Of a stretch of DNA of 64,000 nt, positions 1 to 64,000 are shown in pieces. The DNA is from a virus (Duplodnaviria; Caudoviricetes): positions 1 through 64,000 of the IMG/VR virus record IMGVR_UViG_3300028571_002036. The stretch is one strand, 5' to 3'. Position 1 is the stretch's first letter. Each line of letters begins with the position of its first letter. Under the pieces are notes generated by a model. The model had not been told where the DNA came from. It saw only the letters and a list, made by a program, of their open reading frames with translations, and searched no databases. The translations under genes were made by a program, and so were the position numbers.

Positions 1-1
1 T

Positions 2-439
2 AAAAACAAATTTCTAACTCTCCCCAAAAATAATAACGGTTACATTCTTTTTGTGGGTACTGTTGACTACTTGAGAGAAATGGCAATTAAAGATGCTGCC
101 GAATATGCAATTTCCATAGGTAAAGAATTGTGGTTAGTTGGTGAAGATAAATCTATTTATTTAAAAAGTTACTTGGAACATCCCACAATTAAACATTTTC
201 CTTCCACATGGAATCTCAAACCATTTATCGAAGGTGCATATGAAACCGCAGGTATCCAACTTGGAAGAACAACAATTGAGAGTTGGATGAGTGGGAAAGA
301 TTCTTGGATTTATAAGGTTAATGAAAATGGAGATATCCTTTCCAAAGAAAAAACATCACCTCCTGAAGATATAGAAAAGTTTTATTCCGAAAATGTTGCA
401 AAACAAATAAAAGAAGAATATATCAAGATTTTGTCATGA
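2..439 (+). CDS. Partial CDS (runs off left edge), probable glycosyltransferase C-terminal domain
   Basis: Frame is open from position 2 (KNKFLTLPKNNNGYILFVGTVD...). 'ILFVG...GRTTIESW' resembles a GT-B second domain, and it sits in the glycan cluster. Confidence 0.45.
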   Translation, partial: KNKFLTLPKNNNGYILFVGTVDYLREMAIKDAAEYAISIGKELWLVGEDKSIYLKSYLEHPTIKHFPSTWNLKPFIEGAYETAGIQLGRTTIESWMSGKDSWIYKVNENGDILSKEKTSPPEDIEKFYSENVAKQIKEEYIKILS

Positions 440-1164
440 TTAAAGTTGTAAGTTGTTTTTGGAATGCGGAAAAATACATTGGAAAGTGTATTGAATCGTT
501 ACAAATGCAAAAGTATAAGGACTTTAAAGTTTACCTTATTGATGACATGTCTACGGACAATTCGGTTTCTAAAATACAAAATTTAATTGATGATGATTCA
601 AGATTTGAATTAATTATTAATCAGGAAAAAAAATTCAAATTAAAAAACTTGGATGAACTGATACAAACCTTTGATGACGATGATGTTGTAATCGAATTAG
701 ACGGTGACGATTGGTTATATTTACCAACCGTATTAGAGGAGATTAACAAAACTTATCAAGACCCATTAGTTTGGATTACCAATGGTTCTTTTATTTATTC
801 AAATGGTTCTAAAGGATTTTCCGCAAAATGTAATCCTCAGACCATCCGAAGAGAAACTTTCAGATTTTCACACTTAAGAACATGGAAGGTCTTTCTTTGG
901 AAGAACATCCCCGTAGAAAACTTTAAAGAAACCAATGGGGAATACTTTAAATCAGGTGTTGATGTTGCATATACCTTCCCTTTACTAGAGTTGGCCGGTG
1001 AAAAACACTACAAATTTATATCTAGTGTATTATATGTTTATAATGCAAACTCGCCTTACAATGACCATAAAGAAGGAAGCGCCAGTGGTGGTTTGAATGA
1101 ACAGTCTAGAGTGGCCAATATTATAAGAAAAAAAACACCCCTAAAACAACTTTTTATAGAATGA
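436..1164 (+). CDS. Glycosyltransferase family 2
   Basis: N-terminal 'WNAEKYIGKCIESL', 'IDDMSTDNS' and DxD 'LDGDD'. Confidence 0.9.
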   Translation: MIKVVSCFWNAEKYIGKCIESLQMQKYKDFKVYLIDDMSTDNSVSKIQNLIDDDSRFELIINQEKKFKLKNLDELIQTFDDDDVVIELDGDDWLYLPTVLEEINKTYQDPLVWITNGSFIYSNGSKGFSAKCNPQTIRRETFRFSHLRTWKVFLWKNIPVENFKETNGEYFKSGVDVAYTFPLLELAGEKHYKFISSVLYVYNANSPYNDHKEGSASGGLNEQSRVANIIRKKTPLKQLFIE

Positions 1165-1910
1165 AAATAAAACAACACGAAAGAATATCTGAATGGGTAA
1201 AATCTTATGCTAAAGAAAATAAAATAAAATCATTGGTTGTTGGAGTTTCGGGGGGTATAGATTCTGCTGTGGTTTCCACCTTATGTGCTATGACAGGTTT
1301 ACCCACGCATTGCGTGTTAATGCCAATTCATCAAAATCCCGAACACACTAAAAGAGGTTCGAACCACATAAATTGGTTACAAACTAAATTTGAAAAGATT
1401 GATTTACATGAGTTTAATTTATCGGGGGTTTATGATATCTTTGTTGATACTATGTCTTATGCAAAAAGTGACTTAGGGTTTGCAAATTCTCGTTCACGAT
1501 TAAGAATGACCGCACTATATCAAATAGCTTCAAGTACTAATGGTATTGTTGTGGGGACCGGAAATAAAATCGAGGATTTTGGCGTTGGATTTTTTACCAA
1601 GTATGGAGATGGTGGTGTGGACATTTCACCAATTGCAGATTTCACGAAAACTGAAGTATACGAAATCGCTAAACATTTAGGTATAAATCAAGAAATTATT
1701 GATGCAACACCAACAGATGGTTTATGGGGGGATGATAGAAATGACGAAAACCAAATTGGTGCTACTTATCCTGAGTTAGAATGGGCCATGGAATTTAAAA
1801 ACAATAGAAATATTACGGAAAGAGAACAGGAGGTTTTATCGATTTACAAAAAATTAAATTCTCAAAATAAACATAAAATGTTACCAATACCAATTTATAA
1901 AAAATCATGA
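1161..1910 (+). CDS. nadE: NH3-dependent NAD+ synthetase
   Basis: P-loop 'GVSGGIDS', plus 'RLRMTALY', 'GTGNKIE', 'FFTKYGDGGVD' and 'PTDGLW...DENQIGATY'. Confidence 0.95.
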   Translation: MKIKQHERISEWVKSYAKENKIKSLVVGVSGGIDSAVVSTLCAMTGLPTHCVLMPIHQNPEHTKRGSNHINWLQTKFEKIDLHEFNLSGVYDIFVDTMSYAKSDLGFANSRSRLRMTALYQIASSTNGIVVGTGNKIEDFGVGFFTKYGDGGVDISPIADFTKTEVYEIAKHLGINQEIIDATPTDGLWGDDRNDENQIGATYPELEWAMEFKNNRNITEREQEVLSIYKKLNSQNKHKMLPIPIYKKS

Positions 1911-3076
1911 AAATAGGTGTAATAGGTGCTGGAAGGCTAGGAATTACGTTTGCATTACTCTGTGAAAAAGCGGGTTATGATGTTATTGTTTCAGATATCA
2001 GAGAGGAATACATAGAAAAACTCAATAATAAGACTATTGATACGGCTGAGCCAGAAGTATTATTAATGCTACAAAAATCAAAAAACTTAAGAGCAACTCA
2101 AAAAAACAGTGAAGTAATTTTAGAGTCAGATGTGATTTATACTTTTGTACAAACACCATCTCTTCCATCTGGAGAATATGACACTACGTATCTAATGGAA
2201 GTAGTTAAAGATTTCAAAAAATTTGAAAATTATGACCAAAAAACTCAAAACAAACTTTTTGTAATTGGTTGCACAACAAATCCAGGAGATACAAAAACAG
2301 TTGAAGAAAAATTAAAACCCCTTGGTGTTATTGTCGCCTACAACCCAGAATTTATTGCTCAGGGAGAAATAGTTAAAGGTCTTGAATATGCGGATTTAGT
2401 TCTTGTTGGAACTGAAAACTTGGAAACAATAAACATTTTAAAACAAATATACGAGAAAATTCAAAAAACAGATGTTAAAATGTGTCCAATGTCCCCAACA
2501 GCGGCTGAAATTACAAAAATAGGTATTAATTGTTTTTTGACAACAAAAATAAGTTATGCTAATATGATTGGTGAAATTTTAATATCATCAAAATTACATA
2601 ATGAAGTTGATGAAGTTTTGACTACAATTGGTAAAGACAGTAGAATTGGGCATAAATATTTGAACTACGGTTTCGGTTTTGGAGGACCCTGCTTACCAAG
2701 AGATAATCGAGCTTTAGGTAATTATGCAAAAAAATTGGGTCTTGAAACAAATCTTCCTTATACAATCGACAACTTCAATTTAGAACATTCAAATTTTTTA
2801 AAAAGTTATTTCATAAGTCAAAACCCAAACAAAAAAGTCCCCTTTGTTTTCAACTACATTTCATACAAAAAAGGAACAGATATGTTAGTAGAGTCCCAAC
2901 AACTAAAATTAGCTAAAGACTTACTAAATGAAGGATATTCTGTTAATATTATCGAAGAAGATTCCATTTTAAACAATTCGGAATTTGTTAATGAAATTGA
3001 ATCCAACTATCCTAATCAAGTCAAATTTTATAAATTAGGCTCAAATCCAAAAGGATTTAAAATAAATATAAATTAA
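1907..3076 (+). CDS. UDP-glucose/GDP-mannose dehydrogenase family protein
   Basis: Rossmann 'GAGRLG', 'YNPEFI', catalytic 'GFGGPCLPRD'. Confidence 0.9.
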   Translation: MKIGVIGAGRLGITFALLCEKAGYDVIVSDIREEYIEKLNNKTIDTAEPEVLLMLQKSKNLRATQKNSEVILESDVIYTFVQTPSLPSGEYDTTYLMEVVKDFKKFENYDQKTQNKLFVIGCTTNPGDTKTVEEKLKPLGVIVAYNPEFIAQGEIVKGLEYADLVLVGTENLETINILKQIYEKIQKTDVKMCPMSPTAAEITKIGINCFLTTKISYANMIGEILISSKLHNEVDEVLTTIGKDSRIGHKYLNYGFGFGGPCLPRDNRALGNYAKKLGLETNLPYTIDNFNLEHSNFLKSYFISQNPNKKVPFVFNYISYKKGTDMLVESQQLKLAKDLLNEGYSVNIIEEDSILNNSEFVNEIESNYPNQVKFYKLGSNPKGFKININ

Positions 3077-3081
3077 AAATT

Positions 3082-3906
3082 ATGAACACAAACAATATTT
3101 TTGGAACTTGTTATTTCATGGGCGGTTTAGGTAATCAAATGTTTCAAGCCGCACACGCATTATCGCAAGTATGGAAAAAAGGAGTTGAATCGAAATTCAA
3201 AGCAGAATCTTGGACACCAATGCAAGGTAGGCAAACAGATAACTATCGTAACAATATTTTTAGAAATTTAAATTTTGTTGAAGATTTTGGTCATGTTGGA
3301 AGAGTGAGTGAAGGTCCGTGGGAATACACCGAATTAAATCCTCAGTGGGACCAACCACAAGAATTTTATGGTTATTTTCAAAGTAGTAAAAACTTTTTAG
3401 GATACGATAAAGAAATACAAAAAACATTTGAACCTACTGAGGAGTTTATTGACCGAATGATAAACAGGTATCCAGAACTTACTCAAGAAAAGACATTATC
3501 TGTTCATATAAGACGTGGAGATTGTTTTATGAACCCGGATATACACCCAATGGTTACAAAAGAATATGTTGAAAGAGCCCTTGAATTGGTACCAGAATAT
3601 TCAAATATTTTTATTTTTTCTGATGACAAAATTTGGATAAAAGAAAATTTTAATTTTCCAAATATGATAATTGTCGATGAATTAGAAGATTATGAGGAAA
3701 TGTGGTTAATGTCACTTTGTAAAAATCACATAATATCAAACTCAACATTTTCTTGGTGGGGAACTTTTTTAAATAAAAAAGAAAATAAAAAAATTATTGC
3801 TCCTTCAATATGGTTCGGGCCACGAGGTCCTCAAAATTTTAAAGATATTTACGAACCTTACTGGACCGTATTAGAGGTTACATATAAAGATGGTTGGTTA
3901 TATTAA
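3082..3906 (+). CDS. GT11 alpha-1,2-fucosyltransferase-like protein
   Basis: 'GGLGNQMFQ', 'GYFQS', 'VHIRRGD', 'FSDD', 'SNSTFSWWG'. Confidence 0.92.
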   Translation: MNTNNIFGTCYFMGGLGNQMFQAAHALSQVWKKGVESKFKAESWTPMQGRQTDNYRNNIFRNLNFVEDFGHVGRVSEGPWEYTELNPQWDQPQEFYGYFQSSKNFLGYDKEIQKTFEPTEEFIDRMINRYPELTQEKTLSVHIRRGDCFMNPDIHPMVTKEYVERALELVPEYSNIFIFSDDKIWIKENFNFPNMIIVDELEDYEEMWLMSLCKNHIISNSTFSWWGTFLNKKENKKIIAPSIWFGPRGPQNFKDIYEPYWTVLEVTYKDGWLY

Positions 3907-3910
3907 AGAT

Positions 3911-4720
3911 ATGGTTAAAATTAATATGTTATCAAGAAATTTTGCTCATGACAAAGGGTCAACAGCAAATAAAGCTCCCATAAATATTGAGTGGGCATTC
4001 AATTCTTATGAAAATCCAATATCAGTATATTTGGATAATGACGCTATGCAAGGGGTGCAAGATAAATCAAACGGTAAACTAAGTTTTTTGTGGCTAATAG
4101 AATCAAAAAAATTTGATGGAGGTGCAAGTGAGACGATAAAAAATAATTTAGAAGCTATCTTGGACACTTATGAACAAATTTGGACACACAATGATGAGTT
4201 GTTAGCTTTAAACTCAAAATTTAAATGGGCACCAGCATATGGAAGCTACATTACTGATTTTGGTATTCATGAAAAAACAAAGTTAGCTTCGATGATAGTC
4301 TCAAATAAAAGATGGACCAAACAACATGAAATACGACATGATTTTGCAATGGCTAACCAAACACGAATTGATGTATTTGGTAGAGGCATTGCAGAAATAC
4401 CAAAAAAAGAAATGGGTTTAAATGATTATATGTTTTCTTTTGCAGCTGAAAATGATACCTACGACACTTATTTTACGGAAAAAATTTTAGATTGTTTTGC
4501 CACAGGTACTATACCCATTTACATGGGAACAAAAAAAATTGTTGAATATTTCAATCCAGAAGGTATTTTATTTTTTGATGGTACTTATGATTTGGACTCT
4601 TTAACCCCCGACCTATATTACTCCAAAATGGATGCAATAAAAGACAATTATGAAAGAGTACAAAAATATAGTATTTTGGATGATTGGTTATATGAAAATT
4701 ATTTGATTCATTATGTCTAA
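3911..4720 (+). CDS. GT10 fucosyltransferase-like protein
   Basis: 'YMFSFAAEN...YFTEKILDCFATGTIPIYMG' is the GT10 motif. Start moved to ATG 3911. Confidence 0.8.
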   Translation: MVKINMLSRNFAHDKGSTANKAPINIEWAFNSYENPISVYLDNDAMQGVQDKSNGKLSFLWLIESKKFDGGASETIKNNLEAILDTYEQIWTHNDELLALNSKFKWAPAYGSYITDFGIHEKTKLASMIVSNKRWTKQHEIRHDFAMANQTRIDVFGRGIAEIPKKEMGLNDYMFSFAAENDTYDTYFTEKILDCFATGTIPIYMGTKKIVEYFNPEGILFFDGTYDLDSLTPDLYYSKMDAIKDNYERVQKYSILDDWLYENYLIHYV

Positions 4721-5420
4721 AATTTGTTTGATACAACAACCAGCAGGGATAGGAGATATTTTTTTTATACAAAAAATTGCTAACCACTTTATAAACAAAG
4801 ATTATGATGTGTGGATTCCAGTAATACCTCAATTTGAATATATCAAAGATTATATTAAAATACCGAGGCTTCATTTAATCTCAGAACTTGAAAATTTCCC
4901 TTACAAAAACCTTTATGGTACTGGAAGTTCAGTTCCAGTAAAATTTGATAATGAAGATGTGTTTCTTCCAATTCAAAATTTTGATAGAAATTTCCCTGGA
5001 ATGTCAGTCATGATTGCAAAATACAAAATGTTAGGTATAGACCATTCTGATTGGGTAAACTTTTTTGATTTTGAGAGAGATTTGGAAAGAGAAGAAAAAT
5101 TGTTTCAATTTAAAAATCCCGACAACAAAGAATACATTTTTGTAAATCGAAATTTTGGTTCCCCGCCAGATTCAAAAACATGTCCCCACATGGGTGATTA
5201 TGACAACTCTATTGAAATGGAATATTTAGGTTGGGATAACTTATTCGATTGGATTGGATTGGCCATTAAAGCTAAAGAAATTCATACTGTTGAGACCTCT
5301 CTTTTGTATATTCTATACAAACTAGGTGTTGAAAATGTTACCGTATATTCAAGACATAATCCGCCTTCTTTTGCCCAAGTAGAAGGATTTTTCAACAAAA
5401 ATTGGGTATACAAATTATGA
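4713..5420 (+). CDS. Hypothetical glycan-cluster protein (GT9-like N-terminal 'GIGD' motif)
   Basis: 'QPAGIGDIFF' and 'AKEIHTVETS'; translationally coupled within the cluster. Confidence 0.5.
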   Translation: MSKICLIQQPAGIGDIFFIQKIANHFINKDYDVWIPVIPQFEYIKDYIKIPRLHLISELENFPYKNLYGTGSSVPVKFDNEDVFLPIQNFDRNFPGMSVMIAKYKMLGIDHSDWVNFFDFERDLEREEKLFQFKNPDNKEYIFVNRNFGSPPDSKTCPHMGDYDNSIEMEYLGWDNLFDWIGLAIKAKEIHTVETSLLYILYKLGVENVTVYSRHNPPSFAQVEGFFNKNWVYKL

Positions 5421-6088
5421 ATACAAATTTAAAAAACCAACTGAAAAACTATTTTGAAGATGAAAGTCTAATTAATCCACTTGGAACTCCAGGTCATGAA
5501 ACTGGATACCCTGAAAGAGACGTCAATTGGATGGAATCAAATTTAGTTCCAAGAATTGAAAATATTATTGATAAAAGCATACATAAAAATTGTTTGGACG
5601 TCGGTTGTGCTTTTGGATACTTTACAAAAATATTAAACAATACTTTTGATAATTCCTATGGAATAGACTTGTCCGAAAACAGAATCAATTATGCTAAGCA
5701 ATATGAAACAAACACCTTGAAGTTTGTTCAAGCAGATTTAACTGAAAGTTTCAATGATAAATTTGACATCAGATTTGATTTCATGTTCACTAACGCGGTA
5801 TTACCCCACATACCATTAGAATTCAAAGCGTCTGTTTTCAAGAACTTAGCAGAAATAGCAAATCCAGGATGCTTACTCGTTATGTATGACGGAATGTTAA
5901 ATGACGATAATACACATAAACATGATAGTAAACAACAAGCTAATTTCGATGGTTGGAATAATTCAGAAATTATCAGAGTTGTTTTTATTAGTGAAAAATG
6001 GTTAAAAGAAAACGCTGAGGATTGGGAAATAATTAGGATTACAAATGTTGGTATTGCAACTGAAGAAATAATATTAAAAAGAAAATAA
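5417..6088 (+). CDS. Class I SAM-dependent methyltransferase
   Basis: 'CLDVGCAFG', 'GIDLS', 'FDFMFTNAVLPHI', 'PGCLL'. Confidence 0.88.
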   Translation: MNTNLKNQLKNYFEDESLINPLGTPGHETGYPERDVNWMESNLVPRIENIIDKSIHKNCLDVGCAFGYFTKILNNTFDNSYGIDLSENRINYAKQYETNTLKFVQADLTESFNDKFDIRFDFMFTNAVLPHIPLEFKASVFKNLAEIANPGCLLVMYDGMLNDDNTHKHDSKQQANFDGWNNSEIIRVVFISEKWLKENAEDWEIIRITNVGIATEEIILKRK

Positions 6089-6090
6089 TT

Positions 6091-6753
6091 ATGAGTCTAT
6101 TTGGTGCATTTTGGGACAAAGACCCAAATCCTGTTGGTGAACAACAATTTGGTAATAATAAAGGACTATTTTACAATTTGAATTGGTATCCAAAAGGTGT
6201 TTTGCACATTGGAGCTTGGGATGCTTGGGAAGCAAAGCAATATGCTAATTATTGCGGAAATAATTCTGTGTTTATAGAAGCAAATCCACAATCATTCGAA
6301 AGATTTAGAAATGAAATTGAGCAATTTGGACAAAAGATTTATAATTTTGCTGCTTGGGATATTGATGACATAGAAATGAATTTATATTGTCCTAGTGGTA
6401 ATGAAGATTCAAGTTCTTTGTTAGAACAAAAAGGGTATGTTCTTAAAACAAAAACAATTACTATCAAAACTCTTTTTGAAAGAGAAGCTCTACAATTCGA
6501 AAATTTTGATTTACTTAATATTGACACTGAAGGTGCTGAATTACAAGTACTCAAAGGAATCGGTGATAACATTAAAAATTTCACATACATAATCATCGAA
6601 GTCAGTGACATTGGAAGTGAATTCGACAACAATGTTAACCAATATATTATTGATAAGGGCTTTAAATTTATTCGTGATAGCACACATCACAAGAGTAGCA
6701 TAAACGGAAAAACTTTTTGTGACAAATTGTATAAAAGAAATGACAATATCTGA
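6091..6753 (+). CDS. FkbM-family methyltransferase
   Basis: 'VLHIGA', 'IEANP', 'LNIDTEGAELQVLKG'. Confidence 0.88.
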   Translation: MSLFGAFWDKDPNPVGEQQFGNNKGLFYNLNWYPKGVLHIGAWDAWEAKQYANYCGNNSVFIEANPQSFERFRNEIEQFGQKIYNFAAWDIDDIEMNLYCPSGNEDSSSLLEQKGYVLKTKTITIKTLFEREALQFENFDLLNIDTEGAELQVLKGIGDNIKNFTYIIIEVSDIGSEFDNNVNQYIIDKGFKFIRDSTHHKSSINGKTFCDKLYKRNDNI

Positions 6754-7411
6754 AAAATACAAATTTATTTTTGTTGAAGTTGGCTCTTCTGCTTCAACCG
6801 CAATCAGAAACGCACTAAATCAATATAGGGATACAAAAGTAAATGTTATTGATGAATTTCCGTTTGGAATTGACCATAATGCAAATGTCGCACATTTACC
6901 GATATGGACTCTTAAAAATGATATAAATACTAACGAATATTTTAAATTTGCTTTTTTTAGAAATCCTTGGGAAGTTGCGGTTAGCAAATTTTTTTTCCAT
7001 CATGGTTGGCATGTTGTAAATACTCATAAGATACCCAAAAGCGAAAGAGTACACTCACATTTTAGTTGTGATTTTAATCAATGGGCACAAGAACCTGGGT
7101 TTTTGGATATGCATTATGAAAGTAAAACAAAAACTATGTGGGATATGGTCGCAAAAGGAGACAATCTGTTGGTTGATAAAATTTTTGATTTCAAACATCT
7201 CGAAGAAAATTGGGAAATAGCAACAAAAATAATTGGAATCCCCCATCAAAAATTGATAAACAATAAAATAGAATCGAATAACGAAGCCTGCGGTACAAGA
7301 AAGGACAAACACTATTCGTTATATTATGACAATAAAACAATTGAAGTTGTGAGAGAGCAATTCGCACGAGAAATTGAGTATTTTAATTACGAATTTGAAG
7401 ACCAAAGATGA
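6740..7411 (+). CDS. Sulfotransferase family 2-like protein
   Basis: 'KFIFVEV...ASTAI', 'FKFAFFRNPWE..VS' and C-terminal 'Y..YYD...IE.V...F..EIEYFNYEF'. The PAPS-binding motif is divergent. Confidence 0.7.
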   Translation: MTISEKYKFIFVEVGSSASTAIRNALNQYRDTKVNVIDEFPFGIDHNANVAHLPIWTLKNDINTNEYFKFAFFRNPWEVAVSKFFFHHGWHVVNTHKIPKSERVHSHFSCDFNQWAQEPGFLDMHYESKTKTMWDMVAKGDNLLVDKIFDFKHLEENWEIATKIIGIPHQKLINNKIESNNEACGTRKDKHYSLYYDNKTIEVVREQFAREIEYFNYEFEDQR

Positions 7412-8238
7412 AAACTTCAGTTGTAATTCTTGCTAAAAACGACAATTACGGGGGTAATCTAACTCACCGTGCAAAAATGTGTATCAACTCAATGGTCGAA
7501 AACTTTGATGAGGTTGTGGTCGTGGATTGGAAAACAAGAAACAAAAATACTTTGTTATCCACCATCATCAATGAAATACCTCACGTTGGAAAAATAAAAA
7601 GTATAGAAGTAGGTAGTGAACTTCTAAAATACAAATACCCCAACTTGTATCAATGGAATATTTTGGAAGCTATTGGTCGAAACATTGGTATCAGAAGAGC
7701 AACAGGAGATTGGATAGCATCTTCAAATATTGATATCGTAACAACTCCGCTAGATATTTCGCAGCTCAACACTTCAGAATTCTATACAACATCAAGAAAA
7801 GATGTTGAAGAAAATTTTCACTTAGGGCAAACTGATTATCAGGTCTTAAAAAATCACCTTTGGGAAAATCAAAATAATTACTCGGATAAACCACAAATTG
7901 ATAGCCCAACTGACAAATGGTCTTTGGTTGTTTGCTGTGGGGATTTTCAAATAGGATACAGAGACATTTGGTACAAAATCAAAGGATTTGAGGAATCTGT
8001 TTTGTATGGATGTGGTATTGACACTAATATAATGAAGAAAGCATCCAGTTATGCGCAAATTAAAATTCTACCCTATAATGTTTTTCATTTAAACCATGGA
8101 AAAAGTGGTGATAGATTTGAGGGTGAGCTAACGCCCCCTATGTCGGACCAAAACTCAATAATCCGAGATTTTGTTGAGACAACTAACTTAGAAACTTGGG
8201 GACTTATAAATGAAGAATTTATAACCGAAATAATATGA
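7408..8238 (+). CDS. GT-A fold (GT2/GT7-like) glycosyltransferase
   Basis: 'KNDNYGG', 'VVVDW', 'RNIGIRRATGDWI..NIDI', 'GFEE...G.GID'. Confidence 0.75.
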   Translation: MKTSVVILAKNDNYGGNLTHRAKMCINSMVENFDEVVVVDWKTRNKNTLLSTIINEIPHVGKIKSIEVGSELLKYKYPNLYQWNILEAIGRNIGIRRATGDWIASSNIDIVTTPLDISQLNTSEFYTTSRKDVEENFHLGQTDYQVLKNHLWENQNNYSDKPQIDSPTDKWSLVVCCGDFQIGYRDIWYKIKGFEESVLYGCGIDTNIMKKASSYAQIKILPYNVFHLNHGKSGDRFEGELTPPMSDQNSIIRDFVETTNLETWGLINEEFITEII

Positions 8239-8870
8239 AAATAATAATTGTCGGGGGAAATGCCGGAGCTAAAATAGCCGCAGAAATATTTACAATAAAT
8301 TTTCCTCATTGCGATATTTTATATGCGGAAACTTACCTTGAACGTGAAAAAGAAACTCAAGTAGTCAGTGACTATAAAAAAGTTCCGGACCTTCTAAGAG
8401 AGGGGGGATATGAATACTTTATCGCAACTGGTGATAATTTTCAAAGAGCTGAGATTTACAAATACATTTGGACCAATACCACTTTAGAACCCCTAAACTG
8501 CATTCACCCATCTTCAGTAATATCATCTTCTGCTAAGATAGGATATGGCAATTTGATTTGTCCTACGGCGGTAATTCACACAGACGCTGAAATTGAAAAC
8601 TGCACAGTAATTAACACTGGAGCAATCATCGAACACGATTGCAAGGTTAGAAACTTTGCCCAGATTTCACCAAACGCAACTCTCTGTGGTAGAGTAAGCG
8701 TTGGTGAGTATTGTTTTATTGGTGCTGGCTCAACAATAATCCCCAACAAACAAATAAGCAATAAATCAGTTGTTGCGGCAGGAAGTGTCGTAATTGATTA
8801 CATCTCCCAAAATGTAATGGTTGCTGGTGTTCCTGCTAAAATTAAAAAGAAAGATTATCATGAAATTTAA
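8235..8870 (+). CDS. Sugar acetyltransferase, NeuD/PglD-like (hexapeptide repeat)
   Basis: 'IHPSSVIS..AKIG.G', 'INTGAIIEHDC', 'GVPAK'. Confidence 0.9.
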   Translation: MKIIIVGGNAGAKIAAEIFTINFPHCDILYAETYLEREKETQVVSDYKKVPDLLREGGYEYFIATGDNFQRAEIYKYIWTNTTLEPLNCIHPSSVISSSAKIGYGNLICPTAVIHTDAEIENCTVINTGAIIEHDCKVRNFAQISPNATLCGRVSVGEYCFIGAGSTIIPNKQISNKSVVAAGSVVIDYISQNVMVAGVPAKIKKKDYHEI

Positions 8871-9990
8871 TATTCCGATTTTTAGACTTAAGTTTTCCCT
8901 TGGATTCAAATTAAAGTTTCTACGTGGTGCTTGGGATATTTTATCCTCTGATAGACCCCTGGGAGAATCAAAATATGTTAAAGAATTTGAAACCAAGTTT
9001 TCCTCCCTGGTAGGAAGCAAATATGCTATTGCATGCAGCAACGGAACAACTGCTATTGAACTTGCTCTCAAAGCAATCGATGTTAATGGAAAAAAAGTGC
9101 TATGTCCCTCTAATACCTTTTTTGCAACAACTGTTGCAATAAATAACGCAGGTGCCGAGGTTGTATTAGCGGATTGCGAGAAGGAAACCTTTTCAATTTC
9201 ATACAATCATCTCAAAAAAATCATATCAGAGAATGAAATTGCTGCTGTGGTTATAGTTCATATTGGGGGAATAATATCAAAAGATATTGCAAAGATTGCT
9301 AGTCTTTGCAAGAAACATAATATAACCCTTATCGAAGATGCTGCTCACGCACATGGTTCTCAAACTTTGGGTTACACAGCAGGAACAATTGGAGACATTG
9401 CATGCTTCTCTTTTTTCCCAACAAAGGTAATGACCACCGGAGAAGGGGGAATGTTAACAACAAACAACAAAGACTATTTTGAAAAAATCAAATCTTTAAA
9501 AAACTTCGGAAGAGACAATCAAAACGCAGGCATAATAGTAAATCCTCACGGTAACAATTTCAAAATCCATGAGTTTACTGGATTAATGGGGTCACTCGAA
9601 TGTGATAGAGTATTGGGCAGGATTTTAATAAGAACAAATTTGCTCAAAAGATATGAACAAAACTTGGAAGACACCTCATTTAAAGTAATTATCCAAAAAG
9701 AAGGTAGATGTTCTTACTACAAGTGTATTCTGCTTTCCCCATACAATACCGATGAGCTAAAACAATATTGTAAAGAACACTCAATCTCACTAACTGGAGA
9801 GGTATACAAAATACCTGTACATCATCAACCTCTCTATGCAAACCTCATTGATTCTATACAACTTAAAAACACAAACTATATTGCTAATAAACACATTTGT
9901 CCCCCACTTTATCCAGAACTTACTTTTAAAGAAGTGGATTACATCTGTGATGTTTTGAAAAAATTTGATAATGAAAAACAGAGTCGCTAA
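8860..9990 (+). CDS. DegT/DnrJ/EryC1/StrS sugar aminotransferase
   Basis: 'SNGTTAIELAL', 'IEDAAHAHG', PLP-lysine 'SFFPTKVMTTGEGG'. Start moved to ATG 8860. Confidence 0.93.
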   Translation: MKFNIPIFRLKFSLGFKLKFLRGAWDILSSDRPLGESKYVKEFETKFSSLVGSKYAIACSNGTTAIELALKAIDVNGKKVLCPSNTFFATTVAINNAGAEVVLADCEKETFSISYNHLKKIISENEIAAVVIVHIGGIISKDIAKIASLCKKHNITLIEDAAHAHGSQTLGYTAGTIGDIACFSFFPTKVMTTGEGGMLTTNNKDYFEKIKSLKNFGRDNQNAGIIVNPHGNNFKIHEFTGLMGSLECDRVLGRILIRTNLLKRYEQNLEDTSFKVIIQKEGRCSYYKCILLSPYNTDELKQYCKEHSISLTGEVYKIPVHHQPLYANLIDSIQLKNTNYIANKHICPPLYPELTFKEVDYICDVLKKFDNEKQSR

Positions 9991-11002
9991 GCTAGTAGAA
10001 ATACAAAGAATAGAAATATTTGAAGAAGAACTTCCTAAACTCCAACCAGGACAAATTCTTGTTGCAATGAAATCGGTGGGTATCTGTGGCTCAGATATGC
10101 ACTACTTCAAAGAGGGGGGATTGGGGTCTTTTAAAACCCCACTGCCAATGTATATGGGGCATGAACCTGCAGGACAGGTAATAGATGCAAATGGTTCCCT
10201 TAAGTTTAAAGAGGGGGACAGAGTAGCTGTTGAACCTGGTATGCCTTGTATTACAAGTTTTTGGTCGTTAAAGGGTAAACATAATCTGTGTGACAAAGGC
10301 ACATTTATGGGTGCAAATGCTCAGGGTGCTTTTGCAGATTATGTTATTGTTGAAGAACTTCAGTTGGTAAAAATACCAGATTCCATGTCTTACGATTTGG
10401 CATCACTAATGGAACCTTTAGGGGTTTGTCTTCACACCGCCAACCTTATTGAACCCAAGTTCATTGAAAGTGCAACTATTTTTGGTGCGGGACCAATAGG
10501 TTTGTCTATGTTTTCAATTTTAAAAAAGATGGGATTAAAAAACATATTTATGGTTGATAAGTTGAAATACCGTGTTGATTTTGCAAAAAAGTTTGGAGCA
10601 ACAGATGCTTTCCTTTTAAGTGATGATTGGATTAAAAAAATTAAAAGTCAAACAGAAAACTTAGGCACAACATTAGCAATTGACACTGGTGGAACTACCG
10701 ATTCTATTGATGGATGTATTAATGTGGCCGCTGTCAATGGTAGAGTTGCTTTGATTGGTATACCCGAAGCAGACTGGGTTAGCTACAATCCTCATCGAAT
10801 GAGAAGTAAAGAATTGACAATTAAAAACGTAAGAAGGTCAAATCAGACTCTTGATGATTGTGTGATAAACTACGGCGAAGACTCTGAGATGGAACAAATA
10901 ATAACCCATAAATATGAATTCGAAAAAATTCAACAAGCCTTCGAGTTGGTTGCACAATATAATGACAAGGTCATAAAATGCATTATAACAAATAATAGAT
11001 GA
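9971..11002 (+). CDS. Zinc-dependent (sorbitol/threonine-type) dehydrogenase
   Basis: 'GICGSDMH', 'GHEPAG', 'GDRVAVEP', 'GAGPIG'. Confidence 0.9.
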   Translation: MKNRVAKLVEIQRIEIFEEELPKLQPGQILVAMKSVGICGSDMHYFKEGGLGSFKTPLPMYMGHEPAGQVIDANGSLKFKEGDRVAVEPGMPCITSFWSLKGKHNLCDKGTFMGANAQGAFADYVIVEELQLVKIPDSMSYDLASLMEPLGVCLHTANLIEPKFIESATIFGAGPIGLSMFSILKKMGLKNIFMVDKLKYRVDFAKKFGATDAFLLSDDWIKKIKSQTENLGTTLAIDTGGTTDSIDGCINVAAVNGRVALIGIPEADWVSYNPHRMRSKELTIKNVRRSNQTLDDCVINYGEDSEMEQIITHKYEFEKIQQAFELVAQYNDKVIKCIITNNR

Positions 11003-11604
11003 AACTTAATTTAGATTACAAAGATGACCCACGATGGGCAAGAATGGGTGACAATCACAAAAATTTAAGATTACCAAATTTGTTTATTCATATCCTTTAT
11101 GAATATCAAAACCAAATTTCAAATTTAAATGAGATAAAATTTGCTGTTGAAACGGGAACCTTTGAGGGACAAACAACAGAAATTATGGCAGAGCACTTTG
11201 ATAGTGTATTTACGGTAGAAAAATTTGTTACAAAAAATCCATATACCGGTAAAAACAACTGGCATCTCTATCAGACATTAAAAGAAAAATATAAGAATAT
11301 ATCATTTACTGAGGGTGATTCAGAAATTTTTCTCGAAAAACTTTTTGAAGAGTTTCCTGACGATAGATTTTTTATTTTACTTGACGCTCACCACAATGAA
11401 AAGGGGCCACTACAAAGAGAGCTTGAGGTAATTCGTGATTTTAGTAAATGTAAAAACCATGTTATTATTGTTGATGACGGGGCTGATTTGGGTAGAGGAG
11501 ATTTTCCAAGTAAAGAAACCTTTGAAAGAATTATTATGGAAATAAATCCAAAATATAAAACTATAAACACCGGCTTAGGGAATCAAATATATTTAATTTT
11601 TTGA
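10999..11604 (+). CDS. Methyltransferase-fold protein
   Basis: 'VETGTFEG.T', 'GDSEIFL', 'LDAH', 'IIVDD'. Confidence 0.7.
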   Translation: MKLNLDYKDDPRWARMGDNHKNLRLPNLFIHILYEYQNQISNLNEIKFAVETGTFEGQTTEIMAEHFDSVFTVEKFVTKNPYTGKNNWHLYQTLKEKYKNISFTEGDSEIFLEKLFEEFPDDRFFILLDAHHNEKGPLQRELEVIRDFSKCKNHVIIVDDGADLGRGDFPSKETFERIIMEINPKYKTINTGLGNQIYLIF

Positions 11605-12542
11605 AAATGAAAAAATACATTATTACAACTACAATCAACAGTCCCACGGAGGCAACAATTAAATTTTGTGAAATTGCGGATAAAAAAGATTTTACATTTG
11701 TGATTATTGGAGACACAAAAACTCCGCATGACGAATACAGATTACTTGAAAAAAAGTATCAGAATGTAATTTATCTTGCGCCTGAAAATCAGGAACTTTT
11801 GTATCCGGAACTTTCAGAAATAATAGGTTGGAAGACAATTCAAAGGAGAAACATTGGATTTGTGTATGCTTATCAACATGGTGCAGATGTTGTTGCTACC
11901 GTAGATGATGACAATATTCCCTACGATATCTGGGGAGATAATATCATGGTAGGTAAAGAGATGATTGTTGACTTGTATGAAAACATTTCATGTCCCTACT
12001 TTGATGCAATATCAACAACCGAACATAACGACTTATGGCATAGAGGATTTCCGATTGAATATCTTCAGGTAAAAAATAACATCGAATATAAAGGTCAAAC
12101 AACAATTACACCTTTAGTTCAAGCTGAGTTTTGGGATGGTGACCCCGACATTGATGCTATTTGTCGATTAAGTAAAAAACCAATTGTGAAATTTAATAAA
12201 TTTGCACCTTTTACTACTAACCAACTAACCCCTTTTAATTCACAAAACACATTCCTCCACAGAAGTGTTTTAAAAAATTATTCAGTTTTTCCTTACACAG
12301 GTAGAATGGATGATATATGGGGTGCATATGTAATGCAACATTACCACCCAAATTCAGTAATCTTTACAAGTGCCTCAGTATACCAAGCAAGAAATCCACA
12401 AGACTTGGTAAAAAACTTAGAGAACGAAGTAATCGGATACAGAAACACTTTAAAATTATTAGAAAACATAAATGATTACGAAACTATTTTACCGGAACAA
12501 ACCGTAAAGTATTTTGAAATCTACCAAAAACATTTTAATTAA
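11601..12542 (+). CDS. STELLO/DUF288-like putative glycosyltransferase
   Basis: 'IITTTINSPT', 'IGDTKTP', 'RRNIGFVYA', 'DDDN', 'HRGFP', 'DPDIDAI', 'PFNSQNT', 'RMDDIW'. Confidence 0.75.
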   Translation: MKMKKYIITTTINSPTEATIKFCEIADKKDFTFVIIGDTKTPHDEYRLLEKKYQNVIYLAPENQELLYPELSEIIGWKTIQRRNIGFVYAYQHGADVVATVDDDNIPYDIWGDNIMVGKEMIVDLYENISCPYFDAISTTEHNDLWHRGFPIEYLQVKNNIEYKGQTTITPLVQAEFWDGDPDIDAICRLSKKPIVKFNKFAPFTTNQLTPFNSQNTFLHRSVLKNYSVFPYTGRMDDIWGAYVMQHYHPNSVIFTSASVYQARNPQDLVKNLENEVIGYRNTLKLLENINDYETILPEQTVKYFEIYQKHFN

Positions 12543-12543
12543 A

Positions 12544-13170
12544 ATGAATATTATTTTTGACATTGGGGCCAATAGAGGACGTACAGCAGAGATTTTCCTA
12601 AATCATGCGGAAAAAGTTATTAGTTTTGAACCAAATCCTAGTTTGGTTAATCATCTGAAACATCTTTTTCCTAATTCGAAACTTCACATTGACAATCGTG
12701 CAATTTCTCACGCAAGAGGAACACAAGAATTCAAACTTGCAAATGTGGATACAATTTCTACATTATCAACTGACTGGGTTGAAAACTCAAGATTCACAGG
12801 TGAATATACCTGGGATAACTCAATTATGGTTGAGACATTAACATTGTCCGATGCAATTGCCAAATACGGAATTCCAGATTACATCAAAATTGATACTGAA
12901 GGGTATGAATATGAAATATTAACTAACTTTCATGAGTTTTTACCCAATACCTTATTTGCTTTCGAATGGGCAGAAGAACAAAAAGAAAAAATTGTTAAAA
13001 TCTTGAATCACATAAATGCGTTAGGCTACAAAAATTTTGCGTATACTGAGGGTGACCCAGTATTATTTGATGAGCAAATAAGTTGGTCAGATTTTGATAA
13101 TTTTAAATTGATTGACACTTTAGACTCAAGTAGAAAAGCCTTGTGGGGTATGATTTACTTCAAAAAATAA
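12544..13170 (+). CDS. FkbM-family methyltransferase
   Basis: 'FDIGANRG', 'FEPNP', 'PDYIKIDTEGYE'. Confidence 0.9.
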   Translation: MNIIFDIGANRGRTAEIFLNHAEKVISFEPNPSLVNHLKHLFPNSKLHIDNRAISHARGTQEFKLANVDTISTLSTDWVENSRFTGEYTWDNSIMVETLTLSDAIAKYGIPDYIKIDTEGYEYEILTNFHEFLPNTLFAFEWAEEQKEKIVKILNHINALGYKNFAYTEGDPVLFDEQISWSDFDNFKLIDTLDSSRKALWGMIYFKK

Positions 13171-13200
13171 AAACTTATGATTTTTAAAAAATAGATTAGA

Positions 13201-14292
13201 ATGAAAAAAATAGTTGTTCTTGGCGGTGGTGGTTTTATTGGTGGACACCTTGCACACAAATTAAAAAAAGATGGACATTGGGTCCGCATCTGTGATATCA
13301 AAAGACATGAATATTGGGACAATGAAGATATTTGTCAAGAATTTATTGTTGGTGACCTTCGTAATCCTGAAGTAGTATCTTTAGTTATCGACGACACTAT
13401 TGATGAAGTTTATCAACTTGCCGCTGACATGGGTGGCGCTGGTTACATCTTTACAGGTGATAATGATGCTAATGTAATGCACAATTCTGCGTTAATAAAC
13501 TTGAATGTGGTACATGAATGTGTTAGGAAAAAAGTTGGTAAAGTTTTTTATTCGTCATCAGCGTGTATGTACCCTGAACACAATCAATTAGACCCTAATA
13601 ACCCAAATTGCGAAGAATCGTCAGCTTATCCAGCAAACCCAGACTCCGAATACGGATGGGAAAAACTTTTTTCTGAAAGATTGTTTTTAGCTTTCCACAG
13701 AAACTACGGACTTGATGTAAGAGTCGCTCGTTTTCATAATATCTTCGGACCAATGGGGACATGGATTGGTGGTAAAGAAAAGGCGCCAGCTGCAATGTGT
13801 AGAAAAGTTGCTGAAGGGGAATCAGAAATCGAGGTTTGGGGTGATGGACAACAAACCCGTTCGTTCCTTTATGTTGACGAATGTGTTGAAGCTGTTTTGA
13901 AAATGATGGAATCTGATTTTATAGGTCCTGTCAATATAGGTTCAGAAGAAATGGTAACTATTAACCAATTAGCAGAAATGGCAATTAACATTTCTGAAAA
14001 AGATATTAAAATCAAAAATTTGGGAGGTCAAGATTTTCTTGAAAAATATGGTTTTAGTTGTCCAGTTGGTGTTCGTGGTAGAAACTCAGACAACAAATTG
14101 TTCAGAGAAAAGATTGGTTGGGAAGTTTCACAACCACTAAGAGTTGGAATGGAAAAAACTTACTCTTGGATTCAAGAACAAGTTGAAAAAAAGAACTCAG
14201 AAAAAGTTTTCATTTATGAAAGTCCTGACGGTGGAAATACTGTCTATCGTCGTGAATTTGGTAAACCACATTCTGAAAGAGAAATTGTGTGA
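13201..14292 (+). CDS. GDP-mannose 3,5-epimerase-like extended SDR
   Basis: 'GGGGFIGGH', 'LAADMGGAGYI', 'SSACMYP', 'PDSEYGWEKL', 'EKAPAAMCRK', 'GVRGRNSDN'. Confidence 0.9.
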   Translation: MKKIVVLGGGGFIGGHLAHKLKKDGHWVRICDIKRHEYWDNEDICQEFIVGDLRNPEVVSLVIDDTIDEVYQLAADMGGAGYIFTGDNDANVMHNSALINLNVVHECVRKKVGKVFYSSSACMYPEHNQLDPNNPNCEESSAYPANPDSEYGWEKLFSERLFLAFHRNYGLDVRVARFHNIFGPMGTWIGGKEKAPAAMCRKVAEGESEIEVWGDGQQTRSFLYVDECVEAVLKMMESDFIGPVNIGSEEMVTINQLAEMAINISEKDIKIKNLGGQDFLEKYGFSCPVGVRGRNSDNKLFREKIGWEVSQPLRVGMEKTYSWIQEQVEKKNSEKVFIYESPDGGNTVYRREFGKPHSEREIV

Positions 14293-14729
14293 TTAAACAT
14301 TACATTTCACACCGAGGTAATATAGACGGGAGAATAATGAATGCCGAAAATTCTCCCCAACATATCTCAAATGCTTTATCTCGAGGATATGAAGTGGAAA
14401 TCGATGTGTGGTTCGTCAATGACTCATTTTATTTGGGTCACGACGAACCTCTTTATTTGGTGGATGAAGAGTTTTTAGAGAATGAAAAATTTTGGTGTCA
14501 CGCTAAAAATGGAGAATCGTTTCACAAAATGTTATCTAATTCAAAAATACATTGTTTTTGGCATCAAACTGATGACTACACCCTAACCTCAAAAGGGATA
14601 CCTTGGGTTTTTCCCGGTAAAAAAGTTTACGATAACGCCATTTGGGTTTTACCCGAGAAGACCACCTATAAAAATATTATGTTAAATTGTTTAGGAATTT
14701 GTTCAGATAATATTTTGAGATACAAATGA
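14289..14729 (+). CDS. PLC-like/GDPD-fold phosphodiesterase-like protein
   Basis: 'ISHRGN', 'EN.P', 'GYEVEIDVW', 'LGHD', 'WCHAKN', 'GICSD'. Confidence 0.7.
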   Translation: MIKHYISHRGNIDGRIMNAENSPQHISNALSRGYEVEIDVWFVNDSFYLGHDEPLYLVDEEFLENEKFWCHAKNGESFHKMLSNSKIHCFWHQTDDYTLTSKGIPWVFPGKKVYDNAIWVLPEKTTYKNIMLNCLGICSDNILRYK

Positions 14730-16090
14730 TAAAATTAATTGTTTTTGATTTAGACGGTGTGTTAATTGAGGCAAAACAATTACACTATGAAGCTCTCAAT
14801 GATGCCCTAAATCTACATTCACCAAATTGTGTAATATCTTGGAATGAACACCTATCTAAATATGATGGTTTAAAAACCAAACAGAAACTTGAAATGTTAA
14901 GTAAAGAAAAAGGTTTTGACCGTGATTTACATAATGTTGTTTGGGAAGAAAAACAAAAAATCACGAACGAAAAATTAAAAAATATTTCCCCCCATTCTAA
15001 TTTGATAGACCTACTAAAAAAACTATCAGAAGATGGGTTTAAAATTGCGTGTTGTAGTAATTCAATAAGAAAGACTGTACTCACGGTTTTATCAAAGTTA
15101 GATATTATCGAATACTTCGACCAAATACTATCTAATGAGGATGTTAAAAACAGCAAGCCCCACCCTGAGATTTATTGGAAGGTCATCTCTGAGATGGGTG
15201 TCATTGCAGAGGAGACTTTAATTGTTGAGGACTCTCCTTACGGACTTTTAGCCGCGTCAAGAACACATGCTCCAATACTGAGGGTAAAGTCCCCCAAAGA
15301 GGTTAATATTGATAATCTGTATAGAAAATTAAACGAATTAAATAACAAGTTCAAAATGAAGAAACCCAAATGGACTGACGAGACCCTTAATGTATTAATT
15401 CCCATGGCGGGTGCTGGCTCAAGATTCGAAAAAGCGGGTTATACCTTTCCTAAACCTCTTATTGATGTTGAAGGTGACCCTATGATTAAAGTAGTAACTG
15501 AAAACTTAAACATCAAAGCCAACTACATCTATATTGTTCAAAAATCCCACAGGGAGAAGTATAACTTGGACACATTACTTGGTATGGTTTCTCCTGGGTG
15601 TAAAATCGTTGAAGTTGAAGGAATTACTGAGGGCGCTGCCAGTACCACACTTTTAGCAAAAGAATATATCGATAATGATAACCCATTGGTTATGGCAAAC
15701 TCAGACCAATTTATTGAGTGGGATTCAAACGAGTTTATGTATAAGATGTCAGAGACCGATTGTGATGGGGGTATTGTAACATTTGAATCGACACACCCTA
15801 AATGGTCTTTTGCAAAGGTTAACGAAAGCGGATTAGTCACGGAAGTTGCAGAGAAGAATCCTATTTCAAACATTGCAACAGTGGGGGTGTACTATTGGAA
15901 GAAAGGTTCTGACTATGTTAGGTATGCAGAACAGATGATTGAAAAAAATCTAAGGGTCAATAACGAATTTTATGTATGTCCTGTATTCAATGTTGCTATA
16001 CAGGACAATAAAGAAATTAGAACTTTTGAAATCACAAAAATGTGGGGATTGGGTACTCCTGAGGATTTAAATACCTACCTAAGACGATAA
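14726..16090 (+). CDS. HAD phosphatase fused to sugar-phosphate nucleotidyltransferase
   Basis: N-terminal 'FDLDGVL', 'KPHPEIY', 'VEDS'; C-terminal 'IPMAGAGSRF...PKPLI' and 'GLGTPEDL'. Confidence 0.9.
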   Translation: MIKLIVFDLDGVLIEAKQLHYEALNDALNLHSPNCVISWNEHLSKYDGLKTKQKLEMLSKEKGFDRDLHNVVWEEKQKITNEKLKNISPHSNLIDLLKKLSEDGFKIACCSNSIRKTVLTVLSKLDIIEYFDQILSNEDVKNSKPHPEIYWKVISEMGVIAEETLIVEDSPYGLLAASRTHAPILRVKSPKEVNIDNLYRKLNELNNKFKMKKPKWTDETLNVLIPMAGAGSRFEKAGYTFPKPLIDVEGDPMIKVVTENLNIKANYIYIVQKSHREKYNLDTLLGMVSPGCKIVEVEGITEGAASTTLLAKEYIDNDNPLVMANSDQFIEWDSNEFMYKMSETDCDGGIVTFESTHPKWSFAKVNESGLVTEVAEKNPISNIATVGVYYWKKGSDYVRYAEQMIEKNLRVNNEFYVCPVFNVAIQDNKEIRTFEITKMWGLGTPEDLNTYLRR

Positions 16091-16136
16091 AATGTTTTTT
16101 TTCTATATTTTACCACTATTTTGGTAAAAAAACATT

Positions 16137-16523
16137 ATGATTACAACTCCTATTAGTGTGGGTGAACTTTTGGACAAATTATCGATTTTGTCAATCAAAA
16201 AAAACCGATTAACAAATCCTGACAAATTGTTTCAGGTTGAAAAAGAATTTTCTTTTCTATATGAATTGTCCACACAATTTTTAACCGTTAAAGATTATTT
16301 TAACTTATATGACGATTTAGTTTTGATTAACTCTAAACTATGGGAAATAGAAGATAAGTTACGAGTTCGTGAAAAAAATAAAAAATTCGATGAGGAATTC
16401 ATCGAGCTTGCCAGGTCGGTCTATTATACTAATGATGAGAGATTCGAACTGAAAAATAAAATTAATCTTCTGTCAAATTCAGAAATACAAGAGCAAAAAA
16501 GTTACGAAGATTACAAAAACTAA
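16137..16523 (+). CDS. Conserved hypothetical protein (DUF6165-like)
   Basis: 'PISVGELLDKLSILSIK', 'LWEIED..R', 'FIELARSVY.TNDER...K..IN'. Confidence 0.75.
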   Translation: MITTPISVGELLDKLSILSIKKNRLTNPDKLFQVEKEFSFLYELSTQFLTVKDYFNLYDDLVLINSKLWEIEDKLRVREKNKKFDEEFIELARSVYYTNDERFELKNKINLLSNSEIQEQKSYEDYKN

Positions 16524-16526
16524 TAT

Positions 16527-17252
16527 ATGAGAAAAAAACCATCTCCAACACCATCTTACATGGTACAAGAAACCTCTAAAACCAAAAAGGAAATTATCGG
16601 CTCTATTTTAAAGAAAAAAACAAAAGAAAAATTTTTAACTGAAAGTCAAAAAGAATATTATAAAAAATTAAACGAAGCACAGATAACAATTTGTGCGGGT
16701 CCTGCTGGTGTTGGAAAAAGTTACATAGCCATGAAAGCGGCAATTGACTTGTTGGTAGACCCTTTGAGTCCTTATGAAAAAATTATTATTGTTCGACCTG
16801 CAGTTGAGGCGGAAGAAAAACTTGGTTCACTACCAGGTAATGTTGAAGAAAAACTCGACCCATACATTTTCCCAACATACTACCTCCTTAATAAAATTAT
16901 CGGTAAAGATGCAAGAGAAAAATTGAAGGAGCTTGAAGTCATCGAAGTTTTCGCTCTTGCATATATGAGAGGGATGAACATTGATAACTCAATTTTAATT
17001 TTTGAGGAGGCTCAAAACTCCACACCAAATCAAATGAAACTTCTTTTAACAAGAATTGGTTTTAATTCCAAATTCTTTATTTCGGGTGATTTGGAACAAA
17101 CAGACCGATACAAAGACAAAACACATTCAGGTCTCTATGATGCAATTACTCGATTTAAATCGGTTGACTCAATCTTGTGTCATGAGTTTAGTCAATCAGA
17201 TGTTGTTAGAAATTCATTAATAACAAAAATCTTAGAAAAATACGACCAATGA
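16527..17252 (+). CDS. phoH: PhoH-family ATPase
   Basis: 'GPAGVGKS', 'RPAVEA.EKLG.LPG', 'YMRG', 'EAQN', 'LTRIG', 'GDLEQ.D', 'DVVR'. Confidence 0.93.
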   Translation: MRKKPSPTPSYMVQETSKTKKEIIGSILKKKTKEKFLTESQKEYYKKLNEAQITICAGPAGVGKSYIAMKAAIDLLVDPLSPYEKIIIVRPAVEAEEKLGSLPGNVEEKLDPYIFPTYYLLNKIIGKDAREKLKELEVIEVFALAYMRGMNIDNSILIFEEAQNSTPNQMKLLLTRIGFNSKFFISGDLEQTDRYKDKTHSGLYDAITRFKSVDSILCHEFSQSDVVRNSLITKILEKYDQ

Positions 17253-17848
17253 AAATTGCAATAGAAATCAACGGTGTTCTAAGAGATACCGTTAAAAAAA
17301 TTGAACAGGTATACGAAAAGTTTTATGTTGAGAATATTCTCAATGAAAAAAGAGATTTTGAGTACGAGATTCTTTCACCAATAACTTCATTGAGATTACA
17401 AGACCATCTAAAGTTCAGAGACAACGACGAACTTTATGATTTTCTTTATACCGAACATTGTATGGAAATCTTCGGACACGCATCGTCAACTGAATACAGT
17501 ACTTTTATCGACTTAAATGATTTCTATGTGGACATGAGGGACAACCACGATATCATACTTATTTCTGATGAAATTGGAAAGTCGAAACCCGCAACATTAT
17601 TTTTCCTTTCCAAGTTTGGTTGCCAGATAGAAAAAATCGTTTTCTATAGCCAATTTACTCTACAAACAGTTTGGAACGAAATAGACCTTTTACTTACGGC
17701 AAATCCCGACTTATTATTAAATCATCCTACAGATAAAAAAATTATCAAGTATAATACAAACTATAACACTAATATAACAGATTTACCGAACATTGATAAT
17801 ATCAAAGAACTTAAAAATTTAATAGAAAATGATACCAATTTGGAATGA
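17249..17848 (+). CDS. 5'(3')-deoxyribonucleotidase-like HAD-fold protein, degenerate motif I
   Basis: 'KIAIEINGVLRD' aligns to the I-x-I-D-x-D-G-V-L motif but lacks the catalytic Asp residues. Confidence 0.5.
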   Translation: MKIAIEINGVLRDTVKKIEQVYEKFYVENILNEKRDFEYEILSPITSLRLQDHLKFRDNDELYDFLYTEHCMEIFGHASSTEYSTFIDLNDFYVDMRDNHDIILISDEIGKSKPATLFFLSKFGCQIEKIVFYSQFTLQTVWNEIDLLLTANPDLLLNHPTDKKIIKYNTNYNTNITDLPNIDNIKELKNLIENDTNLE

Positions 17849-18107
17849 AAATTACTATATCGATTTAGAAAGAATCGAAGAATTCATTGATTTAACTAAT
17901 GTTATCAATGAAGAGCTTAGTGGTAACACTAACGAACATAAAATTAATGTTGTCAAGTTTGAAATGGTAAAGATGATGTTAGAGGTCATTATGACTGAAC
18001 ATCCTGAAGGTGATGAAAAACTCGGAATTAAAAATTCAGAATTATCCATACCATTTAGATTAGCGTTTAACTCGTTACTAAATAAAAAAATTATTAACAA
18101 ATATTAA
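17808..18107 (+). CDS. Hypothetical protein (ATG at 17829)
   Basis: 92-aa ORF overlapping the end of the upstream gene; operon-like packing. Confidence 0.55.
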
Positions 18108-18108
18108 A

Positions 18109-19164
18109 ATGGACCAACCACAAATAGACAAAGTCAAACTTTCAATTAGTAATCTAAGAGAGAAAAAATCAAAACTATATTTTTTCATTCACGATACTAA
18201 AGGTAATGCCAAATCCTCTATCAAATACATTTATGATTTGGCATTCACACTTAAACGCAGTGGATTTAATTCAATTATCCTACATGAGAAACCCGATTAT
18301 ACAGGAGTTGGTTCATGGTTGGGTGAAGAATATATGACTGAAATTCCACACCAAGTAATCGATGGGCAAAATGTTGAAATTGCACCTGAAGATTTCTTGA
18401 TTGTTCCCGAAATTTTCGGTTTCATGATGGACCAAGTTAAAAACCTACCTTGTGGTAAAATTGTGTTGACACAGTCTTACGCATATATGTTGGAAACTCT
18501 TCAACCTGGTCAGACTTGGAATCAGTATGGATTCTTTAAAACCATTACCACATCTGAAGTACAAAAAGATTACATCAATAAAGTAATGAGAGGTCAATCG
18601 TATGATATCATCGAACCATTTATTTCTGATATTTTCAAAAAAAGAAATTTACCACCACTACCTATTATTGGTATTCACTCTAGAGAACAAGAAGACACTA
18701 TCAATCTTATCAAAACATTCTATCTAAGATTTCCACAATACAGATGGTTTACCTTCCGTGATTTAAGGGGTCTTTCCCAAGAAGAATTTGCTAATGCAAT
18801 TTCGGAGTGTTTCGTTTCAGTTTGGATTGACAGACAAAGTGCCTACGGTACTTTCCCATTAGAATCCATGAAAGTAGGTGTTCCAGTAATTGGTATTACA
18901 CCCAACTTGGTTCCTGAGTGGATGAATGAAAATAACGGTATTTGGATAAAAGATGAAATTCTTCTATCAGACATTATTGCTGATTGGACCCAAAATTGGT
19001 TAGAAGATAACATTTCTCAAGAAATGTATACGAATATGCAAGAAACTGTCGATAAACTTCCGACAAAAGAACAGTTTGAAAATAAAACCATAGATTTATT
19101 CACAGAATATCTCGAATTAAGAGCACAATCTATGGAAGAACAAATCTCTAAATTTAACGATTAA
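18109..19164 (+). CDS. GT-B fold glycosyltransferase-like protein
   Basis: 'DFLIVPE' and 'AYGTFPLESMKVGVPVIG' (E-x7-E-like GT4 signature). Confidence 0.7.
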   Translation: MDQPQIDKVKLSISNLREKKSKLYFFIHDTKGNAKSSIKYIYDLAFTLKRSGFNSIILHEKPDYTGVGSWLGEEYMTEIPHQVIDGQNVEIAPEDFLIVPEIFGFMMDQVKNLPCGKIVLTQSYAYMLETLQPGQTWNQYGFFKTITTSEVQKDYINKVMRGQSYDIIEPFISDIFKKRNLPPLPIIGIHSREQEDTINLIKTFYLRFPQYRWFTFRDLRGLSQEEFANAISECFVSVWIDRQSAYGTFPLESMKVGVPVIGITPNLVPEWMNENNGIWIKDEILLSDIIADWTQNWLEDNISQEMYTNMQETVDKLPTKEQFENKTIDLFTEYLELRAQSMEEQISKFND

Positions 19165-19166
19165 TT

Positions 19167-19973
19167 ATGAACACACCTTTAGACATTACAATTGTATTAC
19201 CAATTAAATCTGCGGTATCCCGAGATTTCGAAGATTACTTCGAAAAAGCGATTACATCGATAAAGAATCAAAAAGTATCTGTAAAAGAACTATTGATTGT
19301 TACTACAACAGAAGAAAAATTAAACAATTATGTTGATGGATTCGATTTTGGAGAAATTAATATGAGAAAAATTGTTTGGGACAAGGAAGCAACCTTTGCA
19401 TCTCAAGTTAACTTTGGTATCGAAAACGCAACTACAAAATGGGTTTCATTTTTTGAGTTTGATGATGAATACTCAACAATTTGGTTTGACAATGTTCGTA
19501 AGTACATGGGATATTACCCAATGGTACAGGCATTCCTACCAGTTGTTGTTGATACCGATGAAAAAGGTACCTTCGCTGGTTTTACAAATGAAGCGGTATT
19601 TGCCGCAAACTTCGCACAAGAAGTTGGTTTTTTAACTAACGATATCCTTCAAGACTATCAAAATTTCCAAACCTCGGGTATGGTTATTCGTAAAGATGTT
19701 ATTGATGATTTTGGTGGTTTTAAATCATCAATCAAATTGACTTTTGTATATGAGTTCTTACTTAGACTTACATACAATTCTACATCAATTATGACAATTC
19801 CAAAACTTGGATACAAACACACCAACATGAGAGAGGGTTCTCTATTTTGGAATTACAAATTCGGTCAAGAAAAAATGTTGGATGAAGAAGTCAAGTTTTG
19901 GGTTCAATCGGCAAAAAAAGAGTACTTCTTCAAAGAAGATAGAACAATAAATTTCCAAGCAAGTAATGATTGA
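19167..19973 (+). CDS. GT2-like glycosyltransferase
   Basis: 'ITIVLPI', 'AITSIKNQ', 'NFGIENATTKWVSFFEFDD', 'GGFK...EFLLRL'. Confidence 0.75.
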   Translation: MNTPLDITIVLPIKSAVSRDFEDYFEKAITSIKNQKVSVKELLIVTTTEEKLNNYVDGFDFGEINMRKIVWDKEATFASQVNFGIENATTKWVSFFEFDDEYSTIWFDNVRKYMGYYPMVQAFLPVVVDTDEKGTFAGFTNEAVFAANFAQEVGFLTNDILQDYQNFQTSGMVIRKDVIDDFGGFKSSIKLTFVYEFLLRLTYNSTSIMTIPKLGYKHTNMREGSLFWNYKFGQEKMLDEEVKFWVQSAKKEYFFKEDRTINFQASND

Positions 19974-20719
19974 TGTTAGAAACATTAACGGCAAATACCG
20001 AAGATGTTTCATCAAAAAAAAGGGGTAGGAAGGCAACTACTACCAACTATTTTGATGTTCGAGAGGAAGATGCGGTAAAAGCCTTCCTTTTAGAGGAAGA
20101 CTATGAGGAAAGAAATAAGATTTATAATGAATTTTTAAAAGACCCTTTGGATAAAATGATTTCATCAATTATCCGAAGGTATAAATTATATCGTAAAGAT
20201 ATGGATTTCAGAGAAATTCATGTGGATACTCATTCATTTTTAATAACTAAAGTTGATAAGTTTCAACCAGCAAAAAACAAAAAGGCATATTCCTATTTTG
20301 GTACCATTTGTAAAAATTATTTGATGGGTCAAATCATCAAAGACCAAAAAGATATGAATCGAAAAGTTTCCTATGAAGATATTTCACTTTCATTGGAACA
20401 AAGACCTGATATGATTTATACTATTGATTCCGACCAATTGGATATGGAGGTTGTAATCAAGAAATATTTGAATGATTTGAGAGAATTTATTAATTCAGAA
20501 TCTTTGTCCGACAACGAAGTAAAATTGGGATATGCCTTAATAGACTTATTCGAAAACTACGAAAGTATTTTTTCAAGCACTGACAATAACAAATTCAACA
20601 AAAATATTATTCTTCTGTCTCTGAGAGAAATGACAAATTTATCAACAAAGGAGATAAGAAATTCGATGAAAAAGTTCAAAAAGTTGTATACTGTTCTACA
20701 AACAAAGATGAAATATTAA
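19970..20719 (+). CDS. Phage RNA polymerase sigma factor, T4 gp55-like (late)
   Basis: 'NYFD', 'KVDKFQP...KAYSYFGTICKNYL' resembles the gp55 region-2 motif (F-D-P...AY-F-T-x-I-x-x-N); no region 4 is evident. Confidence 0.7.
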   Translation: MMLETLTANTEDVSSKKRGRKATTTNYFDVREEDAVKAFLLEEDYEERNKIYNEFLKDPLDKMISSIIRRYKLYRKDMDFREIHVDTHSFLITKVDKFQPAKNKKAYSYFGTICKNYLMGQIIKDQKDMNRKVSYEDISLSLEQRPDMIYTIDSDQLDMEVVIKKYLNDLREFINSESLSDNEVKLGYALIDLFENYESIFSSTDNNKFNKNIILLSLREMTNLSTKEIRNSMKKFKKLYTVLQTKMKY

Positions 20720-20765
20720 CTTTTCGTTTTTTTAAGTGATATTATAGTTAATACTATTTATAAGT

Positions 20766-21131
20766 ATGCCAAGACCGCAACGAAAAGAAATTAAATTTTC
20801 CAAGGACTCAATTTTGTCTTTGATGCAAGAGATTTACAATGAACTTGTAGAACAAAGAAACACTGCCATAAGGATTCAAAACAAAATGATATCTATGATG
20901 AAAGACGCCGAGGATATGAAAGAAATCGGAACTGTGTTAGAAAAACAACAAAAAATTGTTAATGATTGTGTGGAGAAAAAAATTAGTCTATCTCGACTAC
21001 AAAGCTCTATTTGGGAAAAAACTACCAATCAAGAAGAGTCTTTCTCACTTTCAGATATGGATGATGATTTATTTGAAAAACTTTTAGAAAAAGATTCCGA
21101 TGTTTCCGACGAACCAAAATATCGAATGTAA
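20766..21131 (+). CDS. Hypothetical coiled-coil protein
   Basis: 121-aa ORF preceded by the TATTTATA motif. Confidence 0.6.
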   Translation: MPRPQRKEIKFSKDSILSLMQEIYNELVEQRNTAIRIQNKMISMMKDAEDMKEIGTVLEKQQKIVNDCVEKKISLSRLQSSIWEKTTNQEESFSLSDMDDDLFEKLLEKDSDVSDEPKYRM

Positions 21132-21136
21132 TATCC

Positions 21137-23293
21137 ATGCCAATATTCAACAATCAATCTATAGACATCTCAAGTGGGTTTGAAAGTATCTCATCAAGGA
21201 TATCAGCGCTTCAAGCCTATAATGAAGCTCGTCAAGGTCAAATAGAGAGTGATAAAACTCGAGGAGACAGTTTAGCCCGTTCTTTAGAAATATTGGCAGG
21301 ACAAAAGTCATCGGTTGAGGCAAATCAGTCACGAAATAAAAGAAATCAAGAATCGAGTTTTGATAAATTAATTTCTTTAATTAATCAAAGTAGTTCTAAC
21401 TCTACCGCGTCGAATACTGCAACTCTTATACGACAAGAACTCTTAGGGTTGGTTTTCAAAATGAAAGACGAGATAAAAAAAATTATCTCCGAGGAAGCTT
21501 TTAAAGTACTCAACTGCGCACAACAAGAAACTTATCAAGGATTTCCAACCACACTTCTTGCAACTGGTTCAACATTTTCACTCTTACCACAACAAGATGG
21601 AATTTATGTAAAGGTAAGTGAGGTTGATTTTAATAGTTCGTTAAAGATAAAACCACAAACTGAGATAGGTAAATTATACTACGAAACCACCGGTATAACA
21701 TCCTTGGCGGTTTACAATAACTATGCTGGTAGACAACCTTTTCCAATGAACTTTGAACTCAATCAAAGGATTCAACAACAAAATACTACCTTTCGTGATG
21801 AATTTTCAGTTCCTTATAATGGTCGAAGTAGACAAGGTGTTTTTGATATTGAGTACACCACACAAGATAGTTTTGGGGCAACAGGTGACTATTTTCGAGT
21901 TTTTTTGTTAGATAGAGAAGGTACAGCCCCACCCCCCACAGGAGGCACCGTCAGTCAATTACTATATTCTGCAAATACAATTGCAGATACCTTGGGTGAT
22001 TACTACCAATCAATTGAAATATACAACTCTAAAATATTTTTGGGTAATTTATTAAATTTGGTTTCGGGCACTCTTTCACAATCCATTTCAATTCAACAAA
22101 TTGAAAATCAAAATAGATTTGTGACGATTCTTAATAGAATTATCGGAAGATGTGAACCAGGTCAAAGTGAAATTGATGTTTCAGGTGTTGCTAAACTTTC
22201 GGAGTTAGATTTAGATGATGATGAATTTTTCACATTTACAGAAACAGAATTAAACGATATTAATACAGAATCTGTAAATCAAAAACAAGGCGTAATTGAA
22301 TTTATAGATTGTGATACGGTCAAACTCCCAATAAATAATAGTATCTTACTTCAAGAGGCACAAAATCTTGCAGATAACATAGACAACCTTAGTGTCGAAC
22401 AACAAGTCCTCGAGATTGACAGAATTTTAGATTCAATAACCCAAGAGTTTTCACAAACTGGTTTTGGGGGTGTTTCGTTCAATGCTACCAACCCATTTAA
22501 CCAAAGTTTGTTAAAAAAAATTCTGTTGGCTTTATTATCATCACTTTTCACTCCCAAGGTCTTACTACCAATTTTTGTTTTCAAACAATATCTTAATAAC
22601 CAAGTTGTTGGATTTGCAAACACACTTATTACATCCGCTAACACGATAATCACCTCAGCAAATACCTTAATTAATTCCGCAAACACAATTAATAATATAA
22701 TTGCCGCCCAAATTAATAATGGTGTGGATTTTGCTCGCCAATACAAAAAGTTTGTCTTCAATGTTGTGGGGAGAATCGTAAATAGATTCTTGGAACTTCT
22801 TTTCAATATGTTAAAGAAAAATTTATTAAGACTTTTAAGGGAAATCCTAAGAGACATTGCCCGTTCAAGTAAAGACGCAAGACTTAAAGCGATTAACGCA
22901 ATATTGGACTATGCCCAACCCCTAATACAAGGGTTTTTAAACTATAGAGAATGTAAGTCTTTAATACAACAAATTCAAAGAATCATTTCCCTACTTAGAG
23001 GTACACCAAGAACTCCACAATCAGGGGTTAATTTGGCACTTTTAGCTTTGTCAGATTTTCTTCCAGGTATAAGTCCCGAAAGGGGTGTCTTGAATTCCAT
23101 TGAATATATGGAGGCATATGGACTCAAAGTGGGTGCATTACCTGACGGGTCACCAAATAGAATGATAAGATTCAACACTGCAATTCAAAAAGGTGGTTAC
23201 GACGAATTTATTCAAAATGGAAAAATAAATGGTGGGGTGATTGTACCACCAGTTACTGGTGGTATTGTTAAAATATTTGGTAAAGCATTTTGA
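21137..23293 (+). CDS. Large hypothetical protein, probably virion/baseplate-associated
   Basis: 718-aa ORF upstream of the gp5-like gene; contains a heptad-like 'ANTLITSANTIITSANTLINSANT' repeat. Confidence 0.55.
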   Translation: MPIFNNQSIDISSGFESISSRISALQAYNEARQGQIESDKTRGDSLARSLEILAGQKSSVEANQSRNKRNQESSFDKLISLINQSSSNSTASNTATLIRQELLGLVFKMKDEIKKIISEEAFKVLNCAQQETYQGFPTTLLATGSTFSLLPQQDGIYVKVSEVDFNSSLKIKPQTEIGKLYYETTGITSLAVYNNYAGRQPFPMNFELNQRIQQQNTTFRDEFSVPYNGRSRQGVFDIEYTTQDSFGATGDYFRVFLLDREGTAPPPTGGTVSQLLYSANTIADTLGDYYQSIEIYNSKIFLGNLLNLVSGTLSQSISIQQIENQNRFVTILNRIIGRCEPGQSEIDVSGVAKLSELDLDDDEFFTFTETELNDINTESVNQKQGVIEFIDCDTVKLPINNSILLQEAQNLADNIDNLSVEQQVLEIDRILDSITQEFSQTGFGGVSFNATNPFNQSLLKKILLALLSSLFTPKVLLPIFVFKQYLNNQVVGFANTLITSANTIITSANTLINSANTINNIIAAQINNGVDFARQYKKFVFNVVGRIVNRFLELLFNMLKKNLLRLLREILRDIARSSKDARLKAINAILDYAQPLIQGFLNYRECKSLIQQIQRIISLLRGTPRTPQSGVNLALLALSDFLPGISPERGVLNSIEYMEAYGLKVGALPDGSPNRMIRFNTAIQKGGYDEFIQNGKINGGVIVPPVTGGIVKIFGKAF

Positions 23294-23294
23294 T

Positions 23295-23504
23295 ATGACA
23301 CAAGAAGAATTTAAAATATTAGTTGAGGTTGCAAAAGACGCAAAGAATGTTCCCAATATGAGGTTGGAACAGACCATGGACCAATTATCAAAAGAATTTG
23401 AAACAACAAAACAGAGTATTTTGGGGTTAAGTTTTTATTTGGACAAAATTGAGGAATTGTATAACACAATGTTAAAAGAGTACCAAGAAAGAAATGGCGA
23501 GTAG
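23295..23504 (+). CDS. Hypothetical protein
   Basis: Short ORF from ATG 23295, coupled to its neighbours. Confidence 0.55.
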   Translation: MTQEEFKILVEVAKDAKNVPNMRLEQTMDQLSKEFETTKQSILGLSFYLDKIEELYNTMLKEYQERNGE

Positions 23505-24993
23505 AATTTGGTTTTATGCCGTAGTAATTGATAACCAAGACCCCCTTAACTTGGGTAGAGTCAGAGCAAATCTGCTTACTGACGATGTCAGCGCTATCAA
23601 AAAAAGTTATGATGGTTTTGGTCCTCAAGACTATTGGACAGCAAAAGACCCTTTTGTATTTAATTCACTCTTACCACTTTATGTTTGGACCGTACCGAAA
23701 GTTGATGAGTTAATCCAAATTTATTATCACGAGCCAGAAACAACTCAGTTTCTCAACGCATACTACATCCAAGGACCTTTCAACAGGATACAGAATATAG
23801 TACAAGAAAACTTTAATGAATCTCAAAAGTACACCGATATCTCAGGGGTTCAAATCATTGGAGCTCAGAATTTAAGAAATCCTGATGGCACCTACAAAAA
23901 TCCTGACCCTGATGGAGTATTTCCTGACCCAGGTGATGTAGCCGTATTAGGTAGAGGTAGTACCGATATTATTTTCAAAGAACATACAACCCTTATAAGG
24001 GCTGGAAAATATTCAGGTGAGTTAGTATCAAACCGAGACCCCAAAGGAAACAAGAACAGAGCATTTATTCAACTGAGCAAATTTCAGAACAAAACATCAA
24101 TTGGGGATACTGTAAGACAAGCCGACATCGGTATTCAAAACTTACAGGTAAATTACCTTATAGAGTACGATATCAACAACCCTGAGAATACATTCAACCT
24201 TTTTAACGGAACAATCCGTCTTTATAGACTCATACCCAACACAGCAACCACATCTCAGAATCTAAAGGTAGATTCCGATGTTGAACAATATAAGTTTATC
24301 AAAGCTTCTCAGAGTTTTAGTTTTTTAAATTTAGACAACACCATTAAATTTATTAATCAATTCATTAGTGATTGTAATAGTAAATTGAAAACCGAAACAG
24401 GAGTTGTATTGTTTAATGTATTGGATGAGAAATTCCCGATGTATTTTAGACCATCAAACAATTTCTACAACCAAATGAAAACCACATCACAGAATGTGAT
24501 TAGACAAAACCTTACAACAATATTTTCAAAGGTTAAACTCATCCCCACCGATAAAGTGGGGGGTTATGGTTTGATATTTCAGCAAGGAAGAGTCGGAGAC
24601 CCGATTAAAATTACACCCAAGAGTTTTAGAAAAATCGAAACAAATGCGTTACCTGAAACCTATGGTTCATTCGGGGCACAACATGTTTACCTTCTTTCCC
24701 AACTTTCTCAAATACCGGGAAAAGGAAAAATTAATTTTGACAATAGTCTCTACGGAATCGACGAACAAAAATTTTCATTAGAAATTGAACCTAACACCTC
24801 AAGTATGGTAAGGGGTGAAGAACTACTTCAACTACTTAATGTAATTGTAAGGTTCTTAGTTTCACACACCCACGGATTTCCTGGTGAACCCCCAATTTCA
24901 ATTACCGAGGACGGTTCAACTGTTGACAACCTTATCAGAGAACTCAATGACGCATATAATAAAGTACTGAATCAATATATTCGTTTGAATTGA
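23494..24993 (+). CDS. Baseplate hub/central spike protein (gp5/gpV OB-fold)
   Basis: N-terminal 'VIDNQDPLNLGRVRA...VPKVDELIQI' (gp5 OB-fold); C-terminal 'HTHG' spike-tip HxH. Confidence 0.75.
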   Translation: MASRIWFYAVVIDNQDPLNLGRVRANLLTDDVSAIKKSYDGFGPQDYWTAKDPFVFNSLLPLYVWTVPKVDELIQIYYHEPETTQFLNAYYIQGPFNRIQNIVQENFNESQKYTDISGVQIIGAQNLRNPDGTYKNPDPDGVFPDPGDVAVLGRGSTDIIFKEHTTLIRAGKYSGELVSNRDPKGNKNRAFIQLSKFQNKTSIGDTVRQADIGIQNLQVNYLIEYDINNPENTFNLFNGTIRLYRLIPNTATTSQNLKVDSDVEQYKFIKASQSFSFLNLDNTIKFINQFISDCNSKLKTETGVVLFNVLDEKFPMYFRPSNNFYNQMKTTSQNVIRQNLTTIFSKVKLIPTDKVGGYGLIFQQGRVGDPIKITPKSFRKIETNALPETYGSFGAQHVYLLSQLSQIPGKGKINFDNSLYGIDEQKFSLEIEPNTSSMVRGEELLQLLNVIVRFLVSHTHGFPGEPPISITEDGSTVDNLIRELNDAYNKVLNQYIRLN

Positions 24994-25014
24994 TATTTAT
25001 AAAGAAAAAGTATA

Positions 25015-26529
25015 ATGTCAATTTATCGGTCGTATTTCAATAGAAATAATACTTTATTATCGAATCTCTACACCAACACCGCGAGAAACCCCGTGGTACA
25101 ACTCAATTTTGGTAGTAGTGACCTTGTTGTACCCAATTTTGGATTCACCCGTTTTATATTTGATTTGGACTTAGAGGGTCTAGAGGAAATGATTGCCGAT
25201 AAGGTTATCTCCACAGGTTGTACCACAGGGATGACACACACACTTATGATGACAAACACATCATCATTTGACGATGAACTCCTTAACACCAACATGACTG
25301 ACGGAAGAAAAAGAGCAACATCATTTGATTTAATACTCTTTAGAATACCAAAATTCTCAGGAACCACAGGTTCACCACAAATATGGGATGAAGGTGTTGG
25401 ATACGACTATAATGATTTTGGGACAACCCAAAATGGTCTTGCAGGGATGCAATCATCATTGGAACAACTTAACAATAAAAGTTTTTCTTTAAGACCATCA
25501 AACTGGTACCAAACAACTACCGTAACAAATTGGTCTGAACCGGGAATCTACAACAATACAAACTCCCTTACAGGACTTACAGGTCTTAACTACTCATCAA
25601 TTACAATTGTAGATGAACAAAGATTTGAATTGGGTAACGAAGATATCCAATTTGATATGACCAATGAAATTAACGGAATATTAAACGGGTCAATAACAGG
25701 AGTCACAGGATGGGGTATCGCCTATAAACCCGATATCGAAAACATCACAGGTCTAACAGAATCATACTCTGTTGGATTTTTTGGAAAATATACACAGACA
25801 TTCTATCAACCATATCTTCTTACCGATTACGATGATTTGATTAAAGACGACAGAAACCTGTTCCTTAAAAACCAAACAAACAGACTCTACCTTTATGTTT
25901 ACCAAAATGGTGATTTTGCCAATTTAGATAATCTACCAGGTGTAAACATAGAAAACCAAAATGGGGACATCGTACCGGGGGGGTCAGGACTTACAACTTG
26001 TCAGGTCACAAAAGGTGTATATGAGGTTACTGTTCCAAATATTTTTACCAATCAACCTGTACCATGTTTGTTTTATGATATATGGACAGGTCTTACAATC
26101 AACGGACAATCCTTACCTAATGTAACAAACCAATTTGTTCTTCAAGCCTACAGTGCGGGAATTCAAATAGGTAGTAACTCCCAAGAACCGAGTAAATACG
26201 GATTCAGTTTCTACGGTATTTTACAAAATGAAAAAGTACTCAATACAGAAATTAGAAAGATTGGAGTTGTTGCTAAGAAACAATGGACTTCCCAACATCA
26301 GTTGGAAAACATTGACATTTACTATAGAGTTTATGTGAGAGAGGGAACTACTGAAGTTCAGGTACAAAATTGGACCCCTGTAAATCGTACTCCTAATGAA
26401 TATTATTTCATCTTTGATATGAAAGACAAGATTCCGAATGAATATTTTGTTGACATCCGAGTGAATACTAGTGGTGAAAAAGATATTTATAAAGACACAA
26501 TTCAATTCCAAATTGTTAACAAAAAATGA
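25015..26529 (+). CDS. Probable virion structural protein
   Basis: 504-aa beta-rich ORF ('WDEGVGYDY') following the spike gene; TATTTATA upstream. Confidence 0.55.
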   Translation: MSIYRSYFNRNNTLLSNLYTNTARNPVVQLNFGSSDLVVPNFGFTRFIFDLDLEGLEEMIADKVISTGCTTGMTHTLMMTNTSSFDDELLNTNMTDGRKRATSFDLILFRIPKFSGTTGSPQIWDEGVGYDYNDFGTTQNGLAGMQSSLEQLNNKSFSLRPSNWYQTTTVTNWSEPGIYNNTNSLTGLTGLNYSSITIVDEQRFELGNEDIQFDMTNEINGILNGSITGVTGWGIAYKPDIENITGLTESYSVGFFGKYTQTFYQPYLLTDYDDLIKDDRNLFLKNQTNRLYLYVYQNGDFANLDNLPGVNIENQNGDIVPGGSGLTTCQVTKGVYEVTVPNIFTNQPVPCLFYDIWTGLTINGQSLPNVTNQFVLQAYSAGIQIGSNSQEPSKYGFSFYGILQNEKVLNTEIRKIGVVAKKQWTSQHQLENIDIYYRVYVREGTTEVQVQNWTPVNRTPNEYYFIFDMKDKIPNEYFVDIRVNTSGEKDIYKDTIQFQIVNKK

Positions 26530-27005
26530 GAAAAGTTATCAGACTAACCGAAACAGATATTAAAAATATAGTTCTAAGAGCTTTAAAAGAGGCGGAACAT
26601 GAACATAACCGTTACATGTTTTTTAGTAACTTAGAACAACTAAAAAGACAGGCTGAGAGGTTATTAGAACTTGACTCAGACGAAATTCATTCTATTTTGG
26701 AGGATGGACACGATTGGGCAGATGACCATATCACCGTTGCTAAAGAAAATCTTGACCAAGTATTTGATTTTATGATGAATGAAATTCACGGGGAAGATGA
26801 CGAAGACATGATGATTGATGATATTGCTGTTATGGAAGGTAGGAAAAAAGCGGGTACTAAATTATGCGCTCGTGGTAAAGCCGCCGCCATGGCGAGGTAC
26901 GACGTATTTCCCAGCGCATATAGTAATGGTCACGCAGTACAAGTCTGTAAAGGTAAAATCAAAGGTTTGGACGGTAAGAAAAGATGTTCAGGAGCCTATT
27001 GTTAA
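26526..27005 (+). CDS. Hypothetical protein with N-terminal 'IRLTE..IK.IV.R.LKE' motif and C-terminal 'PSAY' Cys domain
   Basis: 'MRKVIRLTETDIKNIVLRALKE'; 'LCARGKAAA..RYDVFPSAYSNG.AVQVCKG'. Confidence 0.65.
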   Translation: MRKVIRLTETDIKNIVLRALKEAEHEHNRYMFFSNLEQLKRQAERLLELDSDEIHSILEDGHDWADDHITVAKENLDQVFDFMMNEIHGEDDEDMMIDDIAVMEGRKKAGTKLCARGKAAAMARYDVFPSAYSNGHAVQVCKGKIKGLDGKKRCSGAYC

Positions 27006-27047
27006 TTTGAAAAGTTTTATTTACCTTTGTTGTCAAATACAATGGTA

Positions 27048-27449
27048 ATGAAAAATCTCAAACACACATTTCGTCGTTTTATTCAAAAACAGGCTTTGAA
27101 ATTATTTCGGTATCTGAATACCGAACAAGAGAGGTCAATTTATGAACGGGACTGTATTGCTATTTGTAAAAAGTTTATTTATGAACCCGATTCAATAATG
27201 TTATTAACACCCATTTCTGGTAAAAGATACATTAGAAGTGAAAACAATCAAATTTTTATTATTTTAGAATCACATCGTGTAAAAATTATCAATCATGTAT
27301 ATGCTTATGATGTACTTATGAATGACAGGTCATGGAACCAATTAATCAAACTTTTTGATAACGAAGTTGAAAAACGAAGAGAGGATTTCGAAAAACAAAT
27401 CACGAAAAATATTAAAACTTCACTCCAAAAAATTATTGCCGAAAAATGA
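27048..27449 (+). CDS. Hypothetical protein
   Basis: ORF preceded by the TACCTTTG promoter-like motif at 27022. Confidence 0.6.
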   Translation: MKNLKHTFRRFIQKQALKLFRYLNTEQERSIYERDCIAICKKFIYEPDSIMLLTPISGKRYIRSENNQIFIILESHRVKIINHVYAYDVLMNDRSWNQLIKLFDNEVEKRREDFEKQITKNIKTSLQKIIAEK

Positions 27450-27799
27450 AACATCCATTTCACACTCTATACTATACAGGTCTTTCCGTTCTAATTTCAC
27501 TATTAATTTTTGGTGGATTATTAATTTATAATCTTTCAAATATTGTACACCTTATACCGAAAGAAAAAACATTTAAAAAACATTCAGATATATTAATGAA
27601 CCCTATTGTGTTGGAAACATTTACACCAAAACCTTTTATCGAGGTCAAGGTGTCTAAAGTTGAACCAAAAATTGAATCTAATCTCGAGAGCCCTAAACCA
27701 AAAGTTGTTGGTGACTCAATACCAAAATCAACCCCTAAGGACTCAAATCATATAACGGAACAAATGCGACAAGTAAAAGGAACTAACGATTCAATATAG
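27446..27799 (+). CDS. Hypothetical membrane protein
   Basis: N-terminal hydrophobic helix 'GLSVLISLLIFGGLLIY'. Confidence 0.55.
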   Translation: MKHPFHTLYYTGLSVLISLLIFGGLLIYNLSNIVHLIPKEKTFKKHSDILMNPIVLETFTPKPFIEVKVSKVEPKIESNLESPKPKVVGDSIPKSTPKDSNHITEQMRQVKGTNDSI

Positions 27800-28412
27800 A
27801 CTCTTTGAGAACTTTTTGAATTAAGTCCCTTAATCCCTCATTTTTTTTCTTTGGTTTGTAAGAGGTCATAGTTGGTTTGTTACCTTTTCCAACTTTTGGG
27901 TCCTTTTTCTCAGCCGCTCTTTTTTGTGCACAAGCCGCTTTCTTCTCGGAATCAGACATCTTAGAAGCAACTCCCGCAGCTCTACATTTAGGGTATCCTT
28001 TAGATTCCCCTTCAGGTCGACCGCAAGGAGGATGTCCACCACCTTCTTTTTTTCTACAAATATTAACCCAAGGACCTGAAGGTTGTTTACTACCTTTAGG
28101 TTTTTTTTTAGTACCAAACCAAACCGCCAAATCCTCTTTTAAAATATCTTCTTTAAAAATTTTCTTTCTCATATTTTCAACTTTTTTAACATTTGATTTA
28201 GTTTGTTTTTCATCTTTGGCAATTTCTTGTTTTGTTTTTTTTATCTCACCATCATACGAATCAAAGGCGGTTCCATTATTGATATAACCCGAAACTTTCT
28301 CGGTGTAAGGTATTAGTTCTTTATCTTTCCAAATTCGTGGAGTAATATTCAATTTACCTTTAAAAACACCATCGCTCGATGATGTAGTACTCTCGTTGAT
28401 TTTTATTTTCAT
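27783..28412 (-). CDS. Hypothetical basic protein ('EDL..WF...WV.I...PCGR...YPKC' domain)
   Basis: Cys-containing basic domain seen in T4-like phages; C-terminal 'LRDLIQKVLKES'. Confidence 0.65.
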   Translation of the reverse strand: MKIKINESTTSSSDGVFKGKLNITPRIWKDKELIPYTEKVSGYINNGTAFDSYDGEIKKTKQEIAKDEKQTKSNVKKVENMRKKIFKEDILKEDLAVWFGTKKKPKGSKQPSGPWVNICRKKEGGGHPPCGRPEGESKGYPKCRAAGVASKMSDSEKKAACAQKRAAEKKDPKVGKGNKPTMTSYKPKKKNEGLRDLIQKVLKESILNR

Positions 28413-28444
28413 AATCCTATATTTTAATAAATATTTAAATTTTT

Positions 28445-28681
28445 ATGCAAGACTTAAATTCTTTACCTTTATTCGATAGAATTCAAATTCAAAATTCAGA
28501 AGATTTTGATAATTTAATAGACGCTCTGACAAAGGAACAGGGAGATTATATTATTAAAATTGCTCTTGAGAAGGCGTTCAATTCAGGTATCTATAGTTTA
28601 AGTGAAAGTGAAATACTTTCAAAATCTCTCAGATTAAAAAATAAAAATACTGAAACAATTTCAGAAAATGACACTGAATGA
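28445..28681 (+). CDS. Hypothetical protein
   Basis: 78-aa ORF. Confidence 0.55.
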   Translation: MQDLNSLPLFDRIQIQNSEDFDNLIDALTKEQGDYIIKIALEKAFNSGIYSLSESEILSKSLRLKNKNTETISENDTE

Positions 28682-28853
28682 GATAAGTAAAAGAATAATA
28701 GATGGGGAATACATTTTAACCGAAGTTGTCAGAAATGGACACAAACCTTTTTTTGGTGATGAATATGAAAAAATAAGAACTGAAGTTGGTGTATTAAGGT
28801 GTCTATATTTTGGTGAAGATTCACCATATTGTAATTCAAGATATAAAAAATAA
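28668..28853 (+). CDS. Hypothetical protein
   Basis: 61-aa ORF ending at the bidirectional terminator. Confidence 0.45.
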   Translation: MTLNEISKRIIDGEYILTEVVRNGHKPFFGDEYEKIRTEVGVLRCLYFGEDSPYCNSRYKK

Positions 28854-28883
28854 AAAAAGGGGACCGAAGTCCCCTTTCTTTTT
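28852..28883. terminator. Bidirectional intrinsic terminator downstream of the major capsid gene
   Basis: A7-GGGGAC-CGAA-GTCCCC-TTTCTTTT; on the minus strand it is a cUUCGg hairpin followed by U7. Confidence 0.9.
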
Positions 28884-28896
28884 GTAGTTTGAGATA

Positions 28897-30711
28897 TTAT
28901 CTCAATTCTCTCAAGTCGAACGTTCTAACACCATCAACAGTGATTCTACCATAGAACCTGTTATTTACAACCTTCTTAGCGTATCTGGTCATGATACCCT
29001 TGATAGGTGTAAAGTTGAATGGGTTGTACATTGTTGGAGTGAGTTGTAAAGGTACATATGGAGCGTAGATGTATCCAGTATCCAATAATGAAGTACCTTT
29101 GTGTCCTAACAACACCTGGTTTGCAGGGAAGTAAGGGTCACGGTAAACTTGGTATCTACCAGCCAATGTTCCAACTCTCTCAATACCCATGTTATATTGG
29201 TCTTGCTCAGGAGCTGCGTTTGATACGTGGAAGTACTCCAAGTCATCAAAGATTGCAGAAACCTCAGAAGATACAACAATCCAGTTTGCGCCTCCTCTAA
29301 GAGTTGACTTGTGGATTTGAGCTGAAATTTGGTTGATTGCAGTGATAAGAGTTTGGTTCCAGTCCTTTTGAGTGTAAGGAGTTGTACCAGCGTTAAATCT
29401 CTTCCATCCGTTGTAGTCCCAACGAAGGTTCCAAGAAGCAGCTTTTCTCAAGTCTCTTAAGATTTCGCGGTCGATTTCAGCAGCCACTTGCTCAGACAAC
29501 AAAGCTGTCAATTCAGCTTCAGCGTCGATGTTGTGGAACGCAGCTACGTCCTGAGCCATTTCAGGTGACCATTGAGCTCTAAGTTTTCTTTCAGTAACCG
29601 AAACAGTCACAGACTGAAGGTCAAAAGAAACTTCACCAATTTTATCTTCAAATTCAAGATTCTTGTAGATTCTGTAAGTTGCTAAGAACGCGTTGTTGTT
29701 AGCGGTTGAAGAGGAGAATGTTGAACCCGTGTACCCGTCGAGTGATGAATCACCACAAGAAATACAAACAGGAACTTGAAGGTCAACTTCGAGGTAGATT
29801 TTACCTTCAGCGTCACAAACATTGTAGTAAGTACCACCGTCAGTCAAACTATTTGGGAATGCTAAAGGTACATTCTCACCATACTCAACAATACCCTTAC
29901 CGTATCTTTGTGTTACAACTCTGAACAAGTAGTTGTTCGAAGTGTTTCCAGAAGTGTAAGCGTTTCCAGCAGCACCACGGATTTGAAGGTCAGTTAAGAA
30001 TTCTTCGGTATCCATCGGTTGACCGTTTGGTCCGATAAGTTGACCAGCACCTGCAGATGCAAATCCCGATAACATAATAAGAACTTTTCTGTAGTTGTCA
30101 GACGCATATGCAGAAACAACTAATTGGTCAGCTAGCCAAGCAACTGTTCTTGTTCCACCATCAACTCCTGATGTAACACCTGGAGTTAATGCCGAAAATG
30201 AACCTTTAGAGTAGTCGTAAAGACCTGGAGGGTCTAAAGCAGGTTCGTTACCTTCGTAGAATCTATCGTAAAGGTCTTTTTGTGTGTTATAGTCATAACC
30301 ACTGTTTGGGGTTTGACCAGCAGCTGCATTAGGTGCTCCAAAAGGTGCAAAGTGCTCAGTTGTTCCTGGTTGATATGACTGAATGTTTGGTACGAAGTAG
30401 AACAACTTACCGATAGGAAGGTTCATTGCTTGTACAGAAACGATGTCGTTAGCCAAAAGCTTAGAGAATACTCTCCTTACAATTGGGAATACAACAGTTT
30501 CGAATGAACCGGTATCAGCAGTCGAAGCCGCTTCGTTAATCAAATATGACGCTTGGTTTTCATACAACTGTGCGATATTTTCTTTTAGGTGTCCGTTAAG
30601 CCCGTCAAGGAAACCTAACTTGTCCCATTTGTTAATTGTATCTTCTTTGATAACTTTAAGGTGCTTAAGACCGATGTTACCAACAAGACCACTTTCTAAT
30701 AATGCTCCCAT
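28897..30711 (-). CDS. gp23: Major capsid protein, T4 gp23-like
   Basis: 'PIVRRVF..L.ANDIVSVQAM..P.G..F', 'RKLRAQWS.E.AQD..A.H.IDAEAEL..LLSEQV..EIDREI', 'YAPYVPL', 'F.P.KGIMTRY'. Confidence 0.96.
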   Translation of the reverse strand: MGALLESGLVGNIGLKHLKVIKEDTINKWDKLGFLDGLNGHLKENIAQLYENQASYLINEAASTADTGSFETVVFPIVRRVFSKLLANDIVSVQAMNLPIGKLFYFVPNIQSYQPGTTEHFAPFGAPNAAAGQTPNSGYDYNTQKDLYDRFYEGNEPALDPPGLYDYSKGSFSALTPGVTSGVDGGTRTVAWLADQLVVSAYASDNYRKVLIMLSGFASAGAGQLIGPNGQPMDTEEFLTDLQIRGAAGNAYTSGNTSNNYLFRVVTQRYGKGIVEYGENVPLAFPNSLTDGGTYYNVCDAEGKIYLEVDLQVPVCISCGDSSLDGYTGSTFSSSTANNNAFLATYRIYKNLEFEDKIGEVSFDLQSVTVSVTERKLRAQWSPEMAQDVAAFHNIDAEAELTALLSEQVAAEIDREILRDLRKAASWNLRWDYNGWKRFNAGTTPYTQKDWNQTLITAINQISAQIHKSTLRGGANWIVVSSEVSAIFDDLEYFHVSNAAPEQDQYNMGIERVGTLAGRYQVYRDPYFPANQVLLGHKGTSLLDTGYIYAPYVPLQLTPTMYNPFNFTPIKGIMTRYAKKVVNNRFYGRITVDGVRTFDLRELR

Positions 30712-30741
30712 TTTAATTTTTGTTTTTAGGAATTTATATTT

Positions 30742-32265
30742 TTAGAGTTTATTCATCAAATCCTTAATTCTTAAGAATTGTGGATTCTCATATGTTTTAG
30801 ACTCAATCAAGGTTGTAGATGAACCAGAAGTTTTTGCTGTGTTCAACTGTCTTTCAACACTTTCAGAAATATTTTTCGTTTCAGTGTTGGAAAGTTCATC
30901 CTTGACAGTTTTGTAGAGTTGTTTTGATTCTTTAAGTGATTCTACAGAATCAAATCTTCTCAGAATATTTATTTTTTCTTTTTTGGTAGTGGAATGCTCA
31001 GTAAACAATCTTGTAGCATATGCCAAGTTCGAGTTAAAAACAGCAACTTCGTTGAGTTTTTCTCTAAAGACATTAAGAGCCTTTCTGTACTCTTCATTCT
31101 TTTCTCTTAACAAATTTAATTCTACTTCAACAGCTTCTACTTTTACACCTTTATCACCATAAACATAATTTCTGTTATTTGTGATACCTTTTCTTAACCC
31201 TCTACCTTCTTTTGACCCCATACCATAAGTTCTAGCAGCCTCTTTTGTTTCCTCCTTGGTTTCATAGTCTTTCTTGCCAGGATTAGTTTCAGATTTGTCA
31301 CCTTTGTTACCACCGAACTTTCCTTCGTAGTCTTTGTAGTGTCCATCTTTACCTTCACCAGCTTTCTTTTCAACACCGTCTACTTTCTTACGTCTGTATT
31401 CGCGTTTCTTAGAATCTTCTTCCATTTCACCCTCTTTAAATTCAAATTTTGCTTTACCAGTACCCATAGTTTTAGGTCCAGCCTTTTTGTGGTCATCAAA
31501 TCCTTTTTTTGGTAAAGTACTGTCGTACTTAAATTTAGGATGACCCATACCTACGCCTTTTGGTTTTACAGTCATTTTAGCTTCTTCAAGGTTATATTCC
31601 TCATGTGAGGATTCTCCCATCTCTTCCATAGATTCTTCATCCATGTACTCAGAAAGGTCTAATTCTTCCTCATCCATTTCTATCTCATACATGATTTCGT
31701 CTTCTTCCATAGTTTCAGACGACGAATAAAGAGCATCTAAAACAGCATCTAAGTCGGGGTCTTCTTCAACATCAAGTTCATTGAATTCCATTTCTTGTTC
31801 TTCCATTTCCATCTCTTCCATCATATCCTCTTCCTCATCCATTTCAGACTCGTCAAGTTTTACAATGTATTCAACATCTTCATTATCGTCGGTAATGTGA
31901 ACCATACCTTCGTCTTTTACAACTACAATTCCATCTTCAGGTCCCATAGCTTTAAAAGCCTTAATAACTTCATCATCAGACATATCTGTCATATCGATAG
32001 TTTCTTCATCCGAATCAAAATCCATATTGAATTCATTATCAGAATCTTCCATATTATCAACATCGCTATCCATGTCAAAATCCATGTCTAGCTCAGTATC
32101 AACTTCAACCTCATCTTCTTGTTCGGAAAGAGATTCCTTTACTAACTGACTGATTTCTTCCTTCATTGTAGAAGCAAGTATTCCTTTTGCGTTTTCGGCA
32201 ATGACTTCTTCAACATTTCTCATTTGAATAAGTGCCTCTTCAACTAAATTTTTAGTTTTTTGCAT
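30742..32265 (-). CDS. Prohead core/scaffolding protein (gp22-like position)
   Basis: Extremely acidic, coiled-coil protein located between the protease and capsid genes. Confidence 0.75.
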   Translation of the reverse strand: MQKTKNLVEEALIQMRNVEEVIAENAKGILASTMKEEISQLVKESLSEQEDEVEVDTELDMDFDMDSDVDNMEDSDNEFNMDFDSDEETIDMTDMSDDEVIKAFKAMGPEDGIVVVKDEGMVHITDDNEDVEYIVKLDESEMDEEEDMMEEMEMEEQEMEFNELDVEEDPDLDAVLDALYSSSETMEEDEIMYEIEMDEEELDLSEYMDEESMEEMGESSHEEYNLEEAKMTVKPKGVGMGHPKFKYDSTLPKKGFDDHKKAGPKTMGTGKAKFEFKEGEMEEDSKKREYRRKKVDGVEKKAGEGKDGHYKDYEGKFGGNKGDKSETNPGKKDYETKEETKEAARTYGMGSKEGRGLRKGITNNRNYVYGDKGVKVEAVEVELNLLREKNEEYRKALNVFREKLNEVAVFNSNLAYATRLFTEHSTTKKEKINILRRFDSVESLKESKQLYKTVKDELSNTETKNISESVERQLNTAKTSGSSTTLIESKTYENPQFLRIKDLMNKL

Positions 32266-32360
32266 AAAAATTGTTTTTAATTTACCTTATAAATAGTTCT
32301 GTAAATAAAAAAATCCGTTTATAAACCCCCTTCTTTACGAAAAAGATTTAAAACGGACAA

Positions 32361-32384
32361 AAAAAAGGTGGAAAACCACCTTTT
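32361..32384 (-). terminator. Intrinsic terminator
   Basis: AAAAGGTGG-TTTT-CCACCTTTTTT on the minus strand, downstream of 32388. Confidence 0.65.
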
Positions 32385-32387
32385 AAG

Positions 32388-32597
32388 TTATTCGATTACT
32401 TCGTCAATTTTGCTTTCCACAACTGAAACGATACGCCATTCGTGTTGGAACCCCGTATATTTCTTTGTTACTTTAGCTTCGACATCGGTAACTGAGAAAC
32501 CATTAACAAGTTTCTCTTCTCTGATTTTTTTAAATCGTCCTGAATTTTCATCAGGTAAATCATAAACCACTTTAGCTACAAAAAATTTCTCATCCAT
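32388..32597 (-). CDS. DUF4494-like small protein
   Basis: 'FVAKV.Y..DE.SG..KK.REE.LV...S.TD.EAK' resembles the Bacteroidota DUF4494 pattern. Confidence 0.6.
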   Translation of the reverse strand: MDEKFFVAKVVYDLPDENSGRFKKIREEKLVNGFSVTDVEAKVTKKYTGFQHEWRIVSVVESKIDEVIE

Positions 32598-32616
32598 AAT
32601 TATTAATTCATTTTAG

Positions 32617-33333
32617 TTAACGATTTAAATAATCGGTTAATTTTTTCATTAAATCAACTGACTTGTTCATTCCTGAGTCAGAAATTTTTTGATTTTTTTC
32701 TTCATCGAGGTTTTCCTCGTACATTGACCTCTCTTCGGGGGAGTTAAATAGGTAAGCACCAGGGGTTGACGGGGAAGAGACCAAGTCAAAGCAAATTAAC
32801 TCAAAATCGTCTTGAACTTCATTTTGTTCTCCTTTTTTTGCCAATGACCCTACACCACGAGATGAAACACCCATTGTCACACCTTGTCTAATGAGGTTTG
32901 CGGCGATATCTCCTTTAGTTGATACAATACCACTCTCGTGGAATCCAGGTGATGTTAGAAGTTTTAATTTACCCATAAGAATGTGACCATCCCACCATAT
33001 GTCTGTAATAAGGTGTGATACTCTATCCAAATCAATCAAAGATGATTCTGGGTGATTTAACTCAGAGGTTGATAAACCTTTTTTGATTGCGGTTTTGTAT
33101 CTATCGGATTCTCTTTTTAATATTCTTTCAGGGTATACTCTTCCATTTCTATTTGGGACACCATATTTTTGAAGAACAGCATAAAACTCAAATGGGTTTC
33201 TATAATCCATTTGTTTTTGTTCCTTCAAAAAAGATTCGTTAAGTGGGTCAGATGGTGAAATGTAACCTGCGTCCATTTCGATTAAAATCCCCTTACCTGT
33301 TTCTCTTGGCCCAAGAATGCGTAAATCTTTCAT
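32617..33333 (-). CDS. gp21: Prohead protease, T4 gp21-like
   Basis: 'NRNGRVYP', 'ELNHP', 'VSH', 'GVSSRGVGS', 'DLVSSPSTPGA'. Confidence 0.93.
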   Translation of the reverse strand: MKDLRILGPRETGKGILIEMDAGYISPSDPLNESFLKEQKQMDYRNPFEFYAVLQKYGVPNRNGRVYPERILKRESDRYKTAIKKGLSTSELNHPESSLIDLDRVSHLITDIWWDGHILMGKLKLLTSPGFHESGIVSTKGDIAANLIRQGVTMGVSSRGVGSLAKKGEQNEVQDDFELICFDLVSSPSTPGAYLFNSPEERSMYEENLDEEKNQKISDSGMNKSVDLMKKLTDYLNR

Positions 33334-33359
33334 TATATTGTTTTAAAATAAATATAATG

Positions 33360-33812
33360 TTAGTTCATAGTTTTTATTTTTATCTTTTCTTTACTCGAAG
33401 TAAATGTGAAGTAATCATTTTTAATAACACAATCTTTATAAATTTCTCTTATAATTTTTTTTATTGCATCTTTAAGAATTGAACCTTTGAAATCTATTTC
33501 TGTTTTTGTAAAAAGATTTATCTCAAGATTCATAAAAGATTTTTTACCTAATTGAATCCCACTAGTTCTAAGGTCTAAATCAACAATAAATTTTTCTGCG
33601 AAAAGTTCTCTATTAATACTCTCATAAACACTGTGTTTAACATTTCTTGAAAGACCACCCACTATACGGTCCCAATTTTCCATTTCGACTTTTGGGGCTA
33701 CCCATGTTTGCATGTTTATGTAAAGTGATTTTAGCTGTTTTGAATCTACTGTTCCGTATTGAGTTTTAATTGATTCATATTGGTTAATCTTAACCGTTTT
33801 TCCTTTTTTCAT
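33360..33812 (-). CDS. Hypothetical protein in head module
   Basis: 150-aa ORF. Confidence 0.6.
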   Translation of the reverse strand: MKKGKTVKINQYESIKTQYGTVDSKQLKSLYINMQTWVAPKVEMENWDRIVGGLSRNVKHSVYESINRELFAEKFIVDLDLRTSGIQLGKKSFMNLEINLFTKTEIDFKGSILKDAIKKIIREIYKDCVIKNDYFTFTSSKEKIKIKTMN

Positions 33813-33890
33813 TCATATTCAGATTGGAATCTGTTTATTTTTTTATAAATCATAACAAACTTTTACCCCAAATCCAAATATTTCTATTAT

Positions 33891-34076
33891 ATGTTAATAG
33901 TACAGGTAGACAAAAATATTGAAAAAGCACTCAAGATGCTTAAGTCTAAAGTAATTAAAACCAAACAGAATCAGAAACTAAATTCTTTAAAAGAATACCA
34001 AAAAAAATCTGTTAAAATAAGAGCCGAAAAAATCAAAGCTTCTTATGTTCAAAAGTTTAAGAATCAAGAAGAATAG
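33891..34076 (+). CDS. rpsU: Ribosomal protein bS21
   Basis: 61-aa basic protein 'MLIVQV..NIEKALK.LK.KV.KTKQ...L...KEY.KKSV..R....KA.Y', matching the Bacteroidota-type bS21 pattern. Confidence 0.82.
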   Translation: MLIVQVDKNIEKALKMLKSKVIKTKQNQKLNSLKEYQKKSVKIRAEKIKASYVQKFKNQEE

Positions 34077-34764
34077 ACTCTTCTAATCTTTTTAACTTTA
34101 CATAATTAACTTGGTCAAATTTTTCAATCTCAATCCTTTCAATCGTTTCGTTAATTTTGGATTGAATATCCGATTCCTCTTGTTTGTTAAGTAATACTTT
34201 CAATTTGTTAATTGTTGATTCTTTAAGTGTTGTGTACTCGATTTCTAAATCTTCATTCTTTGATGCCAAAATATAGAATACCTCTTTTTTTGTTGCCTCG
34301 TCTAAACTCTCAATATATTTTCCAATAGTTTGATTGGCAATCAAAACCATTGATTTTAAAGGAATTTTAGGGGTTTCATTTAAACCTTTTGTGGTTAACA
34401 TAAGATTATCGATTAACATTTTCTTTGACGACAACCTTTCGTGAATATTCACATTTTCAAAATATACCAAATTATCAATATTTTGGTAAATATTTGGGGA
34501 TTTTTCCCCATTTTTTGGTAATGAAGTATTTTCTAATAAATGTCTAATTACATTTACAGACTCTTCTAAGAATTCTTTAGCATCGTTTTCAGATAAACCT
34601 TGTGGTAAATTAAGGTCATCATAAATGGAATAAACCTTTGAAAATGATTTATTTTTCAAAACATTATGTTTGAATTCTTTTAATGTTTGCTTGAAAGTAG
34701 AGGAATCTTTGTAAGACTCTACCAAGTTTTTTTCGATAATAGATTTGATTTGTCCGAAAGTCAT
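34057..34764 (-). CDS. Hypothetical protein in head module
   Basis: 235-aa ORF directly downstream of the portal gene. Confidence 0.6.
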   Translation of the reverse strand: MTFGQIKSIIEKNLVESYKDSSTFKQTLKEFKHNVLKNKSFSKVYSIYDDLNLPQGLSENDAKEFLEESVNVIRHLLENTSLPKNGEKSPNIYQNIDNLVYFENVNIHERLSSKKMLIDNLMLTTKGLNETPKIPLKSMVLIANQTIGKYIESLDEATKKEVFYILASKNEDLEIEYTTLKESTINKLKVLLNKQEESDIQSKINETIERIEIEKFDQVNYVKLKRLEESILLDS

Positions 34765-34791
34765 GAGGTCGTATTTATTCTCTAATAAATA

Positions 34792-37617
34792 TTAGGAATT
34801 TAACAACTTATCTAACTCGTCTTCTATTTTACCTAAACTTTGTTGTGCAATACCTAAATTTAAAAACTGATTACCATACAAACCAGTTTCTATCAAAATA
34901 TTCATATCTTTATTTTGTGTTGATTCTGGCGTAATTTCACCCTCTTCAGGGGTTGTTGCACCCAAGTCTGGTGTTTCACCAGCTAAGTCACCACCAAGGT
35001 CTCCACCAAGGTCCGCACCAACATCAAAACCACCACCACCAAACGCAGCAGCGGCTGGTTCAGAGGTTTCACCAGGAGGTGCTTGTGGCGCCCCTTCACC
35101 AGGTTTATTTCCATACAACTTATCAAGTTGGTCAAACAATCCTGTTTTAGAGATTACTGTCGGAGTGTTTTTTAATTCCTCACCAATGGCTCTTTCCATT
35201 CTCTGTTGTAGAAGGTCAGTTCTGATTTCATCATCTGACCAATTGAAAATGTGTTTCTTAGCCCAAGTAGATGAAGCTGGTTGAATACCATTTCCGGGGT
35301 CTGAAACTAAATCACGATACAAAAGAACTTTTTCTTTCCATATATCAACCTTCAGTAAGTCAGCTTGTGTTGATGGATTTGTAAGACCTAAAGTAAAATT
35401 AGAAATCTCTTCTTCAAAACCAAGTAGAAATAAATGGATAATTGCAACCTTATTAAGTTCTTGCAACATCGACTTTTGAATTCTATTAATGGTTCTCGCA
35501 AATCGGATATCCATCAATGCTAAAGTTTTACCGTCACCGACAACTTCTTCAAAACCTAAAAAGGCCTTAGGAATTCTAAGTGCAGTAACAAGTTTTTTCT
35601 GAATGTATTCAATGTCAGCAATCTCTGAAAGATTCTGTGCTCCAGGCAAAGTTTCAATTGGAGATGGTTGTGCTGGGTCTCTAACAGGAATAAAGAAATC
35701 TTGGTCTACAGCCATTTGGTTAAACCTCATATCAACATTGCCTGTTTTGGAATCAACAATTTGTTCCCTTTTGAACTTGTTAGCAACACGTTGTACATAA
35801 GCCTCGACATCATCATCGTTCATGTTTCCAACATAAACTTTGAAAATTCTTCTTTCAGGGGCTCGTGAGGTACGATAAATTAACATCGCATCTTCAGATA
35901 ACAAAAGTTGTTTCCAAATACGGCGAGATTTTTCCAACATTGAGGTACCATATGGGAGTTTTCTGTCGTCCCCTAATAATCTGAAGTGAGCAATTTCCCA
36001 AGTTTGAAATTCCATATTTTGGGTTTTCCAAGTAAACCTTAACCCTTTGTCTTCAGTATCATTTTTTGTGACACCAACCGATGCATTTCTTGTTGACAAA
36101 CCTTGTTCAAATCTCTCAATTTCGATGTTAGGTAGTTGTTGACATCCAACAACACCTTTTTCAGGGTCTAATCTCATATAAACGAAATTATCACCGTACT
36201 TACAGGTGTTTCTTGTCCACATGGGTAGATTAGTATTGATGTCTAAAGAATTATTAAATAAATCTGATAAAACGGATTTAATTCTTTTTGATTCAGAATA
36301 AATTTGAAGAATTTGACCATCTTCGTTAGGTGTGGTAGATTCTTCAGCGTAGATATCTAAGGCCGCAGAAATTTCCGGAGTATTATGTGAAAAAATAGTG
36401 TCGGTGGCAAAATTTTTATAACCAGGAACTGTCAAGTCATACACAGGAATAACACCATAAGGTTCAATAGATTCAATTTTGTGATTTAAATTGATTACAT
36501 CACCTTTTGATTTTGCTGTGGAATATTTTGACTTTTCAATACCATAAGCATCTAAAAATGTTTGCCAATCAGAATATCCTGAATTAACAACTTCTCTTTG
36601 TATTTTTCTATATGAAACATTTAATTTTGTTGCAGTTTTTTTAAGAGTTTTTTCACCTCTAGCAGCTTCAATAATATTGTCAAAACCAATTGTAAAATAC
36701 GATGGATTGTTTACACCAGAACGCTTACCATCCCAGGACATTTTACCTTTTCTTCTCGCAACCTCAGACATTTTTTCCCTGAATTTGGGATTAGACCATA
36801 ATTTTTCGTTGTTCAATTTTGCATGATAAGCCCTATGTTCAGAGATTTTCATTATTTGAAGATTTTCTGGTTGATTATTTTTACCATTAAAATCAATATG
36901 ATGAACTTCTTCGTCTTTTTCTATCGAAATGTCATAAAACCATTGTGCAATTAAATTATGTTCGGAAATCCAACCATTATGCCCTTCATTAGAATTACAG
37001 GTATAAATCCAATTATACTTTTCATTATTGTAAAAAGATTTACGATAAAATGGCATCATTGAATCACCTTTTCGTAAATTCATCACTCTTTCAAAAGAAC
37101 CATCCCGTTTCATTAATTGATGTTCCCATGTTGCAATTATAAATGAACCATCATCAAAGGTGACTTTATATGTCATTTCATCCCTTGTGTAATGAGCATT
37201 TCTTGCTTTTGCTGGTACAACCTTTTTTAAATTGTGGTCATAAGAGTATGTTATAAATTCGTAGTTTATCCCTTTATCTGCAAGCTCCTTAATGGTAATA
37301 AATCCATCAGGCGTGGCTATTTTAGTATCACCATGAATACAATATTCCATAGATTCGTAATCGTAATACGAAGCCAAACGATTTGGTTCATAATATACGG
37401 CTTGAGTGTAGAGGTTATTTTCAACTTTAGCAAATTGATTTGCTAAATAAAATGATTGTTTGGCTTGAAGTTTTTCCCTTTCGTATTCAGTTTTATCAGT
37501 AGTTCTGAGTAATTCCTTTTTATCTAACTTGTAAACAGGAAAATCTTGATTCATCAAGGCATTAGGACCCAAAGCCCTTGTTAACCTCTGCCAAACCGTT
37601 AAATTTCTATTTTTCAT
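34792..37617 (-). CDS. gp20: Portal protein, T4 gp20-like, intein-containing
   Basis: 'PEISAALDIYAEE', 'QLLLSEDAMLIYR.SRAPERRIF.V.VGN', 'DFFIP', 'IETLPG.QNL..I.DIEY..KKL..AL.IP'. Confidence 0.95.
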   Translation of the reverse strand: MKNRNLTVWQRLTRALGPNALMNQDFPVYKLDKKELLRTTDKTEYEREKLQAKQSFYLANQFAKVENNLYTQAVYYEPNRLASYYDYESMEYCIHGDTKIATPDGFITIKELADKGINYEFITYSYDHNLKKVVPAKARNAHYTRDEMTYKVTFDDGSFIIATWEHQLMKRDGSFERVMNLRKGDSMMPFYRKSFYNNEKYNWIYTCNSNEGHNGWISEHNLIAQWFYDISIEKDEEVHHIDFNGKNNQPENLQIMKISEHRAYHAKLNNEKLWSNPKFREKMSEVARRKGKMSWDGKRSGVNNPSYFTIGFDNIIEAARGEKTLKKTATKLNVSYRKIQREVVNSGYSDWQTFLDAYGIEKSKYSTAKSKGDVINLNHKIESIEPYGVIPVYDLTVPGYKNFATDTIFSHNTPEISAALDIYAEESTTPNEDGQILQIYSESKRIKSVLSDLFNNSLDINTNLPMWTRNTCKYGDNFVYMRLDPEKGVVGCQQLPNIEIERFEQGLSTRNASVGVTKNDTEDKGLRFTWKTQNMEFQTWEIAHFRLLGDDRKLPYGTSMLEKSRRIWKQLLLSEDAMLIYRTSRAPERRIFKVYVGNMNDDDVEAYVQRVANKFKREQIVDSKTGNVDMRFNQMAVDQDFFIPVRDPAQPSPIETLPGAQNLSEIADIEYIQKKLVTALRIPKAFLGFEEVVGDGKTLALMDIRFARTINRIQKSMLQELNKVAIIHLFLLGFEEEISNFTLGLTNPSTQADLLKVDIWKEKVLLYRDLVSDPGNGIQPASSTWAKKHIFNWSDDEIRTDLLQQRMERAIGEELKNTPTVISKTGLFDQLDKLYGNKPGEGAPQAPPGETSEPAAAAFGGGGFDVGADLGGDLGGDLAGETPDLGATTPEEGEITPESTQNKDMNILIETGLYGNQFLNLGIAQQSLGKIEDELDKLLNS
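36382..37341 (-). mobile_element. Intein (320 aa) with HNH homing endonuclease in the portal protein
   Basis: Starts 'EY|CIHGDTKI', block B 'T.EHQLM', HNH 'VHHIDFNGKNNQPENL', block F 'VYDLTV', ends 'FSHN|T'. Confidence 0.93.
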
Positions 37618-37659
37618 TCTTACTCAAACTTAATCCCTTATGGATTATTATAAATACTT

Positions 37660-39420
37660 TTACCTTCCAAATAACCAACCATACTTTTGATAATCATTTC
37701 GGGTAGCCTCATAATTTTTAGAGTGATTCATCCCCGAATGATTAAATTGTGGTAAAGAAGGATTAAAATATTCGGATTTTTCTTTATTTTCGGTAACAAT
37801 AGTAGACCAAGAATCCAACATTGCTTTTGTATGGTTTACCACCTTAACCAATGAGGGGAATGCCGCTTCCGCAACATAAGTCGCCATTGCAATTGACATA
37901 ATACAATCATCATGGTGACCTTTTTGGTGGTCAGGTCGACCATTGATATAAATAAAAGTCCCCATTTCATTTACCAGCCTACTCGACCTTACTTTAAATT
38001 CATGACGGAGGGATTCTTCAAAGGAAGCGATGATTTGAACCCTTTTATTGTTAAAATTGATTCCAGGTATTTTTTCTTTAACTCTTGGGTCATATTTCCA
38101 TTTATTTGACATGTCAACCCCATCATAGAAAAAATTTTCATAACCCATTTCTTGAAGTTTTCTTGCCGTTGCAACCCCCATACCACCAGTCAAATCTATA
38201 ACACACAAGGCACTATACATAATACCCCACTTATATGCAATTTCGGCTAATGTATCGGGTGGTAATTTTCCAACAAATTCTAATACTTGTTCTTTTTCAT
38301 CAAAATCAATAATTACAAAACAAGAAAAGTCTTCAGAATCTCCCCGAGAAACATCTATACCCATGACATATTTGTGACCATTTACAGGTTCTTTCCATAT
38401 CCATAACTGTCCACCTATTAATTTGGCACTTGGTTCCTTAATATCATTTTTTTGGATATTCTGTAAAAGTTCAGAATCAAATACATTGTCACCTGAACCT
38501 AAAAAGTTACATTCTAATTCTTGTGCAACTTTTCTTCTATCATATTTTAGTTTTTTAACCATACTTTCCAACCAAGATGAGCATGGTTTATAACCGTCTT
38601 CAATATATTTGTGTAAAGTATCTAAATTTCTTTCTTTTCTATTTTCAAGTGATAAATCAATAATACTATCTAATGTGTATTCATGTTTGTTAAGAAGGTA
38701 ATGAACTAAGTCTTTAGTTTTAACCATATACAAATCTTTGGTATATCTAGGGTCACGATACCAATACATTTCAGTGATTTTGAAATCATTCATACCACGA
38801 AGCGCTTGGTCATAAATTTCATAGTAAATTGCATCAAAACCATTAGGGGTTGAAATTACAACCACTTTACCTCCTGTAGAAAGAGATGCCATACAAGCCG
38901 CCCAAAAATCACTATCGGCCTCAATAAAAGCTGCTTCGTCAAAAATTAATGTTGTGGGGGTGTAACCACGAAGTGCATCTTTTGAAGTTGCAACAGCTTT
39001 TACTTCACATCCGTTTGATAATTTAAAGTGACGAGCGGAATTTTTTTCAGGTGCAAACCCTATTCCGACCCAACTTGGCCATTGTTCGGTGAATCCACGG
39101 ATTTTGTTTGCAAATTCCACCGAAGTATCTAATTTATTTGCAATTATAAGAACTTTCTCGGGTTTTTCTTTTCTTGCAAATGCTAGTCGTTTACTTGCCC
39201 AAGCGGCGGTAACTGTCGATACCCCCGCTTGACGATACTTCAGGGCAATATTTTCATTGTACTCCTCATAATCCTCGACAAGTTGAACTTGGTCTTGAAA
39301 CAATTCCAAAGGTACATAACGGGAAACCGTATTATCGTAAGTTTGTAAATAAGTCTTCAGCGCATACGGAGTGCTTTTCATGCACTTTTTATACTCAATA
39401 ATAACTTGTTCTTTTGTCAT
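37660..39420 (-). CDS. gp17: Terminase large subunit (gp17-like)
   Basis: 'KYRQAGVST', 'LIFDEAAF', 'ISTPNG', 'QELEC.F', nuclease 'GIDVSRG...D' and 'HDDCIM'. Confidence 0.95.
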   Translation of the reverse strand: MTKEQVIIEYKKCMKSTPYALKTYLQTYDNTVSRYVPLELFQDQVQLVEDYEEYNENIALKYRQAGVSTVTAAWASKRLAFARKEKPEKVLIIANKLDTSVEFANKIRGFTEQWPSWVGIGFAPEKNSARHFKLSNGCEVKAVATSKDALRGYTPTTLIFDEAAFIEADSDFWAACMASLSTGGKVVVISTPNGFDAIYYEIYDQALRGMNDFKITEMYWYRDPRYTKDLYMVKTKDLVHYLLNKHEYTLDSIIDLSLENRKERNLDTLHKYIEDGYKPCSSWLESMVKKLKYDRRKVAQELECNFLGSGDNVFDSELLQNIQKNDIKEPSAKLIGGQLWIWKEPVNGHKYVMGIDVSRGDSEDFSCFVIIDFDEKEQVLEFVGKLPPDTLAEIAYKWGIMYSALCVIDLTGGMGVATARKLQEMGYENFFYDGVDMSNKWKYDPRVKEKIPGINFNNKRVQIIASFEESLRHEFKVRSSRLVNEMGTFIYINGRPDHQKGHHDDCIMSIAMATYVAEAAFPSLVKVVNHTKAMLDSWSTIVTENKEKSEYFNPSLPQFNHSGMNHSKNYEATRNDYQKYGWLFGR

Positions 39421-39426
39421 AATTTC

Positions 39427-40716
39427 TTAGTCAGGACGGGAAATTCCCAAACCTGATAAGAAATCTAAACCATCATCTTCGGAATCTTCGTCCGTGTCAA
39501 AACTTTCGTATTCCTCCTTATTTTGTTTTGCAATTGTAATCAACTCACGAAAAGAGTCGGTAGCCTTTGCAATTTTTTTGGTGTCTTCGGAAATTGCATT
39601 TCCAACAATTTCTAAGAATTCCTCAGCAGGGAGTTTATAAAGTTCCATTTGGAACCAATTAATCAAACCTTTGTTTTGTTCATCATAAACTTCATCAGGT
39701 AACGCAAAACGAATTTTTTCAACAATTTGCGGTCCAATTCTAAGGGACCATGCTTCCATAGGTAAAGTATCGGTTTGACCCATAACTTTTTCACGAGTTG
39801 TGGGGTCTTCAGGTAAACCATAACGACCTTTAGCCTCTTCCAATCCTTTGATTATTTCATGACACACAATGGGAAACAACATCCCGTAAGCTTTAATTAC
39901 CGTATCGGGAGAACTATCACCATCCTCGTCTTCAAAACCATCATCTCCGGCGTCCTCAAGTTCAACCTTCCCAGCAACTCCTTGACCTGTAGCACCCATC
40001 ATCTCAATCATTTGTTCCATGGTAAAGTACATAAAATCATTTAAGGACATTATCTCCAAATATGCGGGATAAAGTCTTGGGTCTATTTCATCGAGTTTTT
40101 TTCTAATTTCAGGTTTTTGAAAAAGATAGTGACCTTTTTTTGCTGACCCTTGGATAATTGCGTTGATAATATTTCTCTTATGCTTTTCTAATTCTAAAAC
40201 TTCTTCAGGGGTTACCTCATCGATGTCAAAACCTGAGTCAATCATAATCTTTTGAGCGTCCTCTTCGTTTTTTTCCTCTAACTCCTCGGCTTCGTATCTA
40301 AAGTTACTAACATCGATTGTTTCACGATTCAAATTTGCCTCAACAATAAACCAATCAGAGGGTACTTGGGTATCTTCCAAACAAGCCTCGATTGCCAAGT
40401 TTTCCAAAGCATCCCTGTGTCTTGATTCAATTTGCATAACTTGGGGTACTTTCTGATACATTTCTGAAATTAACATCCTTCCCAACATTTGAGAATTAAT
40501 TGTTTCTCTTCCTGTAACCTCTCGAACTTTGTCCACAACTTGTTTAAATCGGTTTGTAACCAATCTTTGTACATCTTCAGAACCTTTTCCCATTGCAGGA
40601 TTTTTTGCGTAAGGACTCTCAGGGTCTCGGAGTTTTCTTTCGAGACTTGGGTCCATACGCTCGGGATAATCCCCGTAATCGATTTGTTCTCGAATTTTTC
40701 TATTTTTTGCCATCAC
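39427..40716 (-). CDS. Hypothetical protein
   Basis: 429-aa ORF co-directional with the terminase; contains 'HEIIKG'. Confidence 0.65.
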   Translation of the reverse strand: MMAKNRKIREQIDYGDYPERMDPSLERKLRDPESPYAKNPAMGKGSEDVQRLVTNRFKQVVDKVREVTGRETINSQMLGRMLISEMYQKVPQVMQIESRHRDALENLAIEACLEDTQVPSDWFIVEANLNRETIDVSNFRYEAEELEEKNEEDAQKIMIDSGFDIDEVTPEEVLELEKHKRNIINAIIQGSAKKGHYLFQKPEIRKKLDEIDPRLYPAYLEIMSLNDFMYFTMEQMIEMMGATGQGVAGKVELEDAGDDGFEDEDGDSSPDTVIKAYGMLFPIVCHEIIKGLEEAKGRYGLPEDPTTREKVMGQTDTLPMEAWSLRIGPQIVEKIRFALPDEVYDEQNKGLINWFQMELYKLPAEEFLEIVGNAISEDTKKIAKATDSFRELITIAKQNKEEYESFDTDEDSEDDGLDFLSGLGISRPD

Positions 40717-41569
40717 GAAGAATACTTTGAATTAGTTGTAATACATCTTTTTTAGCACCTTCCATTTCTTTATTAGAGGCCTTTGGTTTGGGATTTGGTC
40801 CTTCGAATGGTTTTTTACCAGGATGTGCAGGACGAATAGAGGGTCTCGTACCAGGTTTGGTAGTTGGTTTAACAGGTGCAGTTTCAGTTTCTGCCTCACC
40901 CATAGATTGTAACATCCCTAAATCCCCAATAGGACGACTCATACGAACACTCTTTCCTCTTTTAGATTTTGGTTTGTAAACCGAGCGACGAATGACACCT
41001 TGTTCGGCAATCATATTCAATATTTCTGTTTTTGTCATTTTTGGTTCTAAATAATTTTCAACCAAAGATACAATTTCTTCTTCAATAAAAAAATCCATCG
41101 GAGATTTTCCTTCCTTTAAACTTTTTTTAACTTGTTTAACACATCTTTCAAACTTGGCGTTTTTCTTAGGACCTAATTGTGCGTGGCATATTGCCCAAGG
41201 ATTGTTTTCATCTTTTTCTTCTTCTGACATATCCTCCTTTTTATCAATCTCGGTATCACCTAAATCACCCATACCATCAGGGGCTTGAACTTGGTGTGGT
41301 GCTTGAGTGGTGGCACCACCTTGAGAACTACCCATATAGTCCACATCATCTTCAGTCATCTCAGTTTCAATACGAACATTAATACCTCTTGAAGTTAAAT
41401 CTTTGAGTTTCTGTGGTTCCGCTTTTTCAGGGGAAATAATAACAGCACCTTGTTCTAAGATTGCAAGTTTTTCTAAGAGCACATCGATTTGAGTTTCATT
41501 TAATTTTACAACGGTTGTTGGTGATAACCCCATTTCTACCAATTTAACAATTTTTTCCTTAGTTTTCAT
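40700..41569 (-). CDS. Hypothetical protein, possible internal head protein
   Basis: Acidic and Pro-rich, with 'NPWAIC' motif and several L/M-x-E sites. Confidence 0.6.
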   Translation of the reverse strand: MKTKEKIVKLVEMGLSPTTVVKLNETQIDVLLEKLAILEQGAVIISPEKAEPQKLKDLTSRGINVRIETEMTEDDVDYMGSSQGGATTQAPHQVQAPDGMGDLGDTEIDKKEDMSEEEKDENNPWAICHAQLGPKKNAKFERCVKQVKKSLKEGKSPMDFFIEEEIVSLVENYLEPKMTKTEILNMIAEQGVIRRSVYKPKSKRGKSVRMSRPIGDLGMLQSMGEAETETAPVKPTTKPGTRPSIRPAHPGKKPFEGPNPKPKASNKEMEGAKKDVLQLIQSILRDGKK

Positions 41570-41954
41570 ATACAACTTTTTTTTCGAACTCAAGAATTAG
41601 GTCTTTTTCGTAAAGTTTATTTTTTACCGATTCTTCTTCTTCACCAAATTTAAACACCAATCGATTGTTTTCATCATACTCTTCAATTTCCCAACCTAAA
41701 GCAATAACACCGTCCATGGCATCGGACATATTGAAATAATCTGAGTTTTGAACAAGTTCCAATTTGACATCTGAGTTTCTAAGTACTCCGACTTTATTGA
41801 TATGTTCTAATTTAGGTGGTGTGGGATATCCACCCGAAGGTGACGACTCCCATGAATCACCCCACACATCTAAGTTTTCAGAAAATATAAATTCGTAGAG
41901 ATTGTTTCCCTTATAATCAGGACCTAGTCCATTGATATAAGTTAGATATCTCAT
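41559..41954 (-). CDS. Hypothetical protein
   Basis: 131-aa ORF. Confidence 0.6.
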   Translation of the reverse strand: MRYLTYINGLGPDYKGNNLYEFIFSENLDVWGDSWESSPSGGYPTPPKLEHINKVGVLRNSDVKLELVQNSDYFNMSDAMDGVIALGWEIEEYDENNRLVFKFGEEEESVKNKLYEKDLILEFEKKVVYEN

Positions 41955-43087
41955 AAAACTATTCCTTCAACAGAGATTTTAATTTGTTTATTTTTATTTT
42001 CAAATACCAAATTCTTTTTATTTGTTCTACCAACAAATTCAAAATTTGAGTTTTCTTCTAAAAACTTCTTACTTGCCAACTCTTGTTCGATGGTCTCTGA
42101 TAAAGTTTCAATTTTTGAAATAAACGAATTAACTTTTTTCTTGTTTTCATTTTTTCTTTCCTCAAACAACTTTTTTGAAAGTTCTACTTCTGAATCCGTA
42201 ACCTCAAAATACTTACTAAGGACTTTGTCGATATTGCTTTCCCTAACCGAGTTGTAGTCATAGTCTTCAGAACCCATACCTTCCATAGGTTCTTCCATAG
42301 AAACTTCATCCTCAAAATCTAAATCCATTTCAACATCAGCTTCCACATCTTCAAACTTAGACATAATGTCCTCCATGTCCTCAGGGTCTAATTTAGTCAA
42401 ATCAAGAGCTGAAAGAACCATGTTAATAACATATTTAATGTCCTCAGAAGACATTCCTTCTTGGTCTTCGAGGGCTCTCATTTTTTGAGTCAATTTACCA
42501 GTAAGTTTTTGAATTACTTTAAAAGAAACTCTTTCTTCCATATCTTCACCACCTGTCATAGGTTCTTCAGCAGGAACATCCAAATCTAGTTCTGTGTCCA
42601 TACCTAAATCAAGTTCATCGTCACCACCCATGTCGTCCATAGGTAGTTCAGGTGCGGGAAGCGCCATTGGTTCTGCGGGAACCGCAGGTGTAACAACTTC
42701 AGGTGTTGGTGGGGTTGGTGTTTTTAAAACAAATTTCTTTTGTTCACCAAACAATTTAACTTCTTCGTTTTGTCCGTTAAGCTCATTGTTTTCTTTAATT
42801 ATTAAATTTAACTTTCTAAGAGCTTGTGAGTATGAGGAGTGATACTTTCTATTTTTCATTGGTTCCATGTAATCTAAAGTGGATTCGTTAATCCCCTTTT
42901 TGATAATGTAACCTTGTTTTTCTTTTACAATGTGGTAATCCATTCCATCCGGTAAATTAATGGAATATTCTGTTGCACCTTCTTTAATGCCTGTTGATGA
43001 CGTACGGTAGGTGGCAATCTCCATAATTCTTTTTAATTTATCGGCTCCTTCGAGTTTTTCGCTACCGATTGCTTTTAATTTTGCCAT
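41951..43087 (-). CDS. Hypothetical acidic protein, possible prohead core component
   Basis: 378-aa ORF with Asp/Glu/Met-rich linker. Confidence 0.6.
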   Translation of the reverse strand: MAKLKAIGSEKLEGADKLKRIMEIATYRTSSTGIKEGATEYSINLPDGMDYHIVKEKQGYIIKKGINESTLDYMEPMKNRKYHSSYSQALRKLNLIIKENNELNGQNEEVKLFGEQKKFVLKTPTPPTPEVVTPAVPAEPMALPAPELPMDDMGGDDELDLGMDTELDLDVPAEEPMTGGEDMEERVSFKVIQKLTGKLTQKMRALEDQEGMSSEDIKYVINMVLSALDLTKLDPEDMEDIMSKFEDVEADVEMDLDFEDEVSMEEPMEGMGSEDYDYNSVRESNIDKVLSKYFEVTDSEVELSKKLFEERKNENKKKVNSFISKIETLSETIEQELASKKFLEENSNFEFVGRTNKKNLVFENKNKQIKISVEGIVL

Positions 43088-43106
43088 GGTTTTTTTTAAT
43101 TAATTT

Positions 43107-43916
43107 TTAGTTGTTAAGGCCGTGCATACCCCCTAGTTGTACCGCACTTAAATCGATTACAGTTCCTTGTTTCCCACCATCGGGACCAACAGGAACCCAA
43201 TCGGCTGGATGTGGGTATGGAGCAGTGGTTGGTGCAGCATCTCCACAAGTTACACAAGCCTCGGCTTCATACTGAACATTTACATCAAATACACCAAAAG
43301 GTGTTGGTGTAGGTGTTGGAGTTGAAGTTGTCGTTGCCGTAGGACTAGCGGTAATACTTGGAGTTGGTGTTCTTGTGAGGGTCGCTGTTGGGGTGTTGGT
43401 AACTGTTGCGGTATTAGTGGGGGTAATTGTTTGTGTTGCGGTAATACTTGGTGTTGGTGTCTTGGTAGAACTTGGTGTTTGAGTGACAGTTGAGCTTGGT
43501 GTTTGTGTTTGAGTATTTGTTGGAGTGGTGGTTGGTGTACTAGTATTTGTGGGCGTTGCAGTGGCGGATGAAGTTATACTTGGTGTTGGTGTACGAGAAG
43601 CTGTTATACTTGGTGTTGGAGTCACCGTGTTCGTAGGGGTGTTTGTTGGTGTTCGTGTGGGTGTTGATGTTGGTGATTCCGTTGGTGTTGGTGTTAAGTC
43701 TCCCAAACAATCAACACAATTTTCCCATGGACCATTGAATACTGTTACAATTTGTGCAAGTGGAGTTTCATCAAAAGTAGTAAGGGTCCAACAACCAATG
43801 TTTGTTGCCCCTGCTAATAATTCATAAATTCTACCCGAAACAATTGTAGCTTCAGTAGCTAAATATCTGAAGGGTTGCCCCGTACAAGAAATTCCAATAA
43901 AATAATTCAACGCCAT
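43107..43916 (-). CDS. Thr/Pro-rich (mucin-like) protein, probable virion appendage
   Basis: About 130 aa of (TP/TPT/TPS)n flanked by Cys-containing domains (CVDC, CVTC). Confidence 0.7.
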
Positions 43917-43980
43917 GGACTTTTTTCTATAAATATTGTCAGTTAATAATAACTTTAATAAATAAATATCTAAAATGGTA

Positions 43981-44733
43981 TTAATCTACCAATTTTACTT
44001 CAACTGATAATTCTTTGTCTGTTTGACGACTAACAGTATTATAGAGTTTTTCCAACAATCCTGACCTACGAAGGTACTTAAACACCAAATTTTCATAGGA
44101 ATATTCCCCCTCTTTTTCGAGTCCCGACTTACGATAATCTTTTAATTTTTTTTTCAGTTTCTCAACTTTTTCTTCGTTGGCTTTGAGTCCTTCTTTTTTG
44201 ATGTTGGTAATAAGATTTTCTATTTTGTCTTTCCAACCATCGATTTTGGTCGTTAGAACACCTCTTTCGAGTTGTGGTTTTTCTTTTGAGGGTTTAGAAA
44301 TCCACTCATCATTTAACACCGAATATACTCCCGAGGCAAAATGCATCTCCTGAGAATCTTGTGGGTATAGTTCAACTTCGTAACCAAAAATTTTAATATC
44401 GTGTTTGTCGTTAAATATCTGTTTTTTAAGACCAAATAAATCTCTGTAAAGTTGAGATTGTTTTCCGAATTGTTTGTAATCGATAATAAGATGTAGGTCA
44501 AAGTCTGAATATTCTGACCAGTTGTAGTTTGATAGACTACCTGTTAGGACTACATCTTCAACTTCCAAGTCATCTATTAATGTATCGCCAAATGCTTCGG
44601 CAATTTTCATAAGAGCGTCTCTTACTTTTGGTTTAATCACCGCTTCTGAGGCATCGTCATAGTTTTCCCATACCTTTGGGTTAAGGGTGTCTCTAACTGT
44701 GAAGCTCTGAAGTATGGTTGATAGTTGGGCCAT
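43981..44733 (-). CDS. Pol-beta superfamily nucleotidyltransferase
   Basis: 'LTGS...YNWS.YSDFDLH' (GS...DxD), with a third acidic residue in 'VELY'. Confidence 0.8.
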
Positions 44734-44753
44734 CTGAGATAAATACCTCCTTG

Positions 44754-44996
44754 TTAGAGTTTGGTGTATTTAAATTTTTTGGCAATATCACTTGAAAAGT
44801 ATTTCCCTTGAGATTCTGCCATTCTAAACTTTGTGTAGGTTTGATGTGGAACTTCATTATATTGGTATTTTGTTCCATTTTTAAATTCTACGACCATTTC
44901 TTTTGACTCCGTATCATAGACACTTTTAATGATTGTTGTTGAATCAATCTCATTGATGATTTTTGTTCCGTCTATAGTTTCTTTTTTTACTCCCAT
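44754..44996 (-). CDS. KTSC-domain protein
   Basis: 'S..I....YD.....M.VEFKNG..Y.Y..VP...Y..F..AES.GKYF...I'. Confidence 0.88.
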   Translation of the reverse strand: MGVKKETIDGTKIINEIDSTTIIKSVYDTESKEMVVEFKNGTKYQYNEVPHQTYTKFRMAESQGKYFSSDIAKKFKYTKL

Positions 44997-45098
44997 TGTA
45001 AAGATGTTTTTATAAGTTAATTTACTAGTGTATTGTTAATTGATAAATACAAAAAACCCCCAACTTACGCGGAGGGTCAAAAACAGGGTCTTTGATTA

Positions 45099-45524
45099 TT
45101 AGGAAAGTTTCTTTATTTCATCTCTTAATTGAATTGCTTTTTCATAGTCTTGTTGGTCAACTGCTTTTGTCAGTTGTAAGTTAAGGTCTTCAAGTTTAAC
45201 TTTATTGTCTTCCAAGTTTTTAATCTTGTCACGAAGCTCCACCGCTTTTTCAAACTCTTGAAGGTTCACCGCATTTTGGAGTTCTTTTCTAAGACGCTCC
45301 AAGGTATTTTGTTCTTCGGGTTGTGGAGTGTTCCCGTAGGTTGACCTAAAAATCGTGGTGAATTGAATCATACCATCTTCAGAGGTAAAGGTTTCTTTTG
45401 ACCAATCACCATTCTCATCCTTACCATTCTCTTTTTGCGTTTTACCTTTAAAGATAAATGGGTCTTGGTTTAACAGTGAGTTAAAAAGGTTGTCAAATTC
45501 ATTAAATAATTTTCTTCTAAACAT
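45099..45524 (-). CDS. Protein with two UVR (UvrB/C) motifs, McsA-like putative ClpC adaptor
   Basis: 'L..ELQNAV..QEFEKAVELRDKI' and 'L..QL.KAV..QDYEKAIQLRDEI'. Confidence 0.8.
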   Translation of the reverse strand: MFRRKLFNEFDNLFNSLLNQDPFIFKGKTQKENGKDENGDWSKETFTSEDGMIQFTTIFRSTYGNTPQPEEQNTLERLRKELQNAVNLQEFEKAVELRDKIKNLEDNKVKLEDLNLQLTKAVDQQDYEKAIQLRDEIKKLS

Positions 45525-45563
45525 TTTTTGTATTTTTTAATTTTTTTATTTGAACCTGATAAG

Positions 45564-45644
45564 TCAATCCCCGTACCAAATCAAAATAACTGACAAAATG
45601 TCTGAATTAGTTTTATTTAGAAATATTTTTATGACATCTTGTCA
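45564..45644 (-). promoter_or_regulatory. Putative sigma54 promoter plus TGACA-N3-TGTCA activator sites
   Basis: Minus strand TGGTACG-GGGA-TTGA (45578-45564) fits the -24/-12 spacing; palindromes at 45591-45603 and 45632-45644. Confidence 0.5.
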
Positions 45645-45722
45645 ATTACTAACAAAATTCTGACAGGGGTTTGGAATTGTCCTTTTTTTGATTAACCTTT
45701 GTACAAATCAATTCTATAAATT

Positions 45723-47723
45723 ATGAACGACACATTAGGCGACGACGATAAGACACTCTCAAGGAAGAAACCTACCTCCGAATCGGGTACTCCCGTATTG
45801 GATAACTTTTCTCGTGACTTGAACAAATTGGCAGAACAAGGAAAACTTGACCCAGTGATAGGTCGGGAGAAAGAGATTATTCGTATTGCTCAAATCCTTT
45901 CCCGTAGAAAGAAGAACAACCCTATTATCTTGGGGGAACCAGGCTCAGGTAAAACCGCTTTGATTGAGGGATTGGCGTCTCTTATTATCAATGGAGAATG
46001 TCCCAAAAATCTTCTTGACAAGCGTATTGTCAATTTAGACCTCACCGCTGTGGTGGCAGGGACAAAGTATCGTGGTCAGTTCGAGGAGCGTCTAAAGGTT
46101 ATCCTTGAGGAACTCTCCAACAATCCCAACATCATTGTCTTTATCGATGAGATACACACATTGATTGGTTCAGGTAACTCAACAGGTAGTTTAGACGGTT
46201 CAAACATCTTTAAACCCGCACTTGCTCGTGGAGAAATTCAATGTATCGGTGCAACTACCTTGGATGAGTATCGTAAGTCATTTGAAAAAGACGGAGCTTT
46301 GGAGCGTAGATTCCAAAAGGTCATTGTAGACCCCTCATCAGTTGAGGAGACCATCCAAATTCTCACTCACATTAAAGACCGATACGAATCGTTCCACAAA
46401 GTGGCATACTCTCAAGAAGTAATCGAACTTTGTGTGAAGCTCGCAGACCGATATATCACCGACCGTGAGTTCCCCGACAAAGCCTTTGACATTTTGGATG
46501 AAGTTGGTGCTCGTAGTCAAACCGAGCAAAAGATTCCTGAAGTAATTGAAGAACTAAAACTCAAGGCTTCGGAAATCAAACAACAAAAGATGGATGTTGT
46601 AAAGAAACAGAACTACGAAGAAGCGGCAGCACTAAGGGACAAGGAGCGTAAAATCCTTGCTAAACTCGAAGAGGAAAAGCGGAAATACGCGGAAGAATCC
46701 TCAACAACTCGTATCCCTATCTCGGTGGAACAAGTCTACGATGTTGTTTCCAATATGACCAAAATTCCTGTGAGTAAAATGTCAGTTGACGATATTAACG
46801 CTCTTATTAATATGGACAAATCCCTTATGGAAAAGGTAATTGGTCAAGACGATGCGGTGTCTATGATTGTCAAATCAATCCGTCGTAACCGAATCGGAAT
46901 CAAAGACCCTAACCGTCCTATTGGTTCATTTATCTTCTTGGGTTCAACAGGTGTGGGTAAGACCCACTTAGCAAAACAGATTGCTAAGGAGATGTTCGGG
47001 TCAGAGGATGCGTTGATTCGAGTCGACATGAGTGAATATCAAGAGAAGCACACACTGTCTCGTTTGGTGGGAGCACCCCCAGGATATGTCGGTTACGAAG
47101 AAGGTGGACAGCTTACCGAACAGGTAAAAAACAAACCATATGCGGTTATCCTATTCGATGAGGTTGAGAAAGCCCACAAGGACATTTTCTCTATTCTCCT
47201 TCAGATTCTTGATGATGGTCACGCAACCGATTCCCTCGGTCGAAAAATCAACTTCAAGAACACCCTTATCATCATGACCACCAACCTCGGAGTCAAGAAA
47301 CTTCAAGACTTTGGAGCTGGTATCGGGTTCTCCTCTAACAAGTACTCAAACGAGGAGGCTAAAAAACAAATCTTGATGAAGGAAATGAAGAACTTCTTTT
47401 CCCCCGAGTTCCTAAACCGTATCGATGACACCATTGTGTTCCAAACACTCACAAAGGAGAACATCGAGAAGATTGTAGGACTAGAACTTAGTAAACTCTC
47501 CAAGCGACTAGGTCACATGAAGTACAAAGTGGTGATGGACCCCACCCTCACAGAGTACATTGCAAAAGTCGGTTTCGATGATGAATACGGAGCTCGTCCA
47601 GTAAAACGAGCCATCCAAGACAAAATCGAAGATTACCTATCGGAACTTATCCTAATAGGTAAACTTAAAGAAAATCGAAAATACACCCTAAAGGTGGTAA
47701 ATGAAGAGGTGAAAATCTCTTAA
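45723..47723 (+). CDS. clpC: ClpC-type AAA+ unfoldase lacking the N-terminal Clp-repeat domain
   Basis: Walker A 'GEPGSGKT' and 'GSTGVGKT', pore loops 'KYRG' and 'GYVG', UVR M-domain 'QNYEEAAALRD', ClpP-docking 'GIGF'; NBD1 begins about residue 25. Confidence 0.93.
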   Translation: MNDTLGDDDKTLSRKKPTSESGTPVLDNFSRDLNKLAEQGKLDPVIGREKEIIRIAQILSRRKKNNPIILGEPGSGKTALIEGLASLIINGECPKNLLDKRIVNLDLTAVVAGTKYRGQFEERLKVILEELSNNPNIIVFIDEIHTLIGSGNSTGSLDGSNIFKPALARGEIQCIGATTLDEYRKSFEKDGALERRFQKVIVDPSSVEETIQILTHIKDRYESFHKVAYSQEVIELCVKLADRYITDREFPDKAFDILDEVGARSQTEQKIPEVIEELKLKASEIKQQKMDVVKKQNYEEAAALRDKERKILAKLEEEKRKYAEESSTTRIPISVEQVYDVVSNMTKIPVSKMSVDDINALINMDKSLMEKVIGQDDAVSMIVKSIRRNRIGIKDPNRPIGSFIFLGSTGVGKTHLAKQIAKEMFGSEDALIRVDMSEYQEKHTLSRLVGAPPGYVGYEEGGQLTEQVKNKPYAVILFDEVEKAHKDIFSILLQILDDGHATDSLGRKINFKNTLIIMTTNLGVKKLQDFGAGIGFSSNKYSNEEAKKQILMKEMKNFFSPEFLNRIDDTIVFQTLTKENIEKIVGLELSKLSKRLGHMKYKVVMDPTLTEYIAKVGFDDEYGARPVKRAIQDKIEDYLSELILIGKLKENRKYTLKVVNEEVKIS

Positions 47724-47726
47724 CAT

Positions 47727-47756
47727 AAAAGGGGGGACGAAAGTCCCCCTTTTTTA
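47727..47756 (+). terminator. Intrinsic terminator after clpC
   Basis: GGGGGAC-GAAA-GTCCCCC followed by a T-tract. Confidence 0.9.
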
Positions 47757-47782
47757 TTTATACAGAATTGTATTTATAACAT

Positions 47783-48472
47783 ATGAGGGACATTATAATC
47801 AAGATATTAAAAGAAGAAGTTAGTAAAGGTAAGGTTACTTGTGACAATTGTGGTTGGTCTTGGAAACTATCCGAGGGGGGTCATGACCCATATATTTGTC
47901 ATCAGTGTAATCACAACAACGAACCCAAAAATTTAAAAGAATCTTACAAACACCCCAATCAAGAAAGTTTCGACAAATACTTTCTTTTAGTAAAAAAATA
48001 TTGGGATAAAGTTGGTCTCTCTCGGAAATCGGAAAAAATGGCTGGTAAATATATTTTAGATTCTTCACTAACATTTCCTTTTGCCATAGAGTATCTTGGT
48101 GGTACCAAAAAATTTATAAAAGAAATATCAGATAAAATTCAAAATCAAGTTTTTGATTGTAAAGAATGTGGGGGATATAATTTCAAGTATTATGTTGATG
48201 AGTTTGATGTGGAAAGAAACTATAATTTTCACGAAATTAATGTTTCGGTAGTTGTTGATACCTCAATATCAGGTAGTACTTACAGCTCCGAAGATTTCAG
48301 TTTTACAAATGTAGATTACCAATTATTGTCAAACTTAGAAGGTTCTGAATTTTATGGTGAGGTAATCCAAGAACTCAAGGCAATAATTAGTGAAGAATTA
48401 GAAAAAAAGATAGATGCACCGTTTGAACTTTGGGCTGACATTGTACGATTAGATTTTGAAACTTTTAATTAG
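47783..48472 (+). CDS. Hypothetical protein with N-terminal zinc ribbon
   Basis: 'MRDIIIKILKEE', 'CDNCGWSW...YICHQC'. Confidence 0.65.
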   Translation: MRDIIIKILKEEVSKGKVTCDNCGWSWKLSEGGHDPYICHQCNHNNEPKNLKESYKHPNQESFDKYFLLVKKYWDKVGLSRKSEKMAGKYILDSSLTFPFAIEYLGGTKKFIKEISDKIQNQVFDCKECGGYNFKYYVDEFDVERNYNFHEINVSVVVDTSISGSTYSSEDFSFTNVDYQLLSNLEGSEFYGEVIQELKAIISEELEKKIDAPFELWADIVRLDFETFN

Positions 48473-49296
48473 AACACCCACGGATTTGTTTGAGGTTTCA
48501 AATCTTTTTGATGTTTACGATATCCCAATTTTTCAATCATTTTTTTACCCATCTCAATTCCATTAAAAACATCTTCGATTACAACATATTCGTAGGGGGT
48601 GTGGTAGTCGTAGTACCCAATAGAGAAATTAATACAGGAGATGTCAAATTTACCCCGTAAAGCCCATACATCTGTATAGGGGTGAACCATATACTCTAAG
48701 TCTTCACCAATACCCTCAGTTAAAATGTTATTACAAACATCAAAGAATTCAGAATCACGGTTGAACAATTGCTGACCCCAACAATATTCAGTCACCATCC
48801 AATTTTCGGGAGCATCGAACTGAATACCATATCCAACATTTTCAAAGAACTCGGGACTAGCTTTTTTTGAACCATGACAACCCGTTTCTTCAGAAACAAA
48901 AAATGTCGCTTTCAGATTCGGTAGTTCCTCCAATAATTCCAAACAAGCAAAAACACCAGCTTTGTCATCACCCCCAATTCCTGTGGGCTCGTCATGGTCG
49001 TTATAAGCTTTAAGAGAAGGGCGTTGCTCCCCTTGAGCATTTACCAAAAATTCCTCACGGATATTGATAGGTCCCAACCCATGTACGGTGTCGGTATGAG
49101 AAATCACACAAGGGAAATATTCAATATTCTCATCAGTTTGTTTAGTTGCATAAACATTTAGATGTTCATCCACGAAATATGGGATTTGTTTTTCCTTTAA
49201 CCACTCACAAATAAACTCGACCATCATACCCTCTCGGTATGTTGCGGTTGGAACGGATAAGACTTTCTTTAAGAATTCAATTTTACTGTGAGTCAT
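48469..49296 (-). CDS. M20/M28/M42-type zinc peptidase
   Basis: 'SHTDTVH', 'GIGGDDKAG', 'VSEETG', 'GYYDYHT..E'. Confidence 0.85.
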   Translation of the reverse strand: MTHSKIEFLKKVLSVPTATYREGMMVEFICEWLKEKQIPYFVDEHLNVYATKQTDENIEYFPCVISHTDTVHGLGPINIREEFLVNAQGEQRPSLKAYNDHDEPTGIGGDDKAGVFACLELLEELPNLKATFFVSEETGCHGSKKASPEFFENVGYGIQFDAPENWMVTEYCWGQQLFNRDSEFFDVCNNILTEGIGEDLEYMVHPYTDVWALRGKFDISCINFSIGYYDYHTPYEYVVIEDVFNGIEMGKKMIEKLGYRKHQKDLKPQTNPWVF

Positions 49297-50431
49297 GAGA
49301 TAATATTTTACGCAAAGATAGTAAAATATTCTTTGATTCCAAAGTCAGCTCATAATTGTGGTACCAGTTGTAAAAATTCAGAGGGGATATTTTTAGTTCA
49401 TCACTACCCCATCTACGAATTGGTAAATCAGAATATCTACCGTCTGTTACCTTATTAACAAAAAGAATGAGTTTATTAGAACCTGCGTCATAGTGACTTA
49501 TCGCGAATCTGATATTCTTCTGTGGCACATTGATGGGTTTACCCGTTCCGAATTGTTTTAATATTTTTGTCAAAATTTCTGTTCTCTGAGGTGAAACTTC
49601 CTCGTCCACTTTCTCAAGTAAATCCGTAATCATTCGATTAGTCTCAGAGACATACCTCGGATTCTTCTTAAATACATGAACATCAATGTTCCATCTTTCT
49701 TCTTCCCAACCCCCTATATCTTTTCCTCGAGTCAATCCATTCATTGTTGAATAGATACTTACCGAATCTGATTGTTCCTCTTTTTTGTTCGGATAAATTT
49801 TCATCAAATAGTATAAATTTCCTGCCGATATAGACACATTGAAATAATTACTATATTTCTCATTGGTTTCTATATTCACACCATAAGGTCCTAATACCTC
49901 ACTCAATTGATTTGATATCAATTTCCCCATTTTTTCGGTAAACTCCTCATTTTGATATTCATAAATGACATCTAAAATTTGAGTAATTTCTCTTGGATAT
50001 GATTTTAAGATTGTTTCGTTGATAGGCCTTGTATCCGTATTTGCGGTAAAATTTTCGTTGAACTTCCGATACAACTTCAAAATCATCTGATATTCCTCAC
50101 CGTTTCTATCGAAATAATCTCCAAGGAAAAAATCAGTCTCCGCCATCCTATCATAGATGATATCAGGACCTTCATACTCCATGTTGCCCCCATCCAAAAA
50201 CATAGATAACCACCAATAATCAAACTCGCCCAAATTGAAAAAATCTACCAACTCGTTACCATCCATCTTTATTTCAAAGATAGATTTTACCCTATTGGGA
50301 TTTTCTATTATTTTATCTACCACACTCTGAGCTAAAACATCCTCTGCAGATACTTTACCTTTGATGTAATCGTAAACCAACTGAGGAAAATCCTTAGTAC
50401 TTTCTGAAATTATTCTTCGGGACTTGGTCAT
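49283..50431 (-). CDS. Hypothetical protein
   Basis: 382-aa ORF with the TATTTATA motif just upstream. Confidence 0.6.
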   Translation of the reverse strand: MTKSRRIISESTKDFPQLVYDYIKGKVSAEDVLAQSVVDKIIENPNRVKSIFEIKMDGNELVDFFNLGEFDYWWLSMFLDGGNMEYEGPDIIYDRMAETDFFLGDYFDRNGEEYQMILKLYRKFNENFTANTDTRPINETILKSYPREITQILDVIYEYQNEEFTEKMGKLISNQLSEVLGPYGVNIETNEKYSNYFNVSISAGNLYYLMKIYPNKKEEQSDSVSIYSTMNGLTRGKDIGGWEEERWNIDVHVFKKNPRYVSETNRMITDLLEKVDEEVSPQRTEILTKILKQFGTGKPINVPQKNIRFAISHYDAGSNKLILFVNKVTDGRYSDLPIRRWGSDELKISPLNFYNWYHNYELTLESKNILLSLRKILSHDSQ

Positions 50432-50446
50432 ATTAATATAAATACT

Positions 50447-50470
50447 TATATTTGTAGAGTTCTTTGAAAT
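50447..50470 (+). promoter_or_regulatory. Bacteroidota-type -7 promoter (TATATTTG) and boxA-like element before tmRNA
   Basis: TATATTTG at 50447-50454; GTTCTTTGAAA at 50459-50469. Confidence 0.6.
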
Positions 50471-50472
50471 AT

Positions 50473-51076
50473 GGGGGTGAACGGTATTGATTGGCAGGGT
50501 TAATCATACGGGGCATGCAGTGAGATGTTTCCTATCACTTTAATCTATGGGAGTGCTTTTTAAGTGGCAACACTTTTGAAAAGCTTCAGGCTGTAGGTCT
50601 TCTTACAACTGAAGCGGTTACTGTAGCTTAGGCTATAATAACCGTGGGTCGATGGGGACATATACCTTGAAACAGAAGTCCTTATGGTGTGGTTTCTACC
50701 TTAAAAGAAATGGAGGTAATGTTTGGTGTTCTACCGATTTGAGTGAACACTCCACAGTTTCTGATGACGATGGCAAAATAGGAATCAGATATTTCGGAGG
50801 GTTAAACAAACCCTGACCTAAGCATGTAGTCCTTTATGGGTAAACTGAGCAAGACGTGGGTTAAAAATCGAGCCCCTTCATATCGTGAGATATGTCGAAA
50901 ATCGGATGAATTCAGGGGAAGTCTTTCGGGATTATCCTGAGCCAAGCCTGGTAGGAATAGGAAGGTGCAGAGACTAGTGGGTGGTAGACGCTTCTACCGT
51001 AATACCACATTAGCGTCCGACATCTTGAAAAAGATGATGATATAGTCCACTTGTGTCGAATCCCACCACCTCCACC
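50473..51076 (+). ncRNA. ssrA: tmRNA (intron-containing)
   Basis: Acceptor GGGGGTG/CACCTCC with G3.U70 and A73; spliced T-arm GTGGG-TTCGAAT-CCCAC; helix-2 GCATG/CATGT; tag ORF 50566-50631 (GNTFEKLQAVGLLTTEAVTVA*). Confidence 0.93.
50862..51055 (+). mobile_element. Group I intron (194 nt, no ORF) in the tmRNA T-loop
   Basis: P1 GGGU|U...AGCCC with U.G at the splice site; P/Q GAATTCAGGGGAA / ATCCTGAGCCAAG; R GCAGAGACTA; S GATATAGTCC; P3 CGGATG/CGTCCG; terminal G. Confidence 0.92.
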
Positions 51077-51087
51077 GTGGACAAATT

Positions 51088-51120
51088 TGAAAGGGTCTTT
51101 AATTAGACCTTTTCATTTGT
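51088..51120 (+). terminator. Hairpin/terminator downstream of tmRNA
   Basis: TGAAAGGGTCT-TTAATT-AGACCTTTTCA followed by a T-rich stretch. Confidence 0.55.
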
Positions 51121-51181
51121 TCATAAATTAGATTTATAATTTATGTAAAATTTGATGTTAAGTTTTATTATTTTTTACTAC

Positions 51182-51209
51182 TTGACAGATAATTATTGTC
51201 GATTATAAT
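51182..51209 (+). promoter_or_regulatory. Consensus sigma70-type promoter
   Basis: TTGACA-N16-TATAAT upstream of ATG 51231. Confidence 0.45.
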
Positions 51210-51230
51210 ATTCAATATAATTTATACAAA

Positions 51231-51401
51231 ATGAAAAACATCATCGCATCTATTTTTGCTGCTGTCGTTTTAACTTCTTGTGGCGGTGAATCAACAGTTG
51301 AAGAAACTGTTATTGACACCACAACTGTTGTTACCGAGGAGGATACCCTTGTAACTGAAGAAGTTGTTGAAACTTTAGGAGAAGAAGCTACCGCAGAGTA
51401 A
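51231..51401 (+). CDS. Small acidic lipoprotein (56 aa; below ORF-track cutoff)
   Basis: MKNIIASIFAAVVLTSC-GGESTVEETVIDTTTVVTEED...; lipobox LTSC; has its own terminator. Confidence 0.8.
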   Translation: MKNIIASIFAAVVLTSCGGESTVEETVIDTTTVVTEEDTLVTEEVVETLGEEATAE

Positions 51402-51423
51402 TTTACATTTCTCTTTGACGCAG

Positions 51424-51447
51424 AGGGGTCTTCGGACCCCTTTTTTT
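51424..51447 (+). terminator. Intrinsic terminator
   Basis: GGGGTC-TTCG-GACCCC-T7. Confidence 0.9.
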
Positions 51448-51475
51448 ATCACTAATAATTTTCTATATTTTAACT

Positions 51476-51877
51476 ATGAGTAAACACGCAAATATTTGTA
51501 GTAACAATTGTTTTGGTAGGAAAGATTATGATGGTAGTTGTTGTCACATAGAAGACAGAGATTACATAATTGGACCTCACACGGACCCCGAAGAGTTTCT
51601 TGAAAGATTATCTGATAGATTCAATAGAAAAGTAAAATTTGAAGAAATATTTTATTCATTCGAGGAAGGTTCAAGTTTATTTCCTGAAAGAAGTTCATGG
51701 CAAAATCCTAATTCGTATCCGGCGTTAAAAATCGATATCGAAAAAGAACGGAAACCATGTATATTTTATAATTCTACATTGCGTTCTTGTTCTATTTATG
51801 ATATCCGACCACAGATTTGTAGAAAATATTATTGTCAGTTTCTGTTTGATGTTTTAAATCCTGTTGACAAAAAATAA
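51476..51877 (+). CDS. YkgJ-family cysteine cluster protein
   Basis: 'C..C...G.CC', 'PCIFY....CSIYDIRPQICRKYYC'. Confidence 0.85.
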   Translation: MSKHANICSNNCFGRKDYDGSCCHIEDRDYIIGPHTDPEEFLERLSDRFNRKVKFEEIFYSFEEGSSLFPERSSWQNPNSYPALKIDIEKERKPCIFYNSTLRSCSIYDIRPQICRKYYCQFLFDVLNPVDKK

Positions 51878-51899
51878 TTTATTTATTATGGTTTCTCAC

Positions 51900-51987
51900 G
51901 GAAAAGTATCCAAGTTGTTGTACGGCACCTGACTTAAAATCAGACATAAGGTAAACCATATCGGGGAATCAAATCCCTCCTTTTCCG
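51900..51987 (+). pseudogene. Degenerate tRNA-Ser-like gene with UAA anticodon
   Basis: Acceptor GGAAAAG/CTTTTCC with G73 and a long variable arm; loop CTTAAAA; T-loop ATCAAAT; D-loop lacks GG. Confidence 0.55.
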
Positions 51988-52039
51988 CAGAAAAATATTT
52001 GAAAGTTTATAAATTATTTATTATATTTGTACAGACAAA

Positions 52040-52111
52040 GGGCCCATAGGTAAAGGGATATACCCTCTCACTTCTAATGAGATATTTCAGGTTCGAATCC
52101 TGGTGGGCCTA
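52040..52111 (+). tRNA. tRNA-Arg(UCU)
   Basis: GGGCCCA/TGGGCCT acceptor, TCTCA-CTTCTAA-TGAGA, TTCGAAT; TATATTTG promoter at 52022. Confidence 0.88.
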
Positions 52112-52119
52112 CAAAAGTT

Positions 52120-52296
52120 ATGAAATCAAGTCAAGAAGACATAAAAAAAACCCGATACAATGGTGTGGCACCTGAGGGCTATACCTTGCTTCGAAATGAA
52201 GTTTTAGCAGAACTAAAAAATTTTGATAATTGGAAAGCTTGGAAAAACGACGAAATTTCCCTCTACGACCTCGATAAGACGGATATTTCGGAATAG
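52120..52296 (+). CDS. Small hypothetical protein (58 aa)
   Basis: MKSSQEDIKKTRYNGVAPEGY...; co-oriented between tRNAs. Confidence 0.5.
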   Translation: MKSSQEDIKKTRYNGVAPEGYTLLRNEVLAELKNFDNWKAWKNDEISLYDLDKTDISE

Positions 52297-52474
52297 AATT
52301 CATAATTTTGATATATTTAAACCTAAACCCCCCTTTCTATGAATCCTGAAATTCTCAACACCACTGATATCCTCTTCCAAAGCGGTCAAATTATTGACAA
52401 AGCTCAATGTGAGATTTATCTTTGTGAATGGGATAATATCCATGGTGATATTGTCTTGTTTGTATAAATAAAAA

Positions 52475-52547
52475 GCGGTAATAGCTCAGTTGGTAGAGCA
52501 CGTTCCTTCCAAGTACGGGGTCGCAGGTTCGAATCCTGTTTACCGCT
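52475..52547 (+). tRNA. tRNA-Gly(UCC)
   Basis: GCGGTAA/TTACCGC with U73, loop CTTCCAA, canonical D and T arms. Confidence 0.92.
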
Positions 52548-52550
52548 CAA

Positions 52551-52752
52551 AGTAGACCTTCAAAAGGGCCCTTCCGTATTTATACGGCTTGTTGGGCCCG
52601 GGTCTATTTTAAAATAAACAGTACCTCGAGGCTTCCCGTAAGAACAGCTCTAAATTCTGAGGTCTTATAGTGATACAAGTGAATAACCCAAGGCATAAGA
52701 TACAATCACACCCCCAACCTCTCCTTGGAGGACGCTTCAAGGATGTTGGGGT
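52551..52752 (+). ncRNA. Tandem structured hairpins between tRNA genes (unknown)
   Basis: TAGACC/GGTCTA+GGGCCC/GGGCCC+CCGTA/TACGG; ACCTC/GAGGT; GTGAT/ATCAC; CCCCAAC/GTTGGGG+TCCTTGGAG/CTTCAAGGA. Confidence 0.4.
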
Positions 52753-52756
52753 TTTA

Positions 52757-52832
52757 GCCGAAGTAGCTCAGTGGTAGAGCAGCTTTCGTAAAAGATGGTG
52801 TGACGCGATAGGTTCGATTCCTGCCTTCGGCT
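52757..52832 (+). pseudogene. tRNA-Thr-like gene with aberrant anticodon arm
   Basis: GCCGAAG/CTTCGGC acceptor, intact D arm and TTCGATT loop; the anticodon region (TCGTAA) cannot form a 5-bp stem with a 7-nt loop. Confidence 0.55.
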
Positions 52833-52862
52833 CTTAATTACTCAATAAACTATTTATTGATT

Positions 52863-53495
52863 ATGAACAGTAGATTATTGAAAGAAATTTCTGAGATTAA
52901 AAAACAAATCTCTTTATTGGAAGACTATGTAAGAGTGGATGAAACAGGATTTTCATTCATTACTACCGATGATGATGCAACCAAAACTGACAAAATCTCA
53001 AGGGCTTTGTTACAAGATATCAACACCGCCGCTAAAAGAGCTGGTGTTAAAGCGGTTATAACTACCGCCAGCTCGGGACACTCTGAAAAAACTATTAGTG
53101 GAACTCGTAGTAGACATCCCGATAATAACGCGGTTGATATTTCAAATATCAATGGAGAAGCCGCTCAGGGTGCGAGTTCAAACAACCCAGGTAACCCAAA
53201 ATTCAAAAAACTTGGTGATGCTTTGGTGAATGAATTGGTTGATATGGGTTATTCTTTAAATGTCGAGAGTGGAAAAGATAAGGCAGTTTTATGGCAAACA
53301 AATACAGGTGGAAACCACTACAATCACATCCACATTTCAAATATTACGGATACACCAAGCGAAGAGTCAGAAACTGAAGATACCGAAACTACGACTGCCG
53401 GTGTCAGAGATGGTCAGTTTCAACAGGAAAAACCATCTTTTGATATCTCACAAACTTTAAAATCATTCCAAAAGTTCAAAGATATTTTCAAGTGA
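52863..53495 (+). CDS. LAS/peptidase M15-like Zn metallopeptidase (possible virion peptidoglycan hydrolase)
   Basis: H-x6-D 'SRHPDNNAVDI' and HxH 'HYNHIHIS'. Confidence 0.65.
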   Translation: MNSRLLKEISEIKKQISLLEDYVRVDETGFSFITTDDDATKTDKISRALLQDINTAAKRAGVKAVITTASSGHSEKTISGTRSRHPDNNAVDISNINGEAAQGASSNNPGNPKFKKLGDALVNELVDMGYSLNVESGKDKAVLWQTNTGGNHYNHIHISNITDTPSEESETEDTETTTAGVRDGQFQQEKPSFDISQTLKSFQKFKDIFK

Positions 53496-53542
53496 CTTGT
53501 GGAAGGTGAGGGATTTGCTCTATCAAGTAAGTTTTCTGTGAC

Positions 53543-53707
53543 TTAAATCATATCAGGATTATCACCATCATTATCCTTTATCGAATTCAATATACTTGGT
53601 AATGCAAGTGCCAACAAAGACCACCAAGGATTCTCAAAGTGGTAAACAATATATCCAATTAATAGAATAAATGCGAGTCCCAAAACAATTATCGCTAATT
53701 CTTTCAT
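53543..53707 (-). CDS. Small membrane protein
   Basis: Two hydrophobic segments: 'LAIIVLGLAFILLIGYIV' and 'PWWSLLALAL'. Confidence 0.55.
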   Translation of the reverse strand: MKELAIIVLGLAFILLIGYIVYHFENPWWSLLALALPSILNSIKDNDGDNPDMI

Positions 53708-53994
53708 TGTTCCCAATCTGAAAATTTCAAACCCCACATCAAACCAATCATAGCCATTTCCCTTTCCGCAAGGTGTTTGTTGATTCTAAGATTTTTTCTT
53801 ATAAATTCAGTACCCCACAACTGCCATTCATCATTTTGAGCTTTGGTCATTTCCCATTCCTGATACCAAGAATCTTTTCTGTCTTTAATATCCTCGTAAG
53901 AAATATTATGACCTGCAATATAAAACATTTTGTTGATTAGTTCTTCAACAACTTTCTGATTTTTTTCCTGTTTTGATAATCGCTTCTTTGTCAT
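53704..53994 (-). CDS. Hypothetical protein
   Basis: 96-aa ORF with coupled overlaps. Confidence 0.6.
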   Translation of the reverse strand: MTKKRLSKQEKNQKVVEELINKMFYIAGHNISYEDIKDRKDSWYQEWEMTKAQNDEWQLWGTEFIRKNLRINKHLAEREMAMIGLMWGLKFSDWEQ

Positions 53995-54584
53995 TACATT
54001 AAAAATTTTATAATTTTATCCTTTATACCTGATTGCTTTATACCTTCCCAAGACCTTGGTGTTTGAACAAAATTACTTAAGCCTGGTTTGTTATCTGAAC
54101 CATCTCTGTCAGAAAATTGAGCACCCAAAAAATCTATAGACATATCCAAATCATCAACCGCAACCCAATGAGTAATCTCAGGATGAGATTCCAACCAATG
54201 TTGAATTTCCATGAATCTCTCTAATTCCAAATCAGCCCTGAATCTTAGTTTAGCCCATTCAGATGGAAATAAATCTTTAAACATTCCTGTGGTATCTATT
54301 GGTCTTTTAATAACACCCTGTGATAAGTAATAATCTCCAAGTTCCTCGAGTGTTGCGTGAAACCTCCAATCTGAACTCACCACATATTCTGCGCCTGTTT
54401 TCTCAAGAATTTTGTTGAAAACCTTAATCGCTTTTGGGTCGAAGTTATCAAATCGAACATATACAGGTAAGTCATTTGCTGATGTACCCATAGTTCTACC
54501 CTCTTTGATTTGTTTCTTCCTACGAGAACCCCAGTTCTCTGCCAAGCAGATTACACCATCATTATCTAAGAATATTACTTTCAT
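53994..54584 (-). CDS. HAD-domain protein of RNA-repair type (HAD_SAK_2-like)
   Basis: 'KVIFLDNDGVI', 'VVSSDWR', 'EIQHWL...WVAVDD'. Confidence 0.8.
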   Translation of the reverse strand: MKVIFLDNDGVICLAENWGSRRKKQIKEGRTMGTSANDLPVYVRFDNFDPKAIKVFNKILEKTGAEYVVSSDWRFHATLEELGDYYLSQGVIKRPIDTTGMFKDLFPSEWAKLRFRADLELERFMEIQHWLESHPEITHWVAVDDLDMSIDFLGAQFSDRDGSDNKPGLSNFVQTPRSWEGIKQSGIKDKIIKFLM

Positions 54585-54743
54585 CTTGAATTGATTTGTA
54601 GTGAGATTCATAATATGTGAGTGGCATCAAATGTCCCTTTTCACCTGATATTGCTTCTTTGAGTGTTGAATAATGAAACACTTGGTCATTGGAAACAACA
54701 ACCCAATTTTTTTGGTTTGCTAAGTTTGGTCTAGTTAAATACA
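54562..54743 (-). CDS. Small hypothetical protein
   Basis: ORF MYLTRPNLANQKNW... downstream of TATCTTTG (54752-54759). Confidence 0.45.
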
Positions 54744-54915
54744 TAATACAACAAAGATACAACAAAAATTACTACCAAACTAATAAAGGCGATTTTATAT
54801 CCTCCTTGAATTTTGTGTTTTGACCTACCTTGCCAATCCTCGGGGTTCCAAGATTCTTTCCAATTGTCAGAATATTTGTTTCTCATATTTTTTTTAGTTA
54901 TTACAGAATGACTTG

Positions 54916-54981
54916 TAGCCCGACGGGGAATCGAACCCCTGAGTAAAAACCAGGTGCTCTATCTATTTGAGCTAATATCCC
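54916..54981 (-). pseudogene. Chimeric tRNA remnant (Lys-like 5' half fused to an unrelated 3' half)
   Basis: GGGATAT-TAGCTC...GAGCA-CCTGG-TTTTTAC-TCAGG joined directly to GGTTCGATTCCCCG-TCGGGCTA; the acceptor strands do not pair. Confidence 0.6.
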
Positions 54982-55024
54982 TATTTGTTATTACAAATAT
55001 AGAATAATAACATAAAAGACCAAA

Positions 55025-55807
55025 TTATTTTTCGATTCTTTTATTGAATGTGAAAACAGGATTTTGACAAAATCTTTGGTCGGTGACATAACATCGGTCT
55101 AAACCCATGATAATGTTGACATCATTTTCTAATGAAATTAATGGATGCAAGTCTTTTATCATTCCATGGAGTGAAACATGTTCCATCCAAAAATAAGCCA
55201 AAAAAGTTTTGATATATTTTTTTGGGACAACATTAAAAACATTTCCAGTTACCCTATTGTATGTATTCCAAAACCAAAACTCGCTTCCCAATGATTCAAC
55301 CATACTTTCTTTTTCATCCGTATAAAAACGAAAATCAGTCTCCGCCCACAAAAAGTTCATTTTGTTTTCGTTAATATTCAATTTTGAGATTGGGAGTTTG
55401 AATTGAGTGTCCGCCCTAACAAATACATACAAATCATATTCGGGAATTTCATCGTGTAATTTAAGAAATCTTCCACCACTTCTGAAATTTCCAGGACCCC
55501 ATTGCATGGGTACTTTTAATTGGTATAATTTACCAAGAAACTTTAAATCTTGATTAGAGATTTCATCGTAATCCAAATCAATTGCATAATATTCCTCTTT
55601 GAATTGTTGAAAATATTTGTGTTTGTTTGTTACCAAAGCGGTGTCAATCTTATAACCTAAACTCCTAAGAGGTTTGTAAATCATTTTCTGATGATTCGGA
55701 CGATTGTCCCTCATGTCAACAGAATAGGTATAAGAACCACTATAATCCAAAACCTTTTCGGAATATCCATTTCCGATATAGATTACTAAACAAGTTTTAT
55801 TAAACAT
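55025..55807 (-). CDS. Hypothetical protein, possibly glycosyltransferase-like
   Basis: 260-aa ORF; 'YDLYVFVRAD' resembles the 'YD.V...R.D' motif of glycan-related phage proteins. Confidence 0.5.
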   Translation of the reverse strand: MFNKTCLVIYIGNGYSEKVLDYSGSYTYSVDMRDNRPNHQKMIYKPLRSLGYKIDTALVTNKHKYFQQFKEEYYAIDLDYDEISNQDLKFLGKLYQLKVPMQWGPGNFRSGGRFLKLHDEIPEYDLYVFVRADTQFKLPISKLNINENKMNFLWAETDFRFYTDEKESMVESLGSEFWFWNTYNRVTGNVFNVVPKKYIKTFLAYFWMEHVSLHGMIKDLHPLISLENDVNIIMGLDRCYVTDQRFCQNPVFTFNKRIEK

Positions 55808-55843
55808 ACTTGTAGTAAAATAGTTATTTCTGCGGTAAAGTAA

Positions 55844-56785
55844 TTATATCTGTCCACCTTCAGCCGTATTTGCTTCGGGTTCATATAAATCCACCTCTAC
55901 TGGGAAATCTCTTAATTCAGTTTGTATTGCTCGGACCATTGGAGTTTCTTCCTGATACGACTTTTCAAGCTCTTTATAGAGAGAATAAGAAGTTTGCCAC
56001 GATTGTTCATTGAGTTGCCTGTTAGTGAAAGAATCTTTTACAAACAAAATGTCTTTTATTACATCCATAATCGCATTTGGTAATTCACACAACATGGAAT
56101 CAACTCTGTCGTCAACCATATTCCAAAAACTTAGCTCGGTTCCCTTATCTGAATGATTTCTATAAAAAACGGCAACTTTTTTTCCACTAATCTTATTGAT
56201 ACAATATACAAGTTTTCCATCTTCTGTATAATTGAAAAACTGACCCTGATATTTTTCAGAGGCGGTACACCATTTGGTCCCATAACCGTATTTTTGAGAA
56301 GCCTCAGCGGTAAATGGTCGAACAATTAACCATTCATCATCCTCATAATCTCTGAAAACTTGTTTTTGTAGTTTTTTTGAAATGTTCTTGAGTTTAATCA
56401 AACTTATTAATTGATGAATTTCTGAAATGTCCTTGATTTGCGTGACATCCATACCAGGTAATTGATTCTTTTCGGCAGCATCAATGAGATTTACCATCGA
56501 CCTAACCAACTCAGATTCGAAAGAACCTAAAAACTGATAAATCAAAGGTATTTGTTCGTCTGAAATATTTTTTAACTCCAAATTATAGATATCTCGTATT
56601 TCTCTACGAAAATCATCTATATGGTTTTTTTTAAAATTCCTCTGACTATAATTCTTCGTAAATAGTTTAACCATTAGGGGTGTATACTTGTTAGTTTTAC
56701 TTGGGTCAAGTAACATAATCACATCCAACAAATTCATTTTCATGAACTCCGAAGTTTGTTCTATAATGTCAGTTCGTTTTGCCAT
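55844..56785 (-). CDS. Hypothetical protein with 'YG.GTKWCT' motif
   Basis: 313-aa ORF; 'WLIVRP.T.EAS.KYGYGTKWCTA'. Confidence 0.65.
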   Translation of the reverse strand: MAKRTDIIEQTSEFMKMNLLDVIMLLDPSKTNKYTPLMVKLFTKNYSQRNFKKNHIDDFRREIRDIYNLELKNISDEQIPLIYQFLGSFESELVRSMVNLIDAAEKNQLPGMDVTQIKDISEIHQLISLIKLKNISKKLQKQVFRDYEDDEWLIVRPFTAEASQKYGYGTKWCTASEKYQGQFFNYTEDGKLVYCINKISGKKVAVFYRNHSDKGTELSFWNMVDDRVDSMLCELPNAIMDVIKDILFVKDSFTNRQLNEQSWQTSYSLYKELEKSYQEETPMVRAIQTELRDFPVEVDLYEPEANTAEGGQI

Positions 56786-56859
56786 AATAAAATAATTTAT
56801 GTAAAGATAAGAAAGAAAAAAGTCACAACCAAAGACTATTTATAATAAGTTATTAAAAA

Positions 56860-58368
56860 ATGCCCACAGCTCGTCCTTTTGCTTATAATCCAGGTTCCCC
56901 TATTGCTGGAACTGAACAAGTCGGTGATATTGCCGTGGGTATAACTCCACAAAACTATTCGGGAGGATACGGAGGAGTCCGTTGGTGGAATGGACCCGAC
57001 GAAGACTTGGGATATATTATTTGTTACTCAGTTCCAACAGAGGACCACCCAAGCCCTGACGGACCAATTGCTGGTGTTGGATTTTTTAGGTCAAAATTCT
57101 TAACTGAACCATCCTTTATTGAAATTGCAGAATATGTTTCAAATGGACAAACATTTGCAACTGGTGCTGATGCAAAAATTTGGTTGAATGCAAATGGTTA
57201 TTGGACCTCCTATGATGCTGTTAGTGTTACACCTACTCCAACACCAACCCCTACCGAAACTATACCGGTTACCCCAAATCCAACAGGAACTCCAACACGA
57301 ACTCCAACACGAACTCCAAGACCTACGGTTACTCCAACTAACACACCTTACCCACCTAACACATATAAATTCTATTTGACTGAGGGTTCAAATCCTGTTG
57401 TCCCACAAAGTAATGGTGATATCATGTTTATCACTTCAGGAGATACGATAACATACAATCCAAATGATAGTTTTGAATTTGTGTTTACGGCAATCGATAA
57501 ATCAGGAACTTCACATCCTGAATATGATGATTTATTAATTTATGGTGGAACAATTACATTGACACAAGATACCAATACTTACATTGCAAGTGGTGACAGT
57601 GGATTTTTCTCTTATACTTCAACAATTGTAAGTTACTATTCAGCAAATTCTTTAGATGTAACACAGCTTTCGGCAAATCCGTTTGTTTCTGGAAGTCCAA
57701 TCTATTTAACTGCCTCTATTAATTATCCACCAACACCAACTCCAACAAATACTCCAACTAACACAGAAACACCTACCGAAACTCCAACTCAAACTCCTAC
57801 ACCAAGTGTAACTGTTGGACTAACTCCAACAATGACGCCAAGTAATTCGCCGACTCCTTCGGTAACGGCGTATATTACTCCAAACCCAACTGAAACTCCG
57901 ATAAATACGCCAACTAATACGGAAACATCAACCCCAACTCCAACACCTGCTGGACCAGGACAATATTTTTTCTTCCTTCCTGATGGGGCTACACCATCCA
58001 ATCCAGATAGTCCAGGTAATATAATGTTTCTTTCAGAAACTAGTGGACCTCAACTTGTAACATATAATTGGAATTTAGCTTTCTCTGCTTATATTAATGC
58101 AACAGATGCTTCTGGATTAAACCATCCTGATTATTACGATACTTTAACTTATGGAGGTACAGTAACAATGACTCAAGGGGCAAATACAATAATCTTCAGT
58201 GGTAATCCTTCAGTGTTTGTTGATTACGGAAGTGGTATTCTTGCAGTTGACCCTGTAACAATTCAAAGTAGTAGTTTTGTTTCAAGTACTCCGATAAACG
58301 TATTAGTTGAGGTAAATTATCCTCCAACACCCACACCAACAAATACAGTTACCCCAACACCATCATAA
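56860..58368 (+). CDS. Thr/Pro-rich modular protein, probable virion appendage
   Basis: N-terminal domain, TP linkers and two related ~120-aa beta domains ('G.IMF', 'HP.Y.D.L.YGGT.T.TQ', 'FVS..PI....[11 protein letters not shown]'). Confidence 0.75.
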
Positions 58369-58614
58369 ATCCCATCCTCAGGATTTACAGTCACAGTACA
58401 AGAAATTGGGTCTGATGTTGTTTGGTCGGGTTCCGGTAATTTGAACCTGACTAACTTAACATTTCAAAATAGCAGCACATTGACCGCAGGATTTTCAGCT
58501 ACTCAAGCAATTTGGGCTGCAGGTCCGAGGTTTTCAAAATATATTTTGCCATGTTTTTTTTTTCTTAAAATTAGTTAATTAAAAATTTAAAGTCAAATAG
58601 CGGAAAAACTTTAG

Positions 58615-58688
58615 GGTGAATAATGGGAATCGAACCCACGACGCTCGGAACCACAAACCGATGCTCTACCAACTGAGCTATATCCACC
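58615..58688 (-). tRNA. tRNA-His(GUG)
   Basis: G-1, GTGGATA/TATTCAC, C73, loop TTGTGGT. Confidence 0.92.
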
Positions 58689-58696
58689 GTAAAAAA

Positions 58697-58801
58697 CGTC
58701 GGGGTAGGAATCCCACCTACAAGCGAGAACAACCCTTTAAAAGGGTCTTGATGTTCTCCATTCAAAATTGAATGTGCCTTTGTCAATTCAGCCACCCGAC
58801 T
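58697..58801 (-). ncRNA. tRNA-like RNA without a canonical anticodon loop and with an enlarged variable arm
   Basis: GTCGGG/CCCGAC acceptor, TGGCTGAA...AGGC D arm, CATTCAA-TT-TTGAATG hairpin, 34-nt GAGAAC/GTTCTC arm, GTAGG-TGGGATT-CCTAC T arm. Confidence 0.6.
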
Positions 58802-58810
58802 AACCTATTT

Positions 58811-59353
58811 TTAATTTTTACCCACGACTTCAGCAACAACAAATCGTTCACCCGATAACACAGGTGTCACTTCATGAAATAGACTTCCATCAAAAAGAAT
58901 CGCCATTCCTTTTTCTTTAGGTACAACTTTATTATTAACAATTAATTCGCCACCCTCAAAGTCATCATTTAACATCAATATCACAAGCCATCTTGTATCG
59001 GATGAGGGAATGAAATCAATGTGTCTAGTATGTTTACCACCTAAAGGATAATGAGTAAAATAATGTGGGAATTCCAAAATAAAATTTGTAAGAATACATC
59101 CAAAACATTTTAAAAAAATATCCGATAGAAAAGGTAAATCATTTTTTTGTATCCCAACAATATCAACAACTCTATTTGGAGCATTTATTCTTGTAATAGA
59201 TTTTGAAGTAGTGTCCCACACATTTTTATCAATATCAATAAAAGAATTAAAACTATTCCAAAAGTTTATAACACTTTTAATTTCGTCATTAGAAATCACA
59301 TTTCGGATTATTTTAAAATCACCATAGTCTTCTATATTTTTACAAATATCCAT
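58811..59353 (-). CDS. 2OG-Fe(II) oxygenase (P4H-like)
   Basis: 'HID', 'LNDDFEGGEL', 'HEVTPV.SGER'. Confidence 0.88.
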   Translation of the reverse strand: MDICKNIEDYGDFKIIRNVISNDEIKSVINFWNSFNSFIDIDKNVWDTTSKSITRINAPNRVVDIVGIQKNDLPFLSDIFLKCFGCILTNFILEFPHYFTHYPLGGKHTRHIDFIPSSDTRWLVILMLNDDFEGGELIVNNKVVPKEKGMAILFDGSLFHEVTPVLSGERFVVAEVVGKN

Positions 59354-59383
59354 TTGAAATTGTTTTGTAGAATAATAAATTAA

Positions 59384-59545
59384 TTATTTTTTTTCTTCAA
59401 TTTGAGACTCCATCAATTCAATTGCCCTTTTTAAGTGATTAACATAAAAAGGTATGTCAAATTTGTCTTCCTTTCCATATGATTTAACTGAATCTTGAAC
59501 ATATTTCAGTTCCCAAAGTATTTCATTTACGGTTTCTTTTGTCAT
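59384..59545 (-). CDS. Small hypothetical protein (53 aa)
   Basis: MTKETVNEILWELKYVQD...; lies between tRNA-Phe-like and the oxygenase gene. Confidence 0.5.
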   Translation of the reverse strand: MTKETVNEILWELKYVQDSVKSYGKEDKFDIPFYVNHLKRAIELMESQIEEKK

Positions 59546-59561
59546 AATTTAATAATTTAAG

Positions 59562-59659
59562 TGGTGTGAGCGGGATTCGAACCACGCGGCACGGTCTTTT
59601 TCACGGACTTGCTCTACCATGGGAGTATCATATGAGTACTCCACCTGAGCTATCACACC
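59562..59659 (-). tRNA. tRNA-Phe(GAA)-like with hairpin insertion in the D-loop
   Basis: GGTGTGA/TCACACC with A73; loop GTGAAAA; D-loop carries GGAGTA-CTCATATGA-TACTCC. Confidence 0.6.
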
Positions 59660-59666
59660 ATTTTTG

Positions 59667-59747
59667 TACCGGAAGAGGGACTCGAACCCCCACGCTAAAA
59701 AGCAGATGCTCCTAAGGCATCCGTGTCTACCATTCCACCACACCGGC
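59667..59747 (-). tRNA. tRNA-Leu(UAG)
   Basis: GTGGAATGGTAGACAC D arm, GATGC-CTTAGGA-GCATC, variable arm, A73. Confidence 0.9.
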
Positions 59748-59752
59748 ACTTA

Positions 59753-59900
59753 GTTGGTAGTAGTTGACTTTATCAGGAATCCCGCCTAACCCCCAAAAGA
59801 GGTTCAGCTTCACACACCATTAGAGAGAGGGTATATTCTTAGTGTGTACCCTTGCGATATGCTCTCTCATACTGTCAACTCACGCATTGTTACTACCAAC
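59753..59900 (-). ncRNA. Unknown multi-stem structured RNA (~148 nt)
   Basis: Closing stems GTTGGTAGT/ACTACCAAC and GTTGAC/GTCAAC, internal stems, own TATATTTG promoter (59949-59956) and boxA-like element (59918-59929). Confidence 0.6.
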
Positions 59901-59983
59901 CGTTATTTGTTTTTAACATTTCAAAGACCTTATGTCTTAACAACACCACAAATATATGTCGACATTTTTATAAAACCAAATGT

Positions 59984-60472
59984 CTAAAAAACTTTTTCCG
60001 AATTTTGTTCAACCCAAGACAAACTTATAGAAACATGTTTAGAAGATTTCTTCTTAGACAACTCTATTTTGGTTTTAACAATTTCCAAAACCTTGTCAGT
60101 TGTACATTTCCAAATATTCTTACAAGTTAGACCATCTTTTTTATCAAACAAGGCAAAAAAGAAAGCATCGTTTCTTTCGACTCTATGAAGGTTGTCTTCG
60201 TGGATTCTGTCAAGTTGAAAGGTCCCCCCCTCTTTACAAGATAGGTATTCGTACTTTTCTTTACCGTCTTTAGAATATGCATCAGCACCATGTTTTGTCT
60301 TATGACATTTATGGTCGAGAATTTCAGACACCATCCATTCTTTAATAAATCCTGGTGTTAACAGGTCTTGTTCGAACCCATTTTCTTTTTTATACAGGTT
60401 TAAAGTTCCCACTAGTAGAAGGAGGGGGTTTTCCTGTTGTCTTATTAAATTTATCAATTCTTCTTGGGTCAT
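59984..60472 (-). CDS. PD-(D/E)xK nuclease-like protein (PvuII-like motif)
   Basis: 'GADA.SKDGKEKYEYLS' resembles G-x-D-A...Y-E-x-K-S, but with Leu at the Lys position. Confidence 0.5.
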   Translation of the reverse strand: MTQEELINLIRQQENPLLLLVGTLNLYKKENGFEQDLLTPGFIKEWMVSEILDHKCHKTKHGADAYSKDGKEKYEYLSCKEGGTFQLDRIHEDNLHRVERNDAFFFALFDKKDGLTCKNIWKCTTDKVLEIVKTKIELSKKKSSKHVSISLSWVEQNSEKVF

Positions 60473-60484
60473 AAGGGTATATGT

Positions 60485-60561
60485 TGGTGGGCCTGGCAGG
60501 AATCGAACCCGCGACCTCGAAATTATGAGTTTCTCGCTCTAACCGTCTGAGCTACAGGCCC
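60485..60561 (-). tRNA. tRNA with CAU anticodon (probably Ile2)
   Basis: GGGCCTG/CAGGCCC-A-CCA, loop CTCATAA; no initiator features. Confidence 0.85.
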
Positions 60562-60722
60562 TGATGTTTTGTCAATTATAGAAAATCAATTTCATATTGT
60601 CAAATCGTTTACCTTGAAAGAGTTGAATTTCCGACATTTTTTATCTGAGTTAAAAGTGTTTAGTAAACTTTTTTTTGTTACAATAAACCTCATTAGTTTA
60701 TTGAGCAATTTTTAGTTTATTG

Positions 60723-60794
60723 TGACCCCGAGGCGATTCGAACGCCCGACTAGTATGTTAAGACACACTGCTCTACCATCTGAGCTACGGGGTC
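60723..60794 (-). tRNA. tRNA-Lys(CUU)-like with a 6-nt anticodon loop
   Basis: GACCCCG/CGGGGTC with A73, perfect D and T arms, GTGTG-TCTTAA-CATAC. Confidence 0.6.
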
Positions 60795-60871
60795 AGATTA
60801 TTCGGTTAAAACTTAGTTGTTTACGCATCAAAATCTTAAAAAATGAACGATAAAACAAACCAAAATGACCG

Positions 60872-61114
60872 AAAAATTTAACAAAGTATAACCAAGATTC
60901 TGTATTTAATCTATCATTAGTCTATTTGCCCCCACCTTACCCGACCAGCTCACCGTCGTGGGTTGTTTTGGGTTGCATCCTCGGTGGTAATGACGATATA
61001 AGGATGTGGACTTATAACTGACCATTATAAGTTTGTTCCCTTATATCTCCCACCTTAAGCGTGTGATGTCCTGAGTTTCCTCTCCTAAGAGCGACAGAAC
61101 TTTGTTAAATTTTT
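60872..61114 (-). ncRNA. rnpB: Minimal RNase P RNA
   Basis: GAGGAAACTCAGGA...ACAGAATCTTGGTTATA (P4 with bulged U); P1, P2 TCTGTCG/TGATAGA, P3, P5 CATC/GATG, P6 GCTTA/TGAGC, P7 GGTGG/CCACC, P15-17 with GGU; AGACTAATGA (CR IV). Confidence 0.88.
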
Positions 61115-61184
61115 TTTTTCAGGTTTAGGTTCAGGTTCTTCGGGTTTCGGTGGAACATTCCACATTTCATCCCAAAAGGTATAT

Positions 61185-61775
61185 TCACTCATTGTTGTCA
61201 GGTTTAGAAAATGTTTCTTCGGCTTTACCGCCAAATTTACTGTTGTTAAACAAATCATCATAGTCTTTGAATCCCCTTGTACGGGCATAATCATCGTTTT
61301 TCTTTCTACGATACTCCTTGATTTTTTCAGGGTCGCTCATCTCATCAGGGGTTTCAAAACCAAGTGATTTGGCACACTCGTTTTCACACCACTTATGAGA
61401 ACCGATTTCAATGTGAATTGGTAAATCGGTCTGTAGTGAATCAATGAACTCTTCGAATTGGTTTGCGGCAATGAACGGCATCGTGTAGATACCCTCATCA
61501 ACAGCATATCCTGATTCGTCCTGACTGTCAAAGATTTCAACCCTTCCCATACGGTATTTTTCACCCATCAAAGAGAATACTCCATAACCAACGGTTGAAT
61601 AATAAAACCTACCAGGGTCACTAACACCATGAATATCAATACACCCTGGATTTTTTTCTATCCAAGTTCCAAGATGATTGGCAATGTCCGTATTGGTGAG
61701 TTTAATATTATCCTTCTCAGCATCGTGACGGATATTTGTTAAAAACCAAGCAAGTTTCTTTCTATCTATTTTCAT
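61185..61775 (-). CDS. Hypothetical protein
   Basis: 196-aa ORF with TATATTTG at 61781-61788. Confidence 0.65.
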   Translation of the reverse strand: MKIDRKKLAWFLTNIRHDAEKDNIKLTNTDIANHLGTWIEKNPGCIDIHGVSDPGRFYYSTVGYGVFSLMGEKYRMGRVEIFDSQDESGYAVDEGIYTMPFIAANQFEEFIDSLQTDLPIHIEIGSHKWCENECAKSLGFETPDEMSDPEKIKEYRRKKNDDYARTRGFKDYDDLFNNSKFGGKAEETFSKPDNNE

Positions 61776-61795
61776 AATTGCAAATATAGTAATTT

Positions 61796-62734
61796 TTAAT
61801 AGGGTTTAGGTAGCTGGTCTTTGAAATAGGTGAATATTTTACCAACCTTTTCCCAACTACCAATTTCCCTGAGGTATTCTTCACCCCTTAGTGTTACCGT
61901 CTCATAAGCGTTCACATAAAAAAAATGAGAAGGATTTTCGATGAAATTCTTAGCACCCCACAAATGATAGATATATTTCCCCAAAGGAGAATCCACAGGT
62001 AAATCGAAATCTCCGTTATCGTAATAATGTCCAAAGGAATGAACAGTGTCAGACAAAGACCTTGATTTGAAATTACCATCGATTTCTTTATGGTATTTTA
62101 AAACCATCGACGATAACAAATACTGCTCAGCAAAAGTCTGCATCGCAGTCTTGTCAACATAATCATCATCCTTGTAATCAAATTCACCTGAGTTATCCAA
62201 CACAAAATCAAAATATGACTTAATATAAAAATCCTTAAACTCTTGATGATTGAAATATAAAACCGATACATTAATCGGAAGTGACTGCTTGAAGTATTTC
62301 TTGTCTTTACCCCATTTCCAAGAAGGAGAAACACTTACCTCTGAGGGTCTTAAATAACCCGATTGTAACTCCCTGTGAAGATATACCATTTGATTGTCAT
62401 TGAACTTACTAATGGGTGTGTTTAAAATCAAATCGGTATCAATAACCAAAAAAGGTGTTTTTACCTTAGACATAACCCATAGTTTTGGCGTCGCCCAAAA
62501 AGCATCACTAACCCTTTCATATGGATAATCATCAAAAAAATCAGTAACCACCTCATCGTAGAAATCTAACATCCCCAATTTTTCGTAAAAACCTAAAGAC
62601 TTCTTATCCGTGGCAAAGACAAACGGAACATCAGGGTTCACATATTTGTGATTGCACACGGAGATAAGTTGAACCAAAAGTTCCAAATAAGAGGGGGGGT
62701 CATTATGAATGATATATGTGTGATACACTTTCAT
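61796..62734 (-). CDS. DUF6734-like putative glycosyltransferase
   Basis: 'FWATPKL.V.....PFLVIDTDLI' (DxD), 'EQYLL', 'HLWG'. Confidence 0.65.
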   Translation of the reverse strand: MKVYHTYIIHNDPPSYLELLVQLISVCNHKYVNPDVPFVFATDKKSLGFYEKLGMLDFYDEVVTDFFDDYPYERVSDAFWATPKLWVMSKVKTPFLVIDTDLILNTPISKFNDNQMVYLHRELQSGYLRPSEVSVSPSWKWGKDKKYFKQSLPINVSVLYFNHQEFKDFYIKSYFDFVLDNSGEFDYKDDDYVDKTAMQTFAEQYLLSSMVLKYHKEIDGNFKSRSLSDTVHSFGHYYDNGDFDLPVDSPLGKYIYHLWGAKNFIENPSHFFYVNAYETVTLRGEEYLREIGSWEKVGKIFTYFKDQLPKPY

Positions 62735-62789
62735 GATAAAGGTATTTGTAGCGTCGAGTGGATTTAAAACATTGAGCTACTACGCCATA

Positions 62790-63281
62790 CTATGAGAATT
62801 CAGTTGATGTAGAAACCCGAAGACCATCAAGATATTCCTCGTGTTTTTTATTGTGAATAAAACTAATACGGTGCGAAGGATTTTCCTTGTAATATGTTTC
62901 AATATCCCATCCATCCTCTTGACCCCACTGAAGAGCCATTTGAATGAATTCTTCTTGACCCATAAGTTCTCCGTATTCATCAACCACACGACCATTTCGG
63001 ATAAACTCAAAGAGTTCTTCTTTGGTCTTATAGTGTTTTGAATCATTCCAATTCCACAGGAACTTCCAACCCGAACTTCGTTTACCCAAATGAATATTGG
63101 TTTCATCCAAGAATTCTTCCCAAGGTGACATGTAATCCCACTCACCAACTGATATTGAACGAAATCCTCGTTCGATTTGAGACGGATTGATTGAATCCAT
63201 CTCATTGATACGCCGTCTCAGTTTTTGCTCCCGCTTTATCATTTCATCACCTTTCGGTACTCTGTAATAGTTAGTTCCCAT
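62790..63281 (-). CDS. Conserved phage hypothetical protein
   Basis: 'MGTNYY', 'IHLGKRSSGWKFLW', 'VDEYGE', C-terminal 'EFS'. Confidence 0.7.
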   Translation of the reverse strand: MGTNYYRVPKGDEMIKREQKLRRRINEMDSINPSQIERGFRSISVGEWDYMSPWEEFLDETNIHLGKRSSGWKFLWNWNDSKHYKTKEELFEFIRNGRVVDEYGELMGQEEFIQMALQWGQEDGWDIETYYKENPSHRISFIHNKKHEEYLDGLRVSTSTEFS

Positions 63282-63309
63282 AGTTTATTTTTTTTTCAAA
63301 GTTAACAAA

Positions 63310-63954
63310 TTATTCTTCTTCGTCGGCATCCCAATCATCGTCACTGTCAAGGTCGTCCATTGTAAAGAGTTCCACAGTCAAACTTTTACCCCGAAAGAAT
63401 TCTTCATCGAAACTTCGCTCGAGTTCAGTCCCCTTAAAAAATACTTTCGAAACAAGTTCTTCTTCGTATTGGGGTGTTTCCATAGATTGGACGGTCACCG
63501 CAAAATCTGTTGGTTTTGGTTCTTCTTCAGACTCGATTTCAAGATTCAACATTGTTCCTTTAACTGTCTCATAAACCAAAAGAATGTTTTCTTTACCTTC
63601 ATGAGGATATGCATCGATTTCTTTAGTGTGGTCATCGGCGTTTTCAGGATATTCAAAATTTTCCATTGTTCGGTCCAAATCTTCAAATTTAACGTCCCAA
63701 ATCACCTCGTCCTTTTCGTTTACCAAAACAAAATGGCAACTGTCATTAGCCAGAGTAGTTGTGGTAACCCAATAGTTGGTCATGTAGTGGTCGTAATCCT
63801 CCAAGATTTCAGGGAGGTCCATATACATTTCATCCAAAGTTTTATGTCCTTCTTTTTCTTTGAAAGACAGAATTGCTTGGACTTCTTCGTCAGTTAAGGT
63901 GTGGGCGGAACCATCAAGTCCGTATCCGTTCACCAATAATTTATATTTTGCCAT
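63310..63954 (-). CDS. Hypothetical acidic protein
   Basis: 214-aa ORF with TATCTTTG at 63978-63985. Confidence 0.65.
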   Translation of the reverse strand: MAKYKLLVNGYGLDGSAHTLTDEEVQAILSFKEKEGHKTLDEMYMDLPEILEDYDHYMTNYWVTTTTLANDSCHFVLVNEKDEVIWDVKFEDLDRTMENFEYPENADDHTKEIDAYPHEGKENILLVYETVKGTMLNLEIESEEEPKPTDFAVTVQSMETPQYEEELVSKVFFKGTELERSFDEEFFRGKSLTVELFTMDDLDSDDDWDADEEE

Positions 63955-64000
63955 AATTTAAAATTTTATCTTTACCACAAAGATATTAAAAATTTTTTTA

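What the first reader, a model, noticed from the sequence alone, without database searches (positions are those of the whole stretch)
60872..61114. Phage-encoded minimal RNase P ribozyme lacking the specificity domain
Seen in sequence (minus strand): the RNase P catalytic core can be paired by hand. P1 AAAAATTTAACAAAGT/ACTTTGTTAAATTTTT; P2 TCTGTCG/TGATAGA; P3 CTC-TTAG-GAG; P4 AAC-[U]-CAGGA pairing with TCTTGGTT, which is a compensated variant of the usual AAG-U-CCGGG/CCCGGCUU and keeps the bulged U; P5 CATC/GATG; P6 pseudoknot GCTTA/TGAGC; P15-17 with the GGU that pairs with tRNA CCA; and the AGANUAAUGA and ACAGAA conserved regions. P18 and P19 are absent, and everything beyond P7 is replaced by a single ~60-nt irregular hairpin, giving ~230 nt. 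Established: bacterial RNase P RNAs are typically ~350-400 nt, and S-domain-less forms are known from some archaea (type T). Inference: the phage carries its own pre-tRNA-processing ribozyme, placed at the head of its tRNA array. It may borrow the host RnpA protein, since none is visible here. Without the S-domain, which reads the T/D loops, it could have relaxed specificity suited to the aberrant tRNA-like RNAs nearby.
Basis: partly seen in the sequence, partly recalled or inferred. Interest (0 to 1): 0.93.

Follow-up and report, generated by a model that had tools for sequence, protein, structure and literature searches.

The report
Phage-borne mini RNase P RNA
A huge bacteriophage carries, next to its tRNA genes, a shrunken copy of the catalytic RNA that trims tRNA precursors, and related copies in other large phages show it is a conserved, probably working, gene.

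Summary
Window 60872-61114 (minus strand) holds a 243-nt RNA with P1, P2, P3, P4 (bulged U kept), P5, the P6 pseudoknot, P7, P15-P17, an L15 GGU and conserved regions CR-I, CR-IV and CR-V. It has no P18. A 53-nt hairpin stands in place of P8-P14.

Rfam's bacterial type A and archaeal models align end to end at 35.7 and 34.1 bits (E 4e-11 and 4e-8). Both scores are far below the gathering thresholds, so standard annotation misses it.

I found 22 further distinct copies on viral contigs and one on a 530-bp MAG contig. On an alignment not fitted to any structure, P2, P4, P5, P6, P7 and P15-P17 are 87-99% paired with many double changes. Slid controls give 35-42%. P1 is present in all 18 aligned members with unrelated sequences.

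In 13 of 23 loci a same-strand tRNA gene follows within 300 nt, and in 8 within 20 nt. Close relatives lack the RNA at the same slot, so it is accessory. No RnpA gene was found, but all records searched were fragments.

Verdict: a real, selected, S-domain-reduced, bacterial-type RNase P RNA family of huge phages. Catalysis, expression and cofactor are untested. Nine literature searches found no description.

The parts
60872..61114 (-). Whole mini RNase P RNA (243 nt, P1 to P1)
   Evidence: Rfam global alignments cover 60873/60877-61109.
61099..61114 (-). P1 5' strand. It pairs with 60872-60887.
   Evidence: 16 perfect pairs. P1 is present in all 18 aligned members: own-flank duplexes average -11.9 kcal/mol against -4.3 for mismatched flanks.
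61092..61098 (-). P2 5' strand (UCUGUCG). It pairs with 60910-60916.
   Evidence: 99.2% of cells paired, and 4 of 7 pairs show changes on both sides. The inner 3 pairs are fixed by the search pattern.
61082..61091 (-). P3 hairpin (CUC-UUAG-GAG), short here and long in relatives
   Evidence: P3 is expanded in L087 and L160, and holds an HNH gene in L097.
61069..61082 (-). CR-I / J3-4 plus the P4 5' strand (GAGGAAAC-U-CAGGA) with the bulged U
   Evidence: Aligned to the GAGGAAAgUCC consensus. P4 is 95.8% paired and 6 of 8 pairs show double changes. The bulged U is invariant in A1.
61065..61068 (-). P5 5' strand (CAUC). It pairs with 60976-60979.
   Evidence: 94.4% paired, and 4 of 4 pairs show double changes.
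61056..61060 (-). P6 pseudoknot 5' strand (GCUUA). It pairs with 60948-60952 in the P17 loop.
   Evidence: 89.9% paired, and 3 of 5 pairs show double changes, on an unfitted alignment.
60983..61054 (-). Remnant of the specificity domain: P7 (GGUGG/CCACC) enclosing GA, a 53-nt hairpin (60995-61047) and GUCAUUA
   Evidence: P7 is 92.2% paired with 5 of 5 pairs showing double changes. RNAalifold predicts P7 by itself. The insert is 72 nt here and 28-33 nt in 11 of 18 members.
60931..60975 (-). J5/15 (CAA), P15 (CCC/GGG), J15/16, P16/P17 and L15 with GGU (60934-60936)
   Evidence: RNAalifold predicted these helices de novo. P15, P16 and P17 are 96.3%, 88.9% and 92.6% paired, and 9 of 9 pairs show double changes. 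The A of J5/15 and the first G of the GGU are invariant in A1.
60914..60924 (-). CR-IV (UAGACUAAUGA). It follows P15-3' after 6 nt, so there is no P18.
   Evidence: Its invariance among homologues is by construction of the search pattern.
60890..60903 (-). CR-V (ACAGAA) plus the P4 3' strand (UCUUGGUU)
60722..60794 (-). First downstream tRNA gene, 77 nt after the RNA. Further minus-strand tRNAs lie at 60485-60561, 59666-59747, 59562-59659 and 58614-58687.
61185..61775 (-). Upstream 196-aa gene with no Pfam family. It marks the syntenic slot gene-[RNA]-tRNA.

Best explanation
The locus encodes a homologue of bacterial-type RNase P RNA. It is reduced to the catalytic domain plus a stub of the specificity domain, and belongs to a family carried by uncultivated huge phages.

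Shown:
- The core architecture (P1-P5, P6 pseudoknot, P7, P15-P17, CR-I/IV/V, bulged U in P4, J5/15 adenosines, L15 GGU) is kept by selection across phages that share no flanking genes.
- The gene usually lies in or at the head of tRNA gene arrays.

Inferred:
- The RNA is transcribed with the tRNA array.
- It cleaves the 5' leaders of the phage's pre-tRNAs at the universal P4/J3-4/J5-15 active site.
- It is most likely helped by the host's RnpA protein, which in bacterial RNase P binds the catalytic domain and the leader (recalled knowledge).
- Where the next tRNA starts 14-20 nt after the end of the 3'-half model match (R1), that is, just after the P1 3' strand, the same cleavage would also make the ribozyme's own 3' end. 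Closeness to its substrates could make up for the missing elbow-binding domain.
- The benefit would be extra or host-independent tRNA maturation capacity during infection.
For: Homology:
- Global alignments to RNaseP_bact_a (35.7 bits, E 4.4e-11) and RNaseP_arch (34.1 bits, E 4.1e-8) match CR-I, J5/15, L15, CR-IV and CR-V.

Family:
- A CR-IV..CR-V pattern gave 92 viral stretches.
- These contained 22 further distinct short forms, recognised by CR-I to CR-IV spacing of 111-199 nt or by model R1.
- R1 scored 25 sources at 49-109 bits. 18 of these were its own training rows. The sources not used for training were L097, L044, L023, L087, L091, L088 and L160.

Covariation on MAFFT alignment A1, not fitted to structure:
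- 80.0% of cells are paired against 63.2% in shuffles (0 of 500 reach the observed value) and 34.5-42.3% in slid controls.
- The covariation score is 0.369 against 0.068-0.109 in slid controls.
- P2 is 99.2% paired, P4 95.8%, P5 94.4%, P6 89.9% and P7 92.2%.
- On A2, P15, P16 and P17 are 96.3%, 88.9% and 92.6% paired, with 9 of 9 pairs showing double changes.
- P1 is present in 18 of 18 members.

Context:
- A same-strand tRNA lies within 300 nt downstream in 13 of 23 loci and within 20 nt in 8. In L097 six tRNAs follow within 2 kb.
- No protein family is shared among flanks beyond close relatives, so the RNA itself is what is conserved.

Precedents:
- A C-domain alone cleaves with reduced efficiency (abstract of PMC5839562, listing).
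Against: - No activity or transcript data exist.
- All Rfam scores are far below gathering (34-36 bits against 84-100).
- The RNA is dispensable in kin. 16 of 18 loci found through the neighbouring gene lack it. In four of the five such loci scanned for tRNAs, a tRNA gene starts 9-95 nt after that gene. In the fifth, L100, the nearest is about 1 kb away.
- A 100%-complete 317-kb relative has neither an R1 hit outside coding-like sequence nor any RF00010 hit.
- 10 of 23 member loci have no same-strand tRNA within 2 kb downstream.
- No RnpA (PF00825) was found in G000 or in five other RNA-bearing records. These records are 19-38% complete.
- L15 keeps GGU, yet only 39 of 177 tRNA genes in 15 member loci encode CCA, and 1 of 7 in the window.
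- No sigma-70-like promoter lies directly upstream. The nearest is at 61531-61503 inside the upstream gene.
- The conservation of CR-IV, CR-V and, in most rows, GAGGAAA is partly by construction of my search.
Confidence: 0.7

Rival explanations
1. It is a non-catalytic mimic. The RNA keeps the protein-binding and substrate-binding surface of the C-domain. During infection it would soak up host RnpA or compete with host RNase P, shifting tRNA maturation or other RNase P-dependent processing in the phage's favour.
For: No cofactor gene was found in any of six records, so any partner would be the host's. The RNA is accessory in close kin, as a modulator might be. A viral RNase P-like RNA has been discussed as a possible decoy in camelpox virus (passage of PMC3001073).
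Against: A decoy would not need the full set of active-site features. These include the bulged U of P4, the J3/4 adenosines, the J5/15 adenosines, ACAGAA and the L15 GGU, all kept across divergent members. Placement directly 5' of tRNA genes on the same strand fits an enzyme beside its substrates better than a sponge.
Confidence: 0.12
2. It is a cis-only processing or folding module. The RNA is part of the primary transcript of the tRNA array and works only on that transcript. It could cleave the first tRNA leader once, or act as a structured 5' cap that protects or organises the precursor. It would not be a multiple-turnover enzyme.
For: In 8 of 23 loci the next tRNA begins within 20 nt of the end of the 3'-half model match (R1). 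S-domain loss weakens substrate binding, and tethering can offset that. Cis-cleaving RNase P RNA-pre-tRNA constructs are an established tool (abstract of PMC3378863, listing).
Against: In the window the gap to the tRNA is 77 nt. In 10 of 23 loci no same-strand tRNA lies within 2 kb downstream. A closed P1 helix in all 18 members suggests a discrete, released RNA.
Confidence: 0.1
3. It is a decaying relic of a host or phage full-size RNase P RNA gene with no present function.
For: Larger viral contigs carry full-size RNaseP_bact_a genes in tRNA arrays, so reduction from such a gene is plausible. The RNA is absent from close relatives.
Against: Compensatory changes keep every core helix in 18 divergent copies. 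Size changes are confined to three peripheral sites: P3, the S-stub hairpin and P16/17. A relic would lose pairing and conserved loops.
Confidence: 0.04

Closest known systems
Bacterial type A RNase P RNA (Rfam RF00010; E. coli M1 RNA)
   Same: Same order of helices P1-P5. P2 has 7 pairs. P4 has the bulged U. It has the P6 pseudoknot to the P16/17 loop, P15 with GGU in L15, and CR-I, CR-IV and CR-V. This is the best-scoring Rfam model (35.7 bits).
   Different: P8-P14 (including CR-II/CR-III) and P18 are missing. The RNA is 243 nt, or 165-253 nt from P2 to P4 across the family. The score is far below the gathering score of 100. It is carried by a phage, is not essential to it, and lies beside tRNA genes.
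[quoted passage not shown]
   Same: A natural RNase P RNA with an intact catalytic domain and almost no specificity domain. It is reported as active (passages of PMC3579882 and PMC7191817).
   Different: Type T has a 3-bp P2 and a shortened P15, whereas here P2 has 7 pairs. RF02357 finds nothing in the record. Type T is GC-rich and works with archaeal proteins. The resemblance is best read as convergent reduction.
Engineered C-domain-only bacterial RNase P RNAs
   Same: They show that a catalytic domain without the S-domain still cleaves pre-tRNA, less efficiently (abstract of PMC5839562, seen in the listing).
   Different: Those are laboratory deletions. This is a natural family that keeps P7 and a small conserved stub.
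Full-size RNaseP_bact_a genes inside tRNA arrays on large viral contigs (seen here: L020, L025, L052, L056, L065, L071, L072, L081, L083)
   Same: Same genomic setting, among tRNA genes of large phage contigs. They score 118-263 bits, above gathering.
   Different: They keep the specificity domain, except L056 at 207 nt, and are found by standard annotation. I found no paper describing them.
Theta (HDV-like) ribozymes next to phage tRNA genes
   Same: They are phage-encoded ribozymes proposed to make phage tRNA maturation less dependent on host RNases (passage of PMC10879173).
   Different: They are small self-cleaving ribozymes acting at tRNA 3' trailers, with an unrelated fold.
[quoted passage not shown]
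   Same: A virus-borne RNA resembling RNase P RNA (passage of PMC3001073).
   Different: It is from a eukaryotic virus and is discussed there as a possible decoy. It has no tRNA-array context.

Membership tests
RNase P RNA (Rfam clan CL00002) | CR-I: the J3/4-P4 motif GAGGAAAGUCC-like | tested here: met
   GAGGAAACUCA aligns to the consensus. In A1, G36, A38, A39 and U41 are invariant. Members found without requiring this motif have GAGGA-C-AAACUC or UAGGAAACUC.
RNase P RNA (Rfam clan CL00002) | Long-range P4 helix with a bulged U, crossing P2 | tested here: met
   8 pairs in the window. Across 18 sequences it is 95.8% paired, with 6 of 8 pairs changed on both sides.
RNase P RNA (Rfam clan CL00002) | CR-IV (AGNNNAAU) and CR-V (ACAGAA) flanking the P2 3' strand | tested here: met
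   UAGACUAAUGA and ACAGAA are present. Among homologues these were required by the search pattern, so their invariance there carries no weight.
RNase P RNA (Rfam clan CL00002) | Specificity domain with P10-P12 and CR-II/CR-III | tested here: not met
   Only P7 plus one hairpin lies between the P5 strands. The Rfam alignment skips this part of the model.
RNase P RNA (Rfam clan CL00002) | Score at or above a family's Rfam gathering threshold | tested here: not met
   34.1 bits against 84 for RF00373. 35.7 bits against 100 for RF00010. No hit on the window at gathering.
RNase P RNA (Rfam clan CL00002) | Site-specific 5' cleavage of pre-tRNA | not testable with these tools
   This needs a bench assay.
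Bacterial type A RNase P RNA | P6 pseudoknot between J5/7 and the P16/17 loop, and P15 with an L15 GGU | tested here: met
   P6 is 89.9% paired with 3 of 5 pairs doubly changed. P15-P17 are 89-96% paired. GGU is present in the window and, by eye, in the aligned members.
Bacterial type A RNase P RNA | P18 hairpin between P15-3' and CR-IV | tested here: not met
   Only 6 nt (GCAAAU) lie between P15-3' and UAGA. The no-P18 pattern matches 22 of the 114 loci then held: the short forms (some as duplicate loci), two loci cut from the window's own record, and one full-size locus, L083.
Bacterial type A RNase P RNA | Partner protein RnpA (Pfam PF00825) encoded in the same genome | tested here: inconclusive
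   0 of 6 RNA-bearing records have a PF00825 match. All are fragments, 19-38% complete, and a phage could use the host's protein.
[quoted passage not shown] | 3-bp P2 and a match to the type T model | tested here: not met
   P2 has 7 pairs. The type T P2 length comes from PMC3579882. RF02357 gave no match at E<=10 and no candidates.

The most novel reading that the evidence does not exclude
Huge phages carry a self-contained tRNA 5'-maturation ribozyme. It is a natural bacterial-lineage RNase P reduced to about 190-250 nt. It is transcribed as the first unit of a tRNA array, releases itself by cutting the leader of the next tRNA, and then processes the rest of the array without an elbow-reading domain and perhaps without any protein. 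This would make it the smallest natural bacterial-type RNase P. It would also be a way for phages to keep translating when host RNase P or host tRNAs are shut down or attacked.
Probability: 0.25. Interest if true: 0.92.

Novelty: new variant of a known kind. Interest (0 to 1): 0.82.

Why it matters
RNase P RNA is taken to be a cellular housekeeping ribozyme. Natural forms without the specificity domain are reported only from one archaeal family (passage of PMC7191817).

A phage-borne, bacterial-type, S-domain-reduced family would:
- add a ribozyme to the list of translation-related functions that huge phages carry;
- give a natural experiment on how little RNA suffices for pre-tRNA recognition;
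- offer compact RNase P scaffolds of about 165-210 nt from P2 to P4, with three tolerated insertion sites, for structural and synthetic work;
- show that standard Rfam thresholds miss such genes, since the same scan also turned up full-size RNase P RNAs inside tRNA arrays of viral contigs that I could not find described.

Tried and rejected
**Searches that led nowhere**
- The first pattern scan of viral contigs used a mis-registered pattern that did not even match the window. That scan was wasted. The corrected pattern was tested locally and rerun.
- blastn of the RNA against GenBank phages gave no match. tblastn of the upstream protein gave no match.
- blastn with two full-size phage-contig RNase P RNAs hit only a Salmonella contig (annotated 'RNA component of RNase P') and two unannotated 'Acinetobacter phage MD-2021a' contigs.
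- The no-P18 pattern was not specific in cellular genomes. Of the 80 fetched, R1 scored one strongly (L160) and three weakly.

**Models**
That followed a length slip of mine. I built a 104-position model of the 3' part instead (R1).

**Ideas rejected**
- Chance or a generic hairpin-rich region: rejected.
- Protein-coding: rejected. Only ORFs of 31-39 aa lie inside the RNA.
- Type T membership: rejected.
- A group I intron in the P3 insert of L097: not supported. The Rfam intron hits lie elsewhere in that locus.
- A linked cofactor gene: none is shared across member flanks at blastp E 1e-5 within 5 kb.
- A CCA-adding enzyme (PF01743) in the record: none.
- The weak R1 hit in the complete relative lies in coding-like sequence.

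**Host**
- The only hint is that the three weak cellular R1 hits include two Bacteroidota. That is too thin to build on.

- Read laying was therefore not used, and the look-up of encoding contigs was not called.
- Supplements of the papers were not seen. Those of PMC7162821 may list RNAs that its main text does not.

Full report
**What is there**

The window is the first 64 kb of an 84.6-kb IMG/VR virus record that CheckV rates 23% complete. This implies a phage genome of several hundred kb (inference).

On the minus strand, 61114-60872 reads as a 243-nt RNA.
- P1 (16 pairs), P2 (7), P3 (3), and P4 (8 pairs around a bulged U);
- P5 (4), the P6 pseudoknot (5) and P7 (5);
- a 53-nt hairpin in place of P8-P14;
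- P15 (3), P16/P17 (4+3), and an L15 with GGU;
- CR-I GAGGAAACUC, CR-IV UAGACUAAUGA and CR-V ACAGAA.

Only six bases separate P15-3' from CR-IV, so there is no P18.

The first tRNA gene on the same strand starts 77 nt downstream, and four more follow. Upstream lies a 196-aa gene with no Pfam family. A 35-aa ORF (61085-61192, minus strand) overlaps the first 30 nt of the RNA. This small ORF is conserved in L087, where it ends long before the RNA.

**Is it more than chance?**

At gathering thresholds Rfam reports only tRNAs and a group I intron in the window. With permissive settings on 601 bases, RNaseP_arch aligns from model position 1 to 288 at 60877-61109 (34.1 bits, E 4.1e-8). The matched blocks are the universal conserved regions.

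Through genome search, the results were:
- RNaseP_bact_a aligns over positions 1-367 at 60873-61109 (35.7 bits, E 4.4e-11).
- RNaseP_bact_b gives nothing at the locus.
- RNaseP-T gives nothing.
- RF00373 gave no match at E<=1. I cannot reconcile this and put it down to that tool's first-look filter.

The fold is more stable than all 200 shuffles (z = -4.3).

**Relatives**

A pattern built from CR-IV and CR-V found 92 stretches in IMG/VR. Measuring the distance from GAGGAAA to CR-IV split them into three groups:
- ordinary full-size forms (about 230-280 nt);
- a short class (111-199 nt);
- chance matches.

Through the upstream protein I fetched 18 related loci. blastn found the RNA in only two of them, L093 and L097. 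These lie on the same contigs as pattern loci L042 and L011.

A covariance model of the 3' part (R1, 104 positions) scored 25 sources at 49-109 bits. Eighteen of these were training rows. The rest were L097, L044, L023, L087, L091, L088 (identical to L069 over the RNA) and L160. In all there are 23 distinct sequences on viral contigs, counting the window, plus L160.

L160 is a 530-bp, low-coverage contig binned with an Algoriphagus MAG. It is plainly the L097 phage region.

Of 80 cellular-genome loci fetched with a no-P18 pattern (at least 119 matched and the scan was cut short), only L160 scored strongly. Three ordinary RNase P RNAs scored 31-34 bits through CR-IV/CR-V alone, two of them from Bacteroidota.

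GenBank phages hold no relative.

**Covariation**

On the MAFFT alignment of 18 short forms (A1), which was not fitted to any structure, I mapped the window's pairs and counted.
- 80.0% of 1041 cells are paired, against 63.2% in shuffles (0 of 500 reach it) and 34.5-42.3% when partners are slid by 1-3 columns.
- The covariation score is 0.369 against 0.068-0.109 in the slid controls.

| Helix | Cells paired | Pairs changed on both sides |
|---|---|---|
| P2 | 99.2% | 4 of 7 (the 3 fixed pairs were imposed by the pattern) |
| P4 | 95.8% | 6 of 8 (the 2 fixed pairs likewise) |
| P5 | 94.4% | 4 of 4 |
| P6 pseudoknot | 89.9% | 3 of 5 |
| P7 | 92.2% | 5 of 5 |
| Base of the stub hairpin | 87.0% | 3 of 4 |

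P15 (42.6%) and P1 (50.9%) looked poor in A1 because of misalignment, so I tested them separately.
- On the sub-alignment A2, RNAalifold predicted P15, P16 and P17 by itself. They are 96.3%, 88.9% and 92.6% paired, with 9 of 9 pairs changed on both sides.
- For P1 I compared each member's own 5' and 3' flanks with mismatched flanks. Own duplexes average -11.9 kcal/mol against -4.3 (sd 2.3), and 1% of mismatched pairs reach the own median.
- RNAalifold on ten stub regions again predicts P7, with 4 of 5 pairs compensated.

Caveats:
- The rows are related and were picked by conserved motifs.
- The invariance of CR-IV and CR-V, and of GAGGAAA in most rows, is by construction.
- The paired positions that vary were free in the search.

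**Shape of the family**

From P2 to P4 the RNAs measure 165-253 nt (window 209). The piece from P7 to P7 is 28-33 nt in 11 of 18 members and up to 112 nt.

Size varies at three peripheral sites:
- P3 is short in the window, about 60 nt in L087 and L160, and split by a ~620-nt insert with an HNH-type ORF in L097.
- The stub hairpin varies in length.
- P16/17 carries a 49-nt extra hairpin in L160.

The stub keeps a small conserved motif around P7 (GGAGA ... UCG-YU-NNN-AC). Whether this is a T-loop-like contact for the tRNA elbow is my speculation.

**Context**

ARAGORN on 23 member loci gave these counts:
- 19 hold at least one tRNA gene.
- 13 have a same-strand tRNA within 300 nt downstream of the R1 hit, and 8 within 20 nt, that is, just after P1.
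- 10 have none within 2 kb downstream.

No protein family is shared among the flanks except among the window's close kin.

PF00825 (RnpA) was not found in the window's record or in five other RNA-bearing records, all 19-38% complete.

Only 39 of 177 tRNA genes in 15 member loci encode CCA. This sits oddly with the conserved L15 GGU, unless CCA is added before 5' cleavage.

**The RNA is accessory**

Sixteen of the 18 loci found through the neighbouring gene have no R1 hit. In four of the five such loci scanned for tRNAs, a tRNA gene starts 9-95 nt after that gene, tRNA-Lys in three of them. This leaves no room for the RNA. In the fifth, L100, the nearest same-strand tRNA lies about 1 kb away.

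In L097, L087 and L160 the RNA sits exactly between that gene and tRNA-Lys.

A 100%-complete 317-kb relative has only a 23.7-bit R1 hit in coding-like sequence and no RF00010 hit.

**Side result**

Ten further pattern loci carry RNAs above the RNaseP_bact_a gathering score (118-316 bits, 207-390 nt). Their contigs range from about 20 to 456 kb. Nine of the ten are set among dense tRNA arrays, often with a tmRNA nearby. The tenth, L032, has few tRNAs and may be a host flank. So phage-borne RNase P RNAs run from full size down to the form in the window.

**Mechanism**

Shown: homology to the RNase P catalytic domain, selection on its helices and active-site loops, and linkage to tRNA genes.

Inferred: the RNA is made with the tRNA array and cleaves pre-tRNA leaders, probably with host RnpA.

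Two facts make activity plausible:
- C-domain-only constructs cleave with reduced efficiency (abstract of PMC5839562, listing).
- Type T RNAs work without most of the S-domain (passages).

Rival readings are a protein or substrate decoy, a cis-only module and a relic. They are weighed in their own sections.

**Novelty**

Nine full-text searches found no paper describing a phage-encoded RNase P RNA.
- The main text of the huge-phage survey PMC7162821 has no occurrence of the term.
- A megaphage paper reports that Rfam detected only tRNAs and a tmRNA (passage of PMC8172020).
- Two RNase P gene-finder papers do not mention phages.

The library covers open-access papers and bioRxiv only, and supplements were closed, so an earlier mention cannot be excluded.

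**Verdict**

The locus is a real, conserved, reduced RNase P RNA of huge phages. It is a new variant of a known kind. Function is probable but unproven.

Noticed in passing
L020 7064-7438; L052 6764-7116; L025 4462-4786; L072 9809-10122; L071 4044-4368; L081 3463-3786; L065 3890-4207; L083 1630-1970: Full-size RNAs scoring 167-263 bits on RNaseP_bact_a (above the gathering score of 100) lie inside dense tRNA arrays on IMG/VR contigs of about 20 to 456 kb. tRNA genes often sit within 10-100 nt on both sides, and a tmRNA lies nearby in L071, L072 and L083. I found no paper describing them.
   Followed up: partly
L056 10596-10802: A 207-nt, GC-richer reduced RNase P RNA still passes the bact_a gathering score (118.5 bits) and follows a tRNA array on a 190-kb viral contig. 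Model R1 does not hit it, so it looks like a separate reduction.
   Followed up: partly
L097 about 860-1490 (compare L160 and L087): The P3 hairpin of the RNase P RNA gene is split by a ~620-nt insert carrying an HNH-type endonuclease ORF. The flanks still pair (GUUCAAC/GUUGAAC). L160 and L087 have the same long P3 without the ORF. No group I intron model matches inside the insert.
   Followed up: partly
L160 (530-bp contig binned with an Algoriphagus MAG): This is a phage fragment: the end of the 196-aa gene, the mini RNase P RNA, then tRNA-Lys. It sits in a bacterial MAG at low coverage and is probably mis-binned. It carries a 49-nt extra hairpin in P16/17.
   Followed up: yes
window 61085-61192 (-): A 35-aa ORF (MSEYTFWDEMW...) starts on the stop codon of the upstream gene and runs 30 nt into P1-P3 of the RNA. 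A homologue in L087 ends about 600 nt before the RNA there, so the overlap in the window looks like the result of a deletion.
   Followed up: partly
window 60722-60794 (-); 52757-52833 (+): The tRNA just downstream of the RNA appears by eye to have a 6-nt anticodon loop (UCUUAA), and ARAGORN calls its anticodon 'ctta'. In relatives this slot holds tRNA-Lys(UUU). A second tRNA-like gene has the anticodon called as 'aa'.
   Followed up: no
window 50852-51068 (+): A group I intron scores 75.1 bits, above the gathering score of 50.
   Followed up: no
window 53994-54611 (-): A protein matches the HAD domain of 'Swiss Army Knife' RNA repair proteins (PF18143, E 7e-20). A 2OG-Fe(II) oxygenase lies at 58811-59353.
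   Followed up: no
window 60575-60603 (-): A perfect sigma-70 consensus (TTGACA, 17 nt, TATAAT) lies just upstream of tRNA-Met, between the first and second tRNA downstream of the RNA.
   Followed up: no
window 60983-61054 (-) and the same region in A1/A3: The specificity-domain stub keeps a conserved motif around P7: GGAGA on the 5' side and UCG-YU-NNN-AC on the 3' side. Its role is unknown. It may form a small tertiary module.
   Followed up: no
G000, RF00373 through the genome search: The same Rfam model that scores 34.1 bits in cmscan gave no match at E<=1 through the genome search. RF00010 was reported by that tool. This looks like a filter difference, not biology.
   Followed up: no
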